A stretch of DNA of 64,000 nt, taken from NCBI RefSeq assembly GCF_044324875.1, contig NZ_CP172185.1; one strand, written 5' to 3'. This document shows, one piece after another, positions 1 to 64,000 of this stretch. A program made the position numbers and the translations under genes. Each line of letters opens with the position of its first letter. Positions within the stretch are counted from its first letter, which is position 1. The DNA is from Escherichia coli. Lineage in GTDB: Bacteria > Pseudomonadota > Gammaproteobacteria > Enterobacterales > Enterobacteriaceae. Below the pieces are notes generated by a model that saw only the letters and a list, made by a program, of their open reading frames with translations, searched no databases and was not told where the DNA came from.

Positions 1-942
1 GTTAACGCAGAAGAACATAGAAACGGTCGGCTCATCAACGGAGAGTGCCGGCAGCGCTTCAACGTTTTGCGTGTCGCAAACGGTGTCAGAAATGTTCAGT
101 TCGCCCAGGCCCGTGATCGCCACGATATCGCCAGCTTCCGCCAGATCGGTTTCGATACGTTCCAGACCGAGGTGGCCCAGCACTTTACCGACTTTCGCGT
201 TGCGGGTTTTGCCTTCGCTATCGATGATAGTAACCTGCTGGTTCGGCTTCACTTTACCGCGCTTGATGCGGCCAATGCCGATAACGCCAACATAGCTGTT
301 GTAATCGAGCTGAGAAATCTGCATCTGGAACGGACCGTCAAGGTCAACGTCCGGCGCAGGAACGTGGTCAACAATCGCCTGATACAGCGGGGTCATGTCT
401 TCCGCCATATCTTCGTGGTCCAGACCCGCGATACCGTTCAGCGCAGAAGCGTAAACGATCGGGAAGTCCAGCTGCTCGTCGGTCGCGTCGAGGTTAACGA
501 ACAGATCGAATACCTGATCCACAACCCAATCAGGACGCGCGCCAGGGCGGTCAACTTTGTTGATAACAACAATCGGCTTCAGGCCGTAAGCAAACGCTTT
601 TTTGGTTACGAAGCGCGTTTGCGGCATCGGGCCGTCAAATGCGTCAACCACCAGCAGCACTGAGTCTACCATGGACATTACACGTTCAACTTCACCACCG
701 AAGTCGGCGTGCCCCGGGGTATCAACGATGTTGATACGGTAATCATTCCATTTGATAGCGGTGTTTTTCGCGAGGATGGTAATCCCACGCTCTTTCTCCA
801 AATCGTTGGAGTCCATCACGCGCTCTTGGGTTTCGGCACGAGAGTCGAACGTACCGGATTGTTGGAGCAGCTTGTCTACCAGGGTGGTTTTACCATGGTC
901 TACGTGCGCGATGATGGCGATATTACGCAATTTTTCGATCAC
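1..942 (-). CDS. typA: Translational GTPase TypA/BipA, N-terminal part (gene runs off the window start)
   Basis: Reverse complement of 900-942 encodes [20 protein letters not shown] (G1 P-loop motif) from a GTG at 940-942; the + strand ORFs at 67-663 and 709-990 are antisense shadows. Confidence 0.85.
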
Positions 943-1093
943 AACTTTGCCTCAGGCATTAGAAATAGCGCGTTATTGTACACGGATTAATCGCACTACA
1001 AAACAGGATCACAAACATCCTCCGCAAACAAGTATTGCAGAGTCCCTTTGTGATCGCTTTCACGGAGCATAAAAAGGGTTATCCAAAGGTCAT

Positions 1094-1142
1094 TGCACCA
1101 ATATAGTGCTTAATGTTTCCATTGAAGCACTATATTGGTGCA
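1094..1142 (+). promoter_or_regulatory. Paired NtrC (NRI) enhancer sites upstream of glnA
   Basis: Two TGCACCA-N-GGTGCA-like dyads (tgcaccaatatagtgct / gcactatattggtgca) about 100 bp upstream of the sigma54 promoter. Confidence 0.6.
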
Positions 1143-1213
1143 ACATTCACATCATGGTGCAGCCCTTTTGCACGATGTTAAGCATGATAACGCCTTTTAG
1201 GGGCAATTTAAAA

Positions 1214-1232
1214 GTTGGCACAGTTTTCGCTT
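1214..1232 (+). promoter_or_regulatory. sigma54 promoter glnAp2
   Basis: ttggcacagttttcgct fits the -24 GG / -12 GC consensus, about 85 bp upstream of the glnA ATG. Confidence 0.7.
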
Positions 1233-1314
1233 TATCTTTTTTACGGCGACACGGCCAAAATAATTGCAGATTTCGTTACCACGACGACCATGACCAATCC
1301 AGGAGAGTTAAAGT

Positions 1315-2724
1315 ATGTCCGCTGAACACGTACTGACGATGCTGAACGAGCACGAAGTGAAGTTTGTTGATTTGCGCTTCACCGATACCAAAGGTAAAGA
1401 ACAGCACGTCACTATCCCTGCTCATCAGGTGAATGCTGAATTCTTCGAAGAAGGCAAAATGTTTGACGGCTCCTCGATTGGCGGCTGGAAAGGCATTAAC
1501 GAATCCGATATGGTGCTGATGCCAGACGCATCCACCGCAGTGATTGACCCGTTCTTCGCCGATTCTACCCTGATTATCCGTTGCGACATCCTTGAACCTG
1601 GCACCCTGCAAGGCTATGACCGTGACCCGCGCTCTATTGCGAAGCGCGCTGAAGATTACCTGCGTTCCACTGGCATTGCCGACACCGTACTGTTCGGGCC
1701 AGAACCTGAATTCTTCCTGTTCGATGACATCCGTTTCGGATCTTCTATCTCCGGTTCCCACGTTGCTATCGACGATATCGAAGGCGCATGGAACTCCTCC
1801 ACCCAATACGAAGGTGGTAACAAAGGTCACCGTCCGGCAGTGAAAGGCGGTTACTTCCCGGTTCCGCCGGTAGACTCTGCTCAGGATATTCGTTCTGAAA
1901 TGTGTCTGGTGATGGAACAGATGGGTCTGGTGGTTGAAGCCCATCACCACGAAGTAGCGACTGCTGGTCAGAACGAAGTGGCTACCCGCTTCAATACCAT
2001 GACCAAAAAAGCTGACGAAATTCAGATCTACAAATATGTTGTGCACAACGTAGCGCACCGCTTCGGTAAAACCGCGACCTTTATGCCAAAACCGATGTTC
2101 GGTGATAACGGCTCCGGTATGCACTGCCACATGTCGCTGTCTAAAAACGGCGTTAACCTGTTCGCAGGCGACAAATACGCAGGTCTGTCTGAGCAGGCGC
2201 TGTACTACATTGGCGGCGTAATCAAACACGCTAAAGCGATTAACGCCCTGGCAAACCCGACCACCAACTCTTACAAGCGTCTGGTCCCGGGCTACGAAGC
2301 ACCGGTAATGCTGGCTTACTCTGCGCGTAACCGTTCTGCGTCTATCCGTATTCCGGTGGTTTCTTCTCCGAAAGCACGTCGTATCGAAGTACGTTTCCCG
2401 GATCCGGCGGCTAACCCGTACCTGTGCTTTGCTGCCCTGCTGATGGCCGGTCTTGATGGTATCAAGAACAAGATCCATCCGGGCGAAGCCATGGACAAAA
2501 ACCTGTATGACCTGCCGCCGGAAGAAGCGAAAGAGATCCCACAGGTTGCTGGTTCTCTGGAAGAAGCACTGAACGAACTGGATCTGGACCGCGAGTTCCT
2601 GAAAGCCGGTGGCGTGTTCACTGATGAAGCGATCGATGCGTACATCGCTCTGCGTCGCGAAGAAGATGACCGCGTACGTATGACTCCGCATCCGGTAGAG
2701 TTTGAGCTGTACTACAGCGTCTAA
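1315..2724 (+). CDS. glnA: Glutamine synthetase
   Basis: 469-aa [34 protein letters not shown]...; recognised as GlnA. Confidence 0.97.
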
Positions 2725-2784
2725 TAGTTGAAGTTGTACTACCCGGCGCAACAACGCCGGGATTTAGTTGCCGTGGAAACTTTC

Positions 2785-2810
2785 AGCCCATCTCTGCATG
2801 GGCTTTTTTC
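2785..2810 (+). terminator. Intrinsic terminator after glnA
   Basis: GC stem gcccat/atgggc followed by tttttt. Confidence 0.55.
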
Positions 2811-2854
2811 TCCGTCAATTCTCTGATGCTTCGCGCTTTTTATCCGTAAAAAGC

Positions 2855-2876
2855 TATAATGCACTAAAATGGTGCA
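2855..2876 (+). promoter_or_regulatory. glnL promoter with overlapping NtrC operator
   Basis: tataat -10 hexamer abutting the dyad tgcactaaaatggtgca, 20 bp upstream of glnL. Confidence 0.5.
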
Positions 2877-2897
2877 ACCTGTTCAGGAGACTGCTTT

Positions 2898-3947
2898 ATG
2901 GCAACAGGCACGCAGCCCGATGCTGGGCAGATCCTCAACTCGCTGATTAACAGTATTTTGTTAATCGATGACAACCTGGCGATCCATTACGCCAACCCCG
3001 CCGCGCAACAACTGCTCGCCCAAAGCTCCCGCAAATTGTTTGGTACGCCGTTACCGGAACTGTTGAGCTACTTCTCATTAAATATCGAGCTGATGCAAGA
3101 AAGTCTGGAGGCGGGGCAAGGCTTTACCGATAACGAAGTGACGCTGGTCATCGACGGGCGCTCGCATATCCTTTCTGTGACGGCCCAGCGTATGCCGGAC
3201 GGCATGATCCTGCTGGAGATGGCTCCGATGGATAACCAGCGCCGCTTAAGTCAGGAACAGCTACAGCACGCCCAGCAGGTTGCTGCCCGTGATTTAGTGC
3301 GCGGCCTGGCACATGAGATTAAAAATCCGCTTGGCGGTTTACGGGGCGCGGCGCAGCTGCTCAGCAAAGCATTACCTGACCCGTCACTACTCGAATATAC
3401 CAAAGTGATTATCGAACAGGCGGACCGGCTGCGAAATCTGGTCGACCGTCTGTTGGGGCCGCAGCTGCCCGGTACGCGCGTTACCGAAAGTATTCATAAA
3501 GTGGCTGAACGCGTGGTGACGCTGGTGTCGATGGAACTGCCGGACAACGTGCGGTTGATTCGTGATTACGACCCCAGCCTGCCGGAACTGGCGCACGACC
3601 CGGATCAAATTGAGCAAGTGCTCCTGAATATTGTGCGCAATGCGCTACAGGCGCTGGGGCCAGAGGGTGGTGAAATCATTCTGCGTACCCGCACAGCTTT
3701 CCAACTGACCTTACACGGCGAGCGTTATCGGCTGGCGGCGCGAATTGATGTGGAAGATAACGGGCCAGGTATTCCGCCTCATTTGCAGGATACGCTGTTT
3801 TACCCGATGGTCAGCGGCCGCGAAGGTGGCACCGGGCTTGGCTTATCCATCGCCCGTAATTTGATTGATCAGCATTCAGGCAAAATTGAATTTACCAGTT
3901 GGCCAGGTCATACCGAGTTCTCGGTTTACCTGCCTATCAGGAAATAA
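2898..3947 (+). CDS. glnL: Nitrogen regulation sensor histidine kinase NtrB (NRII)
   Basis: 349-aa ORF with H-box [11 protein letters not shown] and ATPase G-box GTGLGL. Confidence 0.96.
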
Positions 3948-3958
3948 AGGTGACGTTT

Positions 3959-5368
3959 ATGCAACGAGGGATAGTCTGGGTAGTCGATGACGATAGTTCC
4001 ATCCGTTGGGTGCTTGAACGTGCGCTCGCTGGAGCGGGTTTAACCTGTACGACATTTGAGAACGGCGCGGAGGTACTGGAGGCGCTGGCGAGCAAAACGC
4101 CGGATGTGCTGCTTTCAGATATCCGTATGCCGGGAATGGACGGGCTGGCGCTGCTCAAGCAGATTAAACAGCGCCATCCGATGCTTCCGGTCATCATTAT
4201 GACCGCACATTCCGATCTGGATGCTGCCGTCAGCGCCTATCAACAAGGGGCGTTTGATTATCTGCCCAAACCGTTTGATATCGACGAAGCCGTGGCGCTG
4301 GTTGAGCGCGCCATCAGCCATTATCAGGAACAGCAGCAGCCGCGTAATGTTCAGCTTAACGGCCCAACGACCGATATCATCGGCGAAGCGCCAGCCATGC
4401 AGGACGTGTTCCGGATTATCGGTCGGCTTTCGCGTTCTTCTATTAGCGTGCTGATTAACGGCGAGTCCGGCACCGGTAAAGAACTGGTCGCTCATGCCCT
4501 TCATCGCCACAGCCCGCGAGCCAAAGCGCCATTTATCGCGCTCAATATGGCGGCTATCCCGAAGGATTTGATCGAATCCGAACTGTTTGGTCACGAGAAA
4601 GGCGCGTTTACCGGCGCGAATACCATTCGTCAGGGGCGTTTTGAACAGGCTGATGGTGGCACATTATTCCTCGATGAAATTGGCGATATGCCGCTGGATG
4701 TGCAGACGCGTTTGCTGCGCGTGCTGGCAGACGGTCAGTTTTATCGCGTTGGCGGCTATGCGCCGGTGAAAGTGGATGTGCGGATTATCGCTGCCACTCA
4801 CCAGAATCTTGAACAGCGGGTGCAGGAAGGTAAGTTCCGTGAGGATCTGTTCCACCGCCTGAACGTTATCCGCGTTCATCTGCCGCCGCTGCGTGAGCGT
4901 CGGGAAGATATTCCCCGCCTGGCGCGCCATTTTTTACAGGTTGCCGCGCGCGAACTGGGCGTAGAAGCGAAGTTGCTGCATCCGGAAACCGAAGCCGCGC
5001 TGACGCGTCTGGCGTGGCCAGGCAACGTGCGCCAGCTGGAAAACACCTGTCGCTGGCTAACGGTGATGGCCGCCGGGCAGGAAGTGTTGATTCAGGATTT
5101 GCCCGGTGAACTGTTTGAATCAAACGTACCGGAAAGCACTTCACACATGCAGCCGGACAGTTGGGCAACACTGTTAGCACAGTGGGCAGATCGGGCGCTG
5201 CGTTCCGGTCATCAAAACCTGCTTTCCGAAGCACAGCCAGAGCTGGAACGGACGTTACTGACCACCGCGCTGCGACATACGCAGGGGCATAAACAGGAAG
5301 CGGCGCGGCTACTCGGCTGGGGGCGTAACACTCTGACGCGGAAGTTAAAAGAGCTGGGGATGGAGTGA
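3959..5368 (+). CDS. glnG: sigma54-dependent response regulator NtrC (NRI)
   Basis: Start placed at [12 protein letters not shown] (receiver domain) inside the longer track ORF; AAA+ motif GESGTGKE and C-terminal HTH present. Confidence 0.95.
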
Positions 5369-5479
5369 TTCACGGCTTGTGTGTAAAGATTGATTATTGA
5401 GCGCAAATTGCTGGTATTTTGCGCTTTACTGTTCCGATAAGTTCAGTATGATCTTGCCCGGAAAACGGGGAGAGTCATT

Positions 5480-5590
5480 ATGCTGGAATCAATAATTAAT
5501 CTGGTATCGAGTGGCGCAGTTGACAGCCACACACCGCAAACTGCCGTTGCTGCCGTGCTGTGTGCCGCAATGATTGGGCTGTTTAGTTGA
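5480..5590 (+). CDS. yshB: Small protein YshB (36 aa)
   Basis: Short ORF MLESIINLVSSGAVDSHTPQTAVAAVLCAAMIGLFS recalled as the small K-12 gene between glnG and hemN. Confidence 0.5.
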   Translation: MLESIINLVSSGAVDSHTPQTAVAAVLCAAMIGLFS

Positions 5591-5622
5591 GTTTCAGATT
5601 GCTGATGAAGTGCTCTTTGTTC

Positions 5623-5713
5623 ATGCCGGATGCGGCGTGAACGCCTTATCCGGCCTACAAAAGCAATATTTTCAACAGGTTTTGTAGGCCTGATAAGCGT
5701 AGCGCATCAGGCA
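5623..5713. repeat. REP/BIME palindromic elements
   Basis: gccggatgcggcgtgaacgccttatccggcctac ... gtaggcctgataagcgtagcgcatcaggc. Confidence 0.75.
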
Positions 5714-5779
5714 ATCTTGTTCTCAGCACATTGATGGCGCTTTCGTTTTCTACTTTGTAAACGAAGCGCCATTCACTAT

Positions 5780-7153
5780 TTAAATCACCCGTGAGAACTG
5801 CTGCATCCGCGCTTTCTGGCGCAGATAGGTATCAAAGCACATGCAAATGTTGCGGATCAGCAAGCGACCTTTCGCCGTCACCTGAATCCCCTTCTCATCC
5901 ACATCCACCAGCCCATCTTTTGCTAACGGGGCGAGCAGCTTGAGATCTTCCGCAAAGTAATCAGCGAAGTGCAAATCCCACTGTTGCTCAATGGGAGCGT
6001 AATCCAGACGGAAGTTGCAGATGAGCGACTTAATCACATCGCGGCGAATACAGTCATCACGCGTTAGCGCAATACCACGCCACAGCGCATTGCCTTGTTC
6101 ATCCACTTGCTGATAGTACTGCTTCAACTCTTTCTGGTTCTGCGCGTAGCAGTCGCCAATCATGCTGATGGCGGAAACGCCCATCCCCAGCAGATCGGTA
6201 TCGCCCTGAGTGGTGTAGCCCTGGAAGTTACGGTGCAGCACGCCTTCACGCTGGGCCACCGCCAGCTCGTCATCCGGACGGGCAAAGTGATCCATACCGA
6301 TAAACTGATAGCCCGATTGCGTCAGGAAGGCGATGGTTTCCTGCAGGATATCGAGTTTTTGCTGCGGACTCGGCAGGTCAGCATCTTTGATTTTGCGCTG
6401 AGCAGCAAAAATGGTCGGCAGATGCGCGTAGTTAAAGACACTCAGACGATCGGGGTTCAGCTCCGCCACACGTTTCAGGGTAAAAGCGAAACTCTCCGGC
6501 GTTTGTTTCGGCAGGCCGTAAATCAGGTCGATGTTGGTGGAGGTAAAGCCAATCTCACGCGCATGGTTAAGCAGTGCAAAGATGAATTCTTCATCCTGCT
6601 CGCGGTTAACCAGACGTTGCACTTCTTTGTTGAAGTCCTGCACGCCCATGCTCAGGCGATTAAAGCCCTCGGCGCGTAAATGATCGAGTACATCCAGTTC
6701 GATTTCGCGCGGATCGACTTCGATCGAAATCTCCGCATCGGCATTGAACTGGAAGTTTTCGCGCAGCAGCTTCATCAGACGGCTGATTTGCGCTTTGTTC
6801 AGATACGTCGGCGTACCACCGCCCCAGTGCAGCTGGCTCACCTTGCGCCCGGCAAAAAGCGGTGCACGATGGACGATTTCTTGCTCCAGCGCGTCCAGAT
6901 ACTGATCGGCCTTGTGCTGCTGGCGAGTAACAATCTTATTGCAACCGCAGAAGTAACAAAGCTTATGGCAGAACGGGATATGTACGTAGAGAGATAATGG
7001 ACGCTCAGGATAGCGCGCCACGGCTTGTAAAAACGCCTGTTCGCCGAAGTCTTCTGAAAACTCCAGCGCGGTCGGGTACGAGGTGTATCGTGGCCCGGAA
7101 TAGTTATATTTCTGGATCAGGGCCAGATCCCAGTCGATTTGCTGTACAGACAT
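5780..7153 (-). CDS. hemN: Oxygen-independent coproporphyrinogen III oxidase (radical SAM)
   Basis: ORF ...MSVQQIDWDLALIQKYNYSGPRYTSYPTALEF... with CxxxCxxC radical-SAM motif (HIPFCHKLCYFCGC); start taken at the second Met. Confidence 0.95.
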   Translation of the reverse strand: MSVQQIDWDLALIQKYNYSGPRYTSYPTALEFSEDFGEQAFLQAVARYPERPLSLYVHIPFCHKLCYFCGCNKIVTRQQHKADQYLDALEQEIVHRAPLFAGRKVSQLHWGGGTPTYLNKAQISRLMKLLRENFQFNADAEISIEVDPREIELDVLDHLRAEGFNRLSMGVQDFNKEVQRLVNREQDEEFIFALLNHAREIGFTSTNIDLIYGLPKQTPESFAFTLKRVAELNPDRLSVFNYAHLPTIFAAQRKIKDADLPSPQQKLDILQETIAFLTQSGYQFIGMDHFARPDDELAVAQREGVLHRNFQGYTTQGDTDLLGMGVSAISMIGDCYAQNQKELKQYYQQVDEQGNALWRGIALTRDDCIRRDVIKSLICNFRLDYAPIEQQWDLHFADYFAEDLKLLAPLAKDGLVDVDEKGIQVTAKGRLLIRNICMCFDTYLRQKARMQQFSRVI

Positions 7154-7341
7154 GCTCACTCCTTCCGATGGCGTCTCTGGCGGCTACGGCGTACCGGCGG
7201 ATGCCCGTTTCGGGTCATCAGCCGGTTGCGCAGCCACTTTTGTCGCCGCGACAACCGCTGTAGTTTAACGAATAACCACACCAGATAACATATAACCGGA
7301 AGGGTTATCAGCAGAACGGGAAGGCCCACGGCGGCAATCCG

Positions 7342-7851
7342 TTAGTTGCCCCGCAGCAGACGCATCATGTCTTCTTGCTTCTCGTCTTCTTCCTCTTCTT
7401 CGTCATCGTCATAAGAGAGGCCGAGTTTCTGCATCAACTCATCAATACGATCCAGTTTGGCATCCACCCAGGATTGCTCTTCGGCGCTCAGGGTTTCGCC
7501 TGCCTCCAGACGTTCCAGCAGCGCATCCAGACGCTCATCCGTTTCCAGTAACTCCAACTCCGCCTGCGGTGAAAGCATAGGTTTCTCACTCTTCGGTTTG
7601 TGCTGTTTGGTGACTTTTTCAGTCACGCCCAATGGAATAGGGGTTTTACTGCCAATACGTGGATCTTTCGGTGCGTTCTGGCCTTTACTGCCTGACGTGG
7701 TGTTACCGCCCGCTGCGCGGCTGCCCGGCGCATGACCACGACGTTTTTTCTGACGCTTACGGTCACGAGCTTCCTGATCCAGCTCCTCGCGTGTTTTTCG
7801 ACGCGCTTTTGCATGACCTTTGCTGCGTGAGTTTGAAGATGATGGTTTCAT
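7342..7851 (-). CDS. yihI: Der GTPase-activating protein YihI
   Basis: [19 protein letters not shown]... basic N-terminus and acidic C-terminus ([12 protein letters not shown]); start placed at MKPSS inside the longer track ORF. Confidence 0.9.
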
Positions 7852-7917
7852 AATGGTTCGTCTTTTAGCCGTTTTATTCAGTATAGATTTGCGGCGGAAT
7901 CTAACAGAAAGCAAGCA

Positions 7918-8162
7918 AAGAAAAAAGGCGACAGATTACTCTGTCGCCTTTTTTCCTGACTCATAACCCTTAACGGGTCTTACAATCCTTGCAGGCCGCC
8001 AACACACCCTGTTTTTCCATTAGCCGGAACAATCCGTGTTGATTCCATTTCCGTTTAATTACGTCTCCGGACGTTTGTCTTCCTGACAATCCTCTGTCTT
8101 CGCCTCCTGGCGCTCCTGACCCTCATCCTGAGTCATTGTTCCTGTTAGCGTCCTCGCTCTAT
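7918..8162 (-). ncRNA. csrC: CsrC small RNA (CsrA-sequestering)
   Basis: Reverse complement matches remembered CsrC, with repeated GGA-containing motifs and a terminal hairpin (aggcgacag...ctgtcgcct) plus U-run; lies in the yihI-engB intergenic region as in K-12. Confidence 0.85.
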
Positions 8163-8432
8163 GGGTGCTACTTTACGCCTTTGCTTTAAACAAACAATCA
8201 ACCGCCATCAGTATTTGCACATTTTCAGAGTTTTATATAAAAGCAATTAACTGATTTATATAGCTTATTTGACATGCATCGCAGAATTTTCTCTGCTATT
8301 TCGCATAAAGACTATCGGCAATGTCTCACAAAGCGTATGGCTTTTACTTACAACGCTCACGCCGAAAAATCCGCCTTTTATTATGGTTCAGGTATAATCG
8401 CCGCAAAGCTTTGACTGACGGAGACGACCGCT

Positions 8433-9065
8433 TTGACTAATTTGAATTATCAACAGACGCATTTTGTGATGAGTGCGCCTGATATTCGCCACCTACCTTC
8501 CGATACCGGAATTGAAGTGGCTTTTGCAGGCCGTTCCAACGCAGGTAAATCCAGCGCGCTGAACACGCTGACTAACCAGAAAAGCCTGGCGCGGACCTCA
8601 AAAACCCCAGGGCGCACCCAGCTTATCAACCTGTTTGAAGTGGCTGACGGCAAGCGTCTGGTTGACCTGCCCGGCTATGGCTACGCGGAAGTCCCGGAAG
8701 AGATGAAGCGCAAATGGCAACGCGCGCTCGGCGAATACCTCGAAAAACGTCAGAGCCTGCAAGGTCTGGTGGTGCTAATGGATATTCGCCATCCGCTGAA
8801 AGATTTGGATCAGCAGATGATTGAGTGGGCGGTAGACAGCAATATCGCCGTGCTGGTGCTGCTGACCAAAGCGGACAAACTGGCAAGCGGCGCACGTAAA
8901 GCGCAATTGAATATGGTGCGTGAAGCGGTGCTGGCGTTTAACGGTGATGTGCAGGTTGAAACGTTCTCTTCACTGAAGAAACAAGGCGTGGACAAGCTGC
9001 GGCAGAAACTGGATACCTGGTTTAGCGAGATGCAGCCTGTAGAAGAAACGCAGGACGGCGAATAA
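8433..9065 (+). CDS. engB: Ribosome biogenesis GTPase EngB/YihA
   Basis: 210-aa ORF from a TTG start, with P-loop GRSNAGKSS and TKADK motif. Confidence 0.93.
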
Positions 9066-9084
9066 TTTTCTTGCCTTAATGCTT

Positions 9085-9168
9085 GTGCCGGATGTGGCGT
9101 ATCCGGCCCGTAAATTCAATAGATTACACTTCTACCGTTGGCCTGATAAACAGGGCGCATCAGGCATT
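9085..9168. repeat. REP palindromic elements
   Basis: gccggatgtggcgtatccggc ... gcctgataaacagggcgcatcaggc. Confidence 0.7.
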
Positions 9169-9187
9169 ACGGATCTTTTCTTTCGCC

Positions 9188-9299
9188 CAATAAAAAACGC
9201 CCCAGTCATTACTGACTGGGGCGGCTAAAATATTCAGCCAAATCCGATTACGTGAAGTAAAAGGTCTGAAAGATAGAACATCTTACCTCTGTACCCTAC
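9188..9299 (-). ncRNA. spf: Spot 42 small RNA
   Basis: Reverse complement reads GTAGGGTACAGAGGTAAGATGTTCTATCTTTCAGACCTTTTACTTCACG...GCCCCAGTCAGTAATGACTGGGGCGTTTTTT, matching Spot 42 and its intrinsic terminator. Confidence 0.9.
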
Positions 9300-9446
9300 G
9301 CGACTAACTTTACTCTTTTTTGTTCAGTTCAGAAAGCATTTTTTGTAATTTTTTTTCAGTTGTTGCATAGGAATTTCTAATAGCCATCACAAAACGTGAC
9401 AGCTTATGTTGCTTACTTACGAAAAAAGGGCATGTTCAGGCGAATC

Positions 9447-12233
9447 TTAGTGCGCCTGATCCCAGTTTTCGCCACTCCCCACTTCCACCAGCAACGGCAC
9501 ATCCAGACGGGTACAGTTTTCCATCAGTTGATGAATCTGCTTCGCGACGGCATCGACATCATCTTTATGAACTTCAAATACCAGTTCATCGTGTACCTGC
9601 ATGATCATACGCACACGCGGTTGCTCAGCCTGTAGCCACGTATCAACGGCAATCATTGCCCGTTTGATAATGTCGGCGGCGGTTCCCTGCATTGGCGCGT
9701 TAATGGCTGCACGTTCAGCCGCTGCACGACGAGCACCATTGCTGGATTTGATATCCGGCAGATACAGACGGCGTCCGTCCAGCGTTTCAACGTAGCCCTG
9801 CTCTTTCGCCTGAGCACGGGTGCGTTCCATATACTCCAGCACGCCAGGGTAGCGTTCGAAGTAAAGGTCCATGTACTTCTGCGCTTCTTTACGTGGAATG
9901 TTCAATTGCCGCGCCAGACCGAAAGCACTCATGCCATAAATCAGACCAAAGTTGATCGCTTTCGCGCTACGGCGTTGCTCGCTGGTGACGGTTTCCAGTG
10001 GCAAACCAAACACTTCTGCCGCCGTTGCCCGGTGGATATCTTTTCCTTCCGCGAATGCGGTCAGCAAGCCTTTGTCACGCGAGAGATGCGCCATAATGCG
10101 CAGTTCAATCTGCGAGTAGTCCGCTGAGACAATCACATAATCCTCTGGCGCAATAAACGCCTGGCGGATACGACGACCTTCTTCGTTACGCACCGGAATG
10201 TTTTGCAGGTTAGGATCGGTTGACGATAAACGTCCCGTTGCAGTTACTGCCTGGTGATAAGAGGTATGCACACGCCCGGTTTTCGGGTTGATCATCAGCG
10301 GCAGCTTGTCGGTGTAAGTCGATTTCAGCTTCGCCAGACCACGATACTCCAGAATCACTTTTGGCAACGGATAGTCCAGCGCCAGTTCTTCCAGTACCTC
10401 TTCCGACGTTGACGGCGCGCCACCTGGCGTTTTCTTCAGCGGTTTAATGCCCTGTTTTTCAAACAGAATGGTTTGTAACTGCTTGGTGGAAGAAAGATTA
10501 AACTCCTCACCTGCAATTTCATGCGCTTTCTTTTCCAGCTCAACCAGACGAAGAGTGAGCTCTTCAGAATGATTGTGCAGCACTTTCGGATCGATCTTCA
10601 CACCGTTACGTTCAATGCGTGAAAGCACCGGCACTAGCGGCATTTCGATATTCTCGAAGACGTTCAACGGCCCTTTGTGTTTTTGCAGATCCGGCCACAT
10701 TTTCAGATGCAGCTGCAAGGTGACATCTGCATCTTCGGCGGCGTAACGTCCGGCCTCTTCCAGGGCAATCTGGTTAAAGGTCAGTTGATTTTTACCTTTA
10801 CCAGCAATCTCTTCAAAAGTGATGGTTTTGTGCTTCAACCAACGTTCCGCGAGGCTGTCCATATCGTGACGCCCGGCAACGCTATTGAGAATGTAGGACT
10901 CCAGCATGGTATCAAATGCAATCCCACGCAGCTCAATGCCGTAATTCGCCAGAATACCGCGATCGTATTTCAGGTTTTGCCCGACCTTCAGCGCCTTTTC
11001 ATCTTCCAGCAGCGGTTTTAGCAACTCGAGTGCACGCTCGCGAGAGATTTGATCGGGCGCATCAAGATAATCATGAGCAACCGGAATATATGCCGCTACG
11101 CCTGGCTCGATAGCAAAAGAAAGCCCGACCAGGTTAGCAGAGATGTTATCAAGGCTGTCGGTTTCGGTATCAAATGCAAATACCGGCGCTTTTTCCAGCT
11201 TCGCAATCCACGCTTTCAGTGTTTCTTCATCAAGGATGGTGACGTAGTTGTCATAAGAAATCACCGTTGCCGTCACTTCTGGTGCTTCGTCTGCAACACT
11301 GGTTTCCTGTGGCTTCGCGGCTGGTTTTGCCCCTTTGGCCTGTAACCATTTGCCCGCTTCGACATCAGCAGTCCAGCGTTTGAACTCATACTTTTTGAAC
11401 AGCCCCAACAACTCTTCCGCTGCCGGTTGCTGCACTTCCAGTTGTTCGCAGGTCAGCTCCAGTTCAACGTCGGTTTTAATCGTCGCCAGCTGGTATGAGA
11501 GATAAGCAACTTCTTTGTTTTGCTCGAGCTTCGCTGCCATTGTTTTCGCGCCACGGAAGCTCAACCCGGCAATTTTTTCTGGCTCGGCATACAGCGTATC
11601 CAGTCCGCCAAGACCTTGCAGCAATGCCTGTGCGGTTTTTTCACCGACGCCCGGTACGCCTGGAATGTTATCAGAGGAGTCACCCATCAGCGCCAGGAAG
11701 TCGATGATCAATTCTGGCGGCACGCCGTACTTATTCACCACCTCTTCCGGTCCGAGGATGGTATTCGTCATAGTGTTGATAAGCGTAATATTTGGCGTCA
11801 CCAGCTGCGCCATATCTTTATCGCCAGTGCTGATCAGCACCGGACGCCCGGCTTTTTCGGCTTCGCGCGCCAGAGTACCGATAACGTCGTCCGCTTCTAC
11901 GCCAGAAACCGCCAGCAGCGGCAGTCCCATCGCTTTAACCATCGCGTGCAAAGGTTCGATTTGTGCACGCAGATCGTCCGGCATTGGCGGGCGATGTGAT
12001 TTGTAATGTTCAAACAGTTCATCACGAAAGGTTTTTCCCTTGGCGTCAAAGACCACCGCTGCATGCGTCGGTTTATATTGCATGATCAGACTGCGCAGCA
12101 TGTTGAGGACACCATACATCGCACCGGTCGGCTCGCCTGCGCTGTTAGTCAGCGGGGGAAACGCGTGATATGCGCGATAAAGATAAGATGAACCATCTAC
12201 AAGGATAAGTGGATTTTGGGGGATCTGAACCAT
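9447..12233 (-). CDS. polA: DNA polymerase I
   Basis: 928-aa ORF with 5'-3' exonuclease, 3'-5' exonuclease and polymerase domains (e.g. [23 protein letters not shown]). Confidence 0.98.
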
Positions 12234-12596
12234 AATGTCCGTGCCTGTTTATCAGATTATGGGTAAAGGATGCCACAGACAGGATGAAAACATGAGTTTT
12301 TCACCGCTTTTCGTGAAAATCTTTTGTAGATCTTCTGGATCGCTCGCAAATCGTCATGTGGATAACTTTGTGCATAAATTATTTACATCGCTTTTAATTT
12401 ATTATCATGCTTTTTACAGCATGATGTTTGTCTTTGTTTTTCATGAAGTTAAAAATAAGACCATCCCTAATGATTGAGATAATGGGATTTTTTCTAATGT
12501 GGATAGATATGAATTATTTTTCTCCTTAAGGATCATCCGTTATTTGGGTCGTTTTCTGCTAAAATCTGCGCCTTGCGCTTCTTTAGCGCACTGTCT

Positions 12597-13529
12597 ATGG
12601 CTAACTTTTTGAATAAATTCATTATGACGAGAATACTCGCTGCGATAACCCTTTTGCTGAGTATCGTATTGACCATTTTGGTCACTATTTTTTGCTCCGT
12701 CCCGATCATCATTGCCGGGATTGTAAAACTATTGCTTCCTGTGCCAGTCATTTGGCGAAAGGTTTCGCGTTTTTGTGATTTTATGATGTATTGCTGGTGC
12801 GAAGGTCTGGCGGTATTACTGCATCTGAACCCACACCTGCAATGGGAAGTTCACGGGCTGGAAGGGTTAAGTAAGAAGAACTGGTATCTGCTTATTTGTA
12901 ACCACCGTAGTTGGGCAGATATTGTCGTACTGTGCGTGCTGTTTCGTAAGCACATTCCGATGAATAAATATTTCCTCAAGCAGCAACTGGCCTGGGTGCC
13001 TTTTCTTGGCCTGGCGTGCTGGGCGCTGGATATGCCGTTCATGAAGCGTTATTCCCGCGCTTATTTATTACGTCATCCGGAGCGACGTGGTAAAGATGTC
13101 GAAACCACTCGGCGTTCTTGTGAAAAGTTTCGCCTGCATCCCACCACCATTGTCAATTTCGTTGAAGGCTCCCGTTTCACGCAAGAAAAACATCAGCAAA
13201 CCCACTCCACTTTTCAAAACTTGTTGCCACCAAAGGCGGCAGGCATTGCGATGGCGCTAAATGTACTGGGTAAACAATTCGATAAACTGCTTAATGTTAC
13301 GCTGTGTTATCCGGACAATAACCGTCAGCCGTTCTTCGATATGTTAAGCGGTAAACTGACGCGAATTGTCGTACATGTGGATTTGCAGTCTATTTCCGAT
13401 GAGTTACATGGCGACTACATCAATGACAAAAGCTTTAAGCGCCATTTTCAGCAATGGCTGAACTCACTGTGGCAGGAAAAAGACCGGCTTCTGACGTCGT
13501 TGATGTCATCACAGCGGCAGGACAAGTAA
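12597..13529 (+). CDS. yihG: Putative acyltransferase (PlsC-like)
   Basis: ORF with N-terminal membrane segment and the acyltransferase NHRSWADI motif; start chosen at MANFLNKF. Confidence 0.85.
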
Positions 13530-13535
13530 ATTTTG

Positions 13536-13561
13536 CTCGCCTCTGAATGAGCAGAGGCGAG
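13536..13561. terminator. Hairpin between convergent yihG and yihF
   Basis: ctcgcctctg / cagaggcgag inverted repeat; no strong U-run. Confidence 0.35.
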
Positions 13562-13569
13562 TGAGTATT

Positions 13570-15000
13570 TTAATGAACAAAACGTCCGGCACGAGACATA
13601 AATTCTTCTTCGCTCATCTCCTGTCCGTTAAAAGCAACTTTACCCGGTGTATAACGCAGTTGCAGCGAGGCGGTATTGTTGTCAATCGTGATTAACTGAA
13701 ACATCTGACCTAAGGTCATCATCCCGCTGATTTGTTTATCAGCCTGCTTTTGCGCTTTTTCCGCATCCATTCCTTCAGATAAATTAAGCTGTTTTGCGAT
13801 TTCTGTGGCGACATTAAGCGGTAATTTCACATCAAAATTGAGCGATTTAATATCTTTGTTTGTGGATGATGAAGATTTGGCTGGGTCGGCAATACTGATA
13901 TCCAGATTGGCATTTAGTTCGCCGAGTGCGTTCTTCCATCTTACCGGTTGTTTAATGGTCGGCTCACTTTTTTGTAATAACGGTAAATACTCTTTGAACA
14001 ATGCAGCATTCACTTCTTGCAGAGCAACTTCATCGTTTGCTAACTCAGGGTGTGCAGCAAGCTGCTTCTGCATCGCAATGTTATACTGGATGATAAATTG
14101 GCGCACCGCTGAGGGATCAATAGATTCAGCAATCAATGACCACTCACCACTACCGAGTTGCTGATTCCCTTTTGTTAACTTATCAAGTTCGTAGGTCAGA
14201 TTGACATTGATATAATCTTTGTCTTTAACGCGATCCAGCCTGGTTTTTGCAACGAAAGCATCGATTTGGGCAACGTCTTCCCCGTGATTGATAATGTTAA
14301 TCTGATTAAATTTCGACTCGCTTTCACCAACCGGAAATTTCTTTTCTTCTAATCGCGCCAGAGAATCAATGGTAAAACTTTTCGCCGTTACTTTGTTCAT
14401 TGGTGATAATTGCAGAACAATATCTTCGACTTTGCCTTCAATATCCAGGTTAGACAATGAACTACCATCACCATTAAAAGTAAACTGGCCCTTACCAAAG
14501 GAAAACTTTCCATACTCTGCAGGGGCAACATCTAATGTCGTGGAGAATGAGCTACCAAACGCGAACCTCAATGTCGCTTCCACGGGCGATTTATTTTTCG
14601 CGGCGATAAATAGCGGTTGTGTCAGTTCATTATTCACTAAGTTCACTTTTACCGCTGCCAGTACTGGGATGACATTACCATGCATTAACATTGTGATGGG
14701 CAACGGACCGTGCTCAACATCCACATCAAATGCAACTTTCTGGCCTGGCTTGATATTGAGATCGGGTGTACCGTTATCAAATGTCATTTGCATTTGAAAA
14801 CGAGAATTAAAAAAGCCTTTGTCAAAATTTTTATAACTTAACGTCATATCGTAGGCATGTTCACCTTTCTTTTTAGCATCGTTAAAATCTTTAATAAATT
14901 TTTCGACACCAGGCTGAATTTGCGTACCTGTGTACCATGTGCCACCGCCCCAGATTACGGCTAACGCAACAATAACACCTGTAGCTGACTTACGTATCAT
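13570..15000 (-). CDS. yihF: DUF945-family protein YihF
   Basis: ORF with N-terminal membrane/signal segment; start chosen at MIRKSATGVIVALAV (476 aa). Confidence 0.85.
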   Translation of the reverse strand: MIRKSATGVIVALAVIWGGGTWYTGTQIQPGVEKFIKDFNDAKKKGEHAYDMTLSYKNFDKGFFNSRFQMQMTFDNGTPDLNIKPGQKVAFDVDVEHGPLPITMLMHGNVIPVLAAVKVNLVNNELTQPLFIAAKNKSPVEATLRFAFGSSFSTTLDVAPAEYGKFSFGKGQFTFNGDGSSLSNLDIEGKVEDIVLQLSPMNKVTAKSFTIDSLARLEEKKFPVGESESKFNQINIINHGEDVAQIDAFVAKTRLDRVKDKDYINVNLTYELDKLTKGNQQLGSGEWSLIAESIDPSAVRQFIIQYNIAMQKQLAAHPELANDEVALQEVNAALFKEYLPLLQKSEPTIKQPVRWKNALGELNANLDISIADPAKSSSSTNKDIKSLNFDVKLPLNVATEIAKQLNLSEGMDAEKAQKQADKQISGMMTLGQMFQLITIDNNTASLQLRYTPGKVAFNGQEMSEEEFMSRAGRFVH

Positions 15001-15107
15001 ATAAATATTCCCTGATAAAACAGCAAAACTTTGAATATCCACTTATGCTGAAATAATGTCCAGCGGCAGGATGCATTATCAGAATGTATTTATATTTATT
15101 AAATAAT

Positions 15108-15134
15108 AAAAAAAGCCCGTGAATATTCACGGGC
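15108..15134 (-). terminator. Intrinsic terminator downstream of dsbA
   Basis: gcccgtgaatattcacgggc hairpin with a U-run on the minus strand. Confidence 0.6.
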
Positions 15135-15154
15135 TTTATGTAATTTACATTGAA

Positions 15155-15781
15155 TTATTTTTTCTCGGACAGATATTTTACTGTATCAGCATACTGCTGC
15201 ACAAAAACATCCATATTGCTGGTATCCATACCCTGCGGATTCAGCTGATATTTACCGTTAACAAACATCGCCGGAACACCACGCAATTGCACGTCAGCTG
15301 CAGCTTTTTCCTGCTGAGCGACCAGGGATTTCACCACGAAGCTGTTCCATGCCGCGTCGTACTCTTCACCTTTAATACCTGCGTTGATAAATACATCGCG
15401 GATATCAGATGCTGAACGAATAGTCTGGGTTTTCTGTACGCCTTCAAACAGCGGAACAGTGACTTTGTCTTCCACGCCCAGTGCCATCGCCACAGCCCAT
15501 GCCTGAGTCAGATCTTTGCCCAGGTCACCACCCATGAAGTTGACGTGGTATTTAGTCATCTTCACGCCTTCCGGCAGTTTTTTCTTCACGTTATCAGAAA
15601 TATGCAGAACTTCTTCAAACTGATAGCAGTGCGGGCAGAAGAAAGAGAAAAACTCCAGCACTTGCGGCGCGCCAGCAACTGGTTTTTCCAGGGTAGTGTA
15701 CTGTTTACCATCTTCATACTGCGCCGCCGATGCGCTAAACGCTAAAACTAAACCAGCCAGCGCCAGCCAAATCTTTTTCAT
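15155..15781 (-). CDS. dsbA: Periplasmic thiol:disulfide oxidoreductase DsbA
   Basis: 208-aa ORF with signal peptide and the CPHC active site ([13 protein letters not shown]). Confidence 0.97.
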
Positions 15782-15797
15782 GATCTACTCTCTCCGA

Positions 15798-16784
15798 TTA
15801 ATACATAGGTGTTAATTGCAAAGGGGGTTCTTGTAGAACTTTTGCCTGTTCTATAAAAGTCGCCGTCTGTCGCAGCCAGTAATCTTCCCCGGTTAACCAC
15901 GGGAAATTTTTCGGGAACGCGGGATCAGCCCAACGCCGCATTAGCCAGGCAAGATAATAAACCAAACGCATGGCGCGTAAAGGTTCAATCAGTCCGATTT
16001 CAGCGGTGTCGAACTCGCTAAATTCTTCATAAGCTTCAATAATAGTTTCCAGTTGCATCCGCTGCTCGGCTTTATCGCCATTGAGCAACATCCACAAATC
16101 CTGAATAGCCGGACCATTACGTGCATCATCCAGATCAACAAACATTGGACCATCGCGCCAGAGAATATTCCCAGCGTGGCAGTCTCCATGTAGCCGCAGA
16201 ACGGTGAAATCTTCCCGCCAGTGTGCTGTAACGGCGGCGATCAGCTCATCTGTCGCTTTCAGGAATGCCGCTTTCAACCCGGAAGGTATCAGTGTAGCGT
16301 CCTCAAACAGCTTGCGAGGCTCAATGAGATATTCATTCAGACCGATGGTCGGGCGATGGATAAAAAGCTGTTTGCGCCCCGTCTGGTGCATACGCCCTAA
16401 ATAACGCCCAACCGCTTCCATCTGATCGATATTATCAGCTTCAAACTGGCGACCACCAACGCTTGGAAAAACAGCGAAATAAAATCCCTGATGATTCAAT
16501 AAAGTCTGACCGTTAAAGGCCACAGGTGCTGCGACCGGAACTTCATCATTTACCAGCTGCAACGCAAACTGATGTTCTTCGAGGATTTGGTCGGCTGTCC
16601 AACGTTCAGGGCGATAAAATTTGACGACAAAACGTCGACGATCTTCGTCCTGAAATTGATAGACACGGTTTTCATAGCTGTTAAGCGGGGTAAGACCGGA
16701 ATCCACCCGGATCCCTTGCTCAAATAGAGCATCCATGATGGTATCCGGGTGTAGTGTCTGGAAAGTAAAAGCGCTGTTGTTCAT
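15798..16784 (-). CDS. srkA: Stress response kinase A (YihE)
   Basis: 328-aa ORF recognised as YihE/SrkA protein-kinase-like fold (LHGDCHAGNILW, VDLDD). Confidence 0.93.
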   Translation of the reverse strand: MNNSAFTFQTLHPDTIMDALFEQGIRVDSGLTPLNSYENRVYQFQDEDRRRFVVKFYRPERWTADQILEEHQFALQLVNDEVPVAAPVAFNGQTLLNHQGFYFAVFPSVGGRQFEADNIDQMEAVGRYLGRMHQTGRKQLFIHRPTIGLNEYLIEPRKLFEDATLIPSGLKAAFLKATDELIAAVTAHWREDFTVLRLHGDCHAGNILWRDGPMFVDLDDARNGPAIQDLWMLLNGDKAEQRMQLETIIEAYEEFSEFDTAEIGLIEPLRAMRLVYYLAWLMRRWADPAFPKNFPWLTGEDYWLRQTATFIEQAKVLQEPPLQLTPMY

Positions 16785-16860
16785 CCCATCATCCGGAAAA
16801 CATTACGAATGATGAAGGATATCATTTCACGATGATTTTGGTGGCACCGCTTACAAGCTT

Positions 16861-17130
16861 TTACTCTTTAATTACGCCGCGAGCGCGTAACAGCGCCGTT
16901 TTGAAGTCTTCTTCATAATCTTTCTGCAAACCCGGGATCACCGCATCTTTCGCGGAATCACGCATTTTCAGATGATAGATCAGAATGTCATCCGTCAAAT
17001 CCGCCAGTTCGCCGTCAAAACCTGACTCTTTCGCCAGTTTCTGCAAAAATTGCAGCAGGTTAAGGTCTGGCTCTTTTTGCCAGGCTGGCTGGAGGAGTTC
17101 AATAACTTCATTCAGACGTTTACATTTCAT
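16861..17130 (-). CDS. yihD: Small protein YihD (DUF1040)
   Basis: Start chosen at [13 protein letters not shown] within the longer track ORF. Confidence 0.85.
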
Positions 17131-17199
17131 AGTAATGCTCCTTACTCTTGAGACAGACACGTTAGCAGGGTCAATCCCACAATAAAAGAGGCGATATCG

Positions 17200-17784
17200 G
17201 TGAATCTGATGACGACGATAACAGGCGTTGTGCTGGCGGGCGGTAAAGCCAGACGAATGGGCGGCGTAGATAAAGGATTGCTTGAATTAAACGGCAAACC
17301 GCTGTGGCAACATGTCGCTGACGCGCTTATGACGCAGCTCTCTCACGTCGTGGTTAATGCTAATCGTCATCAGGAAATCTATCAGGCAAGCGGTCTGAAA
17401 GTGATTGAAGATTCACTGGCGGATTACCCAGGCCCTCTGGCAGGAATGCTTTCAGTAATGCAGCAGGAAACGGGGGAGTGGTTTTTGTTTTGTCCGTGCG
17501 ATACGCCTTACATTCCCCCTGATTTAGCCGCCCGGCTTAATCATCAGCGCAAAGAGGCACCTGTCGTGTGGGTCCACGACGGTGAACGCGATCACCCGAC
17601 TATTGCTCTGGTAAACCGCGCAATTGAGCCTTTATTACTGGAATATCTGCAAGCAGGAGAACGCCGGGTAATGGCATTTATGCGTCTGGCTGGCGGTCAT
17701 GCGGTTGATTTCAGCGATAATAAAGATGCATTTATTAACGTGAATACGCCAGAGGAGCTTGCCCGATGGCAGGAAAAACGATGA
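17200..17784 (+). CDS. mobA: Molybdenum cofactor guanylyltransferase
   Basis: 194-aa ORF from a GTG start, N-terminal [11 protein letters not shown] motif. Confidence 0.95.
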
Positions 17785-18293
17785 TACCGTTACTCGCCTT
17801 TGCCGCGTGGAGCGGCACTGGAAAAACTACGCTTTTGAAAAAACTGATCCCGGCATTATGCGCCAGAGGGATCCGTCCAGGACTGATTAAGCATACGCAC
17901 CATGATATGGATGTTGATAAACCGGGCAAAGATAGCTATGAGCTGCGCAAAGCTGGCGCGGCACAAACCATCGTTGCCAGCCAGCAGCGATGGGCCTTGA
18001 TGACGGAAACACCAGACGAAGAAGAGCTGGATCTACATTTTCTCGCAAGTCGAATGGATACCTCAAAGCTGGATTTGATTCTGGTCGAAGGGTTTAAGCA
18101 TGAAGAGATCGCAAAGATTGTGCTGTTTCGCGATAGAGCCGGACATCGACCGGAAGAATTAGTGATAGACAGACATGTTATTGCTGTAGCCAGTGATGTG
18201 CCGCTTAATCTTGATGTCGCGTTACTGGATATTAATGATGTTGGGGGGCTGGCTGATTTTGTGGTGGAGTGGATGCAAAATCAGGACGGATAA
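17766..18293 (+). CDS. mobB: Molybdopterin-guanine dinucleotide biosynthesis adapter MobB
   Basis: ORF with P-loop GTGKTT; overlaps the 3' end of mobA; exact start uncertain. Confidence 0.9.
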
Positions 18294-18352
18294 GCAAGAG
18301 TAGGCTGGATCAGACGCAGCCAGCGTCGCATCCGGCCTTCTTCTGCTCCAGC

Positions 18353-18382
18353 GCAAAAAGGCCATCCTGACGGATGGCCTTC
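18353..18382 (-). terminator. rrn operon terminator
   Basis: ggccatccgtcaggatggcc hairpin followed by a U-run on the minus strand, just 3' of the 5S gene. Confidence 0.7.
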
Positions 18383-18393
18383 TGCTTAATTTG

Positions 18394-18513
18394 ATGCCTG
18401 GCAGTTCCCTACTCTCGCATGGGGAGACCCCACACTACCATCGGCGCTACGGCGTTTCACTTCTGAGTTCGGCATGGGGTCAGGTGGGACCACCGCGCTA
18501 CGGCCGCCAGGCA
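18394..18513 (-). rRNA. rrfA: 5S ribosomal RNA
   Basis: Reverse complement reads TGCCTGGCGGCCGTAGCGCGGTGGTCCCACCTGACCCCATGCCGAACTCAG...GGAACTGCCAGGCAT. Confidence 0.97.
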
Positions 18514-18605
18514 AATTCTGTTTATCAGACCGCTTCTGCGTTCTGATTTAATCTGTATCAGGCTGAAAATCTTTCTCTCATCCGCCAAAACATCTTCGGC
18601 GTTGT

Positions 18606-21510
<2,905 letters not shown>

Positions 21511-21684
21511 TCACAACCCGAAGATGTTTCACTTCAGAGTTGCGAAAATTTGAGAGACTCACGAACAACTTTCGTTGTTCAGTGTTTCAATTTTCAGCTT
21601 GATCCAGATTTTTAAAGAGCAAAACTTCGCAGTGAACCTTTGCAGGTACACTCTGAAGTATTTTTTATTTAATCACTACAGAGA

Positions 21685-21760
21685 TGGTGGAGCTATGCGG
21701 GATCGAACCGCAGACCTCCTGCGTGCAAAGCAGGCGCTCTCCCAGCTGAGCTATAGCCCC
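21685..21760 (-). tRNA. alaT: tRNA-Ala (UGC), 16S-23S spacer
   Basis: Reverse complement GGGGCTATAGCTCAGCTGGGAGAGCGCCTGCTTTGCACGCAGGAGGTCTGCGGTTCGATCCCGCATAGCTCCACCA. Confidence 0.97.
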
Positions 21761-21802
21761 ATAACATGTAGTTAAAACCTCTTCAAATTTGCGGTGCAAA
21801 TT

Positions 21803-21879
<77 letters not shown>

Positions 21880-21947
21880 GTAGAGGTTTTACTGCTCATT
21901 TTCATCAGACAATCTGTGTGAGCACTGCAAAGCACAGTTCTTTAAGG

Positions 21948-23489
<1,542 letters not shown>

Positions 23490-23669
23490 AAAAGTTTGAT
23501 GCTCAAAGAATTAAACTTCGTAATAAATTACGTGTTCACTCTTGAGACTTGGTATTCATTTTTCGTCTTGCGACGTTAAGAATCCGTATCTTCGAGTGCC
23601 CACACAGATTGTCTGATAAATTGTTAAAGAGCAGTGCCGCTTCGCTTTTTCTCAGCGGCGCGGGGTGTG

Positions 23670-23845
23670 CATGATACGCTTTCCCGCTACAGAGTCAAGC
23701 ATTTTTTTCTTTTCCCTGTTGAGATTCTCAGGAGAACCCCGCTGACCCGGCGGCGTGTTTGCCGTTGTTCCGTGTCAGTGGTGGCGCATTATAGGGAGTT
23801 ATTCCGGCCTGACAAGAGGAAATTTAAAATAATTTTCTGACCGCG
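23670..23845 (-). promoter_or_regulatory. rrn P1/P2 promoter region with AT-rich UP element
   Basis: Minus strand carries TTGTCAGGCCGGAATAACTCCCTATAATGCGCC (P1) and downstream TTGACTCTGTAGCGGGAAAGCGTATCATGC (P2); AT-rich tract upstream. Confidence 0.75.
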
Positions 23846-23864
23846 CATTTTTTATTCTTTATGC

Positions 23865-24410
23865 TTATTTCAGCGTCGGTTTGTCGGTTAAATGGGCGAT
23901 TTCTCGGGCGAAATTCGCCACCTGCTCCCAATCGGTATAGACAACTTCTTTGCGCGTATCCGTTTCACCGCCTGACATCTTCATAATCAGCTTGATCATA
24001 AAACGGTCGTACCAGCGATAACGTGGGTAACGCAGCGCCCCGGCAATGACCGCGCAGCGATCGGGACGCCATTGCGAGTTCATCAGAAACTTCCGCGCGT
24101 AGCTGTTGGTCTGTGGAGTACGCTTCTCCGGTTTGCGCGCCACCAGGTTTACGGAGTAAAAGGCGCTCGGCATCGAATTCAGCCGCGTCGCATGCTTTTT
24201 AACAAATTCCTGGAACGCAGAGTGGTAGTGACCATAGCGAATAGAAGCACCAATGACCACACGGTCATAGTTTTCCCATTGTGGTTCTTCAATGCGGTGC
24301 ACATTGGCGACATCCGCCTGGATCCCCAGTTCTTTCAGTTCCGAAGCCAGGTAGGAGGCAATCTCGCGCGTTTGTCCGTCCCTTGTTGAGAAAAGAATTA
24401 ATGTTTTCAC
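23865..24410 (-). CDS. hemG: Protoporphyrinogen oxidase (flavodoxin-like)
   Basis: 181-aa [25 protein letters not shown]... Confidence 0.95.
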
Positions 24411-24421
24411 GTATTACTCCA

Positions 24422-25873
24422 TCATTCACGCCAGAAGGTCGGGGTAAAGAGCACCAGCAATGTAAAGACCTCGAGACGACCAAACAGCATGTTAGCAATC
24501 AGGATCCATTTAGCCACCGGGTTCATACTGGTAAAGTTATCAGCAACCACGCCAAGCCCTGGCCCCAGGTTATTCAATGTCGCAACAACTGAGGCAAAGG
24601 CAGAAAAGTCATCCACGCCCGTGGCGATAATCGCCAGCATACTGACAATAAACACCAATGCATAGGCGGAGAAAAATCCCCAAACGGCTTCGAGGATACG
24701 TTCCGGCAGTGCGCGATTCCCCAGCTTAATGCTATAGACGGCGTTCGGATGCACCAGTCGTTTCAGCTCACGGTTCCCCTGCTTAAACAGCAGCAGGATG
24801 CGGATCACTTTCAGGCCACCGCCCGTTGACCCGGCGCAACCGCCGATAAAAGCTGAACATAAAAGCAGTACCGGCAAAAAGAGCGGCCAGCGGGCAATGC
24901 TGTCAGTCGTAAACCCGGCGGTTGTCGCCATCGACACCACCTGGAAAAACGCCTGGTTAATTGTCATCAGCGCCGAACTGTAGACATTATGAAACCACAG
25001 TACGAGTGTACAAATAACCACCAGCGTAAACTGTACGCCGATAAACATGCGAAATTCCGGATCGCGCCAATAAACCTTCAGACTACGCCCACTTAACAGT
25101 GAAAAGTGCAGACCGTAGTTACAGCCGGAGATCAGCAGGAAGATAGCAATGATAGTGTTAATAGTCGGGCTGTCGAAATAACCGATACTGGCATCATGTG
25201 TCGAGAAGCCGCCAATAGCGATAGTCGCAAAGCTATGGCCGATGGCATCAAAGGCATCCATTCCGGCAAACCACAGCGCCAGTGCACAGGCGACGGTCAG
25301 CAAGACATAAATCAACCACAGGGTTTTCGCCGTTTCCGCAATTCGCGGACGCATTTTGTTATCTTTCAGTGGGCCGGGCATTTCCGCGCGATAGAGCTGC
25401 ATCCCACCCACGCCGAGGATAGGCAGTATCGCAACCGCCAACACGATGATCCCCATCCCGCCAAACCATTGCAGCATCTGGCGATAAAAGAGGATGGCAT
25501 GAGGGAGTGAATCCAGCCCCACCAGCGTAGTGGCTCCCGTGGTGGTCAGGCCAGAGAAAGATTCAAAAAACGCATCGGTAATCGTGAGGTTCGGGCTTTC
25601 CGAGAAGATAAAAGGGAGCGCACCGACACTACCCAGCACGGTCCAGAACAGCACCACTATCAGAAACCCCTCACGGGATTTAAGTTCGCCTTTCTCTTTG
25701 CGGTTCGGCCACCACAGCATAGAGCCAATGGCGAGGGCGACAAAAAAGGTCTGGGTAAAAGCGCGGCCCGCTCCATCCCGGTAGATGAGTGCTACCAGCC
25801 CAGGGATAATCATGGTCCCTGAAAATAAGATGACCAGTAGTCCAACGATTCGGGTAATGGCGCGAAAATGCAT
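24422..25873 (-). CDS. trkH: Trk-system potassium uptake protein
   Basis: 483-aa polytopic membrane ORF recognised as TrkH. Confidence 0.96.
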   Translation of the reverse strand: MHFRAITRIVGLLVILFSGTMIIPGLVALIYRDGAGRAFTQTFFVALAIGSMLWWPNRKEKGELKSREGFLIVVLFWTVLGSVGALPFIFSESPNLTITDAFFESFSGLTTTGATTLVGLDSLPHAILFYRQMLQWFGGMGIIVLAVAILPILGVGGMQLYRAEMPGPLKDNKMRPRIAETAKTLWLIYVLLTVACALALWFAGMDAFDAIGHSFATIAIGGFSTHDASIGYFDSPTINTIIAIFLLISGCNYGLHFSLLSGRSLKVYWRDPEFRMFIGVQFTLVVICTLVLWFHNVYSSALMTINQAFFQVVSMATTAGFTTDSIARWPLFLPVLLLCSAFIGGCAGSTGGGLKVIRILLLFKQGNRELKRLVHPNAVYSIKLGNRALPERILEAVWGFFSAYALVFIVSMLAIIATGVDDFSAFASVVATLNNLGPGLGVVADNFTSMNPVAKWILIANMLFGRLEVFTLLVLFTPTFWRE

Positions 25874-25911
25874 CTCTGCCGCTTCCTTAGTTCTGCAAAA
25901 CGAAGTGGGGA

Positions 25912-26526
25912 TTATTCTTCAATCGCTAACAATTGCAATGAACCACGGCTAAAATCCGCCAGCTTTGCGGAAAATTCAGCCACTTTCGCCGCCGGAAGCG
26001 CCACCCGCAGCAGAACGAATGCCTGATAATCACTGTTGATAATTTTGCCGTCACACTGCCCCAGCAACGCTTCAATGCCGGTTAACTGACTATATTCACA
26101 TTGCAAAGTATATTCGGTTAATGGCGTCTTGCGTTGGGTCGTTAGCTGGCGCAGCGCCTGATTCACTCCGCCACCATACGCTTTCACTAACCCACCGGTA
26201 CCAAGCAATATGCCGCCGTAGTAGCGCACCACCACAGCGGTAATTTCCCCGACGCCGCTGCCCATTAGTTGGGCGAGCATCGGTTTACCGGCCGTTCCCG
26301 CCGGTTCCCCGTCGTCAGAGAAACCGAGCTGTTGAGAATCATCCGGCGCACCCGCCACCCACGCCACGCAATGGTGGCGGGCATCGGGGTGTTCTGCCCG
26401 CACCGATTCAACAAACGCTTTCGCCGCCTCAACGCCATCGGTATGCGCCAACATCGTTATGAAGCGGCTCTTTTTGATCTCTTCAACGACCGCGACTGGT
26501 GCCGCAGGAATTAACCAGCTTTCCAT
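25912..26526 (-). CDS. yigZ: IMPACT-family protein YigZ
   Basis: [22 protein letters not shown]...; start/stop overlap with pepQ. Confidence 0.9.
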   Translation of the reverse strand: MESWLIPAAPVAVVEEIKKSRFITMLAHTDGVEAAKAFVESVRAEHPDARHHCVAWVAGAPDDSQQLGFSDDGEPAGTAGKPMLAQLMGSGVGEITAVVVRYYGGILLGTGGLVKAYGGGVNQALRQLTTQRKTPLTEYTLQCEYSQLTGIEALLGQCDGKIINSDYQAFVLLRVALPAAKVAEFSAKLADFSRGSLQLLAIEE

Positions 26527-27857
26527 CACGCCAGTTTCAGATCCCGGGTCATGTTTTCCACGTTGTTTTCGTGGATCACCACGTTGTCTTCGATACGAAT
26601 GCCACCGAACGGTTTCAGTGCTTCAATTTTCTGCCAGTTAAAGTGTTTACTGAACTGCCCTTCACGCCACGGTGCCAGCAGCGATTCAATGAAGTAAATA
26701 CCCGGTTCGATGGTTAACACCATGCCCGGCTGGAGAATACGGGTGCAGCGCAGGTACGGATATTTTGCCGGTGCCGCGAGGTGCGTACCGCTATCATCCT
26801 GCATAAAACCGGCTACGTCATGCACCTGCAGGCCCAGCGGATGGCCGATACCGTGCGGCATAAACGGTCCGGTGAGATCGTTTTCGACCATCGCTTCTTC
26901 ACTCATATCGGTGATGATTTGATGTTTACGCAGCAGTTTGGCGATGCGCTGATGGAACTGGAGGTGGTAATCCACATAGCTGACGCCTGCTTTCATGGTG
27001 GCGATCAGCGCCAGTTGTTCATCATTTACGTCTTTCACCAGCTGTGCGTAGTCGTTATCGCTTTTTGCCGACCAGGTACGGGTCAGGTCAGCCGCATAGC
27101 CGTTATATTCGGCCCCGGCATCCAGCAGGAAGCTGCGCATCTCTTCCGGTGCCTGGTGGTCCAGTTTGGTGTAATGCAACACCGCAGCGTGTTCGTTAAG
27201 CGCCACAATGTTGCTGTAAGGTACGTCGGTATCACGATGACCGGTCGCGGTCAGATAGGCAATATTGATATCGAACTCGCTCATGCCAGAACGGAACGCT
27301 TCTTCTGCCGCGCGATGACCGTTGACCGCCATTTTCTGCGCTTCACGCATACAGGCCAGTTCGTACTCGGTTTTGAAGGAGCGGTAGTAATGCAGGTAGT
27401 CGATCACCCCTTTCGGGTTGATATTGCTGGCCTCAATACCCAGTTGCAGCGCACGCTCCGGCACCGGACCGATATAACCGATATTCCCGCGCGCAGCAGG
27501 CAGCAGGCTACCAATGCCATCGGCTTTCGGCAGCGCGATCACTTCTACATCTTCAGTCCAGAAGGAGGTCGGCAGCGGTTCGACGTTGTGCCAGTAATCA
27601 ACCGGCAGATAAAACCACAGTTTCGGCTTGTTCACGCCATCCACCAACAGCCAGCAGTTTGGCACCTGAGTTACCGGCACCCACGCTTTGAATTGCGGAT
27701 TCACTTTAAACGGATAGGGATGATCGTCGAGAAAAACGTTGAACAGTTCGCCGGAGTGAATAAGTAACGCATCCAGCTTGAAGCGCGCCAGCGCATCGCG
27801 AGTCCGTTCTTGTAAGGTAGCTATATGATTTTTATAGAGTGAGGCCAGTGATTCCAT
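26526..27857 (-). CDS. pepQ: Xaa-Pro dipeptidase (prolidase)
   Basis: 443-aa ORF with M24 metallopeptidase motifs ([13 protein letters not shown]). Confidence 0.96.
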
Positions 27858-28004
27858 TTTTTACCCTTCTGTTTTTTTGACCTTAAGTCTCCGCATCTTA
27901 GCACATCGTTCATCCAGAGCGTGATTTCTGCCGAGCGTGATCAGATTGGCATTTCTTTAATCTTTTATTTGCATATTTTTAACACAAAATACACACTTCG
28001 ATGC

Positions 28005-28021
28005 ATCTGGTACGACCAGAT
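28005..28021 (+). promoter_or_regulatory. FadR operator in the fadBA promoter
   Basis: atctggtacgaccagat, a palindrome matching the FadR consensus, 25 bp upstream of the fadB ATG. Confidence 0.7.
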
Positions 28022-28046
28022 CACCTTGCGGATTCAGGAGACTGAC

Positions 28047-30236
28047 ATGCTTTACAAAGGCGACACCCTGTACCTTGACTGGCTGGAAGATGGCATTGCC
28101 GAACTGGTATTTGATGCCCCAGGTTCAGTTAATAAACTCGACACTGCGACCGTCGCCAGCCTCGGCGAGGCCATCGGCGTGCTGGAACAGCAATCAGATC
28201 TAAAAGGGCTACTGCTGCGTTCGAACAAAGCAGCCTTTATCGTCGGTGCTGATATCACCGAATTTTTGTCCCTGTTCCTCGTTCCTGAAGAACAGTTAAG
28301 CCAGTGGCTACATTTTGCCAATAGCGTGTTTAATCGCCTGGAAGATCTGCCGGTGCCGACCATTGCTGCCGTCAACGGCTATGCGCTGGGCGGTGGCTGC
28401 GAATGCGTGCTGGCGACCGATTATCGTCTGGCGACGCCGGATCTGCGCATCGGTCTGCCGGAAACCAAACTGGGCATCATGCCGGGCTTTGGCGGTTCTG
28501 TACGTATGCCACGTATGCTGGGCGCTGACAGTGCGCTGGAGATCATTGCCGCCGGTAAAGATGTCGGCGCGGATCAGGCGCTGAAAATCGGTTTGGTGGA
28601 TGGCGTAGTCAAAGCAGAAAAACTGGTTGAAGGCGCGAAGGCGATTTTACGTCAGGCTATTAACGGCGACCTCGACTGGAAAGCGAAACGTCAGCCGAAG
28701 CTGGAACCGCTAAAACTGAGCAAGATTGAAGCCACCATGAGCTTCACCATCGCTAAAGGGATGGTCGCACAAACAGCGGGGAAACATTATCCGGCCCCCA
28801 TCACCGCAGTAAAAACCATTGAAGCGGCGGCCCGTTTTGGTCGTGAAGAAGCCTTAAATCTGGAAAACAAAAGTTTTGTCCCGCTGGCGCATACCAACGA
28901 AGCCCGCGCACTGGTCGGCATTTTCCTTAACGATCAATATGTAAAAGGCAAAGCGAAGAAACTCACCAAAGACGTTGAAACCCCGAAACAGGCCGCGGTT
29001 CTGGGCGCAGGCATCATGGGCGGCGGCATCGCTTACCAGTCTGCGTGGAAAGGCGTGCCGGTTGTTATGAAAGATATTAACGACAAGTCGTTAGCCCTCG
29101 GCATGACCGAAGCCGCGAAACTGCTGAACAAGCAGCTTGAGCGCGGCAAGATCGATGGTCTGAAACTGGCTGGCGTGATCTCCACGATCCACCCAACGCT
29201 CGACTACGCCGGGTTTGACCGCGTGGATATTGTGGTAGAAGCGGTTGTTGAAAACCCGAAAGTGAAAAAAGCCGTACTGGCAGAAACCGAACAAAAAGTA
29301 CGCCCGGATACCGTGCTGGCGTCTAACACTTCAACCATTCCTATCAGCGAACTGGCCAACGCGCTTGAACGCCCGGAAAACTTCTGCGGGATGCACTTCT
29401 TTAACCCGGTGCACCGGATGCCGTTGGTAGAAATTATTCGCGGCGAGAAAAGCTCCGACGAAACCATCGCGAAAGTCGTCGCATGGGCGAGCAAGATGGG
29501 AAAGACGCCGATTGTGGTCAACGACTGCCCCGGCTTCTTCGTTAACCGTGTACTGTTCCCCTACTTCGCCGGATTCAGCCAGTTGCTGCGCGACGGCGCA
29601 GACTTCCGCAAGATCGACAAAGTGATGGAAAAACAGTTTGGCTGGCCGATGGGTCCGGCATATCTGCTGGACGTTGTGGGGATTGATACCGCGCATCATG
29701 CCCAGGCTGTCATGGCAGCAGGCTTCCCGCAGCGGATGCAGAAAGATTATCGCGATGCCATCGACGCGCTGTTTGATGCCAACCGCTTTGGTCAGAAGAA
29801 CGGCCTCGGTTTCTGGCGTTATAAAGAAGACAGCAAAGGTAAGCCGAAGAAAGAAGAAGACGCCGCTGTTGACGACCTGCTGGCAGAAGTGAGCCAGCCG
29901 AAGCGCGATTTCAGCGAAGAAGAGATTATCGCCCGCATGATGATCCCGATGGTCAACGAAGTGGTGCGCTGTCTGGAAGAAGGCATTATCGCCACTCCGG
30001 CAGAAGCGGATATGGCGCTGGTCTACGGCCTGGGCTTCCCTCCGTTCCACGGTGGTGCGTTCCGCTGGCTGGACACCCTCGGTAGCGCAAAATACCTCGA
30101 TATGGCACAGCAATATCAGCACCTCGGCCCGCTGTATGAAGTGCCGGAAGGTCTGCGTAATAAAGCGCGTCATAACGAACCGTACTATCCCCCGGTTGAG
30201 CCAGCCCGTCCGGTTGGCGACCTGAAAACGGCTTAA
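28047..30236 (+). CDS. fadB: Fatty acid oxidation complex alpha subunit (enoyl-CoA hydratase / 3-hydroxyacyl-CoA dehydrogenase)
   Basis: Start chosen at [12 protein letters not shown] (729 aa) behind an aggag RBS; the track ORF is extended upstream. Confidence 0.96.
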
Positions 30237-31409
<1,173 letters not shown>

Positions 31410-31414
31410 CCACT

Positions 31415-31528
31415 TGCCGGATGCGGCGTGAACGCCTTATCCGGTCTACCGATCCTGCACCAATGTAGGCCTGATAAGACGCGCCAGCGTCGCATCAGGC
31501 ATCGTGTGCCGAATGCCGGATGCGACAT
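31415..31528. repeat. BIME/REP cluster
   Basis: Several gccggatgcg...cgcatcaggc type REP units between convergent fadA and fre. Confidence 0.75.
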
Positions 31529-31569
31529 AGATCTAAATGCCACTGTATAAAGTTTTAGTTGCCGTTCTT

Positions 31570-31594
31570 CCCGCCTGTCAGGGGCGGGTTTTTT
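31570..31594 (+). terminator. Intrinsic terminator
   Basis: cccgcc tgtcagg ggcggg hairpin followed by tttttt. Confidence 0.6.
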
Positions 31595-31599
31595 ATATC

Positions 31600-32301
31600 T
31601 CAGATAAATGCAAACGCATCGCCAAACAGGCGATCTTCCCGCGCATTACGCTCACTGCAAAACAGATCACGGGCGATTTTCGCCATCTCAAAACGTCCGG
31701 CAATATAGATATCATGCTCTGCCAGCGTACCGTGATCCTGCAATACCGCCGTTAACACAGTGCCAGTACGCCCACGCCAGCCCGCTTCCGGTTGTTCAAC
31801 CACCGGCACCACTTGCAACCCTGGATGCTTAAGCGAAAGCGCCTCAAGCTCGGAGAGATCATAAAGATGCTGCTCTTCACGCCCGCCCCAGTAAATGGTG
31901 ATATCACGGTTTGGGTTACGCGCCAGCGCCGTCAGCAAAATCGAGCGCGCATAAGAGAACCCGGTGCCGCCCGCAATCAAAATCATCGGACGCTCTTCAT
32001 CATCGCGCAGCCACGCTTCTCCGTGGGGAATATCGACCACGATTTGATGATCTTTGAGGATGCGGTCCATGACTGCTTTCGCGTAAAGGTTGATTTCAGA
32101 AGCGCCAATATGCAGCTCGATGAAACCTTTTTCATCCGGCGTCGAAGCCATTGAGAACGGACGTTTGTCGCGCTCATCCATCACTACCATCAAATACTGA
32201 CCAGCACGAAAAGAAAAGGCCGCGTCTGGTACGATTCGGACACGATATACGGTATCCGTGATAGCTTCTACCGAGGTCACTTTACAGCTTAAGGTTGTCA
32301 T
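31600..32301 (-). CDS. fre: NAD(P)H-flavin reductase
   Basis: Start chosen at [21 protein letters not shown] (233 aa). Confidence 0.93.
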
Positions 32302-32346
32302 GCGCTTTCTCTGTCGGATCGATAAATAGGGCAAAACAAACGCGCA

Positions 32347-33840
32347 TCAGGCGCTTTTACCGTTGTTAAAAATAGCCAGTTCATCCCAGATGGCGTCAAT
32401 ATGCGCGACAACATCCGGATCTTTTTTGATGGGACGTCCCCATTCACGCTGGGTTTCCCCTGGCCATTTATTCGTGGCATCCAGCCCCATTTTTGAACCC
32501 AGCCCGGACACAGGCGAGGCAAAATCCAGATAATCAATAGGCGTATTTTCGACCAGCACCGTGTCCCGCGCCGGGTCCATACGGGTGGTAATCGCCCAAA
32601 TCACATCGTTCCAGTCGCGTGCGTTGACGTCATCATCGCAAACGATCACAAATTTAGTGTACATAAACTGGCGTAAGAACGACCAGACGCCCATCATGAC
32701 GCGCTTCGCGTGTCCGGCGTACTGTTTTTTGATCGTCACTACCGCCAGGCGATAAGAGCAGCCTTCCGGCGGCAGGTAAAAATCGACAATTTCCGGGAAC
32801 TGTTTTTGCAGAATCGGCACAAACACTTCGTTCAGTGCGACACCCAGCACCGCAGGTTCATCCGGCGGACGCCCGGTATAGGTGGAATGATAAATCGCAT
32901 CTTCACGCTGGGTAATATGCGTCACAGTAAATACCGGGAAACTATCGACTTCGTTATAGTAACCGGTGTGGTCGCCATACGGCCCTTCCGGCGCAGTTTC
33001 GCCTTGTTCGATATACCCTTCCAGCACAATCTCCGCACTGGCGGGCACTTCAAGGTCATTGGAAATACACTTTACTACTTCGGTTTTGGTGCCGCGTAGC
33101 AATCCGGCAAACGCATACTCTGAAAGCGTATCCGGAACGGGGGTGACTGCACCGAGAATCGTGGCGGGATCGGCACCCAGCGCCACAGAAACCGGGAAAC
33201 GTTCGCCCGGATGCGCCACACACCACTCCTGATAATCCAGCGCGCCGCCGCGATGCGACAGCCAGCGCATAATCAGTTTGTTTTTACCAATCAGCTGCTG
33301 GCGATAAATGCCCAGATTCTGCCGCTCTTTATGCGGGCCGCGCGTCACTGTCAGCCCCCAGGTAATCAGCGGCGCGGCATCTTCCGGCCAGCAGGTCATA
33401 ATGGGGATACGGTGAAGATCGACGTCATCGCCGGAGATAATTTTTTGCTGACACGGCGCACCACGCAGTCGCTTTGTCGGCATGTTCAATACTTGCTTGA
33501 ACTGCGGCAGTTTATCAAACAGGTCGCGGAAACCTTTTGGCGGCTCCGGCTCTTTCAGAAACGCCAATAATTTACCAACTTCACGCAGCGCCGAAACATC
33601 TTCCTGCCCCATGCCCATCGCCACGCGCTTTGGCGTACCGAACAGGTTGCACAGCACCGGCATTGAGTAGCCTTTAGGGTTTTCGAACAACAGCGCAGGC
33701 CCACCGGCACGCAAAGTGCGGTCAGCAATTTCAGTGATTTCCAGATGCGGATCCACCGGGAGCGTGATACGTTTTAGCTCACCCTGCTGTTCAAGCAGCG
33801 TCAGGAAGTCGCGTAAATCGTTATATTTCATGGCGTCCAT
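32347..33840 (-). CDS. ubiD: 3-octaprenyl-4-hydroxybenzoate decarboxylase
   Basis: 497-aa [28 protein letters not shown]... Confidence 0.96.
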
Positions 33841-33961
33841 TGTAGCCTCTTAATCTGCGCCCATTATACGGCGTTCATCTTTGCGATTCTGTAAATTTGT
33901 TAAATTAGCGTGAACTCTGACGGTATAACGCAAACTGGGGAATATAATTAACTTAGCGTAA

Positions 33962-35274
<1,313 letters not shown>

Positions 35275-35315
35275 CCTGTACTCCATATGACAACCGCCCT
35301 GACGGGCGGTTGAGT

Positions 35316-36092
35316 TTATTCTTTAGTTTTTTCGCTTTCTGCTTCAGCGTCGTTTTCTTCTTCCCGGTTTCGGCCCTTACCAACGTAAAAGCGTGAGAAG
35401 AAGACACCGATTTCAAACAGACAGTACATCGGGATCGCCAACAGCGTTTGCGAGAAGACATCCGGCGGCGTCAGCAGCATCCCGACAACAAATGCGCCAA
35501 CCAGCACATACGGACGTTTTTTGCGTAAGTCTTCTGGCGAGGTAATTCCCATCCAGCACAGCAGCACAATTGCCACCGGCACTTCAAAGGAGACACCAAA
35601 CGCCATAAACAGCGCCATAACGAAGCTTAAATAGCTGGCGATGTCGGTGGATACCTGTACCCCTTCCGGCGCGGTATTGGCAAGGAAGCCAAATGCCAGC
35701 GGAAAGACCACAAAGTAGGCGAACGCCATGCCGATATAAAACAACAGAGAGCTGGAAACCAGCAGCGGCACCACCAGGCGACGTTCATGCTTATACAGCG
35801 CTGGGGCGATAAACGCCCACACCTGATAGAGAATCACCGGCGCTGACAGAATCAGCGACACCATAAAGGTCAGCTTGATCGGCGTAAAGAACGGCGAGGC
35901 CACGTCGGTGGCGATCATCGTTGAACCTTGCGGCAACTGCTTGATCAATGGAGCGGATACCAGGTGATAGATGTCATTGGCGAAATAGACCAGACACAGG
36001 AATATCACGATCACCGCGATAATGCAGTTCAGCAGACGCTTACGCAGCTCAATCAGATGCGTGATAAGCGGTTGAGTATCTTCTACAGACAT
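35316..36092 (-). CDS. tatC: Twin-arginine translocase subunit TatC
   Basis: 258-aa polytopic membrane ORF. Confidence 0.96.
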
Positions 36093-36094
36093 GT

Positions 36095-36610
36095 TTACGG
36101 TTTATCACTCGACGAAGGGGAAGGTGCAGCGGTTTTCGGTTCAGCGTCCGCAGCAGGTTTTACCACCGGCTCTGGCGTGGTTTCTGGCTTCTGTTCCGGC
36201 GAACTGGCCTGCGTTTGTGCAGCAGCAGGCGTTACGCCTTCATGCGCAGCTTCATTGTCTTTCACCACCGGGTTGTGGATGGTGTGCGCTTCATCACTCG
36301 CCTTTTCAGGATCGTTTGCAACGTAGGAACGCTTCATCGACTCCGCGGCCTGGCGTAGTTCATCCATCGACGCTTTCAGTTCGGGCGTCAGGTTAGTGAG
36401 GCTCGCCTTTTCAACCTTTTTCAGACTGTCCTGAAACTCCTGGAGTTTTAACTCCTGGGTCAGTTCGTTCTGCACCGTTGTCGCCAGTGAACGCAACGCG
36501 CGAATCCAGCCCGCGACCGTTTTTACCGCCACAGGCAGTCGTTGCGGCCCCAGAACGACGAGGCCGATGATGAATACCAATAGCAGTTCGCTAAAACCGA
36601 TATCAAACAC
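36095..36610 (-). CDS. tatB: Twin-arginine translocase subunit TatB
   Basis: 171-aa [29 protein letters not shown]... Confidence 0.96.
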
Positions 36611-36613
36611 GGA

Positions 36614-36883
36614 TTACACCTGCTCTTTATCGTGGCGCTTCGCGTCTTCTGTTTTAGCCTGTTCCTGATTCGTATCCGCCTGCTTATCGGCGATAGTTTT
36701 CGCAGTAAAATCAGCATCCTGACTGGTTTTATCCTGCTTTGGTTCATCATCGCTCATTGCTTTTTTAAAGCCTTTGATCGACGCACCAAGATCGGAACCG
36801 ATGGAGCCGAGCTTTTTGGTGCCAAAAAGCAGTACAACGATGACGGCAATAATCAATAACTGCCAAATACTGATACCACCCAT
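36614..36883 (-). CDS. tatA: Twin-arginine translocase subunit TatA
   Basis: Start chosen at [27 protein letters not shown] (89 aa). Confidence 0.95.
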
Positions 36884-36961
36884 ACATGTTCCTCTGTGGT
36901 AGATGATGATTAAACAAGGCCGCATTATACGTTACACGGCCCGCCTTGAGCGATGAAAAAA

Positions 36962-39204
<2,243 letters not shown>

Positions 39205-39217
39205 TTCCGGTCTCCTG

Positions 39218-39973
39218 TCAGAACTTATAACCACGATGCAACGCCACAACCCCTGCCGTCAGATTGTAGTAGTCGACACTTTCGAATCCGGCATCCTGCA
39301 TCATGGCTTTCAGGGTATCCTGATCGGGATGCATACGGATGGATTCTGCCAGATAACGATAGCTGTCGGCGTCGTTCGCGACCAGTGAGCCAATACGCGG
39401 CAGCACATGGAAGGAGTATGCATCATAGGCTTTGCTCAGCGGCTCGATAATTGGCTTCGAGAACTCAAGCACCAGCAGGCGGCCGCCGGGTTTCAGCACG
39501 CGATACATTGAACGCAGTGCTTTATCTTTGTCGGTGACGTTACGCAGACCAAACGAAATGGTGATGCAATCAAAGGTGTTATCCGGGAACGGCAGCGCCT
39601 CAGCGTTCGCTTGAACATACTCAACGTTGCCAATCACACCGATATTACGCAGCTTCTCGCGTCCCATTTTGAGCATGGATTCATTGATATCAGCAAGGAC
39701 CACTTTGCCAGTTTCTCCGACCAGGCGGGAGAATTTCGCTGTCAGGTCGCCGGTGCCACCAGCCAGATCCAGCACGGTCTGCCCACGGCGTACGCCGCTG
39801 CAATCAATCGTGAATCGCTTCCACAAACGATGAATACCAAATGACATCAAATCATTCATGACATCGTATTTTGATGCCACGGAATGGAAAACGTGGGCGA
39901 CCATATCCGCTTTTTGTTCCTTCGCGACGGTCTGAAAACCAAAGTGCGTCGTTTCTTGTGACTTATCCACCAT
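39218..39973 (-). CDS. ubiE: Ubiquinone/menaquinone C-methyltransferase
   Basis: 251-aa ORF with SAM-binding motif [10 protein letters not shown]. Confidence 0.96.
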
Positions 39974-40067
39974 CTCAATGCCTGCTCATCAAAAAATTGT
40001 TCCAGAAGTGTAACAGATTGGGCGTCGATGCCCTAGATTTCTACCCGGCTTAACTACCCCCAATGGG

Positions 40068-41495
40068 CTAGCGCGACTGCTGATTATATTCATCATCGCG
40101 TTGATAAGCTTCATCATTCGGCTGCCCAGGAACCGACCGAAGTCGATACTCTTCATCCTGGCTCACCGCCTGTTCAGCCAAATCCGGGTTAATCTCGCGT
40201 TTAATTTCTACCCCTAAACCGCGAAACGCTTCTGCCTGCGCCAGCACATTTCCGCGACCTGAAGAGAGTTTTTTCATCGCCTGGCGATAGTTATCCTGCG
40301 CTTTGTCCAGACTTTGACCAATCGCGGACATATCATCAATAAACAGACGCATCTTGTCGTACAGCTTGCTGGCGCGATCGGCGATTTGCTGGGCGTTACG
40401 GCTTTGATGCTCATAACGCCAAAGGTTGGCGATAGTACGCAACGCCACCAGCAGCGTGGTGGGGCTAACCAGCATTATGTTGTTCTTTAATGCTTCGGTG
40501 ATCAGCTCCGGCTGGCGATCAAGCGCCAGTAAAAAAGCGGGTTCCACAGGGATAAACATCAGCACGTAATCCAGCGTTCGTAGCCCCGGCAGCTGTTGAT
40601 AGTCTTTGCGCCCAAGCAAGCGGATGTGATTACGTACCGAAGCAATATGCTCCTGCAATGCGCTTTCGCGTGTGTAGTCGTCTTCCGCGTTGAAGTAGCG
40701 TTCATAGGCGACCAGCGTCATTTTGGCATCGATCACCACATCTTTCCCCTGCGGTAGCCGCACGATGACATCCGGCTGCATCCGCGAGCGAGCGTCATTT
40801 TCGATGCTGACCTGGGTTTCGTATTCATACCCTTCACGCAGTCCGGAAGCCTCCAGCACCCGCGTCAGTACCACTTCGCCCCAGTTCCCCTGGGTTTTGT
40901 TATCGCCTTTCAGCGCGCGGGTCAGGTTGATCGCTTCCTGGGCCATTTGCGCGTTGAGCTGCTGGAGATTGCGAATTTCGTGGGTCAGGGTATGGCGTTC
41001 TTGTGCTTCTTTACCAAAGCTGTCCTGAACCTGACGGCGGAAACCGTCCAGTTGTTCACGTAGCGGCGACAACAGGCTGTTCAGACTCTGACGGTTTTGC
41101 TCATCAACCCGGCGATTGCTGTGCTCAAAAATACGGTTGGCGAGGTTTTCAAACTGCTCACTGAGGCGCTGCTCGCTGTTAATCATCTGGCGAATTTTAT
41201 CGTCAGCATGTTGCTGTGCGGCTTCCATCCGCGTGGTTACTTCACGCAGATCGGCCTCCAGAGAGGTGTTAATACTTTGCAGGCTGCGCACTTCGTTATT
41301 GAGTAACTCGCACTCAGCGCGCCAGTGCTCGCTTTGGGTAATTTGTTGTTTTGCCGCGCTTAACTCCGCGACCATCTCTTCACGTTCAGCTAATTGCTCG
41401 GCTTTTTGCTGCGCATGTTGATAACTGGCAAACAGCCAGCCAATTGCCACACCCACCAACGCAATAACTGCGTAAACCATGATTGAGAAATCCAC
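40068..41495 (-). CDS. rmuC: DNA recombination protein RmuC
   Basis: 475-aa ORF with N-terminal TM segment and long coiled-coil region. Confidence 0.93.
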   Translation of the reverse strand: MDFSIMVYAVIALVGVAIGWLFASYQHAQQKAEQLAEREEMVAELSAAKQQITQSEHWRAECELLNNEVRSLQSINTSLEADLREVTTRMEAAQQHADDKIRQMINSEQRLSEQFENLANRIFEHSNRRVDEQNRQSLNSLLSPLREQLDGFRRQVQDSFGKEAQERHTLTHEIRNLQQLNAQMAQEAINLTRALKGDNKTQGNWGEVVLTRVLEASGLREGYEYETQVSIENDARSRMQPDVIVRLPQGKDVVIDAKMTLVAYERYFNAEDDYTRESALQEHIASVRNHIRLLGRKDYQQLPGLRTLDYVLMFIPVEPAFLLALDRQPELITEALKNNIMLVSPTTLLVALRTIANLWRYEHQSRNAQQIADRASKLYDKMRLFIDDMSAIGQSLDKAQDNYRQAMKKLSSGRGNVLAQAEAFRGLGVEIKREINPDLAEQAVSQDEEYRLRSVPGQPNDEAYQRDDEYNQQSR

Positions 41496-41586
41496 AACGC
41501 CTCCTGACGCAACAACTTACCCGCACAAAATAGAATTGTGCTGTACAAACGTCCAGTTGGAAAGGCATTTCCTGCGAGGCGCTACG

Positions 41587-41618
41587 CAAAAATACAAAAG
41601 GCCGAACGCGTCGGCCTT
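41587..41618 (-). terminator. Intrinsic terminator downstream of udp
   Basis: aggccgacgcgttcggcct hairpin followed by a TTTTGTATTTTT run on the minus strand. Confidence 0.6.
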
Positions 41619-41635
41619 CAGACAGGAGAAGAGGA

Positions 41636-42397
41636 TTACAGCAGACGACGCGCCGCTTCCACCACGATTTTCACCGCTTGGCTTTCAGTTTGTTTCATCG
41701 TCTCAGCATTCGGGATCTCTTGCTGGGTGCGGTTAACGATAACGCCCGCCACCATACCCGCACGCAGGCCCTGACTTGCACACATGGTCAGCAGGGTTGC
41801 AGATTCCATTTCATAGTTCATTACGCCCATCGCCTGCCACTCTTCCATAGAACCTTTAAAGTGACGAACTACGCGACCAGAGTAAGTATCGTAACGTTCC
41901 TGGCCTGGGTAGAAGGTATCAGAAGAAGCCGTCACGCCAACGTGAGTCGTCGCGCCAATGGATTTCGCCGCTTCAACCAGCGCAGTCGTACATTCGAAAT
42001 CAGCGACAGCCGGGAATTCCAGCGGTGCGAAGTGCAAGCTCGCGCCATCCAGACGAACAGACGCCGTGGTAACCAGAACATCGCCAACATTAATATGCGG
42101 CTGAATAGCGCCCGTTGTACCGATACGCAGGAAGGTGCGAATGCCCAGCTGTGCCAGCTCTTCAACAGCAATAGAGGTAGACGGGCCGCCGATACCGGTA
42201 GAGCAGACGATAACAGGTTTACCATCCAGCTCTGCACGCCAGGTGGCGAATTCGCGGTGAGATGCCAGCTTAACCGGCTTATCCATCAGCGCGGCGATCT
42301 TTTCCACACGATCCGGGTCGCCAGGGACGATGGCAAGCGTAGCCCCTTGTAAATCGTTTTTAGTGAGGCCGAGATGAAAAACATCAGACTTGGACAT
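41636..42397 (-). CDS. udp: Uridine phosphorylase
   Basis: Start chosen at [31 protein letters not shown] (253 aa). Confidence 0.96.
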
Positions 42398-42522
42398 ATA
42401 CAACTCCTCTGTGAATCGGTTTAGTCAGAAGAAGCAAAAAGACACTTTACCGAAGGGTTTAACATTTTTTCGTGACACTCATCACCATGACGCAAATGCG
42501 TTGCATAAATTTACCCAGCAAA

Positions 42523-42540
42523 AGTGATGCAAATCACATA
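42523..42540 (-). promoter_or_regulatory. Candidate CRP site in the udp promoter
   Basis: Minus-strand aTGTGAtttgcaTCACt fits TGTGA-N6-TCACA; udp is known to be CRP/CytR controlled. Confidence 0.45.
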
Positions 42541-42658
42541 AATCACTCTTCATTCTGCAGGACTGCATAAAAGATGAGCCGATTCAGGCAATGTGATTTG
42601 TTGCATGCTGACTATAGTTAACATTGCGCAACATTTTTATAAGGGTACGGAGAATACC

Positions 42659-43471
42659 ATGGCAACAACACAACAATCTGGATTTGCACCTGCTGCATCG
42701 CCTCTCGCTTCGACCATCGTTCAGACCCCGGACGACGCGATTGCGGCGGGCTTCACCTCTATCCCCTCACAAGGGGATAACATGCCTGCTTACCATGCCA
42801 GACCAAAGCAGAGCGATGGCCCACTGCCAGTGGTCATTGTAGTGCAGGAAATTTTTGGCGTGCATGAACATATCCGCGACATTTGTCGCCGTCTGGCGCT
42901 GGAGGGGTATCTGGCTATCGCACCTGAACTTTACTTCCGCGAAGGCGATCCGAATGATTTTGCCGATATCCCCACGTTACTTAGCGGTCTGGTAGCAAAA
43001 GTGCCTGACTCGCAGGTGCTGGCCGATCTCGATCATGTCGCCAGTTGGGCTTCCCGCAACGGCGGCGATGTACATCGTTTAATGATCACCGGATTCTGCT
43101 GGGGGGGACGTATCACCTGGCTGTATGCTGCGCATAACCCGCAACTGAAAGCGGCGGTGGCATGGTACGGCAAACTGACAGGCGATAAGTCGCTGAATTC
43201 ACCGAAACAACCTGTTGATATCGCAACCGATCTTAACGCGCCGGTTCTCGGCTTATATGGTGGTCAGGATAACAGCATTCCGCAGGAGAGCGTTGAAACC
43301 ATGCGCCAGGCGCTGCGGGCTGCTAATGCGAAAGCAGAGATTATCGTCTACCCGGATGCCGGGCATGCATTCAACGCCGATTATCGCCCGAGCTATCATG
43401 CCGAATCTGCGAAAGATGGCTGGCAGCGTATGCTGGAGTGGTTTAAGCAGTATGGTGGGAAGCGGAATTAG
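42659..43471 (+). CDS. ysgA: Putative dienelactone hydrolase family protein
   Basis: Start chosen at MATTQQSGFAPAAS (271 aa); alpha/beta hydrolase motifs (GFCWGG). Confidence 0.9.
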   Translation: MATTQQSGFAPAASPLASTIVQTPDDAIAAGFTSIPSQGDNMPAYHARPKQSDGPLPVVIVVQEIFGVHEHIRDICRRLALEGYLAIAPELYFREGDPNDFADIPTLLSGLVAKVPDSQVLADLDHVASWASRNGGDVHRLMITGFCWGGRITWLYAAHNPQLKAAVAWYGKLTGDKSLNSPKQPVDIATDLNAPVLGLYGGQDNSIPQESVETMRQALRAANAKAEIIVYPDAGHAFNADYRPSYHAESAKDGWQRMLEWFKQYGGKRN

Positions 43472-43862
43472 TTTCCTCTTAGTCTATATTTGAGATGGTG
43501 AGTGAACGAGTGCGTTTTGCTGCCATCTCTGTCCCCCAAAAAATAATCAGTATGAATTGATTGGAGAGCACGACTCCGCTATTTGACCTTAAGAAAGTCG
43601 GCAAGTAATAGTCATAAGTGAGTCTCTTCACTGGCAGACACCTTAGAGATTTACCATCAACTCCCATTCTCAAACAAACATTAATTATTATCAACACATT
43701 CACATTAATTATAAATTATCTCAGACCTTCCTGATAAAAAGATATTAAAGTGAAACATTTTGTTTTTCACATTTTAGTTCATCCCTTTTAGGCGTAAATA
43801 AAGGTAAAAAATAACAATACTATTTTTCTTTCACAAAAGAATTAACAAAAGGTTTTTCAAGG

Positions 43863-44996
43863 ATGAGTGATATTATTTACCTGAACATAACCGGAGAACA
43901 ACAAGGATGTATTTCCTCTCGTTGTGGAACGAGCGCATCAATAGGTAATCGCTGGCAGATTGGCCATGAAGATGAAATCTTCGCGTTCTCGCTCTCTAAT
44001 AGTATTACGAATACAGGCAAAGGGTCACAATTGCATGGCCTTAGTTTCTGTAAATTGATTGACAAAAGCTCCCCGTTACTTATTAACGCTATTAACAATA
44101 ACGAGCAGTTGTTCATGGAGTTTGACTTCTATCGGATCAATAGATTTGGTCGATGGGAGAAATATTACAACATTCAACTTCGCGGCGCGCTCTTATCAGC
44201 AATCAATCACCTGTTTACTGAGAACAATCTGGATACAGAAACCATCACTGTCAGTTATGAATATATACTCTCCAGGCATCTGATTGCTAATACTGAATTT
44301 AGTTATTTGGCATTTCCCGATAACTACAACCGTCTGTTTATACCACGGCCAAAAACTAAAGATGATAATGGCCTCAAAACACTCAATAGTAAAGCGGTTG
44401 GCAGACTGCTTGCTGCTGGCGGCATATACAATGGGAATATCGAAGGATTCAGGGAAACAGCAAACAAGTTGGGAGGAGATGCACCTGCTGGTTACGATCA
44501 AGTTATGGATAACAAAGGGTTACTCATCGCTGGTGCTTCAATAGTTGCTGGAGTTGTTCTGGGAAGAATGAGATTCCCTGATTTGGAATCACTTGAGCAT
44601 TTCGGAGCCAGAGGAGCAGTATCAGGAAGACCATTTAATCCCGACCTTGCCGGTGGTCCAATTGAAAACCTGACGATAGATGGCGTAACAATCAACAGGG
44701 AAGGTATCGCTATTGTTGAAAAGCATATCTCCAGATTTGATCATGATCCAGCTAATGATGTAATGATTTCAAGGCTAAAGAAAATAGCAAATAAAGAATT
44801 GCTTCCTGAAAAATACGATCTGAACTACTATACTCATGAATGTCGCGAGTATCAGCGTTATTGTAATTTAGGATGGGAAACAGGTGAACCGAAAGGTTTA
44901 GATGGATATGAATTATGGAATAATGTACATACTGCAACTCTAGAAGACTTTAAAATTAAAGATACTGACTTATTTCATCCGGATGCAAAAAAATGA
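43863..44996 (+). CDS. Hcp-domain protein with C-terminal extension (candidate Hcp-fused type VI secretion effector toxin)
   Basis: 377-aa ORF in AT-rich DNA. N-terminal ~155 aa follow the Hcp family pattern (YLNITGE...LHGLSFCKLIDKSSPLL...YYNIQL), alignable by eye with E. coli Hcp. The C-terminal ~220 aa have no family I can assign. Family call is by recall, not by search. Confidence 0.7.
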   Translation: MSDIIYLNITGEQQGCISSRCGTSASIGNRWQIGHEDEIFAFSLSNSITNTGKGSQLHGLSFCKLIDKSSPLLINAINNNEQLFMEFDFYRINRFGRWEKYYNIQLRGALLSAINHLFTENNLDTETITVSYEYILSRHLIANTEFSYLAFPDNYNRLFIPRPKTKDDNGLKTLNSKAVGRLLAAGGIYNGNIEGFRETANKLGGDAPAGYDQVMDNKGLLIAGASIVAGVVLGRMRFPDLESLEHFGARGAVSGRPFNPDLAGGPIENLTIDGVTINREGIAIVEKHISRFDHDPANDVMISRLKKIANKELLPEKYDLNYYTHECREYQRYCNLGWETGEPKGLDGYELWNNVHTATLEDFKIKDTDLFHPDAKK

Positions 44997-45250
44997 CGAT
45001 TACGATAGTTGAATTTAACGTGCTGAAAGTTATGGCTGAGAAAGATATTGACTGGAGCTGGATGGTGCTGGATCGTACTTTAGCTATACGAAATATTCCA
45101 GGATTTGGCAACGTAGCGAATATCGTAACAAAGCTGGTTAATCATGGGTTGGTTGATATCGTAAATGGTGAGGGCAACTCTAGACCACGCTACAGAGTTT
45201 CTCAATATGGATTGAATCTTATCAAAGAACAACAAGACAACCTCTTCTGA
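44993..45250 (+). CDS. Small hypothetical protein, candidate cognate immunity protein
   Basis: 85-aa ORF whose ATG overlaps the upstream stop (ATGA at 44993-44996); paralogue of the next ORF; conserved LDRTL-IR-IPGFGNV-NIV-KL--GLV block. Confidence 0.6.
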   Translation: MTITIVEFNVLKVMAEKDIDWSWMVLDRTLAIRNIPGFGNVANIVTKLVNHGLVDIVNGEGNSRPRYRVSQYGLNLIKEQQDNLF

Positions 45251-45309
45251 TCCAGCCATTACAGGAGCATGATTTACATTGTGATCTTTCAATAAGATAC
45301 TCATCAATT

Positions 45310-45570
45310 TTGGTACAGAATATCGTGATCACTAAAAATGAACTTAACGTGCTGAACGTTATGACTGAGAAAGATATAAACTGGAACTGGATGAATCTCG
45401 ATCGCACACTATCCATAAGGCAAATTCCAGGATTCGGGAATGTTGTTAACATTGTTAACAAATTAGCTAACGAAGGTTTGGTTATTATTGAGGATAGCGG
45501 GAATAAGTCTATGCCTCACTACCACGTTAGTGAAAAGGGATACAATCTCGTGCAACGTGAGAATAAATAA
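45310..45570 (+). CDS. Small hypothetical protein, paralogue of the preceding gene (candidate second or orphan immunity protein)
   Basis: 86-aa ORF with roughly 60% identity by eye to the 44993-45250 product, plus clear nucleotide similarity; track start is TTG at 45310, and an in-frame GTG at 45325 is an alternative start. Confidence 0.5.
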   Translation: MVQNIVITKNELNVLNVMTEKDINWNWMNLDRTLSIRQIPGFGNVVNIVNKLANEGLVIIEDSGNKSMPHYHVSEKGYNLVQRENK

Positions 45571-45676
45571 CGTAGCGTTGATTACTGAACGGAATCACTC
45601 AAAACTGTGTTTTGCGAAAAAAACGATTCGGTTATTTCTGCTCCTGAAGATCAGCTTCAATCTGGCACTCATGCAA

Positions 45677-45702
45677 AATGGCTTCCAGTGCTGGAAGCCA
45701 TT
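45677..45702. repeat. 26-bp near-perfect palindrome between the insertion and the metE 3' end
   Basis: aatggcttccag tg ctggaagccatt; possible bidirectional terminator. Confidence 0.5.
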
Positions 45703-45738
45703 ATCGTACTGCAATTTACAGTGACTCGTTAATATTCG

Positions 45739-48000
45739 TCATCCCCGACGCAAATTCTGCGCCGCCTGCACCATGTTCGCCAGTGCCGCGCGGGTTTCTG
45801 GCCAGCCGCGCGTTTTCAGGCCACAGTCCGGGTTGACCCACAGACGCTCTGCCGGAATGCGTTTTGCCGCTTTCTTCAGCAAGGCTTCAATCCATTCCAC
45901 GCTCGGTACGTTTGGCGAGTGAATGTCATAGACGCCAGGACCGATTTCATTTGGATAATCAAACTCTTCAAACGACTCCAGCAACTCCATGTCGGAACGC
46001 GAGGTTTCGATGGTGATGACGTCTGCGTCCAGCGCCGCAATCGAATCCATGATGTCGTTGAACTCGCAGTAACACATGTGAGTGTGGATTTGTGTGTCAT
46101 CTTTCGCCACGGCGGCGTTGATACGGAAAGCCTCCACGCCCCACTGGAGATAGGCATCCCAGTCGCCGCGACGCAGCGGTAAACCTTCGCGCAGTGCCGG
46201 TTCATCAATCTGGATGATGCCAATTCCAGCGGCTTCCAGGTCCGCCACTTCATCACGCAGCGCCAGCGCAATTTGTTTGGCGATGGTTTCACGGCTGACA
46301 TCTTCACGCGGGAACGACCAGCAGAGAATGGTCACCGGGCCGGTCAGCATCCCTTTCACCGGTTTGTCAGTCAGCGATTGCGCATACTTCGCCCACTCAA
46401 TGGTAATCGGTGCCGGGCGGCTAACGTCACCAATGACAATCGGCGGCTTCACGCAGCGGGAACCGTAGCTCTGTACCCAACCGTTTTGCGTAAAGACAAA
46501 ACCGTCGAGATGCTCGCCAAAGTATTCCACCATGTCATTACGCTCGGCCTCGCCATGCACCAGCACATCCAGACCTAAACGTTCCTGCTCAACAATGGCC
46601 TGCTTGATATGTTCCGCAATGCCCGTGCGGTAGTTGTTGGCGTCGAGATTACCCTTTTTGAAATCCAGACGCAGGGTACGAATTTCCGTGGTTTGCGGGA
46701 AGGAACCAATCGTGGTGGTCGGCCACGCGGGCAGTTTAAAACGCGCACGCTGGGCTTCAGCACGCACTTCATAGACATTCGCACGCTGACTGTCCTGAGC
46801 GGTGATCGCCGCCAGACGCTTTTCTACTGCCGGATTATGTACGCGGGTTGAGTGACGACGCGCCTGAATCGGAGCGCTCCACTCTGCCAGAGCAGCCGTG
46901 TCACCACTGTTCAGCGCATCGCGCAGCAGTGCCAGTTCATGACATTTTTGCAGGGCGAAGGCAAACCAGCTTTTCACTTCTGCATCAAGACGCGTTTCCA
47001 CGCTCAGGTCGATGGGGCTGTGCAGCAGTGAGCAGGAAGATGCCACCCACAAATCGCGTTTGCCGACAATGTCCTTAATTTGCGCATACTTCTCGGTAAG
47101 ATCGGCGCGCCAGACGTTACGACCATTGATCAGACCCGCAGACAGCAGCCAGTCAGAAGGCAGACGCTTGTGCAGTTCAGCAACGTCATCTTTACCATGT
47201 ACAAGATCGACATGCAGACCCTGAACAGGCAGCGCAGTAATCGTGTCGAGATTTGGCGTTACGCCTTCAAAATAGGTGGTCAGCAGCAGTTTCACCTGTC
47301 CCTGGAGCGCGTCGTAAGCGGGTTTGTATGCGTCCAGCCACGCCTGCGGTAGTTCCAGTACCAGCGCTGGTTCGTCGATCTGTACCCACTCAATACCGCG
47401 TTTTGCCAGTTCTGCCAGCACTTGCTGATAAATCGGAAGAATGTCGTTCAGCAGGCTCAGGCGATCAAACTGTTCACCTTTCACTTTACCCAGCCACAGG
47501 TAGGTAACCGGCCCCAGCAGCACAGGTTTCACCTTGTGGCCCAGCGCCAGCGCCTCGTCCACTTCCTCCAGCAGCTGCGTCCAGGTCAGTTTGAACTGTT
47601 GGCCTTTAACGAACTCCGGCACCATGTAGTGATAGTTGGTGTTAAACCATTTGGTCATTTCCGCTGCCGCCGCAGGTTCACCAGTCGGCGCACGTCCACG
47701 ACCAATACGGAACAGGGTGTCGATATCTACCGAACCATCTTTGTTCTGATGACGTGGCGGAACATTACCCAGCAGCAGACTGGTGGTCAGTACATGATCG
47801 TACCAGGCAAAATCGCCCACCGGCAGCAGGTCGATACCCGCCTGCTTTTGTTGATCCCAGTGACGGGCACGTAATTCACGCCCAACCGCCAGCAGTTCTT
47901 CACGCGTGGAGTTCCCCGCCCAATAACTTTCTTGCGCTTTTTTCAGCTCGCGACGCAGGCCAACGCGAGGGAAACCGAGGGTGTGATTCAATATTGTCAT
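45739..48000 (-). CDS. metE: Cobalamin-independent methionine synthase
   Basis: 753-aa [32 protein letters not shown]... Confidence 0.97.
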
Positions 48001-48235
48001 TTTTCTTCCTCTAATTATATGTAAATCCTATGGATTTTGAATTTAGGGAAGGCGGCAAGTTTATTCATCCCCGGGAGCTTACTGAAGTAAGTGACCGGGG
48101 TGAAGAAACGCAGCCAACGCACCATAAATTTAAAAGACGAAGGATTTTAGCCGTCCAGATGTTTACACATCCATAATTGGCGGTTACTGTATATTCCTCA
48201 AGCGCAAATTATTCATGCCGAAGTGAAGGACTTTC
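48001..48235. promoter_or_regulatory. Divergent metE/metR control region (expected MetR and MetJ sites)
   Basis: Intergenic region between divergent metE and metR; met-box-like agacg/gtccagatgtttacacatcc sequences; sites not mapped precisely. Confidence 0.4.
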
Positions 48236-49189
48236 ATGATCGAAGTAAAACATCTGAAAACGCTACAAGCGTTGCGGAACTGCGGCTCGCTCGCAGCCGC
48301 TGCGGCGACGTTGCATCAGACGCAATCCGCCCTGTCTCACCAGTTTAGCGATCTGGAACAACGCCTTGGCTTCCGGCTATTTGTGCGTAAGAGCCAGCCG
48401 CTTCGCTTTACACCGCAGGGAGAAATCCTGTTGCAACTGGCAAATCAGGTGCTGCCGCAAATCAGCCAGGCACTGCAAGCCTGCAATGAACCGCAGCAGA
48501 CGCGTCTGCGCATTGCCATCGAGTGCCATAGCTGTATTCAGTGGCTGACGCCCGCGTTAGAAAATTTCCATAAGAACTGGCCGCAGGTCGAGATGGACTT
48601 TAAATCGGGCGTGACGTTTGACCCGCAGCCTGCGTTGCAACAGGGCGAGCTGGATCTGGTGATGACGTCAGATATTCTGCCGCGCAGTGGCCTGCATTAT
48701 TCGCCGATGTTCGATTATGAAGTGCGTCTGGTGTTGGCACCTGACCATCCGCTGGCGGCGAAAACGCGTATTACACCGGAAGATCTCGCCAGCGAGACGC
48801 TGTTGATTTATCCGGTGCAGCGTAGTCGACTGGATGTCTGGCGGCATTTTCTTCAGCCAGCAGGCGTCAGCCCGTCACTGAAAAGCGTCGATAACACCTT
48901 ATTGTTGATTCAGATGGTTGCCGCGCGGATGGGTATTGCCGCACTACCGCATTGGGTGGTGGAGAGTTTTGAACGCCAGGGTCTGGTGGTGACCAAAACC
49001 CTGGGCGAAGGCTTGTGGAGCCGACTGTACGCCGCCGTGCGCGATGGCGAGCAGCGTCAGCCGATTACAGAAGCGTTTATTCGCTCAGCGCGCAATCACG
49101 CCTGCGATCATCTGCCGTTTGTGAAGAGCGCGGAGCGACCCACTTACGATGCACCCACAGTGAGGCCAGGATCACCAGCGCGCCTGTAA
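48236..49189 (+). CDS. metR: LysR-family transcriptional activator MetR
   Basis: 317-aa ORF with N-terminal HTH ([24 protein letters not shown]). Confidence 0.96.
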
Positions 49190-49976
49190 TAAACGTTGGC
49201 CAGTGCGGCTGTTGGTGCCAGATAGCCAGGTTTACCAGCAGCCCTGCCGGAACGTGCATATTATTCATAATGCCCAGCGTTCCGGCGTCCACCTGCGTCG
49301 CGCCGTAGTTCCACATAAAGTAGCCAATCCCGGAAGCCACCACGCCAAGAAACACCAGAATGCCCCATTGCAACGTGGTTTGCGGCATTTTCTGCGCATT
49401 TCCCAGCAAGAACCATGCAATCACCGCCACCAGGAACGCGCCAAGATAGAACCACGCAAAGGCGTTATGCTGCGGCATCGGGCGAGTTTCCATCAGACGT
49501 TTGTAACCCACCATGCCGATGGCAAAAGTGATATTGGAGAGCTGCACCAGCAGCAGGCCAGTCCAGAAGTGGTCGGTGACCTGATCATAGCGAATAATCC
49601 CGGCACCAATCACCGCCAACAAGGCGCTAAAAGCATAGCCCCAGCGCAGACGGCGCTGACTCATGATGTCATAAATCAACGTGATGTAGAGCGGCGTCAG
49701 TACGGTGAACAGCAGCAGCTCGGAGACCGTCAGGTAGAGATAGGCGCGGAAACTCAGCATATACATCACGCCGAGCTGCATCGCGCCTACCAGCATATAC
49801 AGGCCGACCGTTTTCAGGCTATTGCCACGGGTACGCAGAAACGGCAGAAAAACCAGTGCCGCCAGGCCAACGCGCACCAGCACTGCAAAATAGCTATCGA
49901 CGTGCCCCGCAAGGTACTCGCCATAAAAGCTAAAGGAGAAGGCCCACAGAATCGTGGTGATGATAAGTAGCGCCAC
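49077..49976 (-). CDS. yigM: EamA/DMT-family transporter YigM (biotin transporter BioP)
   Basis: 299-aa polytopic membrane ORF; its 3' end overlaps the metR 3' end. Confidence 0.9.
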
Positions 49977-50051
49977 AATGGAAAACTCTTTGATTAACGA
50001 GTATCCATTGTAGCGAAGTATCAGGTTGACAACTGACCAAATAAAGAACGA

Positions 50052-50852
50052 TTACGATAAATAGAGCTTACGCAGATAATGCGGCACTGCGTCCTCGGCG
50101 TTAGTACCAATCACTTCCAGTTCCGGATGCAGATCTTTCAGACGCTGGTGCGCACTGCCCATAATGCAGCCTTTCCCCGCCATCGACAGCATTTCGGCGT
50201 CGTTCATCCCGTCACCAAACGCAATACAATCTTGCAGGCTGTAGCCCAGTTTCTTCGCCACCGCTTCCAGCGCATGACCTTTCGACACGCCGCCCGCCAT
50301 CACTTCCAGACAGGTTAAGGTAGAGAAACTGACGTTGACGCGATCGCCCCAGCGAGCGTTGATCGCCTGCTCCAGCGGCAGAAGTTGTTCATGGGAATCG
50401 CAGGTGAAGAACACTTTGCTGACGCCTTCCGGCTCCAGTAATCCCGGCTCATACAGCGCATATTTGAACACCGCTTCTTTAAAAAAGCGCATCTCTTCCG
50501 GGCGATGGCGATTCATAAACCATTCGTCGTCGCGATAAACGTTAGTAATGATGTCCGGATTGTCGTTGACTACGCCAAACAGATCGCTGGCAATGTCGCG
50601 ATCCAGGTTATGAGCAAAAATCAGATTGCCATCCAGATCGTGAACGCGCGCGCCATTGGAGGTAATCATGTAAGACTTAATCTCCAGATTATCGCGAATT
50701 TGCCCCACATCAACGTGGTGACGACCGGTCGCAAACACAAAGTTGATGCCGCGCGCGGTGAGCAGCTTCAGAGTTTCTTTGGCGTAAGGGGATAACGTAT
50801 GGTCGGGAGAAAGTAACGTGCCATCTAAATCAGACGCAACAACCTGGTACAT
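50052..50852 (-). CDS. yigL: HAD-family sugar phosphatase YigL
   Basis: Start chosen at MYQVVASDLDGTLL (HAD motif I DxDGT), 266 aa; the track ORF extends upstream into pldB. Confidence 0.92.
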   Translation of the reverse strand: MYQVVASDLDGTLLSPDHTLSPYAKETLKLLTARGINFVFATGRHHVDVGQIRDNLEIKSYMITSNGARVHDLDGNLIFAHNLDRDIASDLFGVVNDNPDIITNVYRDDEWFMNRHRPEEMRFFKEAVFKYALYEPGLLEPEGVSKVFFTCDSHEQLLPLEQAINARWGDRVNVSFSTLTCLEVMAGGVSKGHALEAVAKKLGYSLQDCIAFGDGMNDAEMLSMAGKGCIMGSAHQRLKDLHPELEVIGTNAEDAVPHYLRKLYLS

Positions 50853-50859
50853 AAGAAAT

Positions 50860-51882
50860 TTAAACCTCTGTAGAGCGGTTTCCGCTGGGTGAGTTATGCC
50901 TGTTGAAAAAATCAACGATGGCGTGGAGCGCGACTGAGCGCATTGCGTCCTTTTCAAAAAGGATCTCATGGTACGCACCTTTAATTACCAACGGCCGTCC
51001 TCCTTCGACAGGATGGCCCGCGGCAGTGCGGAGTTCACAAAAACGGTCGTGCATGCGGTTATCCACCACGCGTTCCTCTTCAGCTTGTAAGAGAAGCGTT
51101 GGCGTGGTGTCATCACCCGCACCGGCTAACACCTGTTCGCCAGCCAGAATACTTTCGCGTACCCAATGGTAGGTCGGCCCACCGACGCGAATCGTTGGGT
51201 CATCAGCATAGAAGCGTAAGTTACGTCGATATCGCTGTCTGCTGTGGGTCAGTACGTTGATAGCAAACGGCAACGCGCGCCAGCGCCCGGTGCCTATTGC
51301 ATAGCCATCACGGAAACGTGGATGCGCTTCGGCCCAGTTGAGGATCTGCCGTGCCATAAATGACGGCATACGAATCACGATCCCAAACATTGGCGCAGTT
51401 AGCGCAATGGCGTCACATACACCTGGATGGCGTTGCAGAAATAATGTGGAGATCGCACCGCCCATTGAATGTGCCAGTATATAGCGTTTACGCCACGGAC
51501 CGGGCTGAACCTCCTGTTGCCAGAATGCCGCCAGATCATCAACATAATCATTAAAGCGATTAACATGCCCGAGATGCGGATCGGCTAACAGGCGACCGGA
51601 ACGTCCCTGCCCGCGATGGTCGATGATTAAGACATCAAACCCCAAATGGAACAGGTCATAGGCCAGTTCCGCATATTTTACGTAGCTCTCAATACGCCCC
51701 GGGCAGATGACTACCACCCGGTCATGGTGCTGTGCGCGAAAACGGACAAAGCGCACCGGAATGTCATCCACACCAGTAAATTCTGCTTCATCACGCTGAC
51801 GCCAGAAATCAGTCAGCGGTCCCATGGTAAAAGCAGCAAACGCGTTTTCTCTTGTTTCCCAGTCTTTTTGCTGCTGAAACAT
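50860..51882 (-). CDS. pldB: Lysophospholipase L2
   Basis: 340-aa ORF with alpha/beta hydrolase motif AHSMGG. Confidence 0.95.
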   Translation of the reverse strand: MFQQQKDWETRENAFAAFTMGPLTDFWRQRDEAEFTGVDDIPVRFVRFRAQHHDRVVVICPGRIESYVKYAELAYDLFHLGFDVLIIDHRGQGRSGRLLADPHLGHVNRFNDYVDDLAAFWQQEVQPGPWRKRYILAHSMGGAISTLFLQRHPGVCDAIALTAPMFGIVIRMPSFMARQILNWAEAHPRFRDGYAIGTGRWRALPFAINVLTHSRQRYRRNLRFYADDPTIRVGGPTYHWVRESILAGEQVLAGAGDDTTPTLLLQAEEERVVDNRMHDRFCELRTAAGHPVEGGRPLVIKGAYHEILFEKDAMRSVALHAIVDFFNRHNSPSGNRSTEV

Positions 51883-51992
51883 CGGGTAATCTGCCTCTTA
51901 AACCACGTAAAATCGTTTTTTTAAGCGTGCCTGACACAACGCTGCGACAGTAGCGTATTGTGGCACAAAAATAGACACACCGGGAGTTCATC

Positions 51993-52613
51993 ATGACCTT
52001 AGAATGGTGGTTTGCCTACCTGCTGACATCGATCATTTTAAGCCTGTCGCCAGGCTCTGGCGCAATCAACACCATGACCACCTCGCTCAACCACGGTTAT
52101 CGCGGCGCGGTGGCGTCTATTGCTGGGCTTCAGACCGGACTGGCGATTCATATTGTGCTGGTTGGCGTGGGGTTGGGGACGCTATTTTCCCGCTCAGTGA
52201 TTGCGTTTGAAGTGTTGAAGTGGGCAGGCGCAGCTTACTTGATTTGGCTGGGAATACAGCAATGGCGCGCCGCTGGTGCAATTGACCTTAAATCGCTAGC
52301 CTCTACTCAATCGCGCCGACATTTGTTCCAGCGCGCAGTGTTTGTGAATCTTACCAATCCCAAAAGTATTGTGTTTCTGGCAGCGCTATTTCCGCAATTC
52401 ATCATGCCGCAGCAACCACAACTGATGCAGTATATCGTGCTCGGCGTCACCACTATTGTGGTCGATATTATTGTGATGATCGGTTACGCCACCCTTGCTC
52501 AACGGATTGCTCTATGGATTAAAGGACCAAAGCAGATGAAGGCGCTGAATAAGATTTTCGGCTCGTTGTTTATGCTGGTGGGAGCGCTGTTAGCATCGGC
52601 GAGGCATGCGTGA
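51993..52613 (+). CDS. rhtB: LysE-family homoserine/homoserine lactone exporter
   Basis: 206-aa membrane [30 protein letters not shown]... Confidence 0.93.
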
Positions 52614-52621
52614 AAAATAAT

Positions 52622-52651
52622 GTCGGATGCGGCGTAAACGCCTTATCCGAC
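52622..52651. repeat. REP element
   Basis: gtcggatgcggcgtaaacgccttatccgac. Confidence 0.7.
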
Positions 52652-52674
52652 TTACTCTGATGACGCGTCTGGCA

Positions 52675-53295
52675 TCAACGCGAAATAATCAAATGAATGC
52701 CAAATCCGGCAAATAACGCCCCGGCAAAACCATCAATCCACTTCGCCAGACGCTGATAACCACGGCGCATTTGCGGCAAAGCAAACAGGCTGGCAACGAC
52801 GGTAAACCACGCCAGTGTTTCGATAATAATCAACGCGAAAATGCCCCAGCGCTCAGTGGTGCCGACGTTATCGCCGACAAACAGCGAGAATACCGAACCA
52901 AAGTAGATAATCGCTTTCGGATTGGCGAGATTGGTCAGTAAGCCTTTCAGGAAACTGCGCCCGCTTTTTGCCAGCTCAACCTGTGGTGCAGGCGCAGAAA
53001 CCGCCTCTTTTTTCAGTGCACCGCGTAGCATCTGGTAACCCATCCAGCAGAGATACAGGCCTCCGCCCACCATAATCAGCGTATGCAGCCAGGCCATTTT
53101 TTCGATAATCAAATGCAGGCCAAGCAACGCAATCCCAGCCCAAACCATTACGCCGCAGGTAATGCCCAGCACGCCCATCATCGCTTCTTTACGGGAACGA
53201 CTGACAGCGGTCTGAGAGACAAAAAAGAAATCGGGACCGGGGCTCATAAGCGCCACAATGTGCACCATGGCGACGGTGAGGAATAACATCAACAT
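52675..53295 (-). CDS. rhtC: LysE-family threonine exporter
   Basis: 206-aa membrane ORF MLMLFLTVAMVHIVALMSPGPDFFFV... Confidence 0.93.
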   Translation of the reverse strand: MLMLFLTVAMVHIVALMSPGPDFFFVSQTAVSRSRKEAMMGVLGITCGVMVWAGIALLGLHLIIEKMAWLHTLIMVGGGLYLCWMGYQMLRGALKKEAVSAPAPQVELAKSGRSFLKGLLTNLANPKAIIYFGSVFSLFVGDNVGTTERWGIFALIIIETLAWFTVVASLFALPQMRRGYQRLAKWIDGFAGALFAGFGIHLIISR

Positions 53296-53358
53296 ACATT
53301 AGACTCGCGGGGGAAACGTTTACGGAGTCTTCATCCTGGCACTTTTTTATCCTGCTGA

Positions 53359-55188
53359 CTACTCTTCGTCATCGCCATCAACATGCGCACGAATCAGCGC
53401 CATGAACGGTTTGCCAAAGCGTTCCAGCTTGCGCATCCCAACGCCGTTAACGCTGAGCATTTCGCTGGCAGTGATCGGCATCTGTTCAGCCATCTCAATC
53501 AAGGTCGCGTCGTTAAACACCACGTACGGCGGGACATTGCTTTCATCGGCAATCGATTTACGCAGTTTGCGTAATTTGGCGAACAGTTTGCGATCGTAGT
53601 TGCCGCCGAAGGATTTCTGCATCGCTTTCGGTTTGAGCGCCACGATACGCGGCACGGCAAGTTGCAAAGAGGATTCGCTGCGCAGCACCGGACGCGCAGC
53701 CTCTGTCAGTTGTAGGGCAGAATGCTGGGCAATATTTTGCGTCACCAGGCCGAGGTGAATCAGCTGGCGGATCACGCTCACCCAATGTTCATGGCTTTTA
53801 TCACGGCCCATGCCATAGACTTTCAGTTTGTCATGACCATAGTCGCGGATACGCTGGTTATTAGCGCCACGAATCACTTCCACCACATAACCCATCCCAA
53901 ACCGCTGATTCACACGACCAATGGTGGAAAGGGCAATCTGAGCATCGGTTGAACCATCGTATTGTTTCGGCGGATCGAGGCAGATATCGCAGTTCCCGCA
54001 CGGCTCCTGCCGCCCTTCGCCAAAGTAGTTCAGCAGCACCAGACGACGGCAAGTTTGCGCTTCGGCAAACGCGCCCATCGCATTGAGTTTATGACGTTCG
54101 ATATCCTGTAACTGCCCCTGCGGTTTCTCTTCCAGACAACGACGCAGCCACGCCATATCCGCCGGATCGTAAAACAGCATCGCTTCCGCGGGCAGGCCAT
54201 CACGCCCGGCGCGTCCGGTTTCCTGATAATAGGATTCAATGTTGCGCGGAATATCAAAATGCACCACGAAGCGAACGTTTGGTTTATTGATGCCCATGCC
54301 GAACGCCACCGTCGCCACCACAATTTGCAGGTCATCGCGCTGGAATTTCTCCTGCACATCAGCGCGAACATTATTTTCCAGCCCGGCATGATAGGCCGCC
54401 GCGCTAATTCCCTTGCTTTGCAGGCGCGCAGCGGTGTCTTCTACTTTCGCACGACTATTACAGTAAATAATCCCCGACTTACCGCGTTGTTCCTGTACAT
54501 AACGCATCAACTGATCGAGCGGTTTGAATTTCTCCATCAGCATGTAGCGAATATTCGGACGGTCAAAACTGCTGATTTGAATCAGCGGATCGTTCAGCCC
54601 CAGCAGGCGCACGATATCCTGGCGCGTGGTGTCATCGGCTGTGGCAGTCAGCGCCATAAACGGCAGCGTCGGAAAACGCTGACGCAGCTGACCGAGGGCA
54701 GCGTATTCCGGGCGGAAATCGTGACCCCATTGGGAGATACAGTGCGCTTCATCAACGGCTAATAACACCGGATTCCAGTGCGCCAGATGCTCAAGAAAGT
54801 TATCCAGCATCAGACGTTCCGGCGCGATATAAAGCAGGCGGATTTGCCCGGTGCGACAGCCTGTCATAACTTCAAGTTGCTGCTCGCGGGTTTGCGTCGA
54901 GTTAAGGCACGCCGCCGCCACGCCGTTGGCTTGCAGTTGATCCACCTGATCTTTCATCAACGAAATCAGCGGTGAAACAACCACGGTAAGGCCGTTTAGC
55001 AATAAGGCAGGGATTTGATAGCAAAGGGATTTTCCGCCACCAGTGGGCATGACGACGAGGCAATCGCGGCCGGAAAGCACAGTGTCGATAATTTCTTCCT
55101 GGCCGGGGCGAAACTGTTGGTAGCCAAAGGTTTCTTGTAAAACCTGTTTAGCTCCGGACTCCAGATTCAACACTTCCGCCTGCGCCAC
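53359..55188 (-). CDS. recQ: ATP-dependent DNA helicase RecQ
   Basis: ORF with helicase motifs ([15 protein letters not shown]), zinc-binding and HRDC regions; start taken at the GTG giving MAQAEVLN. Confidence 0.96.
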
Positions 55189-55204
55189 ATTCACCCCGAT
55201 TGCC

Positions 55205-55237
55205 TGAAATAAAAACAGGCGCTATTTTCAGCGCCTG
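55205..55237 (-). terminator. Intrinsic terminator downstream of pldA
   Basis: caggcgc...gcgcctg hairpin followed by a TTTTTATTT run on the minus strand. Confidence 0.6.
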
Positions 55238-55320
55238 CGCGAGAAACTGCAATGCTTTTAGTCTCTGAGAGGGTAATCCTGGATACTGGATTCCAGATTT
55301 GCCAACCACTCAACCGTTCA

Positions 55321-56190
55321 TCAAAACAAGTCGTTTAGCATAACCCCTACACCAACGCGGGTCTGGTTGAAGTTATAGTCGATGAGCGATTCGCCGTAAC
55401 CGCTGTAAACCTGAGTATAAAGGCGCACATGTTTGGTGATCGGGTAACTTAAGCCTAACTCCGCGCCGCCGTAGCCCGTGTTCCAGTTGTACTGTCCTTT
55501 CGCACTCAACACCGCATCACCGAGGTGATAGCCAATTTTAAGCTGGTAGTAACCCATATATTTGGTGATATCCGGGTTATCGTCAGTATTACCCACCACA
55601 TACCACGGCTTCACTTCTACCAGCCAGTTACCGTTTTCTGCCATCAGGCGAGTATAAAGGCGGTTCCAGCTGCGGGAGGTCGGGTCTGAACGCCCGTTAG
55701 AGTCGTGGTTATACCCCATCTCCACATCGCGCAGCGTCCAACCTGCAAAACGGTAATCGGTGGCAAAACCGAGGAACAATTGCGGTTCGTAGTTGGTTTC
55801 ACGAAACGGTGAAGACTCTTCGCTATTGGACAGTTGCCACCAGGATTTTTGCGTATAAGACGCACCCAATACCGAGTTCGGGCCTAAAATCCCACGCCAC
55901 AGCGGAAATGCCAGGCTCAACTGAAACTTTACTTCATCCTTACGCGCATTTTCCGCCCAGTCGTAACTGGCAATCGCTTCTTTATTCAGATCGCTGGTTT
56001 GGGTGTAGATGAGGTAGTTGGTGTCATAAGGATAGAGCGTGAACGGATTGTCATGCTCCTGCAGCATATTGGCGATAATACTGCCACGCACCGCTGGCGC
56101 GTCATGCACCTCTTTCACCGTTGCCTCTTGTGCATATACTGCCATAGGCAACATAAACACCGGCAACAACCAGCCCTGCAGAGTCCGCAT
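55321..56190 (-). CDS. pldA: Outer membrane phospholipase A
   Basis: 289-aa ORF with signal peptide; recognised as OMPLA. Confidence 0.96.
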   Translation of the reverse strand: MRTLQGWLLPVFMLPMAVYAQEATVKEVHDAPAVRGSIIANMLQEHDNPFTLYPYDTNYLIYTQTSDLNKEAIASYDWAENARKDEVKFQLSLAFPLWRGILGPNSVLGASYTQKSWWQLSNSEESSPFRETNYEPQLFLGFATDYRFAGWTLRDVEMGYNHDSNGRSDPTSRSWNRLYTRLMAENGNWLVEVKPWYVVGNTDDNPDITKYMGYYQLKIGYHLGDAVLSAKGQYNWNTGYGGAELGLSYPITKHVRLYTQVYSGYGESLIDYNFNQTRVGVGVMLNDLF

Positions 56191-56354
56191 CGGTCGTGTT
56201 CTCCGTAACGAATTATTGATAAGGTGAATATTTTTCTGCGGGCTATTTTACATACTTAACTCCATAGCCGTTAGTTATCCCTTCCTAAAGTAGAAACCAA
56301 CAACAAAGAAGCATAAAATCAACATTTCATTAACCAATGAAGTGTAAGGATGAT

Positions 56355-56822
56355 ATGTCTGCCGTACTGACCGCTGAACAAGCCCTGAAATTAGTGGGTG
56401 AGATGTTTGTTTATCACATGCCATTTAACCGCGCATTGGGGATGGAACTGGAGCGTTACGAAAAAGAGTTCGCACAGCTGGCCTTTAAAAATCAGCCAAT
56501 GATGGTGGGTAACTGGGCGCAAAGCATTTTGCACGGCGGAGTCATTGCGTCGGCGCTGGATGTCGCCGCCGGTCTGGTGTGCGTGGGAAGTACCTTAACC
56601 CGCCACGAAACCATCAGTGAAGATGAACTACGCCAGCGGCTATCGCGGATGGGGACCATTGATCTTCGCGTTGATTATCTGCGCCCAGGCAGGGGCGAGC
56701 GTTTTACTGCTACCAGTAGTCTGTTGCGTGCAGGCAATAAAGTCGCCGTCGCCCGCGTTGAATTACACAATGAAGAACAGCTTTATATTGCCAGCGCTAC
56801 AGCCACCTATATGGTAGGTTGA
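56355..56822 (+). CDS. yigI: Hotdog-fold acyl-CoA thioesterase YigI
   Basis: Start chosen at [18 protein letters not shown] (155 aa). Confidence 0.9.
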
Positions 56823-56873
56823 TAACGTAAAAGCAGGTAAACTGCTGTTACCAATTAAAAATGAGTATTCCCG

Positions 56874-57764
56874 ATGGATGCAAAACAAACGCGGCAGGGC
56901 GTATTACTCGCTCTTGCCGCTTATTTTATTTGGGGTATTGCGCCAGCGTACTTCAAGCTGATTTACTACGTGCCCGCCGATGAGATCCTGACGCATCGCG
57001 TGATCTGGTCGTTTTTCTTTATGGTGGTGCTGATGAGCATTTGCCGCCAGTGGTCCTATTTAAAAACGCTGATTCAGACGCCACAGAAAATTTTTATGCT
57101 GGCAGTCTCTGCCGTGCTGATTGGTGGCAACTGGCTACTGTTTATCTGGGCGGTGAACAATCACCATATGCTGGAAGCGAGCCTTGGTTACTTTATTAAC
57201 CCGCTGGTGAACATTGTGCTGGGGATGATTTTCCTCGGCGAGCGATTCCGCCGGATGCAATGGCTGGCGGTGATTCTGGCGATATGTGGCGTGTTGGTTC
57301 AGTTGTGGACTTTTGGTTCACTGCCGATTATCGCGCTGGGGCTGGCGTTTAGTTTTGCCTTCTACGGCCTGGTACGCAAGAAGATTGCTGTTGAAGCGCA
57401 AACCGGCATGTTAATCGAAACTATGTGGTTGCTGCCCGTGGCGGCGATTTACCTGTTTGCTATTGCCGACAGCGCAACCAGCCATATGGGGCAAAACCCG
57501 ATGTCGCTGAATTTACTGCTGATCGCCGCCGGTATTGTCACTACCGTACCGCTGTTGTGTTTTACTGCGGCTGCGACACGCCTGCGTCTCTCAACGTTAG
57601 GCTTTTTTCAGTACATTGGCCCGACGCTGATGTTCCTGCTGGCTGTGACGTTTTATGGCGAAAAACCGGGTGCCGATAAGATGGTGACCTTCGCCTTTAT
57701 TTGGGTGGCGCTGGCAATTTTTGTGATGGATGCGATTTATACGCAGCGTAGAACGTCCAAATAA
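56874..57764 (+). CDS. rarD: EamA/DMT-family transporter RarD
   Basis: 296-aa polytopic membrane ORF. Confidence 0.93.
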   Translation: MDAKQTRQGVLLALAAYFIWGIAPAYFKLIYYVPADEILTHRVIWSFFFMVVLMSICRQWSYLKTLIQTPQKIFMLAVSAVLIGGNWLLFIWAVNNHHMLEASLGYFINPLVNIVLGMIFLGERFRRMQWLAVILAICGVLVQLWTFGSLPIIALGLAFSFAFYGLVRKKIAVEAQTGMLIETMWLLPVAAIYLFAIADSATSHMGQNPMSLNLLLIAAGIVTTVPLLCFTAAATRLRLSTLGFFQYIGPTLMFLLAVTFYGEKPGADKMVTFAFIWVALAIFVMDAIYTQRRTSK

Positions 57765-57858
57765 AAAATAAATATATTCTGAAAAAATATGCCGACTCTT
57801 GCATGAGAGTGGGCATATTGCCATGCTGACAGGAGACTCACACAAGGATGTAAAATTT

Positions 57859-58239
57859 ATGTTGCGTATATTTATCCCAACATCTAACGGTAAGATTTCC
57901 AGACGCCGTTATATATTTTCATTTATTTTAATAAATTTCATTTTTGCCTTTCTTATTATCTTTTTTAACGATGGGGACGCAGGTTTTCTTGTTATTGTCT
58001 CTACCATCGCACTCCATTATCTCGTCATCAACATAAATTGCCAACGACTCCGTGATAGTGGTTTCATATATATAAAAACTTATGTTTTTGGTACATTAGC
58101 AGTATATATCATCTCTATCATCACAATGATAGCCGAACATTTTGATTGTTCAGGCAATGGTTCGATGATTTTTTTGATTTGTTATTTTTCCACTTTCAGT
58201 ATGCTAATGCTTGCACCTACTGATTCATCAAAACAATAG
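57859..58239 (+). CDS. yigG: Inner membrane protein YigG
   Basis: Start chosen at [18 protein letters not shown]; AT-rich; three predicted TM segments. Confidence 0.75.
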
Positions 58240-58252
58240 TTATGGAGTATTT

Positions 58253-58633
58253 ATGAGTAAGGAGTATATGAACGATGGTTCATTAAGTGAAAAATGGAAA
58301 TACCGATTTAACTTTTATGATCAACATGGCTTTCCTGGATTCTGGGGGGCAACACCAGAATATAAAGCAGCATTTAAAACATTAAAAGTAAGACAACGAT
58401 TAACTATTCAAATGAATTTCATTGCTTTCTTCTGTTCCTGGATCTATTTATTTGTTCTGGGATTATGGAAAAAAGCAATTATAGTTCTATTACTTGGCAT
58501 TCTATCTCTATTTGTTGGTGCACTAATTGGCGTTAACATTCTGGGAATTGCCGTAGCAGCCTATGTTGCTGTTAACACGAACAAATGGTTTTATGAGAAA
58601 GAGGTAAAAGGGTTAAATACCTGGAGCCTTTGA
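58253..58633 (+). CDS. yigF: Inner membrane protein YigF (DUF2628)
   Basis: Start chosen at MSKEYMNDGSLSEKWKYRF; AT-rich; two TM segments. Confidence 0.75.
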   Translation: MSKEYMNDGSLSEKWKYRFNFYDQHGFPGFWGATPEYKAAFKTLKVRQRLTIQMNFIAFFCSWIYLFVLGLWKKAIIVLLLGILSLFVGALIGVNILGIAVAAYVAVNTNKWFYEKEVKGLNTWSL

Positions 58634-58640
58634 ATAACAG

Positions 58641-58678
58641 GTGGCTTAGCCAGGCTAAGCCACCGCTCTCGTTTTTTA
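58641..58678 (+). terminator. Intrinsic terminator after yigF
   Basis: ggtggcttagcc / ggctaagccacc hairpin followed by gctctcgtttttt. Confidence 0.6.
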
Positions 58679-59626
58679 CAACCAGTTCTTCCGCTTAAAG
58701 TACAAATACGGTGCCAGGCCCGCGAGGATCATAAAGATAATCGCGCCAGGGTAGCCGAAACTCCACTTCAGTTCCGGCATAAACTCAAAGTTCATCCCGT
58801 AGCTGGAAGCAACCAGTGTTGGCGGCAGGAACACGACGGATACCACCGAGAAGATTTTGATGATGCGGTTCTGCTCGATATTGATAAAGCCCATCGCCGC
58901 CTGCATCAGGAAGTTCACCTTCTGGAACAGAGATTCGTTATGCGGCAGCAGGGATTCGATATCTCGCAGGATTTCACGCGCCTGCTCCAGTTGACCACCC
59001 GGTAAACGCGCCTTGCGTACCAGGAAGTTGAGCGCGCGCTGGGTATCCATCAGACACAGGCGAACTTTCCAGCCGATATCTTCCAGTTCCGCCAGCGTGG
59101 AGAGCGCCTCGTCGTACTCATCGCCCTGATGCCCTTCCATAATTACCCGGCTCAACTGCTCCAGGTCGCTGTAGATATTTTCAATTTCATCTGCCAACTG
59201 TTCGATTTTGGTTTCGAACAGATCCAGCAGCAGCTCGTAGGCGTTACCGTCCACCATTGACTGGCTACGGGCACGCATACGATACAGACGGAATGCAGGC
59301 AGTTCACGCTCACGCAGAGTAAACAGACGACCATCACGGATGGTAAATGCCACAGTGGAGTTACCGGCGTGATCTTCCGCATCTTCAAAGAAGAAGAAGG
59401 AGTGAATATGCAGGCCGTCATCGTCTTCAAAGAAACGTGCCGATGCTTCGATGTCTTCCAGTTCCGGGCGGGTTGCCAGGCTCTGGCCAAGTTCAGATTG
59501 TACGCGCAGTCGCTCGTCGTCGTCCGGTTCGACAAGATCAATCCATACTGCATTTACAAGGGGTTGTGACTCTTCGACTTCCAGCCGGGTCAGTCGGTTA
59601 TTTTCCAGTTGAAATGCGCTCAGCAT
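58676..59626 (-). CDS. corA: Magnesium/cobalt transporter CorA
   Basis: Start chosen at [17 protein letters not shown] (316 aa); GMN motif (YGMNF) and C-terminal TM segments. Confidence 0.96.
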
Positions 59627-59995
59627 GACCGGGACTCCCAATGCTTAAAATATCGGACAGTTCGGTGGGCACACAGAAACAAATTGGGTTTCAGACCATT
59701 AAACAGCCTGACTCAGCGCGACGGGAAAAATTGAGGTCGCTGACAACCGCTAAGGCTATCAGCAAAAAGGGATAGCCTTAGGAGTTGATCCTGGATGACA
59801 GGATAGTGAGCCAGTATCTACTGGGTGTGTCCAAGGCGAATGTCCTCTTAGAGTGATCGTGCGCGCATGTTACGCCAGCAAAATTTTGCCGTCAACACGC
59901 AACAGAACACCACAGAACAATAGTTGAACTTCGCGCTTTTTGGTACTCGTCAAGGTCGCTAACAGGATAAAAAAATCCCACATCCAGGACCTATA

Positions 59996-60760
<765 letters not shown>

Positions 60761-60842
60761 GCATTGTACACTCGAGGAGGCCAGACAAACTGGGACTGGC
60801 TACACAGCTGGAAAATCATCAGATAAATGAAGGGAAACAAAA

Positions 60843-61745
60843 ATGAAAAAAACGCTCGCAACGTTATTTTTATTAACGTGTCTGGGATCATCATCCGCCT
60901 ATGCGGATAACGCTCTGATTTTACAAACTGATTTTAGCCTGAAAGATGGTGCCGTCTCGGCGATGAAAGGGGTCGCATTCGGCGTTGACCATAATCTTAA
61001 AATCTTTGATTTAACACACGAAATTCCACCGTATAACATCTGGGAAGGCGCTTATCGTCTGTATCAGACTGCCAGTTACTGGCCGCAAGGTTCGGTGTTT
61101 GTTAGCGTGGTCGATCCGGGCGTAGGCACTGACCGTAAATCGGTAGTGCTGAAAACCAAAAACGGTCAATACTTCGTTTCACCAGATAACGGTACGCTCA
61201 CTTTGGTGGCACAAACTCTGGGTATTGATAGCGTCCGGGAAATCGACGAAAAAGCTAACCGCCTGAAAGGTTCTGAAAAGTCATATACCTTCCACGGTCG
61301 TGATGTGTATGCCTACACCGGTGCGCGTCTGGCTTCCGGGGCGATTACGTTCGAACAGGTGGGGCCAGAGCTTCCTGCAAAAGTTGTCGAACTTTCTTAT
61401 CAGAAAGCCAAAGCAACAAAAGGTGAAGTGAAGGGCAATATCCCGATTCTCGATATTCAGTACGGCAACGTCTGGAGCAATATCAGCGACGAGTTGCTGA
61501 ATCAGGCAGGAATCAAACTCAACGACACGTTGTGTGTGACCATTTCCGAAGGTTCCCAGCAAAAATACGCAGGGAAAATGCCGTATGTCGCAAGCTTCGG
61601 CGATGTGCCGGAAGGCCAGCCGATGGTGTATCTGAACAGCTTGTTGAATGTTTCCGTGGCGCTGAATATGGATAATTTCGCGCAGAAACATCAGGTTACG
61701 TCTGGTGCTGACTGGAATATTGATGTGAAGAAGTGCGCTAAGTAA
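60843..61745 (+). CDS. SAM hydroxide adenosyltransferase (DUF62)-like protein with N-terminal signal peptide
   Basis: 300-aa ORF; MKKTLATLFLLTCLGSSSAYA looks like a Sec signal peptide; the mature part fits the DUF62 pattern (LQTDFSLKDGAVSAMKGV...VVDPGVGTDRK...SPDNGTL). Confidence 0.7.
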   Translation: MKKTLATLFLLTCLGSSSAYADNALILQTDFSLKDGAVSAMKGVAFGVDHNLKIFDLTHEIPPYNIWEGAYRLYQTASYWPQGSVFVSVVDPGVGTDRKSVVLKTKNGQYFVSPDNGTLTLVAQTLGIDSVREIDEKANRLKGSEKSYTFHGRDVYAYTGARLASGAITFEQVGPELPAKVVELSYQKAKATKGEVKGNIPILDIQYGNVWSNISDELLNQAGIKLNDTLCVTISEGSQQKYAGKMPYVASFGDVPEGQPMVYLNSLLNVSVALNMDNFAQKHQVTSGADWNIDVKKCAK

Positions 61746-61756
61746 GGTGCTGATGC

Positions 61757-61787
61757 GGGATGCGGTGTGGCGCACCGCATCCCGCAA
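61757..61787. repeat. REP-like palindrome / bidirectional terminator
   Basis: gcgggatgcggtg tggcg caccgcatcccgc between the convergent DUF62 gene and uvrD. Confidence 0.6.
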
Positions 61788-61789
61788 CG

Positions 61790-63952
61790 TCACACCGTCT
61801 CCAACCGGGCGTAAGCCGCCACCAGCCATTTAATACCCTGGCCCTGGAATGCCACCTGCAAACGGCTATGCTCACCGCTGCCTTCCATATTGACGATGGT
61901 GCCTTCACCAAACTTAGCGTGGCGTACGCGCTGGCCGAGCTTGTAGCCGCTGTCGTTCTCGACCATCGGCGTACCCATCCGTTGATGGCTGACCGGGCGG
62001 CTTACCGTGGCGCGCAGGCGCACCTCTTCCACACACTCTTCCGGCAGCTCGCCGATAAAGCGCGACGGGCGATGGTAAACCTCTTTGCCATACAGACGGC
62101 GGGTTTCCGCGTAGGTCAGCGTCAGTTTCTGCATCGCGCGGGTTACGCCAACGTAGGCCAGACGGCGTTCTTCTTCCAGACGTCCGCCTTCATCCAGCGA
62201 CATCTGGCTTGGGAACATGCCCTCTTCCATACCGACGATAAACACCTGCGGGAACTCCAGACCTTTCGCCGAGTGTAGCGTCATCAACTGCACCGCATCC
62301 TGCCAGGTATCCGCCTGCCCTTCACCTGCTTCCAGTGCCGCATGGGAGAGGAACGCCTGCAGCGGCATTAAATCTTCGTCTTCTTCGTTGTAGCTGAACT
62401 GGCGCGTCGCCGTCACCAGTTCCTCTAAGTTTTCGATACGCGTCTGGCCTTTTTCGCCCTTCTCCTGCTCGTACATGGTGCGCAGGCCGGAGTCTTTAAT
62501 GACCCGGTCAGTCTGTACATGCAGCGGCATATCGGCAGTTTCCTGCGCTAAGGCGTCGATCAGTTCCATAAACCGTTGCAAGGCACTGGCAGCACGTCCG
62601 GCGAGGGCTTTTTCCTGCAACAGTTCACGACATGCCTGCCAGAGTGTTAACTGGCGATCGCGCGATGTCTGACGTACCACGTCCAGCGTCCGGTCACCAA
62701 TACCCCGCGTTGGCGTATTCACCACGCGCTCAAAGGCCGCGTCGTCGTTGCGGTTGGCAATCAGGCGCAGATATGAGAGCGCGTCTTTGATTTCCTGGCG
62801 TTCGAAGAAGCGCATCCCGCCGTAAATACGGTACGGCATACTCGCCTGCAACAGTGCTTCTTCCAGCACGCGCGACTGGGCGTTGCTGCGGTAGAGAATG
62901 GCGCACTCGGCGAGCGCCCCGCCGTTATCCTGCCAGGTCTTGATACGGTTAACCACAAAACGCGCTTCGTCGAGTTCGTTAAAAGCGCAATAGAGGGAAA
63001 TCGGCTCACCGTCCGCGCCATCGGTCCACAGTTTTTTACCCAGACGCCCGTTGTTGTTTTCAATCAGGGCGTTCGCGGCGCTCAGAATATTGCTGGTAGA
63101 GCGGTAGTTCTGCTCCAGACGGATAGTTTCAGCACCGGGGAAATCATTGAGAAAACGCTGAATATTCTCGACCTGCGCCCCACGCCAGCCGTAGATTGAC
63201 TGGTCGTCATCACCGACGATCATCACTTTGCCGGTGTCGCCCGCCAGCAGGCGGATCCACGCGTACTGAATGTTGTTGGTATCCTGGAATTCGTCCACCA
63301 GGATGTTGGTAAAACGTTCGCGGTAGTGTTGCAGGATATGCGGCTTGTTAAGCCACAACTCGTGAGCGCGCAGCAGCAGCTCGGCGAAGTCCACCAGGCC
63401 CGCACGATCGCACGCTTCCTGATACGCCTGATACACCTTCTGCCAGGTCTGCTCCACCGGGTTACCGTAGCTTTGAATATGATGCGGACGCAGGCCTTCA
63501 TCTTTCTGGCTGTTGATGTACCACATTGCCTGGCGCGGCGGCCACTGCTTCTCGTCGAGGTTCATAGCTTTGATCAGACGCTTAAGCAGGCGTAGCTGGT
63601 CTTCACTGTCGAGGATCTGGAAATCCTGCGGCAGATTGGCGTCCATATGGTGCGCACGCAGCAAACGGTGCGCCAGCCCGTGGAAGGTGCCGACCCACAT
63701 GCCGCCCTGGCTGGTGCCCATCAGTTGCCCGATACGATGACGCATCTCCGCCGCCGCTTTGTTGGTAAACGTCACAGCCATAATCGAGTATGGCGAGCAG
63801 TTTTCCACGCTCATCAGCCAGGCGATACGATGCACCAGTACGCGCGTCTTACCACTGCCCGCGCCCGCCAGCACCAGAAGGTTGCTGCGTGGCGCGGCCA
63901 CCGCTTCGCGCTGTTTGTCATTAAGGCTGTCGAGCAGGTAAGAAACGTCCAT
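61790..63952 (-). CDS. uvrD: DNA helicase II
   Basis: ORF with UvrD/Rep helicase motifs (AGAGSGKTRVL, VDEFQDTN); start chosen at MDVSYLLDSLNDKQREAV (720 aa). Confidence 0.97.
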   Translation of the reverse strand: MDVSYLLDSLNDKQREAVAAPRSNLLVLAGAGSGKTRVLVHRIAWLMSVENCSPYSIMAVTFTNKAAAEMRHRIGQLMGTSQGGMWVGTFHGLAHRLLRAHHMDANLPQDFQILDSEDQLRLLKRLIKAMNLDEKQWPPRQAMWYINSQKDEGLRPHHIQSYGNPVEQTWQKVYQAYQEACDRAGLVDFAELLLRAHELWLNKPHILQHYRERFTNILVDEFQDTNNIQYAWIRLLAGDTGKVMIVGDDDQSIYGWRGAQVENIQRFLNDFPGAETIRLEQNYRSTSNILSAANALIENNNGRLGKKLWTDGADGEPISLYCAFNELDEARFVVNRIKTWQDNGGALAECAILYRSNAQSRVLEEALLQASMPYRIYGGMRFFERQEIKDALSYLRLIANRNDDAAFERVVNTPTRGIGDRTLDVVRQTSRDRQLTLWQACRELLQEKALAGRAASALQRFMELIDALAQETADMPLHVQTDRVIKDSGLRTMYEQEKGEKGQTRIENLEELVTATRQFSYNEEDEDLMPLQAFLSHAALEAGEGQADTWQDAVQLMTLHSAKGLEFPQVFIVGMEEGMFPSQMSLDEGGRLEEERRLAYVGVTRAMQKLTLTYAETRRLYGKEVYHRPSRFIGELPEECVEEVRLRATVSRPVSHQRMGTPMVENDSGYKLGQRVRHAKFGEGTIVNMEGSGEHSRLQVAFQGQGIKWLVAAYARLETV

Positions 63953-64000
63953 TGGCACCGCCGCGTAAAAATAGGTTGGGCGGAGAAGCGCAACGCCCTC

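What the first reader, a model, noticed from the sequence alone, without database searches (positions are those of the whole stretch)
45677..45702. Near-perfect 26-bp palindrome at the right edge of the insertion
aatggcttccag tg ctggaagccatt lies between the second small gene and the convergent metE stop. It could be a bidirectional terminator separating the island from metE, or a native feature of the metE 3' region; which one bears on where the insertion junction is.
Basis: seen in the sequence. Interest (0 to 1): 0.3.

Follow-up and report, generated by a model that had tools for sequence, protein, structure and literature searches.

The report
Terminator hairpin at island–metE boundary
The palindrome is real and most likely an ordinary transcription-terminator hairpin for metE, carried on the foreign-DNA side of a known E. 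coli genomic island that replaced the native K-12 terminator.

Summary
The 12+2+12 palindrome at 45677-45702 is real and not chance. It is not a native K-12 feature. In K-12 the ysgA-metE gap is 39 bp and holds a different hairpin (CCGGGTGGT-ATT-ACCACCCGG). E. albertii has that K-12-type hairpin, so it is probably ancestral.

The palindrome lies in a 104-bp block (45635-45738) that abuts metE in 1212 of 5426 complete E. coli genomes. The K-12-type junction is in 4209; the two alleles are mutually exclusive. The island/backbone junction is at the metE stop codon (TGA with the block, TAA in K-12), 36 bp right of the palindrome.

The block persists whatever lies to its left: the 2.3-kb Hcp-toxin/immunity module here, the 16-kb tkt1 island of strain 536, or the BL21 deletion derivative.

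Across seven diverged haplotypes the 9-bp stem and the metE-sense tail (UUUUGC) never vary (0/23 columns against 34/80 elsewhere). The loop varies, and the + strand tail is U-poor and variable.

Best reading: a Rho-independent terminator mainly for metE, brought in with the island; only weakly bidirectional. No 3'-end data were available. Ordinary; low interest.

The parts
45677..45702 (.). 26-bp palindrome (12+2+12). RNA hairpin of 11 bp with a 4-nt loop. The invariant core stem is ATGGCTTCC/GGAAGCCAT; the central 6 nt vary between alleles.
45673..45678 (-). metE-sense tail: + strand gcaaaa, which reads UUUUGC on the - strand immediately 3' of the stem. Two of the U lie within the outer A-U pairs. 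Invariant in all haplotypes. metE transcript 3' ends are predicted at about 45672-45676.
   Evidence: 3'-end position is inference
45635..45738 (.). 104-bp block shared by all non-K-12 alleles and always abutting metE. GC 43%. Its left edge is the deletion endpoint in BL21-type genomes.
45708..45722 (-). Small second hairpin (ACUGUAAAUUGCAGU in metE sense) between the metE stop and the palindrome. Weakened in the BL21 allele; function not claimed.
45739..45741 (-). metE stop codon: TGA in every allele with the block, TAA in K-12 and E. albertii. Homology to K-12 starts here, so this is the right junction of the island.
45739..48000 (-). metE (753 aa), convergent with the island genes.
43458..45741 (.). 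Island-side DNA replacing about 52 bp of the K-12-type sequence (last ysgA codons, native terminator hairpin, metE stop). GC 38.5% against 54-56% in ysgA and metE. No terminal direct or inverted repeats.
43863..44996 (+). tssD / Hcp with a C-terminal extension (377 aa; Hcp domain in the N-terminal ~140 aa, rest without a family match).
44993..45250 (+). First small gene (85 aa), presumed immunity protein.
45325..45570 (+). Second small gene (81 aa), 60% identical to the first. It ends 106 nt before the palindrome.
42659..43471 (+). ysgA. Its last codons (..GKRN*) differ from K-12 and E. albertii (..GKKSL*), which marks the left junction at about 43458-43463.

Best explanation
The palindrome encodes a Rho-independent (intrinsic) terminator hairpin that ends metE transcripts in E. 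coli strains carrying island DNA between ysgA and metE. It is not the ancestral metE terminator. The ancestral one is the CCGGGTGG...CCACCCGG hairpin still present in K-12 and E. albertii. That hairpin was lost when about 52 bp (the ysgA tail, the hairpin and the metE stop codon) were replaced by foreign, low-GC DNA. The right-most 104 bp of that DNA supply metE with a new stop codon (TGA), a 36-nt spacer and this hairpin followed by UUUUGC. Proposed mechanism (inferred): RNA polymerase leaving metE transcribes the stem-loop, pauses on the U-run and releases at about 45672-45676. This would keep the strongly expressed metE transcript from running antisense into the convergent immunity and Hcp-toxin genes. 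It may also help to stop + strand transcripts, by hairpin pausing or polymerase collision, but the sequence is not built symmetrically for that. Shown here: presence, position, fold, allele distribution, junctions and the conservation pattern. Inferred: actual termination.
For: 1. Not native: K-12 has a 39-bp ysgA-metE gap with another hairpin and no palindrome.
2. Ancestral state: E. albertii has the K-12-type hairpin and the K-12-type ysgA end. None of 80 Enterobacterales metE loci has the palindrome except the E. coli representative.
3. Census: the K-12-type junction is in 4209 of 5426 genomes and the block in 1212, always one copy and always at metE.
4. The block stays attached to metE under three different left-hand neighbours. 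These are the Hcp module here, the 16-kb composite island in strain 536, and BL21, where a clean 7.5-kb deletion ends at the block's left edge.
5. Conservation: in seven haplotypes retrieved without using the stem as a search pattern, 0 of 23 stem-plus-tail columns vary against 34 of 80 elsewhere (one-sided Fisher p = 2e-5; similar). Half of the loop columns vary (AGCACT, AGTACT, AACACC, ATCACC).
6. Strand asymmetry: the metE-sense tail UUUUGC is invariant, while the + sense tail is U-poor and differs between alleles. The one stem change (outer A to G) keeps a G-U pair only in the metE-sense RNA.
7. The hairpin is in the MFE fold 36 nt after the stop codon.
8. The same stem, flanked by A-runs and T-runs, occurs in unrelated metagenomic organisms as a typical terminator design.
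Against: The U-run is short (4 U, then GCAU), and the consensus terminator scan called nothing in 44800-46000. A crude hairpin/U-tract score is lower than for the native K-12 hairpin. That score used a formula recalled from memory, and the rrnB T1 reference also scored low, so only the ranking means anything. There is no covariation: nine of the 11 stem pairs never vary, so the alignment shows conservation but not RNA pairing as such. There are no RNA 3'-end data for any strain with this allele. In 114 genomes a 131-bp repeat element sits between metE and the hairpin, moving it about 170 nt from the stop codon. The ancestral-state argument rests on a single outgroup species.
Confidence: 0.68

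Rival explanations
1. It is a truly bidirectional terminator, or mainly the terminator of the Hcp-toxin/immunity operon on the + strand. In that case it stops both convergent transcription units at one hairpin, as described for convergent gene pairs in E. coli.
For: It lies between convergent genes, 106 nt after the last island gene. The hairpin forms equally well on the + strand. The + strand has an A-run 5' of the stem, as symmetric terminators do. Published work reports bidirectional terminators between convergent pairs that need a stem-loop and rely on polymerase collisions rather than a canonical U-tract (10.1101/2022.10.23.513370).
Against: The + sense tail (AUUAUCGU; CAUCGUAC; CAGAUUAU in repeat-interrupted alleles) is U-poor and not conserved. 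It scores lowest in every allele. Homologous Hcp/immunity cassettes in Citrobacter do not carry this block. The outer-pair change would give an A-C mismatch in + sense RNA.
Confidence: 0.22
2. It is a native, ancestral feature of the metE 3' region that K-12-type strains lost.
For: It is always next to metE and persists under different left-hand neighbours. Its origin outside E. coli was not found.
Against: E. albertii shares the K-12-type hairpin, ysgA tail and TAA stop. No other Enterobacterales metE locus sampled has the block. The block has island-like GC, 43% against 56% in metE. 78% of E. coli genomes have the K-12 type.
Confidence: 0.05
3. It is a DNA site, either a dimeric regulator's operator or a recombination/attachment site used for island insertion or cassette exchange.
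For: Two invariant 9-10-bp half-sites separated by a variable 6-bp centre is also the pattern of a dimer-binding site. A dispersed repeat element inserted exactly at its right edge in 114 genomes.
Against: There is no integrase, transposase or terminal repeat in the island (PMC3349570). There is one copy per genome and none on plasmids or phages. It lies downstream of both convergent genes, not at a promoter. The island junction is 36 bp away, at the stop codon. The adjacent metE-sense U-run is conserved as well, which a DNA site does not explain.
Confidence: 0.04
4. It lies inside a small protein-coding gene or gene remnant on the + strand (the frame reading ..AKWLPVLEAI..).
For: A 41-codon ORF (45607-45732) spans it. 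The annotation pipeline calls a 40-aa hypothetical protein across it in the O145 allele. The loop differences are synonymous or Leu-to-Met in that frame (reading).
Against: The frame is broken and stopped in the BL21 allele. Comparison of the window with strain 536 shows 3 non-synonymous changes to 1 synonymous. There is no convincing start signal. A full HMMER scan of 1.84 billion proteins found only the ORF itself and two spurious repeat proteins. It is not annotated in strains 7/2 or 536.
Confidence: 0.02

Closest known systems
Rho-independent (intrinsic) terminators of E. coli
   Same: A GC-containing stem-loop (9-11 bp, 4-6-nt loop, about -12 to -16 kcal/mol) followed directly by a U-run. 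It lies a few tens of nt after a stop codon. Stem and U-run are conserved while the loop is free to vary.
   Different: The U-run is only 4 long and interrupted (UUUUGCAU). It fails a simple >=5-T-in-8 scan. Termination has not been measured.
Native ysgA/metE bidirectional terminator of K-12 (aaaagaCCGGGTGGTattACCACCCGGttt)
   Same: Same genomic role and place: the single hairpin between convergent ysgA-side genes and metE.
   Different: The sequences are unrelated. The K-12 hairpin has U-runs on both strands and scores higher in both directions. It is the ancestral allele, shared with E. albertii.
Bidirectional terminators between convergent gene pairs (Ju et al. 2019, as cited in 10.1101/2022.10.23.513370)
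   Same: A stem-loop element between convergent, potentially colliding transcription units.
   Different: Here one side carries a conserved canonical U-run and the other does not. No SEnd-seq data exist for this allele.
tkt1 genomic island between metE and ysgA (APEC O1 / B2 ExPEC; PMC3349570) and Hcp-ET effector-immunity modules (reviewed in PMC6730261)
   Same: Same insertion locus. The 536-type 16-kb island contains the same tssD plus two small genes plus the block. No flanking repeats or mobility genes were reported.
   Different: The window carries only the 2.3-kb Hcp module. A term search of the island paper found no mention of a terminator; its text on the right-end block was not read in full.
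REP/BIME dispersed palindromic elements
   Same: An extragenic palindrome at a gene's 3' end.
   Different: Single copy per genome and no REP consensus. A genuine dispersed repeat of that kind (>=38 places per genome) is inserted next to it in some strains.

Membership tests
Intrinsic (Rho-independent) terminator | Stable GC-containing RNA stem-loop | tested here: met
   11-bp stem with a 4-nt loop in the MFE fold of the metE-sense RNA. -16.0 kcal/mol for the 26-mer. The 9-bp core is invariant in all haplotypes.
Intrinsic (Rho-independent) terminator | U-rich tract immediately 3' of the stem | tested here: inconclusive
   The metE-sense tail is UUUUGCAU: 4 U, invariant. The consensus scan requiring 5 T in 8 after the maximal stem found nothing, and the crude score is below the K-12 native hairpin.
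Intrinsic (Rho-independent) terminator | Location shortly downstream of a stop codon, in the sense of that gene | tested here: met
   The stem starts 36 nt after the metE TGA.
Intrinsic (Rho-independent) terminator | Transcript 3' ends map to the U-tract; termination in vitro or in vivo | not testable with these tools
   No RNA 3'-end data are available here.
Bidirectional terminator of a convergent gene pair | Sits between convergent genes | tested here: met
   The second small gene ends at 45570 (+) and metE ends at 45739 (-).
Bidirectional terminator of a convergent gene pair | Symmetric design: A-run 5' and U-run 3' on both strands | tested here: not met
   The + sense tail AUUAUCGUACUG is U-poor and varies between alleles.
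Native K-12 metE 3' region | Same sequence present downstream of metE in K-12 | tested here: not met
   The K-12 gap is 39 bp with an unrelated hairpin, and homology breaks at the stop codon. 4209 genomes have the K-12 type.
REP/BIME or other dispersed repeat | Many copies per genome | tested here: not met
   Exactly one place per genome in 1212 genomes. No Rfam family match.
Island attachment site / terminal repeat | Repeat of the sequence at the other island end, or an associated recombinase | tested here: not met
   No terminal direct or inverted repeats. No recombinase is annotated. The literature reports none (PMC3349570).
Mobile-element-borne sequence (plasmid/phage) | Homologous DNA on plasmids or phages | tested here: not met
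   No match in 72,556 plasmid or 50,697 phage records.

The most novel reading that the evidence does not exclude
The 104-bp block could be more than a terminator. It could be a selected 'anchor' that survives every turnover of the ysgA-metE hot spot because it supplies metE's stop codon and 3' end. Its hairpin plus U-run could then define a strain-specific metE 3'-UTR-derived small RNA, or an insulator protecting the immunity genes from antisense metE read-through. On that reading about 22% of E. coli would process or regulate metE mRNA differently from K-12.
Probability: 0.07. Interest if true: 0.4.

Novelty: new member of a known kind. Interest (0 to 1): 0.12.

Why it matters
The finding fixes the right junction of the ysgA-metE island at the metE stop codon. 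It shows that the island displaced the native bidirectional terminator and brought its own. This is a small, tidy example of how inserted DNA must restore 3'-end signals for a highly expressed neighbour. It helps annotation (the ORFs across the hairpin are probably spurious) and helps anyone engineering or comparing metE expression in BL21 or ExPEC strains against K-12. It does not open a new question.

Tried and rejected
- Rfam scan of 43300-48400 at a permissive threshold: nothing at the palindrome.
- Consensus terminator scan: no call.
- Covariation test: uninformative, because nine of the 11 stem pairs never vary.
- Hairpin/U-tract discriminant score from a remembered formula: the absolute threshold is unusable, since rrnB T1 also scored negative. 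Only the ranking was kept.
- Origin of the block as the 3' end of the BL21 LysR gene: rejected. The BL21 LysR is truncated (298 aa..IFCS*) relative to its family (301-302 aa). The junction is a deletion endpoint of a 536-type island.
- Block as an integral part of the mobile Hcp/immunity cassette: not supported. Citrobacter and Mangrovibacter homologues lack it.
- Plasmid and phage origin: no match.
- Small ORF or gene remnant across the palindrome: only self and spurious repeat-protein hits.
- Terminal repeats of the island: none.
- One literature search was wasted on over-broad terms.
- Sigma-54 promoter and LysR-type operator readings were considered by eye and dropped, because the spacing is wrong and the site is downstream of both genes.

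Full report
**Observation.**
The sequence at 45677-45702 reads aatggcttccag-tg-ctggaagccatt. The repeat finder reports 12-nt arms, 100% complementary, 2 nt apart. On either strand the RNA folds into an 11-bp stem with a 4-nt loop inside the minimum-free-energy structure of the surrounding 91 nt. The 26-mer alone gives -16.0 kcal/mol. Simulated 64-kb sequences with the window's dinucleotide statistics contain on average 0.07 perfect inverted repeats with arms >=12 nt and spacer <=12. The window has five such loci.

**Context.**
An identical region in E. coli strain 7/2 is annotated as follows:
- ysgA (window 42659-43471, +)
- tssD (43863-44996, +)
- two small hypothetical genes (44993-45250 and 45325-45570, +)
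- convergent metE (45739-48000, -)

The tssD product is an Hcp with a roughly 240-aa C-terminal extension that matches no family. The two small proteins are 60% identical. This is the architecture of an Hcp-ET effector with duplicated immunity genes, as reviewed in PMC6730261. GC content is 38.5% for 43472-45738, against 54-56% in ysgA and metE.

It is not. In MG1655 the stop codons of ysgA and metE are 39 bp apart. The gap holds a different hairpin, aaaagaCCGGGTGGTattACCACCCGGttt, with U-runs on both strands.

Homology between the window and K-12 ends at two points:
- On the right, at the metE stop codon (TGA here, TAA in K-12).
- On the left, inside the last codons of ysgA (..GKRN* here..GKKSL* in K-12).

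So about 52 bp of K-12-type sequence, including the native terminator, are replaced by about 2.28 kb here. The right junction lies 36 bp to the right of the palindrome, which is therefore on the island side.

**Which state is ancestral?**
I fetched 80 metE loci from other species. Only the E. coli representative has the palindrome. E. albertii has the K-12-type hairpin next to metE's TAA and the K-12-type ysgA tail; in that species two copies of the hairpin flank a repeat element. Citrobacter, Enterobacter, Kluyvera and the other genera sampled have other hairpins or REP-like elements. The K-12-type terminator is therefore the older state in Escherichia. This rests on one outgroup species.

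**Census in complete E. coli genomes.**
- K-12-type compact junction: 4209 of 5426 genomes.
- Palindrome block: 1212 of 5426, always one place per genome, always chromosomal and always at metE.
- The two counts sum to 5421, so these are two mutually exclusive alleles.
- Of the 1212, 734 also match the upstream immunity-gene end.
- About 360 have a LysR-family gene next to the block, as in BL21(DE3).
- 114 have a 131-132-bp insertion directly after the right arm. That insertion is a member of a dispersed repeat with at least 38 places per genome.

**What is shared.**
Local alignment of the window with BL21 places the start of homology at 45635. The shared unit is a 104-bp block, 45635-45738, plus the TGA stop.

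Strain 536 carries the full 16-kb island between ysgA and metE. Its order is: metabolic genes, LysR, RpiR, tkt, ptsG, hxlB, tssD, two small genes, block. This is the published tkt1 island, for which no flanking repeats or mobility genes were reported (PMC3349570).

BL21 equals the 536 arrangement minus a clean 7.5-kb deletion. The deletion runs from 22 nt before the LysR stop to the left edge of the block. This explains why the BL21 LysR protein is 298 aa and ends ..IFCS*, while its relatives are 301-302 aa. The window shares 43673-45858 with strain 536 and has a private 215 bp at the left end.

The block is thus the constant right end of all island variants. It is absent from homologous Hcp/immunity cassettes in Citrobacter, which sit next to ggt, and in Mangrovibacter. 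It is also absent from plasmid and phage collections. Its donor is unknown.

**Conservation pattern.**
Seven haplotypes were retrieved by BLAST, not by a stem pattern: the window, two further Hcp-type strains, 536, BL21, O145 and N96.
- None of the 23 columns making up the 9-bp stem arms and the adjacent GCAAA varies. On the metE strand those positions read UUUGC after the stem.
- Elsewhere in the block 34 of 80 columns vary (one-sided Fisher p = 2e-5).
- A second alignment that includes metagenomic haplotypes gives 0/23 against 35/85. Three of those rows were found with a pattern that fixes the stem, so the stem part of that count is partly by construction.
- The six central bases vary: AGCACT, AGTACT, AACACC and ATCACC in metE sense. 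In strain 536 the palindrome is perfect.
- There is no compensatory change. Nine pairs never vary, the innermost pair is lost in three alleles, and the outermost changes from A-U to G-U. That change is a wobble pair only in the metE-sense RNA.
- The tail on the other side, which would serve + strand transcripts, is U-poor and differs between alleles: UAUCGUAC, UAUUGUGC, CAUCGUAC, CAGAUUAU.

**Interpretation.**
An invariant stem, a free loop and an invariant U-run on one side, 36 nt after a stop codon, is the signature of an intrinsic terminator serving metE.

A metagenome scan for the stem found the same stem in many unrelated organisms, flanked by A-runs and T-runs. This shows it is a generic terminator-type hairpin rather than a specific protein site. 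All E. coli-like hits were next to metE.

From general knowledge, metE is among the most strongly expressed E. coli genes when methionine and B12 are absent. A terminator in front of convergent immunity genes therefore has an obvious value. That the BL21 deletion stopped 42 nt short of the hairpin fits this, but it is only a single event.

**Weaknesses.**
- The U-run has only four U.
- The consensus scan did not call it.
- A crude score ranks it below the native K-12 hairpin in both directions, though metE sense scores better than + sense in every allele.
- No transcript 3'-end data exist for this allele.
- A contribution to stopping + strand transcription cannot be excluded. Stem-loop elements between convergent genes are reported to terminate through polymerase collisions without canonical U-tracts (10.1101/2022.10.23.513370).

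**Rejected readings.**
- Native K-12 feature: rejected.
- Dispersed repeat: rejected, single copy and no Rfam match.
- Attachment site: no terminal repeats and no recombinase.
- Coding: the 41-codon ORF across it is frame-broken in BL21. Its substitutions between the window and 536 are mostly non-synonymous. It has no homologues beyond itself among 1.84 billion proteins.

**Verdict.**
The palindrome is real. It belongs to the island side of a known ysgA-metE island, whose right junction is the metE stop codon. It is most likely the replacement terminator for metE, and only weakly bidirectional. It is an ordinary feature: a new, unannotated member of a very well-known kind.

Noticed in passing
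window 48026-48144 (metE-metR intergenic region): A ~118-bp dispersed repeat with an ERIC/IRU-like core (ccccgggagcttactgaagtaagtgaccggggtgaa; the ERIC label is from memory) sits in the metE leader here and in K-12. It is absent at this site in strains 7/2 and 536, whose intergenic region is 117 bp instead of 235. It is multi-copy in E. coli (median 3 places per genome, up to 9). The weak Rfam V_AS5 hit (28.7 bits, gathering score 96) is probably this repeat.
   Followed up: partly
L004 4869-4999, L005 and L007 (O145-type alleles); equivalent to insertion at window 45702: A 131-132-bp BIME-type element (REP, IHF-like site, REP) is inserted exactly at the 3' base of the palindrome's right arm in 114 genomes. 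The element has at least 38 places per genome. An annotated 40-aa 'hypothetical protein' there reads through the palindrome into the repeat and is probably spurious.
   Followed up: partly
L008 (E. albertii), ysgA-metE intergenic region: A related BIME lies between two copies of the K-12-type terminator hairpin (CGGGTGGCGTTGCCACCCG ... CGGGTGGTGTTACCACCCGG). It looks as if the hairpin was duplicated on either side of the repeat. In both species the repeat begins CAGATT immediately after a hairpin.
   Followed up: no
window 43863-45570: The Hcp-ET effector's ~240-aa C-terminal domain matches no Pfam or NCBIfam family. Its two immunity-like genes (60% identical) are labelled 'MarR family' in Citrobacter records. 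Related cassettes form arrays next to ggt in Citrobacter koseri and C. freundii. In Mangrovibacter a 342-aa non-Hcp protein with a related C-terminus sits with one on a TraI-bearing element.
   Followed up: partly
window 43458-43672 and 43492-43529: The left end of the island has 215 bp shared with O145-type alleles but not with strain 536. It contains a hairpin (GAGAUGG...CCAUCUC) just after the new ysgA stop, with no U-run. What terminates ysgA in island-bearing strains is unclear.
   Followed up: no
L001 / L184 (BL21(DE3) vs 536): The BL21 ysgA-metE island is the 536-type 16-kb tkt1 island minus a clean 7.5-kb deletion (rpiR, tkt, ptsG, hxlB, tssD and both small genes). The deletion truncates the LysR-family gene by about 7 codons and fuses it to the block.
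   Followed up: yes
window 7920-7955, 15112-15137, 58640-58664, 61754-61786: Four other perfect inverted repeats with arms >=12 nt. The one at 7920 (GAAAAAAGGCGACAGA/TCTGTCGCCTTTTTTC) looks like a classic symmetric bidirectional terminator.
   Followed up: no

Follow-up and report, generated by a model that had tools for sequence, protein, structure and literature searches.

Convergent genes with overlapping transcript ends are well documented in Escherichia coli. Overlapping 3' transcript ends were found in 276 of 370 convergent operons (Conway et al. 2014, PMC4161252), so complementary ends are the rule and not peculiar to metR and bioP. Described excludons and convergent 3' ends (Conway et al. 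2014; ExcludonFinder 2025, PMC12288877; arfA/mscL, PMC10070815) likewise have no efficient terminator between the genes. The metR-bioP pair differs from excludons in that the overlap extends beyond the untranslated ends into the coding sequences. The closest described case is the same locus in K-12 MG1655, where RefSeq places bioP (b3827) at 4011076..4011975 and metR (b3828) at complement 4011863..4012816. The MG1655 genes have an identical 113-bp overlap, encode products of 299 and 317 amino acids, and lie among the same neighbors as here (pldB-yigL-bioP, then metR, then metE). The preliminary description of the locus had placed the same overlap in K-12, and the MG1655 annotation bears this out. 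The biotin transporter function of BioP, the product of yigM, was reported by Côté et al. (2016, PMC5120140), who also comment on the overlap with metR. The overlap is ordinary, is already annotated and has already been discussed in the literature.

Convergent overlapping pairs are also described in the comparative-genomics literature as products of 3' extension after the loss or displacement of a stop codon. The tails at the metR-yigM locus are of read-through length and are passengers of the opposite frame. Unlike in those 3'-extension pairs, the ends are unusually fixed with stops dictated by the partner gene, and the arrangement has been kept in at least three families of Enterobacterales. 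At 113 bp, the overlap is longer than most bacterial overlaps.

We analyzed the overlap within a 64,000-nucleotide stretch of an E. coli genome, referred to as the window (Table 1). Two open reading frames on opposite strands have common 3' ends and form a convergent (tail-to-tail) overlapping gene pair. The overlap had been put at about 110 bp, and both the list of open reading frames and the raw sequence refine this to exactly 113 bp at the same coordinates. The RefSeq annotation of an identical E. coli strain likewise has a 113-bp metR-bioP overlap. Compared with an MG1655 derivative, the locus shows strain-level substitutions only, with ~98% identity over 153 nt around the overlap. Of 5426 complete E. 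coli genomes, 5423 contain a 2.1-kb region spanning the overlap, annotated there as metE, metR, bioP (biotin transporter) and yigL. The 153 nt centered on the overlap have at least 95% identity in 5423 of the 5426 genomes, and both genes are annotated across the overlap in each sampled row of this collection. Among 5430 hits for the metR-bioP region in the E. coli genome collection, one lies on a plasmid record and not on a chromosome.

Table 1. Positions of the metR-yigM overlap, its subdivisions and nearby features, counted from the first nucleotide of the window.
Feature	Positions	Strand	Description	Basis
metR	48236-49189	+	317 aa; stop TAA at 49187-49189, second TAA at 49190-49192	ORF list, raw sequence, RefSeq of identical genome
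yigM (= bioP)	49077-49976	-	299 aa, GTG start; TAA stop read from 49079 to 49077	ORF list, RefSeq
Convergent overlap	49077-49189	both	113 bp; MetR residues 281-317, YigM residues 263-299 and stop	
yigM stop	49077-49079	-	Opposite MetR Phe281-Ile282	
metR stop and in-frame second stop	49187-49192	+	Opposite YigM Phe262-Ile263-Thr264	
Segment A	49077-49123		Constrained: MetR 281-296 (end of effector domain, last helix); passenger: YigM 286-299	
Crossover	49124-49142		19 nt, near-invariant at three codon positions; MetR K/R-S-A-E-R-P, YigM W-V-A-P-R-S	
Segment B	49143-49189		Constrained: YigM 263-279 (tenth transmembrane helix); passenger: MetR 303-317	
Published Rho termination area	49250-49450	-	K-12 4011704 (+), converted to window ~49348; coarse, from 800-nt windows	Adams et al. 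2021
Inverted repeat	49246-49254 and 49278-49286		9 bp, 23-nt loop, inside yigM	
Sub-threshold V_AS5 match	48026-48144	+	metE-metR intergenic	Rfam
yigL, mechanical ORF	50052-50978	-	308 aa from an upstream GTG; overlaps the 3' end of pldB	ORF list
yigL, RefSeq equivalent	50052-50852		266 aa	RefSeq
pldB	50860-51882			

Next to the pair, the mechanically called frame of yigL starts further upstream than the shorter RefSeq gene (Table 1). For metR and yigM themselves, a shorter true end of either gene, which would remove the overlap, is ruled out, given that stop codons set the 3' ends and that both frames are under purifying selection up to the crossover. An artefact of annotation or sequencing, with one of the frames ending earlier in reality, is hardly conceivable. 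The ends are stop codons read directly and are the same in thousands of independent assemblies, purifying selection in both frames reaches into the overlap, and deletion of metR inactivates BioP. Within the overlap, the first codon position of metR lies opposite the first of yigM, the second opposite the third and the third opposite the second. Any silent change in one gene hence causes a replacement in the other, by altering the middle position of a codon there.

Both frames encode proteins of recognizable classes. MetR is a LysR-type transcriptional regulator with the Pfam domains HTH_1 (residues 5-63, E = 4e-18) and LysR_substrate, the substrate-binding domain (residues 86-288, E = 7e-48). 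Matches in the PDB include the MetR DNA-binding domain (5fo5) and the effector domain of Neisseria MetR (4ab5), with an alignment running to residue 296. An AlphaFold2 model of MetR built on a 22-sequence alignment reached a pLDDT of 42 and was dropped, and the end of the domain was set by the PDB alignment instead. YigM matches the Pfam family EamA in two stretches, the last at residues 139-275. The AlphaFold2 model of YigM has ten helices (pTM 0.81), with a pLDDT below 50 for residues 284-299, and a sequence search of the PDB with YigM gave no match. The two EamA repeats and the ten modeled helices fit the DMT/EamA class of transporters. Pfam domains, codon-position variation in 77 species and published function together identify both frames as real genes under purifying selection, inside the overlap too.

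The selective constraint is partitioned along the overlap. A site-by-site table of variation was compiled for 77 species. Codon-position diversity outside the overlap was 0.37-0.42 at third and 0.03-0.05 at second positions, and both were ~0.18 inside. Compared with the flanks, wobble positions thus have half the diversity and second positions about five times as much. In segment A, 12 of 16 third positions of metR were variable against none of 16 second positions (77 species; Fisher p = 1.6e-5), with an amino-acid identity of 0.98 for MetR and 0.72 for YigM. Segment B shows the reverse assignment, with variation at 12 of 16 third positions of yigM (equivalent to second positions of metR) against 4 of 16 second positions of yigM. 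The amino-acid identity in segment B was 0.81 for YigM and 0.57 for MetR, compared to 0.94 for the remainder of MetR. This partition fits the structural evidence, namely the end of the MetR alignment to the PDB, the end of the last EamA stretch and the low model confidence at the C-terminus of YigM. Naturally truncated alleles are known for both proteins. YigM alleles of 284-285 aa ending in ...WVAPRSA occur in two Salmonella clusters (P0072 and P0075, with 66 and 42 members), and the YigM of a gut isolate (L062:3887) likewise ends just past the crossover at 284-285 aa. A natural MetR of 312 aa is found in Citrobacter gillenii. Sequence variation and these natural alleles suggest that the tails formed by MetR 303-317 and YigM 286-299 may be dispensable.

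An open frame of this length is in itself not improbable. Across the long open reading frames of the window, the relevant antisense frame contains 0.045 stops per codon. The next stop is reached after a median of 13 codons, and from 16% of entry points the frame is open over at least 37 codons. Chance does not account for the selection on both genes or for the deep conservation of their arrangement. The positions of the two stops are set by the partner protein. Opposite the yigM stop, the + strand reads TTA in 77 of 77 species, and all six synonymous Phe-Ile codon pairs produce a stop in the yigM frame. The metR stop is TAA or TGA in 75 of 77 species, with stops produced by 8 of 12 synonymous Ile-Thr combinations and 6 of 6 Phe-Ile combinations. 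The alternation between TAA and TGA at the metR stop is the wobble variation of yigM. Silent changes could create a premature stop at few other junctions. Among these are MetR Val296/Lys297, where a synonymous choice can produce a stop in the yigM frame, and YigM Val268-Ile269, which can produce one in the metR frame at about MetR codon 313, whereas a metR stop closer to residue 302 would take a conservative change in yigM. The constant length of 113 bp is accordingly explained by conserved residues of the partner protein pinning each stop, and selection on the overlap itself is not needed to keep the length constant.

The overlap is conserved across a large part of the Enterobacterales. A MetR scan with one genome per species recovered 80 Enterobacteriaceae loci. 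The two genes are convergent and overlapping in 80 of 80 species, by exactly 113 bp in 76, and the 1741 nt between the start codons of metR and yigM are free of indels across the 80 species. The exceptions in length are C. gillenii with 98 bp, as a result of the shorter MetR mentioned above, two species with 116 bp and one extra MetR codon, and one isolate with 68 bp and a YigM of 284 aa. Distant relatives were found using the 57%-identical YigM of a Dickeya-like contig as query, the contig itself having been found through the cluster-representative library. The overlap measures 113 bp in Yersinia, 95 bp in Pectobacterium and 98 bp in the Dickeya-like contig. The arrangement is thus conserved in relatives, and the overlap is absent in Serratia and Erwinia. 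In Serratia marcescens (YigM 286 aa, MetR 314 aa), a gap of 36 bp separates the genes, and in Erwinia toletana a DUF1456 gene lies between metR and yigM. YigM has 299 aa in Yersinia, Chimaeribacter, Nissabacter, Pectobacteriaceae and Enterobacteriaceae, and 286-287 aa in Serratia, Gibbsiella, Chania and E. toletana. Where the genes are separate, in Serratia and Erwinia, the homology of both proteins stops at the crossover. YigM there ends in ...WVAP-KQIG or ...WII-GKPVGV, and MetR carries unrelated short tails after ...FVRDAxR(P). The MetR tail differs in all outgroups.

A single old origin followed by two later separations appears the most parsimonious history, based on a family-level phylogeny and on only two genomes without the overlap. 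An ancestral overlap with two losses has possible alternatives in repeated deletion and horizontal transfer. Inspection of the Serratia sequence by eye for a duplication of the overlap revealed no convincing similarity. Distant YigM homologues of Vibrio and Microbulbifer lie elsewhere in the genome and do not adjoin metR, and these homologues, together with one on another contig that is also not beside metR, were uninformative about the origin of the overlap. A degraded locus (L091, Logan SRR18107612 contig) was likewise uninformative about the overlap. The locus appears to have the yigL-yigM-metE region in fragments with no intact metR called, and may represent a genome undergoing reduction. 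Another assembly (CACSKA010000013.1), labeled 'Chryseobacterium sp. 18061', has a metR-yigM locus of the Enterobacteriaceae type, its MetR being 92% identical to that of E. coli, and is probably mislabeled or contaminated.

The conservation of the stops raises the question of true dual coding, with both C-terminal tails functional over the full 113 bp. The identical stop positions in 76 of 80 species and in Yersinia, the invariance of 49124-49142 at all codon positions, and the loss of BioP function in the Keio metR deletion would agree with such a role. The YigM tail is charged (D/R-rich) and the MetR tail has a P-x-x-P/S-P pattern, which could reflect function rather than antisense constraint. 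However, beyond the 19-nt crossover, wobble variation occurs in one frame at a time, and the MetR tail is far less conserved than the rest of the protein. Both proteins have naturally truncated alleles, and taxa without the overlap carry unrelated tails. The Keio metR deletion, by the standard Keio design, also takes half of helix 10 and is no test of the tail. Functional tails on both proteins are thus unlikely.

Transcription across the overlap appears to be terminated by factors other than an intrinsic terminator. A scan for consensus promoters and terminators found no intrinsic terminator in or near the overlap, and RNA folds of both strands contained no hairpin followed by a U-run. The overlap does not resemble a bidirectional intrinsic terminator, which would combine a G+C-rich hairpin with an A-tract on one side and a U-tract on the other. 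Fold z-scores were -2.7 for the metR 3' region and -1.45 for the opposite strand. The only perfect inverted repeat, formed by GCCGGAACG and CGTTCCGGC, lies on the metR transcript at ~60-100 nt beyond the stop codon of metR. The repeat is not followed by a T-run and is not a canonical terminator. It lies in a conserved coding stretch of yigM and may be coincidental. Rfam has no family in or near the overlap. V_AS5, the antisense RNA AS5 of Vibrio, gave a sub-threshold match in the divergent metE/metR control region (28.7 bits, gathering score 96; E = 0.002), which may represent conserved promoter or operator sequence only.

The RNA downstream of each stop is C-rich and G-poor, which is favorable for Rho. 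On the yigM-sense strand, K-12 position 4011704 is among the Rho termination regions published by Adams et al. (2021, PMC7815308, Supplementary file 2), with a Rho score of 5.07 and p = 1.3e-12. The position lies inside yigM on the sense strand of the gene, and suggests that much of the transcription on the yigM strand ends before or around the 3' end of the gene. At the resolution of 800-nt windows, the region mainly shows that transcription on the yigM strand is stopped by Rho before running far into metR. The table of Adams et al. has no Rho entry for the metR strand, and neither metR nor yigM has a curated Term-seq 3' end or a full-length transcript record in the data sets covered. Rho termination on the metR strand is probable. 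The tables of double-stranded RNA captured with p19 (Huang et al. 2020) contain none of metR, yigM, bioP, yigL and metE, the coordinate-sorted list passing from pldB to ysgA. The silence of one survey is no proof against sense-antisense pairing, as both genes are probably weakly expressed.

These data bear on a reading of metR and bioP as an excludon-like cis-antisense pair, in which convergent transcription or an RNA duplex would make the expression of the two genes antagonistic and link methionine/SAM with biotin uptake. Biotin synthesis uses up SAM, which would make such a link meaningful. Complementarity of the two mRNAs over at least 113 nt is unavoidable, no intrinsic terminator separates them, overlapping ends are frequent among convergent operons as cited at the outset, and the arrangement has been kept in three families. 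Coding constraint and pinned stops, however, fully account for the conserved overlap and its length. Serratia and Erwinia manage without the overlap, the p19 tables have no entry in the interval from yigL through yigM and metR to metE, and read-through on the yigM strand is already limited by Rho. We therefore regard an antagonistic pair as improbable. The preliminary description had raised antisense interference, which is possible in view of the complementarity and the missing intrinsic terminator, and is left unsupported by the p19 survey and by Rho termination on the yigM strand. Even less credible is the overlap as a regulatory coupler, in which MetJ/MetR-controlled transcription of metR into bioP would tune biotin import through polymerase collision, Rho or RNase III. 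If true, such a coupler would explain why the overlap was retained in three enterobacterial families.

We suggest instead that metR and yigM, both real genes and unrelated to each other, overlap passively tail to tail with pinned stops and Rho termination, which we consider the likely explanation. The suggestion builds on what was observed here, namely the exact coordinates, the wide conservation, the division of constraint between the frames and the pinning of both stops. Each protein would end with ~15 residues free of constraint from its own function, namely MetR 303-317 and BioP/YigM 286-299. Each tail would be read from the antisense of the last essential element of the other gene, these elements being transmembrane helix 10 of YigM and the final effector helix of MetR. 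The two essential segments would only abut, in the doubly constrained 19-nt crossover. The length of the overlap is frozen, given that MetR Phe281-Ile282 always produces a stop on the yigM strand and YigM Phe262-Ile263-Thr/Ile264 nearly always one on the metR strand. Such an overlap may have arisen once, early in the Enterobacterales, and later been lost in Erwinia and the Serratia group through an insertion of DNA at the crossover. In Serratia, the separation could have come about either by insertion or by deletion. Both transcripts are most likely ended by Rho shortly past each stop. As protein-coding constraint and pinned stops fully explain the sequence pattern, there is no need for a regulatory role, and the overlap likely has none.

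The main consequence of the overlap is genetic, as deleting either gene damages the other. The standard Keio deletion of metR presumably removes yigM codons from ~271 on. By the same geometry, MetR residues 288-317 would be lost in the standard Keio deletion of yigM/bioP. The geometry of the metR deletion matches the published loss of BioP, as the Keio metR deletion abolishes BioP function and the metR deletion strain responds to a BioA inhibitor as the yigM deletion strain does (Côté et al. 2016, PMC5120140). With 113 bp common to both genes, the phenotype of either knockout needs to be checked against the other gene. The locus also serves as a teaching example in which two passenger tails and partner-pinned stops suffice, without regulation, to explain a long overlap of deep conservation.

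Follow-up and report, generated by a model that had tools for sequence, protein, structure and literature searches.

Between rarD and corA, the window, by which we mean the whole 64,000-nucleotide stretch of Escherichia coli DNA analysed (contig NZ_CP172185.1), carries the genes yigG and yigF. We are moderately confident that they form a two-gene AT-rich accessory operon encoding paired inner-membrane proteins, normally silenced and turning over by recombination in its flanks. The view of the pair as AT-rich, silenced, and horizontally acquired is already published; what is new here is the population structure of the rarD-corA slot and the evidence of exchange between species.

The window has the gene order of the E. 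coli type, recQ-pldA-yigI-rarD-yigG-yigF-corA-ysgD-yigE, and the gap between rarD and corA is filled by two adjacent same-strand ORFs. Megablast against 5,426 complete E. coli genomes identified these as yigG and yigF, the closest match being strain Ecol_316 (99.9%), with the K-12 derivative DH10B at 97.1%. RefSeq labels the two genes 'protein YigG' and 'DUF2628 domain-containing protein'. They are the same genes, at the same position, as yigG and yigF of K-12, and the window carries another allele of the common (A) haplotype. The features of the locus are as follows:

56874..57764, + strand: rarD, EamA-family transporter, left flank (Pfam EamA, E 3e-22)
57765..57858, + strand: rarD-yigG spacer, with a Shine-Dalgarno-like AAGGA at 57844-57848
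57859..58239, + strand: yigG, 126 aa, predicted four-helix inner-membrane protein, putative distant relative of DUF805
58240..58252, + strand: yigG-yigF junction of 13 nt, with GGAG at 58244-58247, 5 nt before the yigF ATG
58253..58633, + strand: yigF, 126 aa, DUF2628 membrane protein
58640..58664, found on both strands in a terminator scan: GC-rich hairpin of 11 bp between the convergent yigF and corA
58676..59626, - strand: corA, Mg2+/Co2+ channel, right flank (Pfam CorA, E 2e-56)

The 13-nt junction and the 11-bp hairpin after yigF indicate an operon. The hairpin, which is also present in the diverged haplotype A' described below and in E. albertii, has the appearance of a bidirectional terminator-like element. 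Elsewhere, the junction between the two genes is a 4-nt overlap in one locus (L098), 4 nt in another (L097), and 15 nt in Salmonella. An Rfam search of 55-62 kb of the window returned no RNA families.

The earlier note on this DNA had considered the starts of both genes uncertain, given that the ORFs are N-terminally extended. The extension was borne out, as the mechanical ORFs begin at TTG 57799 and TTG 58211, upstream of the true starts, but comparison with relatives leaves little real uncertainty. In yigG, an in-frame stop codon directly precedes MLRIF in E. whittamii, the E. coli allele L010 has Ile where the window frame has an upstream Met, and Atlantibacter and Enterobacter sp. E76 have a GTG start at the equivalent position, which together place the start at ATG 57859. 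In yigF, Met1 is invariant in 16 aligned sequences and Met6 is Ile in two orthologues; the start is therefore assigned to ATG 58253. Residues 1-126 of YigG align to positions 13-138 of the NCBIfam profile NF008474, which therefore carries an older start, 12 aa further upstream.

The pair was said to be AT-rich relative to rarD and corA, and its composition is clearly distinct from that of the flanks. GC content is 0.335 in 57859-58633 against 0.512 for the whole window, the lowest value in it, and between 57800 and 58600 it stays at 0.32-0.34, rarD and corA being at about 0.52; 775-bp spans this GC-poor make up 0.2% of the window, every one overlapping the yigGF locus. By gene, GC is 0.325 for yigG and 0.349 for yigF, with 44 proxy genes averaging 0.523 (sd 0.037), which gives z of about -5, and GC at third codon positions (GC3) is 0.30 and 0.29, compared with 0.568 (sd 0.066) for the proxy genes. 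Codon choice is aberrant as well. Of the Ile codons in yigG, 32% are ATA (5% in reference genes), and CTG supplies 0% and 13% of the Leu codons in the two genes (54% in reference genes); the codon-usage chi-square, taken per codon, reaches 0.97 and 1.26, the median being 0.17.

Such AT-richness might be a mere by-product of encoding hydrophobic membrane proteins, and hence uninformative on origin, since Ile, Phe, and Leu make up 38% of YigG, and FYMINK residues account for 45% and 38% of YigG and YigF. However, GC at second positions (GC2) of yigG and yigF, 0.34, is at the level of corA (0.33) and near that of rarD (0.39), itself a gene for a membrane protein, whereas GC3 is 0.63 in both flanks; with GC2 flank-like and GC3 low, the bias is not simply one of amino-acid composition. 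The AT bias sits in synonymous and first codon positions, beyond amino-acid content. In addition, Kosakonia orthologues encode the same fold at a nearly host-like GC3 of 0.54-0.61. The by-product reading is refuted by the GC3 and synonymous-codon results, and we give it next to no credence. The related description of both proteins as rich in Ile, Phe, and Leu fits YigG but not YigF, which at 28% is no richer than RarD (31%) or CorA (27%).

The anomalous composition could also mark a recently arrived mobile element, or a phage or plasmid remnant, and tblastn does give matches in 'plasmid' and 'phage' collections. However, the four plasmid records inspected (two from E. coli with shared protein accessions, one from Salmonella, and one from Kosakonia) carry the chromosomal context recQ-pldA-yigI-rarD-yigGF-corA-uvrD, and two further E. 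coli 'plasmid' records are 4.9 Mb long; the close matches from Escherichia, Salmonella, and Kosakonia are chromosomal segments or whole chromosomes filed as plasmids. The other plasmid matches are distant DUF2628 relatives of <60% identity, for the most part from Pantoea megaplasmids; the phage records consist of fragments of 1.6-3.5 kb that lack annotation, and IMG/VR yielded one distant match only. Searches around the locus revealed no flanking repeats, island boundaries, integrase, or tRNA, with no recombinase ORFs within 55.5-61.5 kb and no matching phage families, and a PHROGs scan of YigG, YigF, and the proteins of the alternative cassettes gave no match. With the pair syntenic across genera, a mobile origin of this kind is extremely improbable.

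The silencing of the locus is known from previous studies. In one study, the figure that exemplifies 'promoter islands' shows the yigF/yigG region (PMC3661553), yigF-yigG-rarD has been described as a small extended protein occupancy domain with two silent genes (PMC8282354), and yigG has served as an example of a horizontally acquired gene under H-NS silencing, with an intragenic promoter that is spurious and H-NS-repressed (PMC7229825). Extended protein occupancy over the locus is linked to H-NS in these works (PMC3661553, PMC8282354, PMC7229825), and according to this literature the operon would normally be kept silent by such occupancy. Like H-NS-silenced islets and 'promoter islands', yigGF is AT-rich, at third positions too, between conserved flanks of normal GC, and it shares with the islets a patchy distribution and evidence of transfer, H-NS silencing itself being taken from the literature alone. 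Unlike 'promoter islands', it had no excess of promoter sites in a simple sigma-70 consensus scan (two promoter-like sites against 4.2 expected), so that the 'promoter island' was not reproduced.

Beyond E. coli, the rarD-yigGF-corA arrangement was found in Salmonella Typhimurium, E. whittamii, E. albertii, Escherichia sp. E1V33, Superficieibacter, Atlantibacter, Kosakonia, Enterobacter sp. E76, and several further assemblies, one of which also has LacI and enolase-superfamily genes inserted in the slot. The distribution across the Enterobacteriaceae is thus one of presence in the rarD-corA slot of several genera and patchiness within E. coli; the genome scan used two peptide patterns only and missed Salmonella, so absence from other genera is not inferable from it. 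In the slot of the other enterobacterial genera found, yigG and yigF never occur apart. Identity to the window proteins in other species is 30-56% for YigG and 43-88% for YigF, compared with 92-99% for CorA and 84-99% for RarD, and the AT content of the pair differs from that of the flanks in every complete locus examined. yigGF is thus an old resident of the rarD-corA slot in part of the Enterobacteriaceae. The GC3 of the Kosakonia orthologues is near host-like, and acquisition from an AT-rich or distant donor is not demonstrable.

A further possibility is that the ORFs are not functional and that the locus is an AT-rich, H-NS-bound 'promoter island' with chance or decaying frames. The spurious intragenic promoters described for it (PMC3661553, PMC7229825), its silence in laboratory conditions (PMC8282354), its deletion in 17% of genomes, and the IS1 insertions in the slot would agree with this. 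However, comparisons with haplotype A', E. whittamii, Superficieibacter, Atlantibacter, and Kosakonia gave dN/dS values of 0.17-0.30 for yigG and 0.03-0.15 for yigF (flanks 0.00-0.11), several motifs are invariant, and ORF length (about 121-136 aa) and gene order are conserved across genera at 30-83% amino-acid identity. The structure predictions are confident, and YigF belongs to a broad Pfam family. Chance or decaying frames are therefore highly improbable, and dN/dS, length, order, and the AlphaFold2 (AF2) models show that yigG and yigF are genuine genes. Apart from the third E. coli haplotype (see below), no YigG-family gene was found without a DUF2628 gene behind it, the two overlapping by 4 nt at one extreme and lying 58 nt apart at the other. 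YigG and YigF are inherited as a pair and very probably also work as one.

YigG matches the NCBIfam equivalog NF008474/PRK11371 at 250.4 bits (cut-off 217). Its score against Pfam DUF805 (PF05656), 17.6 bits, lies below the gathering threshold of 25.7, and other YigGs score similarly (haplotype A' 22.1, Kosakonia 19.0, Superficieibacter 16.6), with no match for the third haplotype. YigG nevertheless resembles DUF805 proteins in length class, in four predicted helices, and in an RxRDxG-type motif after helix 2, and the sub-threshold matches of several alleles fall at the same profile positions. A YigG-family profile found 37 representatives among 1.84 billion proteins, and its weakest matches, true DUF805 proteins at E about 1e-4, are P0179 (27 bits) and P0181 (40 bits). 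Unlike DUF805, the YigG clade is tiny, and all members examined lie in the rarD-corA slot. This pattern fits a small, fast-evolving offshoot of DUF805 that falls short of membership. The AF2 model of YigG has four long helices (pLDDT 84.6).

YigF belongs to Pfam DUF2628 (PF10947), with a match of 40.7 bits (E 3.4e-10, threshold 23 bits) over residues 17-117, and one of 41 bits for the A' allele. When 16 sequences are aligned, among them Pseudomonas members at 40-45% identity, the motifs KW..RF.F, N..A, Y...LGLWKK, and N...Y.K are invariant; the N-terminal 50 or so residues are conserved and hydrophobic helices follow, which corresponds to the AF2 model (pLDDT 87.1), where a helical N-terminal region leads into long hydrophobic helices. 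No relationship between YigG and YigF is detectable by sequence. Neither YigG and YigF nor the proteins of the alternative cassettes matched anything in a PADLOC scan (E up to 0.1), and Foldseek searches of the PDB with both AF2 models returned nothing below E = 6. The description of both proteins as poorly characterised is upheld, and no family, defence-system, phage, or solved-structure match indicates a function.

Within E. coli, yigGF is present in 2,961 of the 5,426 complete genomes (about 55%), presence being scored as a megablast match to at least 80% of the rarD-corA segment. Junction-specific queries distinguished the following states of the slot:

yigGF only: about 2,660 genomes (49%)
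yigGF with a corA' fragment and DUF3289/DUF943, recognised by the yigF-corA'-DUF3289 junction: 299 genomes (5.5%)
rarD followed by about 88 nt of yigG and DUF3289/DUF943, recognised by the deletion junction: 928 genomes (17%)
third haplotype with corA' and DUF3289/DUF943: 1,433 genomes (26%)
IS1-disrupted or other: the remainder (about 2%)

The DUF3289 ('YPO3983')/DUF943 pair, found in the slot of 2,627 genomes, has been shown experimentally to be a colicin-M-like type VI secretion toxin with its immunity protein (PMC11148199). Like yigGF, it is an AT-rich two-gene cassette of the rarD-corA slot that includes a small membrane protein; unlike it, it is a separate insertion of unrelated sequence that can coexist with yigGF. 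Breakpoint mapping placed this insertion next to corA, where a duplicate of the corA 3' end marks it, and showed that the effector-only state is the combined form minus most of yigG, all of yigF, and corA'. A separate insertion and a deletion derivative rule out the two cassettes as simple alternatives. The duplication of the corA 3' end at the DUF3289/DUF943 insertion in other strains is seen in corA 3' pseudogene fragments in loci L003, L010, L011, L008, and L018.

The third haplotype encodes a 128-aa YigG homologue of 25% identity, without yigF, and, from the opposite strand, an unrelated membrane ORF of 104 aa, which had seemed DUF805-like by eye and gave no match to Pfam or to the YigG and YigF profiles. 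According to breakpoint mapping, it substitutes the exact interval from the last 11 nt of rarD to the corA 3' end. The left anchor for cassette recombination is rarD, which keeps 97-98% identity in every E. coli slot haplotype until 11 nt before its stop codon. The first 84 nt of the rarD-yigG spacer are common to the yigGF haplotypes and the deletion haplotype, and even genomes without yigGF align to positions 1-84 of the query at about 99%.

The yigGF cassette is itself deeply divided. Haplotype A', found in about 554 genomes, has about 80% DNA identity to A (77% for YigG, 70% for YigF), and the divergence is limited to 57821-58620 (64-88% identity), with flanks at 93-100%. Between the two, dS reaches 0.62 in yigG and 1.25 in yigF, compared with 0.08-0.18 in yigI, rarD, and corA. 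The A' yigF is 99.5% identical in nucleotides to that of E. albertii and the YigG proteins share 125 of 126 residues, although corA is only 93.7% identical between the same genomes; the cassette must therefore have crossed between species recently, through recombination in the flanks. In Enterobacter sp. E76 and Atlantibacter, the order rarD-yigG-yigF-corA'-rarD'-DUF3289-DUF943-corA was observed, and we infer that the tandem corA'-rarD' fits a circularised fragment of an alternative allele integrating by a single crossover in corA. The cassette thus turns over in two ways, through deletion and through homologous recombination in its conserved flanks, which also takes place between species, and E. 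coli is therefore polymorphic for several deeply diverged haplotypes. The description of yigGF in the earlier note as an older horizontally acquired pair consequently holds for its foreign-looking composition, its conserved housekeeping flanks, and its long residence in the slot. It does not hold as a picture of a static locus, given the presence of the pair in little more than half of the genomes, at least four haplotypes, and ongoing exchange with E. albertii.

With regard to function, we tentatively suggest that YigGF might be a membrane-embedded protective or immunity-like module against envelope-acting toxins of competitors, a reading that we consider unlikely although it is our best single guess. 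It derives from two Rhs contexts, the effector/immunity pair in the slot, and the deep haplotype diversity. Paracidovorax konjaci has two DUF2628 copies, which lie interspersed among fragments of Rhs C-terminal toxins and an Imm45 gene. In Pseudomonas delhiensis, the DUF2628 gene lies downstream of a full Rhs-AHH nuclease toxin gene, an Imm43/Imm11 gene, and a small zinc-ribbon membrane protein gene, and upstream of a weak SUKH-like gene. These distant DUF2628 genes thus lie among Rhs toxin and immunity genes in two genera, as extra or orphan immunity genes do, and the E. coli slot has a comparable haplotype diversity. Loss of an effector with retention of its immunity gene, as in Rhs arrays, is seen in the rarD-corA slot itself, in the orphan DUF943 of E. 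whittamii.

Several observations weaken this reading. Unlike Rhs immunity genes, yigGF adjoins no effector or toxin gene in the window, and most DUF2628 loci have no such context, the Rhs arrays accounting for two of about 70 distant loci. The nuclease-type toxins in both arrays already have cognate immunity genes (Imm43, Imm45), DUF2628 being an extra gene. DUF2628 genes from further afield (35-45% identity, in Pseudomonas, Pantoea, Proteus, and elsewhere) lack a YigG-like partner, and neighbour clustering of the approximately 70 distant loci found no partner conserved across genera. Furthermore, as DUF3289/DUF943 is an independent insertion, its adjacency to yigGF need not mean a shared function, and relaxed constraint on a gene that is rarely expressed could be enough to account for the fast evolution.

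The main rival to the immunity-like reading is that YigG and YigF are minor inner-membrane factors of envelope homeostasis, their diversity reflecting relaxed constraint on a mostly silent locus, which we rate as slightly less unlikely. Salmonella yigG deletion mutants attach more weakly to plastic and produce, and at higher chlorine stress S. Typhimurium yigG mutants do not grow, complementation being partial (PMC3579871). The same paper reports that serovar Enteritidis lacks yigG. These phenotypes point to general envelope physiology rather than immunity (PMC3579871), and the location within a silenced protein-occupancy domain (PMC8282354) and dN/dS values below 1 everywhere yet above those of the flanks are in agreement. 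However, the phenotypes are modest, serovar-dependent, and only partly complemented, and about 45% of E. coli genomes are without the pair. In addition, relaxed drift alone leaves two discrete haplotypes at dS 0.6-1.25 and the near-identical allele shared with E. albertii unexplained.

Two small polytopic membrane proteins in one tightly silenced and variably present operon could also represent a self-acting membrane toxin and its partner, of the holin/antiholin-like or toxin-antitoxin type, and yigF does contain two in-frame Met codons (M1 and M6), each after a Shine-Dalgarno-like motif. Met6 is not conserved, however, no homology to holin, toxin, or defence families was found, and a yigG homologue without yigF, as in the third haplotype, would be unexpected unless yigG were the harmless partner; we regard a self-acting toxin as very doubtful.

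More broadly, combinations of a YigG-like protein with DUF2628 might constitute an unrecognised class of two-component, immunity-like protective modules of the inner membrane against membrane- or periplasm-acting toxins of type VI secretion, Rhs, or bacteriocin systems, with haplotypes kept by frequency-dependent selection in E. coli and its relatives. This is a speculative extension that we think quite unlikely; if true, diverged haplotypes, including null alleles, would be spread across species by flank recombination. For the accessory operon itself, the population data mean that the K-12 'y-gene' pair is one allele of a multi-haplotype accessory slot. With a clean natural deletion in 17% of genomes, the slot supplies natural knock-out and allele-swap strains in which the DUF2628 and YigG-like proteins could be tested, and it is a tractable example of cassette turnover through flank recombination, without mobile-element machinery.

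The rarD-corA slot, which in E. coli haplotypes holds yigG-yigF and/or a DUF3289/DUF943 effector/immunity pair, has been remodelled in relatives of this species. In E. whittamii (locus L015, 4487-4975), yigG-yigF is followed by DUF943 without DUF3289; the 3' fragment of corA (corA') and DUF3289 have been deleted, leaving approximately the last 16 nt of the latter, and the immunity gene is kept while the effector is gone. In Enterobacter sp. E76 (locus L008, 5429-5910) and Atlantibacter subterranea (locus L018, 4432-4907), the 3' fragments of corA and rarD (rarD') abut one another between the two cassettes, a junction of the kind that a circularised rarD'-DUF3289-DUF943-corA' fragment would be expected to leave on integrating. 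Copies of IS1 also recur in the slot in different haplotypes, as seen in comparison locus L005 (4097-4794), where IS1 replaces most of the cassette, and in nucleotide search matches H3, H13, H27, and H94.

Variation in gene content was also observed beyond yigE, where the following gene comes after yigE:

60843-61745, SAM hydroxide adenosyltransferase-family gene (RefSeq label: SAM hydrolase/halogenase family)

This gene is present in the window and in comparison loci L001, L002, and L004, and is missing from L003, L005, and L094, in which yigE is directly followed by uvrD. It is a further presence/absence polymorphism, 2 kb from yigGF. Within pldA, which encodes an outer-membrane phospholipase, comparison of the window with a strain carrying the second, diverged yigGF haplotype (A') showed 85-93% identity at 55421-55921 and 97-99% in the adjoining sequence, suggesting a separate recombination tract or a diversifying segment.

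Genes of the yigGF type were also found in PLSDB records of circular "plasmids" of 94-141 kb (NZ_OY843411.1, NZ_OY757140.1, NZ_CP047533.1, NZ_LN868946.1, and NZ_CP019447.1). The three records inspected for context (NZ_OY843411.1, NZ_CP047533.1, and NZ_CP019447.1) all carry the chromosomal recQ-pldA-yigI-rarD-...-corA-uvrD region, and errors of assembly or labelling, or chromosomal circles that were excised, probably account for the "plasmid" records with yigGF. Two E. coli "plasmids" of 4.9 Mb are clearly whole chromosomes. A 1.6-kb contig (L012, CASFSC010000152.1) from a bin named "uncultured Alistipes sp." shows 96-100% protein identity to E. coli rarD-yigG-yigF-corA, and almost certainly represents bin contamination.

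Other compositional outliers were detected in the window, including several 775-bp spans with a GC content below 40% at approximately 12150-15450. The ORFs at the outlying positions are:

13570-15000, minus strand, 476-aa DUF945 ORF with low GC (0.415) and a GC3 of 0.40
49077-49976, minus strand, long ORF overlapping the next
49203-49970, plus strand, long ORF overlapping the previous one

The proxy gene taken from this overlapping pair deviates more in codon usage (chi-square per codon of 1.03) than any other in the window except yigF, despite a normal GC content, and the wrong strand may have been picked as the proxy.

A second low-GC islet (43600-45600, GC 0.34-0.44) lies a short distance upstream of a putative metE; the ORFs in this region are:

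43863-44996, 377-aa ORF; Hcp domain at the N-terminus (T6SS_HCP, E 3e-14), followed by a long C-terminal extension
44993-45250 and 45310-45570, pair of paralogues in tandem, 85-86 aa long, after the Hcp ORF
45739-48000, minus strand, 753-aa ORF resembling metE

The 377-aa product resembles an Hcp-fused type VI secretion effector, and the two small paralogues could be immunity genes.

What the first reader, a model, noticed from the sequence alone, without database searches (positions are those of the whole stretch)
60843..61745. Signal-peptide-bearing SAM hydroxide adenosyltransferase (DUF62)-like gene between yigE and uvrD, possibly accessory
As I recall the K-12 order, yigE is directly followed by uvrD; here a 300-aa ORF sits between them. 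Its mature part fits the DUF62 SAM-cleaving family (fluorinase/chlorinase/SAM hydrolase relatives), which are usually cytoplasmic, yet it starts with a classic signal peptide, implying a periplasmic SAM-related enzyme. I am not certain K-12 lacks this gene.
Basis: partly seen in the sequence, partly recalled or inferred. Interest (0 to 1): 0.5.

Follow-up and report, generated by a model that had tools for sequence, protein, structure and literature searches.

The report
Exported SAM hydrolase shared with Helicobacter
This E. coli gene encodes a SAM-cleaving enzyme that, unusually, appears to be exported from the cytoplasm; K-12 lacks it, and Helicobacter pylori carries an almost identical copy, which points to gene transfer between two very distant bacteria.

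Summary
Window 60843-61745 (+) is a real 300-aa gene in E. coli 042 between yigE and uvrD. It matches both Pfam DUF62 domains (SAM_HAT_N 3.6e-53, SAM_HAT_C 2.1e-18) and models confidently (pLDDT 92.9, TM 0.85-0.90 to solved DUF62 structures). It keeps the hydrolase-specific Asp91-Arg98-His151 triad that halogenases lack.

The 21-residue N-terminus looks like a Sec signal peptide (MKK, hydrophobic core, AYA|DN). Similar leaders occur in 79 of 80 relatives from many phyla. The nearest leaderless homologues (Listeria, Enterococcus, Staphylococcus; 45-48% identity) start directly at the domain. Cys231 and Cys298 co-vary perfectly (23 both, 44 neither), as a periplasmic disulfide would.

The gene is in 2413 of 5426 complete E. 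coli genomes. K-12 has a 146-bp REP-containing spacer instead. Its synonymous divergence matches flanking uvrD, so it is old at this site and was lost secondarily.

Unexpectedly, the closest homologue outside Escherichia/Shigella is H. pylori HP0709: 91% amino-acid identity without gaps and 84% DNA identity, against 51% for UvrA. The pair sits inside a gammaproteobacterial clade, which indicates inter-phylum transfer.

The most likely function is periplasmic cleavage of SAM into importable adenosine and methionine. This is inferred, not shown.

The parts
60843..61745 (+). Complete CDS (300 codons plus TAA) of an exported DUF62 / SAM hydrolase-family protein (RefSeq WP_000751630.1)
   Evidence: ORF list; Pfam SAM_HAT_N and SAM_HAT_C; RefSeq annotation in E. 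coli 042
60830..60835 (+). Shine-Dalgarno-like AAGGGA, 7 nt upstream of the ATG
   Evidence: Sequence read directly. It lies inside the stretch that is also conserved with H. pylori.
60843..60905 (+). Predicted Sec signal peptide, residues 1-21 (MKKTLATLFLLTCLGSSSAYA), with predicted cleavage before Asp22
   Evidence: Tripartite pattern by inspection. Equivalent leaders occur in 79/80 relatives and in 44/71 near-full-length family representatives. Leaderless homologues start at the domain.
60906..61742 (+). Mature enzyme, residues 22-300 (both DUF62 domains plus a short C-terminal tail bearing Cys298)
   Evidence: AlphaFold2 model, pLDDT 92.9, pTM 0.87. Foldseek TM 0.85-0.90 to 2zbu, SalL and PH0463.
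61113..61115 (+). Asp91 codon, triad residue (= PH0463 Asp68)
   Evidence: Alignment to 1wu8/2wr8; invariant in 67/67 clade members
61134..61136 (+). Arg98 codon, triad residue (= PH0463 Arg75; the aligned residue differs, R in 2f4n versus Q in 22uy, in the MJ1651 entry titled 'mutant-R89A')
   Evidence: invariant in 67/67
61293..61295 (+). His151 codon, triad residue (= PH0463 His127)
   Evidence: His in 62/67 clade members
61533..61535 (+). Cys231 codon, partner of a predicted disulfide
   Evidence: Perfect co-variation with Cys298: 23 sequences have both, 44 have neither, none has only one
61734..61736 (+). Cys298 codon, partner of a predicted disulfide, in a tail beyond the Pfam SAM_HAT_C match (which ends at residue 291; matches to solved homologues end by 289-293)
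60817..61751 (+). Stretch with DNA similarity to H. pylori HP0709 (84.3% over 935 bp); similarity starts 26 bp before the ATG and ends 6 bp after the stop
   Evidence: blastn of window against L083
60761..61763 (.). Segment present in 042 and replaced in K-12-type genomes by a 146-bp REP-containing spacer
   Evidence: MAFFT and local alignment of K-12 (L001) to the window. The same 54%-coverage pattern appears in all sampled gene-less genomes.
61746..61796 (.). Strong hairpin between the convergent gene and uvrD (-37.8 kcal/mol, z -6.2), REP-like; likely a bidirectional terminator. Its distal arm is shared with K-12.

Best explanation
The gene encodes a Sec-exported member of the DUF62 family of SAM hydroxide adenosyltransferases (SAM hydrolases).

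Shown:
- The protein has the family's two domains and its fold.
- It keeps the water-activating Asp91-Arg98-His151 triad, which distinguishes hydrolases from the fluorinase and chlorinase branch.
- It keeps invariant Asp30, Asp204, Asn209 and near-invariant Ser266.
- It carries a 21-residue leader of signal-peptide type that is a clade-wide trait.
- In its proteobacterial subclade, two perfectly co-varying cysteines (231 and 298) are present.

Inferred:
- The leader is cleaved after Ala21.
- The protein folds in the periplasm, and as a trimer if it behaves like the solved family members.
- A Cys231-Cys298 disulfide pins the C-terminal tail.
- The enzyme attacks C5' of S-adenosylmethionine, or a very similar sulfonium nucleoside, with activated water. 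This releases adenosine and L-methionine outside the cytoplasm.
- Ordinary nucleoside and methionine transporters then import both products, so the enzyme would serve salvage of external SAM.

History:
- The gene has sat between yigE and uvrD since before E. coli split from a sister Escherichia lineage.
- It has been lost from about 55% of sequenced E. coli, including K-12.
- It shares a very recent common origin with HP0709 of H. pylori and H. acinonychis, by horizontal transfer from an Enterobacterales-like lineage.
- H. pylori cannot make purines and grows well on adenosine, so such an enzyme would be especially useful there.
For: Family and fold:
- Pfam hits.
- PDB sequence hits from 1e-43.
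- AF2 model with pLDDT 92.9.
- Foldseek TM 0.85-0.90 to 2zbu, SalL and PH0463.

Triad:
- PH0463 D68/R75/H127 align to D91/R98/H151.
- D and R are invariant and H is present in 62/67 members.
- A review states the triad is confined to DUF62 hydrolases and absent from halogenases (PMC10491745).

Export:
- Leaders in 79/80 relatives across Proteobacteria, Bacteroidota, Verrucomicrobiota, Synergistota, Firmicutes and others.
- Leaders or lipoboxes in 44 of 71 near-full-length 50%-cluster representatives.
- The nearest leaderless homologues begin MTKQLLVLQSDF or MAGFLVVQTDF.
- The Cys231/Cys298 pair co-varies 23:0:44.
- HP0709 is listed in an H. pylori outer-membrane-vesicle proteome (PMC8756444). 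Anti-HP0709 serum antibody is listed among the gastric-lesion markers compiled in a review (PMC11394471).

E. coli history:
- 2413/5426 genomes carry the gene, always at this locus.
- dS of the gene (0.18-0.37) equals that of uvrD (0.14-0.36) for the same strains, including Escherichia sp. MOD1.

Transfer:
- 91% aa identity over 300 residues without gaps and 84% nt identity.
- By contrast, UvrA is 51% identical and uvrD's neighbour-gene DNA aligns at 65% over only 29% of its length.
- The Ec+Hp clade has 100% bootstrap support; joined with Edwardsiella, 90%. It is nested among Pasteurellaceae and Aeromonas.
- No homologue above 76% identity was found in any other species representative.

Physiology:
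- H. pylori lacks de novo purine synthesis. It uses adenosine efficiently through a NupC homologue (PMC3368855).
- The gene rose 2.87-fold in H. pylori biofilm, in the same list as metI (PMC6212823).
Against: - No activity, localisation or substrate has been measured for any exported member.
- The signal peptide was judged by inspection, because no dedicated predictor was available.
- The OMV proteome that lists HP0709 also lists ribosomal proteins, so it is weak localisation evidence.
- Scores against NCBIfam's (R)-SAM hydrolase equivalog models are far below cut-off (131.5 against 350; 117 against 470). Substrate or stereochemistry may therefore differ from the characterised enzymes.
- No transporter or salvage gene is a conserved neighbour across taxa.
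- No MetJ or PurR box occurs anywhere in the window.
- SAM is chemically labile, and nothing here shows how much of it is available outside cells.
- Direction and date of the E. coli/H. pylori transfer are unresolved. dS between the two is about 1.06, against at most 0.56 within H. pylori and at most 0.37 within Escherichia. An unsampled third donor remains possible.
Confidence: 0.6

Rival explanations
1. The protein is exported, but its physiological substrate is not SAM. It would act on another 5'-substituted adenosine met outside the cell. Candidates include decarboxylated SAM, SAM-like antimetabolites or toxins, 5'-halo-5'-deoxyadenosines, or another compound with a good leaving group. Its role would then be detoxification or degradation of a signal rather than nutrition.
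For: - Scores against the (R)-SAM hydrolase equivalog models are well below cut-off.
- The Arg that pairs with the methionine carboxylate in the halogenases (from memory: FlA R270, SalL R243) is Leu267 in this clade (alignment).
- The exported clade is separated from the leaderless enzymes by at least 50% sequence divergence.
- No SAM- or methionine-linked neighbours or regulatory boxes were found.
Against: - The residues that hold the ribose, the adenine and the methionine amino group in solved family members (Asp30, Asp204, Asn209, Ser266 here) are invariant or nearly so.
- The carboxylate Arg is also missing from the T. maritima homologue, so its absence is not specific to this clade.
- The SN2 chemistry of this fold needs a sulfonium-type leaving group, as in SAM.
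Confidence: 0.2
2. The N-terminal hydrophobic stretch is not a functional export signal, or the start codon is mis-assigned. The protein would then act in the cytoplasm like other DUF62 enzymes, clearing the inactive (R,S)-SAM epimer.
For: - All characterised DUF62 hydrolases are cytoplasmic, and their proposed role is (R)-SAM clearance (10.1101/2025.08.29.672840; PMC10491745).
- No experimental localisation exists for the E. coli protein.
Against: - The leader is conserved in type, though not in sequence, in 79/80 relatives from many phyla. It always ends just before the conserved ALVxQTDF strand.
- Several relatives have lipoprotein boxes instead.
- No in-frame ATG lies between residue 1 and the domain start in E. 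coli.
- The Cys pair co-varies as a disulfide would.
- The leader itself is preserved between E. coli and H. pylori.
- Leaderless relatives form the outgroup.
Confidence: 0.08
3. It is a halogenase (adenosyl-chloride synthase), as automatic annotation names HP0709. It would use the abundant chloride of the stomach or gut to make 5'-chloro-5'-deoxyadenosine.
For: - HP0709 is labelled 'adenosyl-chloride synthase / salL' in papers that rely on automatic annotation (PMC6090961; PMC6212823).
- SalL is among the best structural matches (TM 0.86).
- Gly152 matches SalL Gly131.
Against: - The Asp-Arg-His triad that halogenases lack is fully present (PMC10491745).
- SalL has Tyr70 where this protein has Asp91, and Tyr where it has His151 (alignment).
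- The score against the TIGR04507 fluorinase model is 84, against a cut-off of 400.
- Identity to SalL is only about 30%.
Confidence: 0.05

Closest known systems
PH0463 of Pyrococcus horikoshii (SAM hydroxide adenosyltransferase; PDB 1wu8, 2wr8)
   Same: Same two-domain fold (TM about 0.80 normalised to the query, 0.87 to the target). The catalytic Asp-Arg-His triad aligns residue for residue. The same DPGVGTxR and FHGRD motifs are present.
   Different: About 30% identity. PH0463 starts at the domain with no leader, lacks the Cys pair and the C-terminal tail, and is cytoplasmic and archaeal.
(R)-SAM hydrolases: StDUF62 (Salinispora), MJ1651 (PDB 2f4n, 22uy), SaciSAMH, HvSAMH
   Same: Same family and triad. 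These are the only members with a demonstrated reaction (SAM to adenosine plus methionine, selective for the R-sulfonium epimer).
   Different: Scores are below the NCBIfam equivalog cut-offs. Their proposed role, clearing a damaged cofactor inside the cell, cannot apply to a protein exported from the cytoplasm. E. coli and H. pylori have no second, cytoplasmic DUF62 copy at the DNA level (one search shows one place per genome).
Thermotoga maritima DUF62 protein (PDB 2zbu/2zbv)
   Same: Closest solved structure: E 1.3e-43, 34% identity, TM 0.85/0.90.
   Different: Uncharacterised, leaderless, and without the cysteine pair.
SalL chlorinase and FlA fluorinase
   Same: Same fold and the same SN2 adenosyl-transfer chemistry at C5' of SAM.
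   Different: They lack the triad and exclude water. This protein has the triad, so it is predicted to be a hydrolase.
HP0709 (jhp0648, UniProt O25413) of Helicobacter pylori
   Same: Orthologue: 300 aa, 91% identical without gaps, with the same leader, triad and cysteine pair.
   Different: It sits in an unrelated genomic context: uvrA, an OMP gene, rsmH, HP0708, then HP0709, then the homA/homB locus and an HD hydrolase. GC is 43% rather than 48%. Its function is also unknown. It is known only as a gastric-cancer GWAS hit, an OMV proteome entry and a seroreactive antigen.

Membership tests
DUF62 superfamily (Pfam SAM_HAT_N + SAM_HAT_C) | Both domains score above Pfam gathering thresholds | tested here: met
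   179.7 bits against 26.3, and 66.8 bits against 25.5
DUF62 superfamily (Pfam SAM_HAT_N + SAM_HAT_C) | Two-domain fold of the solved members | tested here: met
   AF2 pLDDT 92.9. The 40 best Foldseek hits are all DUF62, fluorinase or chlorinase chains, with TM up to 0.86/0.91.
SAM hydroxide adenosyltransferase / SAM hydrolase (adenosine-forming) | Strictly conserved Asp-Arg-His triad that activates water | tested here: met
   D91/R98/H151 align to PH0463 D68/R75/H127 and are conserved in the clade. The definition of the triad comes from PMC10491745.
SAM hydroxide adenosyltransferase / SAM hydrolase (adenosine-forming) | Converts SAM to adenosine plus L-methionine | not testable with these tools
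   Needs an enzyme assay with the purified mature protein
(R)-S-adenosyl-L-methionine hydrolase equivalogs (NCBIfam NF058624, NF053629) | Score at or above the curated equivalog cut-off | tested here: not met
   131.5 against 350; 117.1 against 470
(R)-S-adenosyl-L-methionine hydrolase equivalogs (NCBIfam NF058624, NF053629) | Acts in the cytoplasm on the epimerised cofactor pool | tested here: not met
   Predicted signal peptide, a clade-wide leader and a disulfide-type cysteine pair. Localisation is predicted, not measured.
SAM-dependent halogenases (fluorinase TIGR04507 / SalL-type chlorinase) | Profile score above cut-off, and absence of the hydrolase triad with a halide pocket in its place | tested here: not met
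   TIGR04507 scores 84 against 400. The triad is present. SalL Tyr70 corresponds to Asp91 here.
Sec-exported periplasmic proteins | N-terminal signal peptide with a basic n-region, a hydrophobic h-region and an Ala-x-Ala cleavage motif | tested here: met
   MKK / TLATLFLLTCLG / SSSAYA|DN by inspection. This is a heuristic only, not SignalP. There is no twin-arginine motif, and LLTC is not a canonical lipobox.
Sec-exported periplasmic proteins | Experimentally periplasmic, with the leader cleaved | not testable with these tools
   Only indirect evidence: an OMV proteome entry and seroreactivity for HP0709
Horizontally transferred gene (E. coli / H. pylori pair) | Identity far above that of core genes of the two species, and a phylogeny that conflicts with the species tree | tested here: met
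   91% against 51% for UvrA. The Ec+Hp clade has 100% bootstrap support within a gammaproteobacterial group.
Horizontally transferred gene (E. coli / H. pylori pair) | Identified vehicle (plasmid, phage or transposon) or shared flanking DNA | tested here: not met
   Similarity is confined to 60817-61751. No genuine plasmid or phage copy was found. The 'Helicobacter phage Pt11444_1' record simply includes bacterial flanks.

The most novel reading that the evidence does not exclude
Exported DUF62 enzymes form a widespread, uncharacterised class of extracytoplasmic SAM-cleaving enzymes. They would let bacteria harvest SAM released by hosts, food or dead cells as adenosine plus methionine. The E. 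coli/H. pylori gene would then be a niche-adaptive salvage factor passed between two human gut and stomach bacteria of different phyla. In H. pylori, which cannot make purines and (from my own knowledge) also requires methionine, it would contribute to colonisation. That could underlie the reported association of an HP0709 coding variant with gastric cancer risk.
Probability: 0.3. Interest if true: 0.75.

Novelty: new variant of a known kind. Interest (0 to 1): 0.6.

Why it matters
SAM is treated as a strictly intracellular cofactor. Every characterised DUF62 enzyme is cytoplasmic, and the family's proposed role is cleaning up the inactive SAM epimer. A large, phylogenetically broad clade with export signals implies a different job outside the cytoplasm, and nobody appears to have tested one.

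The hypothesis is directly testable. E. coli BL21(DE3), the usual expression host, carries the gene and K-12 does not, which gives a ready-made isogenic contrast.

The near-identity with H. pylori HP0709 is one of the clearest single-gene transfers between Enterobacterales and Campylobacterota that one could ask for. HP0709 is itself a gene of unknown function, flagged by a gastric-cancer GWAS and by serology.

Tried and rejected
- **Conserved neighbours.** I clustered the three genes on each side of the gene in 68 of the 80 related loci. Recurrent neighbours are confined to Aeromonas genus-level synteny. No transporter or salvage gene travels with the gene across taxa.
- **Regulatory boxes.** MetJ (tandem metbox) and PurR consensus searches with up to 3 mismatches found nothing in the whole window. 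The sigma-70 scan shows no promoter-like site in the 82-bp yigE-gene spacer. The gene may be co-transcribed with yigE or have a weak promoter.
- **Remnant of the gene in K-12.** Local alignment of the K-12 spacer to the 042 segment scores no better than shuffles, apart from the shared hairpin arm. The junction itself does not distinguish insertion from deletion. The dS comparison settled that instead.
- **Mobile-element vehicle.** tblastn against plasmids and phages found the following:
  - The 'plasmid' hits from E. coli and Aeromonas are mislabelled chromosomes.
  - The Enterococcus plasmid copies are 47% identical and leaderless.
  - The Helicobacter 'phage' record contains bacterial flanks.
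  - 'DUF62' prefix matches were mostly false (DUF6249, DUF6242, DUF6268).
  - No paper was found on exported DUF62 proteins or on the E. coli/H. pylori relationship.
  - The Kornfuehrer 2020 paper is not held.
- **Corrected note.** My early note that the gene's within-E. coli dS is unusually high was wrong. Flanking uvrD is equally diverged.
- **Lipoprotein reading of 'LLTC'.** Rejected. Thr at position -1 is non-canonical, and the Cys is absent in H. pylori SA213A, H. acinonychis and Aeromonas.
Full report
**1. The observation**

Window 60843-61745 (+) is an ATG-to-TAA ORF of 300 codons. An AAGGGA ribosome-binding motif lies 7 nt upstream. The window is 100% identical to E. coli 042. RefSeq annotates this ORF there as WP_000751630.1, 'SAM hydrolase/SAM-dependent halogenase family protein', between yigE and the convergent uvrD. 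In K-12 MG1655, yigE is followed by a 146-bp spacer containing a REP-type element, then by uvrD.

**2. What the protein is**

- It matches both Pfam DUF62 domains: SAM_HAT_N at 3.6e-53 and SAM_HAT_C at 2.1e-18.
- Sixteen distinct PDB sequences match, all of them DUF62 proteins, chlorinases or fluorinases (one, 7ccg, is mislabelled as an RNA polymerase subunit in the PDB sequence file). The best is the T. maritima protein 2zbu at 1.3e-43.
- An AlphaFold2 model of the mature part, built on 67 relatives, has pLDDT 92.9. It superposes on 2zbu, SalL and PH0463 with TM 0.80-0.90.
- The triad that defines the hydrolase branch is present. PH0463 Asp68/Arg75/His127 align to Asp91/Arg98/His151.
- In the clade, Asp and Arg are invariant and His is present in 62 of 67 members.
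- A review states that this triad occurs only in DUF62 hydrolases and that the halogenases lack it (PMC10491745). SalL has Tyr where this protein has Asp91 and His151.
- Scores against NCBIfam's fluorinase model and its two (R)-SAM hydrolase equivalog models are far below their cut-offs.

I therefore file the protein in the family and on the hydrolase side. I do not file it as an equivalog of the characterised enzymes.

**3. Export**

The first 21 residues are MKK, then TLATLFLLTCLG, then SSSAYA, followed by Asp22. The conserved first strand (ALILQTDF) begins at residue 24. Solved cytoplasmic members begin 2-4 residues before that strand. No SignalP was available, so I tested the idea comparatively.

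- In 80 loci from one-genome-per-species representatives encoding relatives at 55-98% identity, 79 have a comparable leader. Each has basic residues, a 9-residue hydrophobic maximum of 1.8-3.9 on the Kyte-Doolittle scale, and small residues just before the strand. The leaders differ in sequence, and a few are lipoprotein boxes.
- These loci come from Proteobacteria, Bacteroidota, Verrucomicrobiota, Synergistota, Fusobacteriota, Thermotogota, Planctomycetota and Firmicutes.
- The nearest leaderless homologues are at 45-48% identity, in Listeria, Enterococcus and Staphylococcus. They start MTKQLLVLQSDF, MAGFLVVQTDF and MGNYLVLQSDF. Used as an outgroup, they leave the sampled leader-bearing sequences monophyletic.
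- In an exhaustive search of 1.84 billion cluster representatives, the family has 8751 members at E<=1e-3. Of the 71 near-full-length sequences among the best 150, 44 have a leader or lipobox, 22 have none and 5 are ambiguous.
- The mature E. coli protein has exactly two cysteines, 231 and 298. Across 67 clade members, 23 have both, 44 have neither and none has only one. That is the pattern expected of a disulfide, and so of an oxidising compartment.

**4. Status in E. coli**

- The gene is in 2413 of 5426 complete genomes, once each and at this locus. Carriers include ST131, O157:H7, O127:H6 and BL21(DE3). Proteins named for Shigella species are also among the closest hits.
- The sampled gene-less genomes all show the K-12-type pattern.
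- A third haplotype, in roughly 118 genomes, has the gene but no yigE.
- The K-12 spacer holds no recognisable remnant of the gene.
- Synonymous divergence of the gene among 042, BL21, strain SCPM and Escherichia sp. MOD1-EC7003 is 0.18-0.37. For flanking uvrD in the same strains it is 0.14-0.36.

The gene has therefore evolved in place for as long as these lineages have been apart. Its absence from K-12 is a secondary loss. It is 'accessory' by loss, not by recent gain.

**5. The unexpected relative**

The best hits outside Escherichia and Shigella are about 90% identical, full-length proteins of Helicobacter pylori and H. acinonychis.

- The H. pylori gene lies between rsmH/HP0708 and the homA/homB locus, near uvrA and rpoN. 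It is HP0709/jhp0648, UniProt O25413.
- E. coli 042 against the main H. pylori cluster gives 272 of 300 identities with no gaps, leader included.
- DNA identity is 84.3% over window 60817-61751 and stops at the gene's edges.
- As a control, UvrA, a well-conserved core protein whose gene lies about 3 kb from HP0709, is 51% identical between the two species. Its DNA aligns at only 65% identity over 29% of its length.
- dN is about 0.05 and dS about 1.06 between the species. dS is at most 0.56 within H. pylori/H. acinonychis and at most 0.37 within Escherichia.
- In neighbour-joining trees with 200 bootstraps, E. coli plus H. pylori form a clade in 100% of replicates. Each species is monophyletic in 92-94%. 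Edwardsiella joins them in 90%. Pasteurellaceae, Aeromonas, Thorsellia and Neisseriales lie further out.
- No other species representative has a homologue above 76% identity.
- The H. pylori copy has GC3 of 45% against 30-43% for its neighbours. The E. coli copy has GC3 of 52%, like yigE.

The simplest reading is a single-gene transfer from an Escherichia-like enterobacterial lineage into the ancestor of H. pylori and H. acinonychis. An unsampled third donor cannot be excluded. The date is open because the two species' clocks differ greatly. No plasmid or phage vehicle was found. A 'Helicobacter phage' record that contains the gene merely includes bacterial flanks of a prophage integrated next to it (PMC11321410).

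**6. How it most likely works**

Shown: the fold, the triad, invariant or near-invariant Asp30, Asp204, Asn209 and Ser266, a conserved leader, and a covarying cysteine pair. My assignment of those four residues to contacts with the ribose, the methionine amine, the adenine and the methionine carboxylate comes from memory of the fluorinase and SalL structures.

Inferred: Sec export, cleavage after Ala21, and oxidation of Cys231-Cys298. The enzyme would then carry out hydroxide attack on C5' of SAM in the periplasm, giving adenosine and methionine for import.

E. coli and H. pylori have no second DUF62 gene at the DNA level. The cytoplasmic '(R)-SAM repair' role proposed for the family therefore cannot be this protein's job if it is exported.

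H. pylori cannot make purines and grows efficiently on adenosine through a NupC homologue (PMC3368855). From my own knowledge, it also requires methionine, and SAM is most stable at acidic pH. Both points would make the stomach a plausible place for SAM salvage. These are leads, not tests.

Several findings weigh against the salvage idea.
- No conserved transporter neighbours were found.
- No MetJ or PurR boxes were found.
- Nothing here bears on how much SAM is available outside cells.

**7. What is known**

HP0709 appears in the searched literature only in these contexts:
- a gastric-cancer GWAS hit of uncertain function (PMC6090961);
- an entry in an OMV proteome (PMC8756444);
- a seroreactive antigen (PMC11394471);
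- a biofilm-induced transcript mislabelled salL (PMC6212823);
- a landmark for PCR primers and for prophage insertion.

I found no paper on exported DUF62 proteins or on the E. coli/H. pylori relationship. The library covers only open-access papers and preprints.

**8. Verdict**

The protein is a new variant (exported) of a known enzyme family, and it is unstudied. The additional, well-supported observation is a single-gene inter-phylum transfer linking E. coli and H. pylori. Interest 0.6.

Noticed in passing
L092 (E. coli HD12481) 1-1503; corresponds to window 59790-61745: A third haplotype of the corA-uvrD interval: ysgD, then about 186 bp of unrelated DNA, then the DUF62 gene (94.8% nt identity to 042), then uvrD, with no yigE. 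Similarity to the window stops at 59903. The difference between 2413 gene-positive genomes and 2295 with the full yigE+gene query suggests about 118 genomes of this type.
   Followed up: partly
L086 (E. coli HS-02) 4915-5772: At the same locus the gene is annotated as a pseudogene (frameshift and internal stop). It is only 80% identical in DNA. This is either a decaying copy or an error-rich assembly; yigF in the same record also has an internal stop.
   Followed up: no
L087 (E. coli BL21(DE3)) 2501-3403: BL21(DE3), the standard expression host (BL21 Gold was used to produce recombinant SAM hydrolases in 10.1101/2025.08.29.672840), carries an intact copy of this gene (95% nt identity). K-12 does not.
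   Followed up: partly
window 61746-61796: An unusually stable hairpin (-37.8 kcal/mol, z -6.2) sits between the convergent DUF62 gene and uvrD. One arm is shared with the K-12 REP-containing spacer, so the boundary of the presence/absence polymorphism lies inside a REP-like element.
   Followed up: partly
L093 (PQ159899.1, 'Helicobacter phage Pt11444_1') 1-32449: This deposited phage genome includes H. pylori chromosomal genes on both sides of the prophage: Fic and an HD hydrolase on one side, and a homB-like gene, HP0709, HP0708, mraW, an OMP gene and uvrA on the other. The record is over-extended. It confirms a prophage insertion hotspot next to HP0709.
   Followed up: partly
window 59996-60760 (yigE): yigE (Pfam NAGPA phosphodiester glycosidase, 2.4e-18) also begins with a signal-peptide-like segment. 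Its dN among E. coli strains is much higher (0.01-0.03) than that of corA or uvrD (at most 0.003).
   Followed up: no
L011, L014, L017, L018, L026, L030 (Aeromonas loci), 1-3 genes downstream of the homologue: A small exported protein resembling RNase T2/RNase I (my reading of the sequence start ...FDYYALALSWSPQHC) recurs near the Aeromonas homologues. This looks like genus-level synteny only.
   Followed up: no
L095 (Enterococcus faecium plasmid NZ_CP034950.1) 289-1128: A leaderless DUF62 gene (47% identical) sits on a 37-kb mobilizable Enterococcus plasmid, next to an ECF riboflavin transporter component.
   Followed up: no
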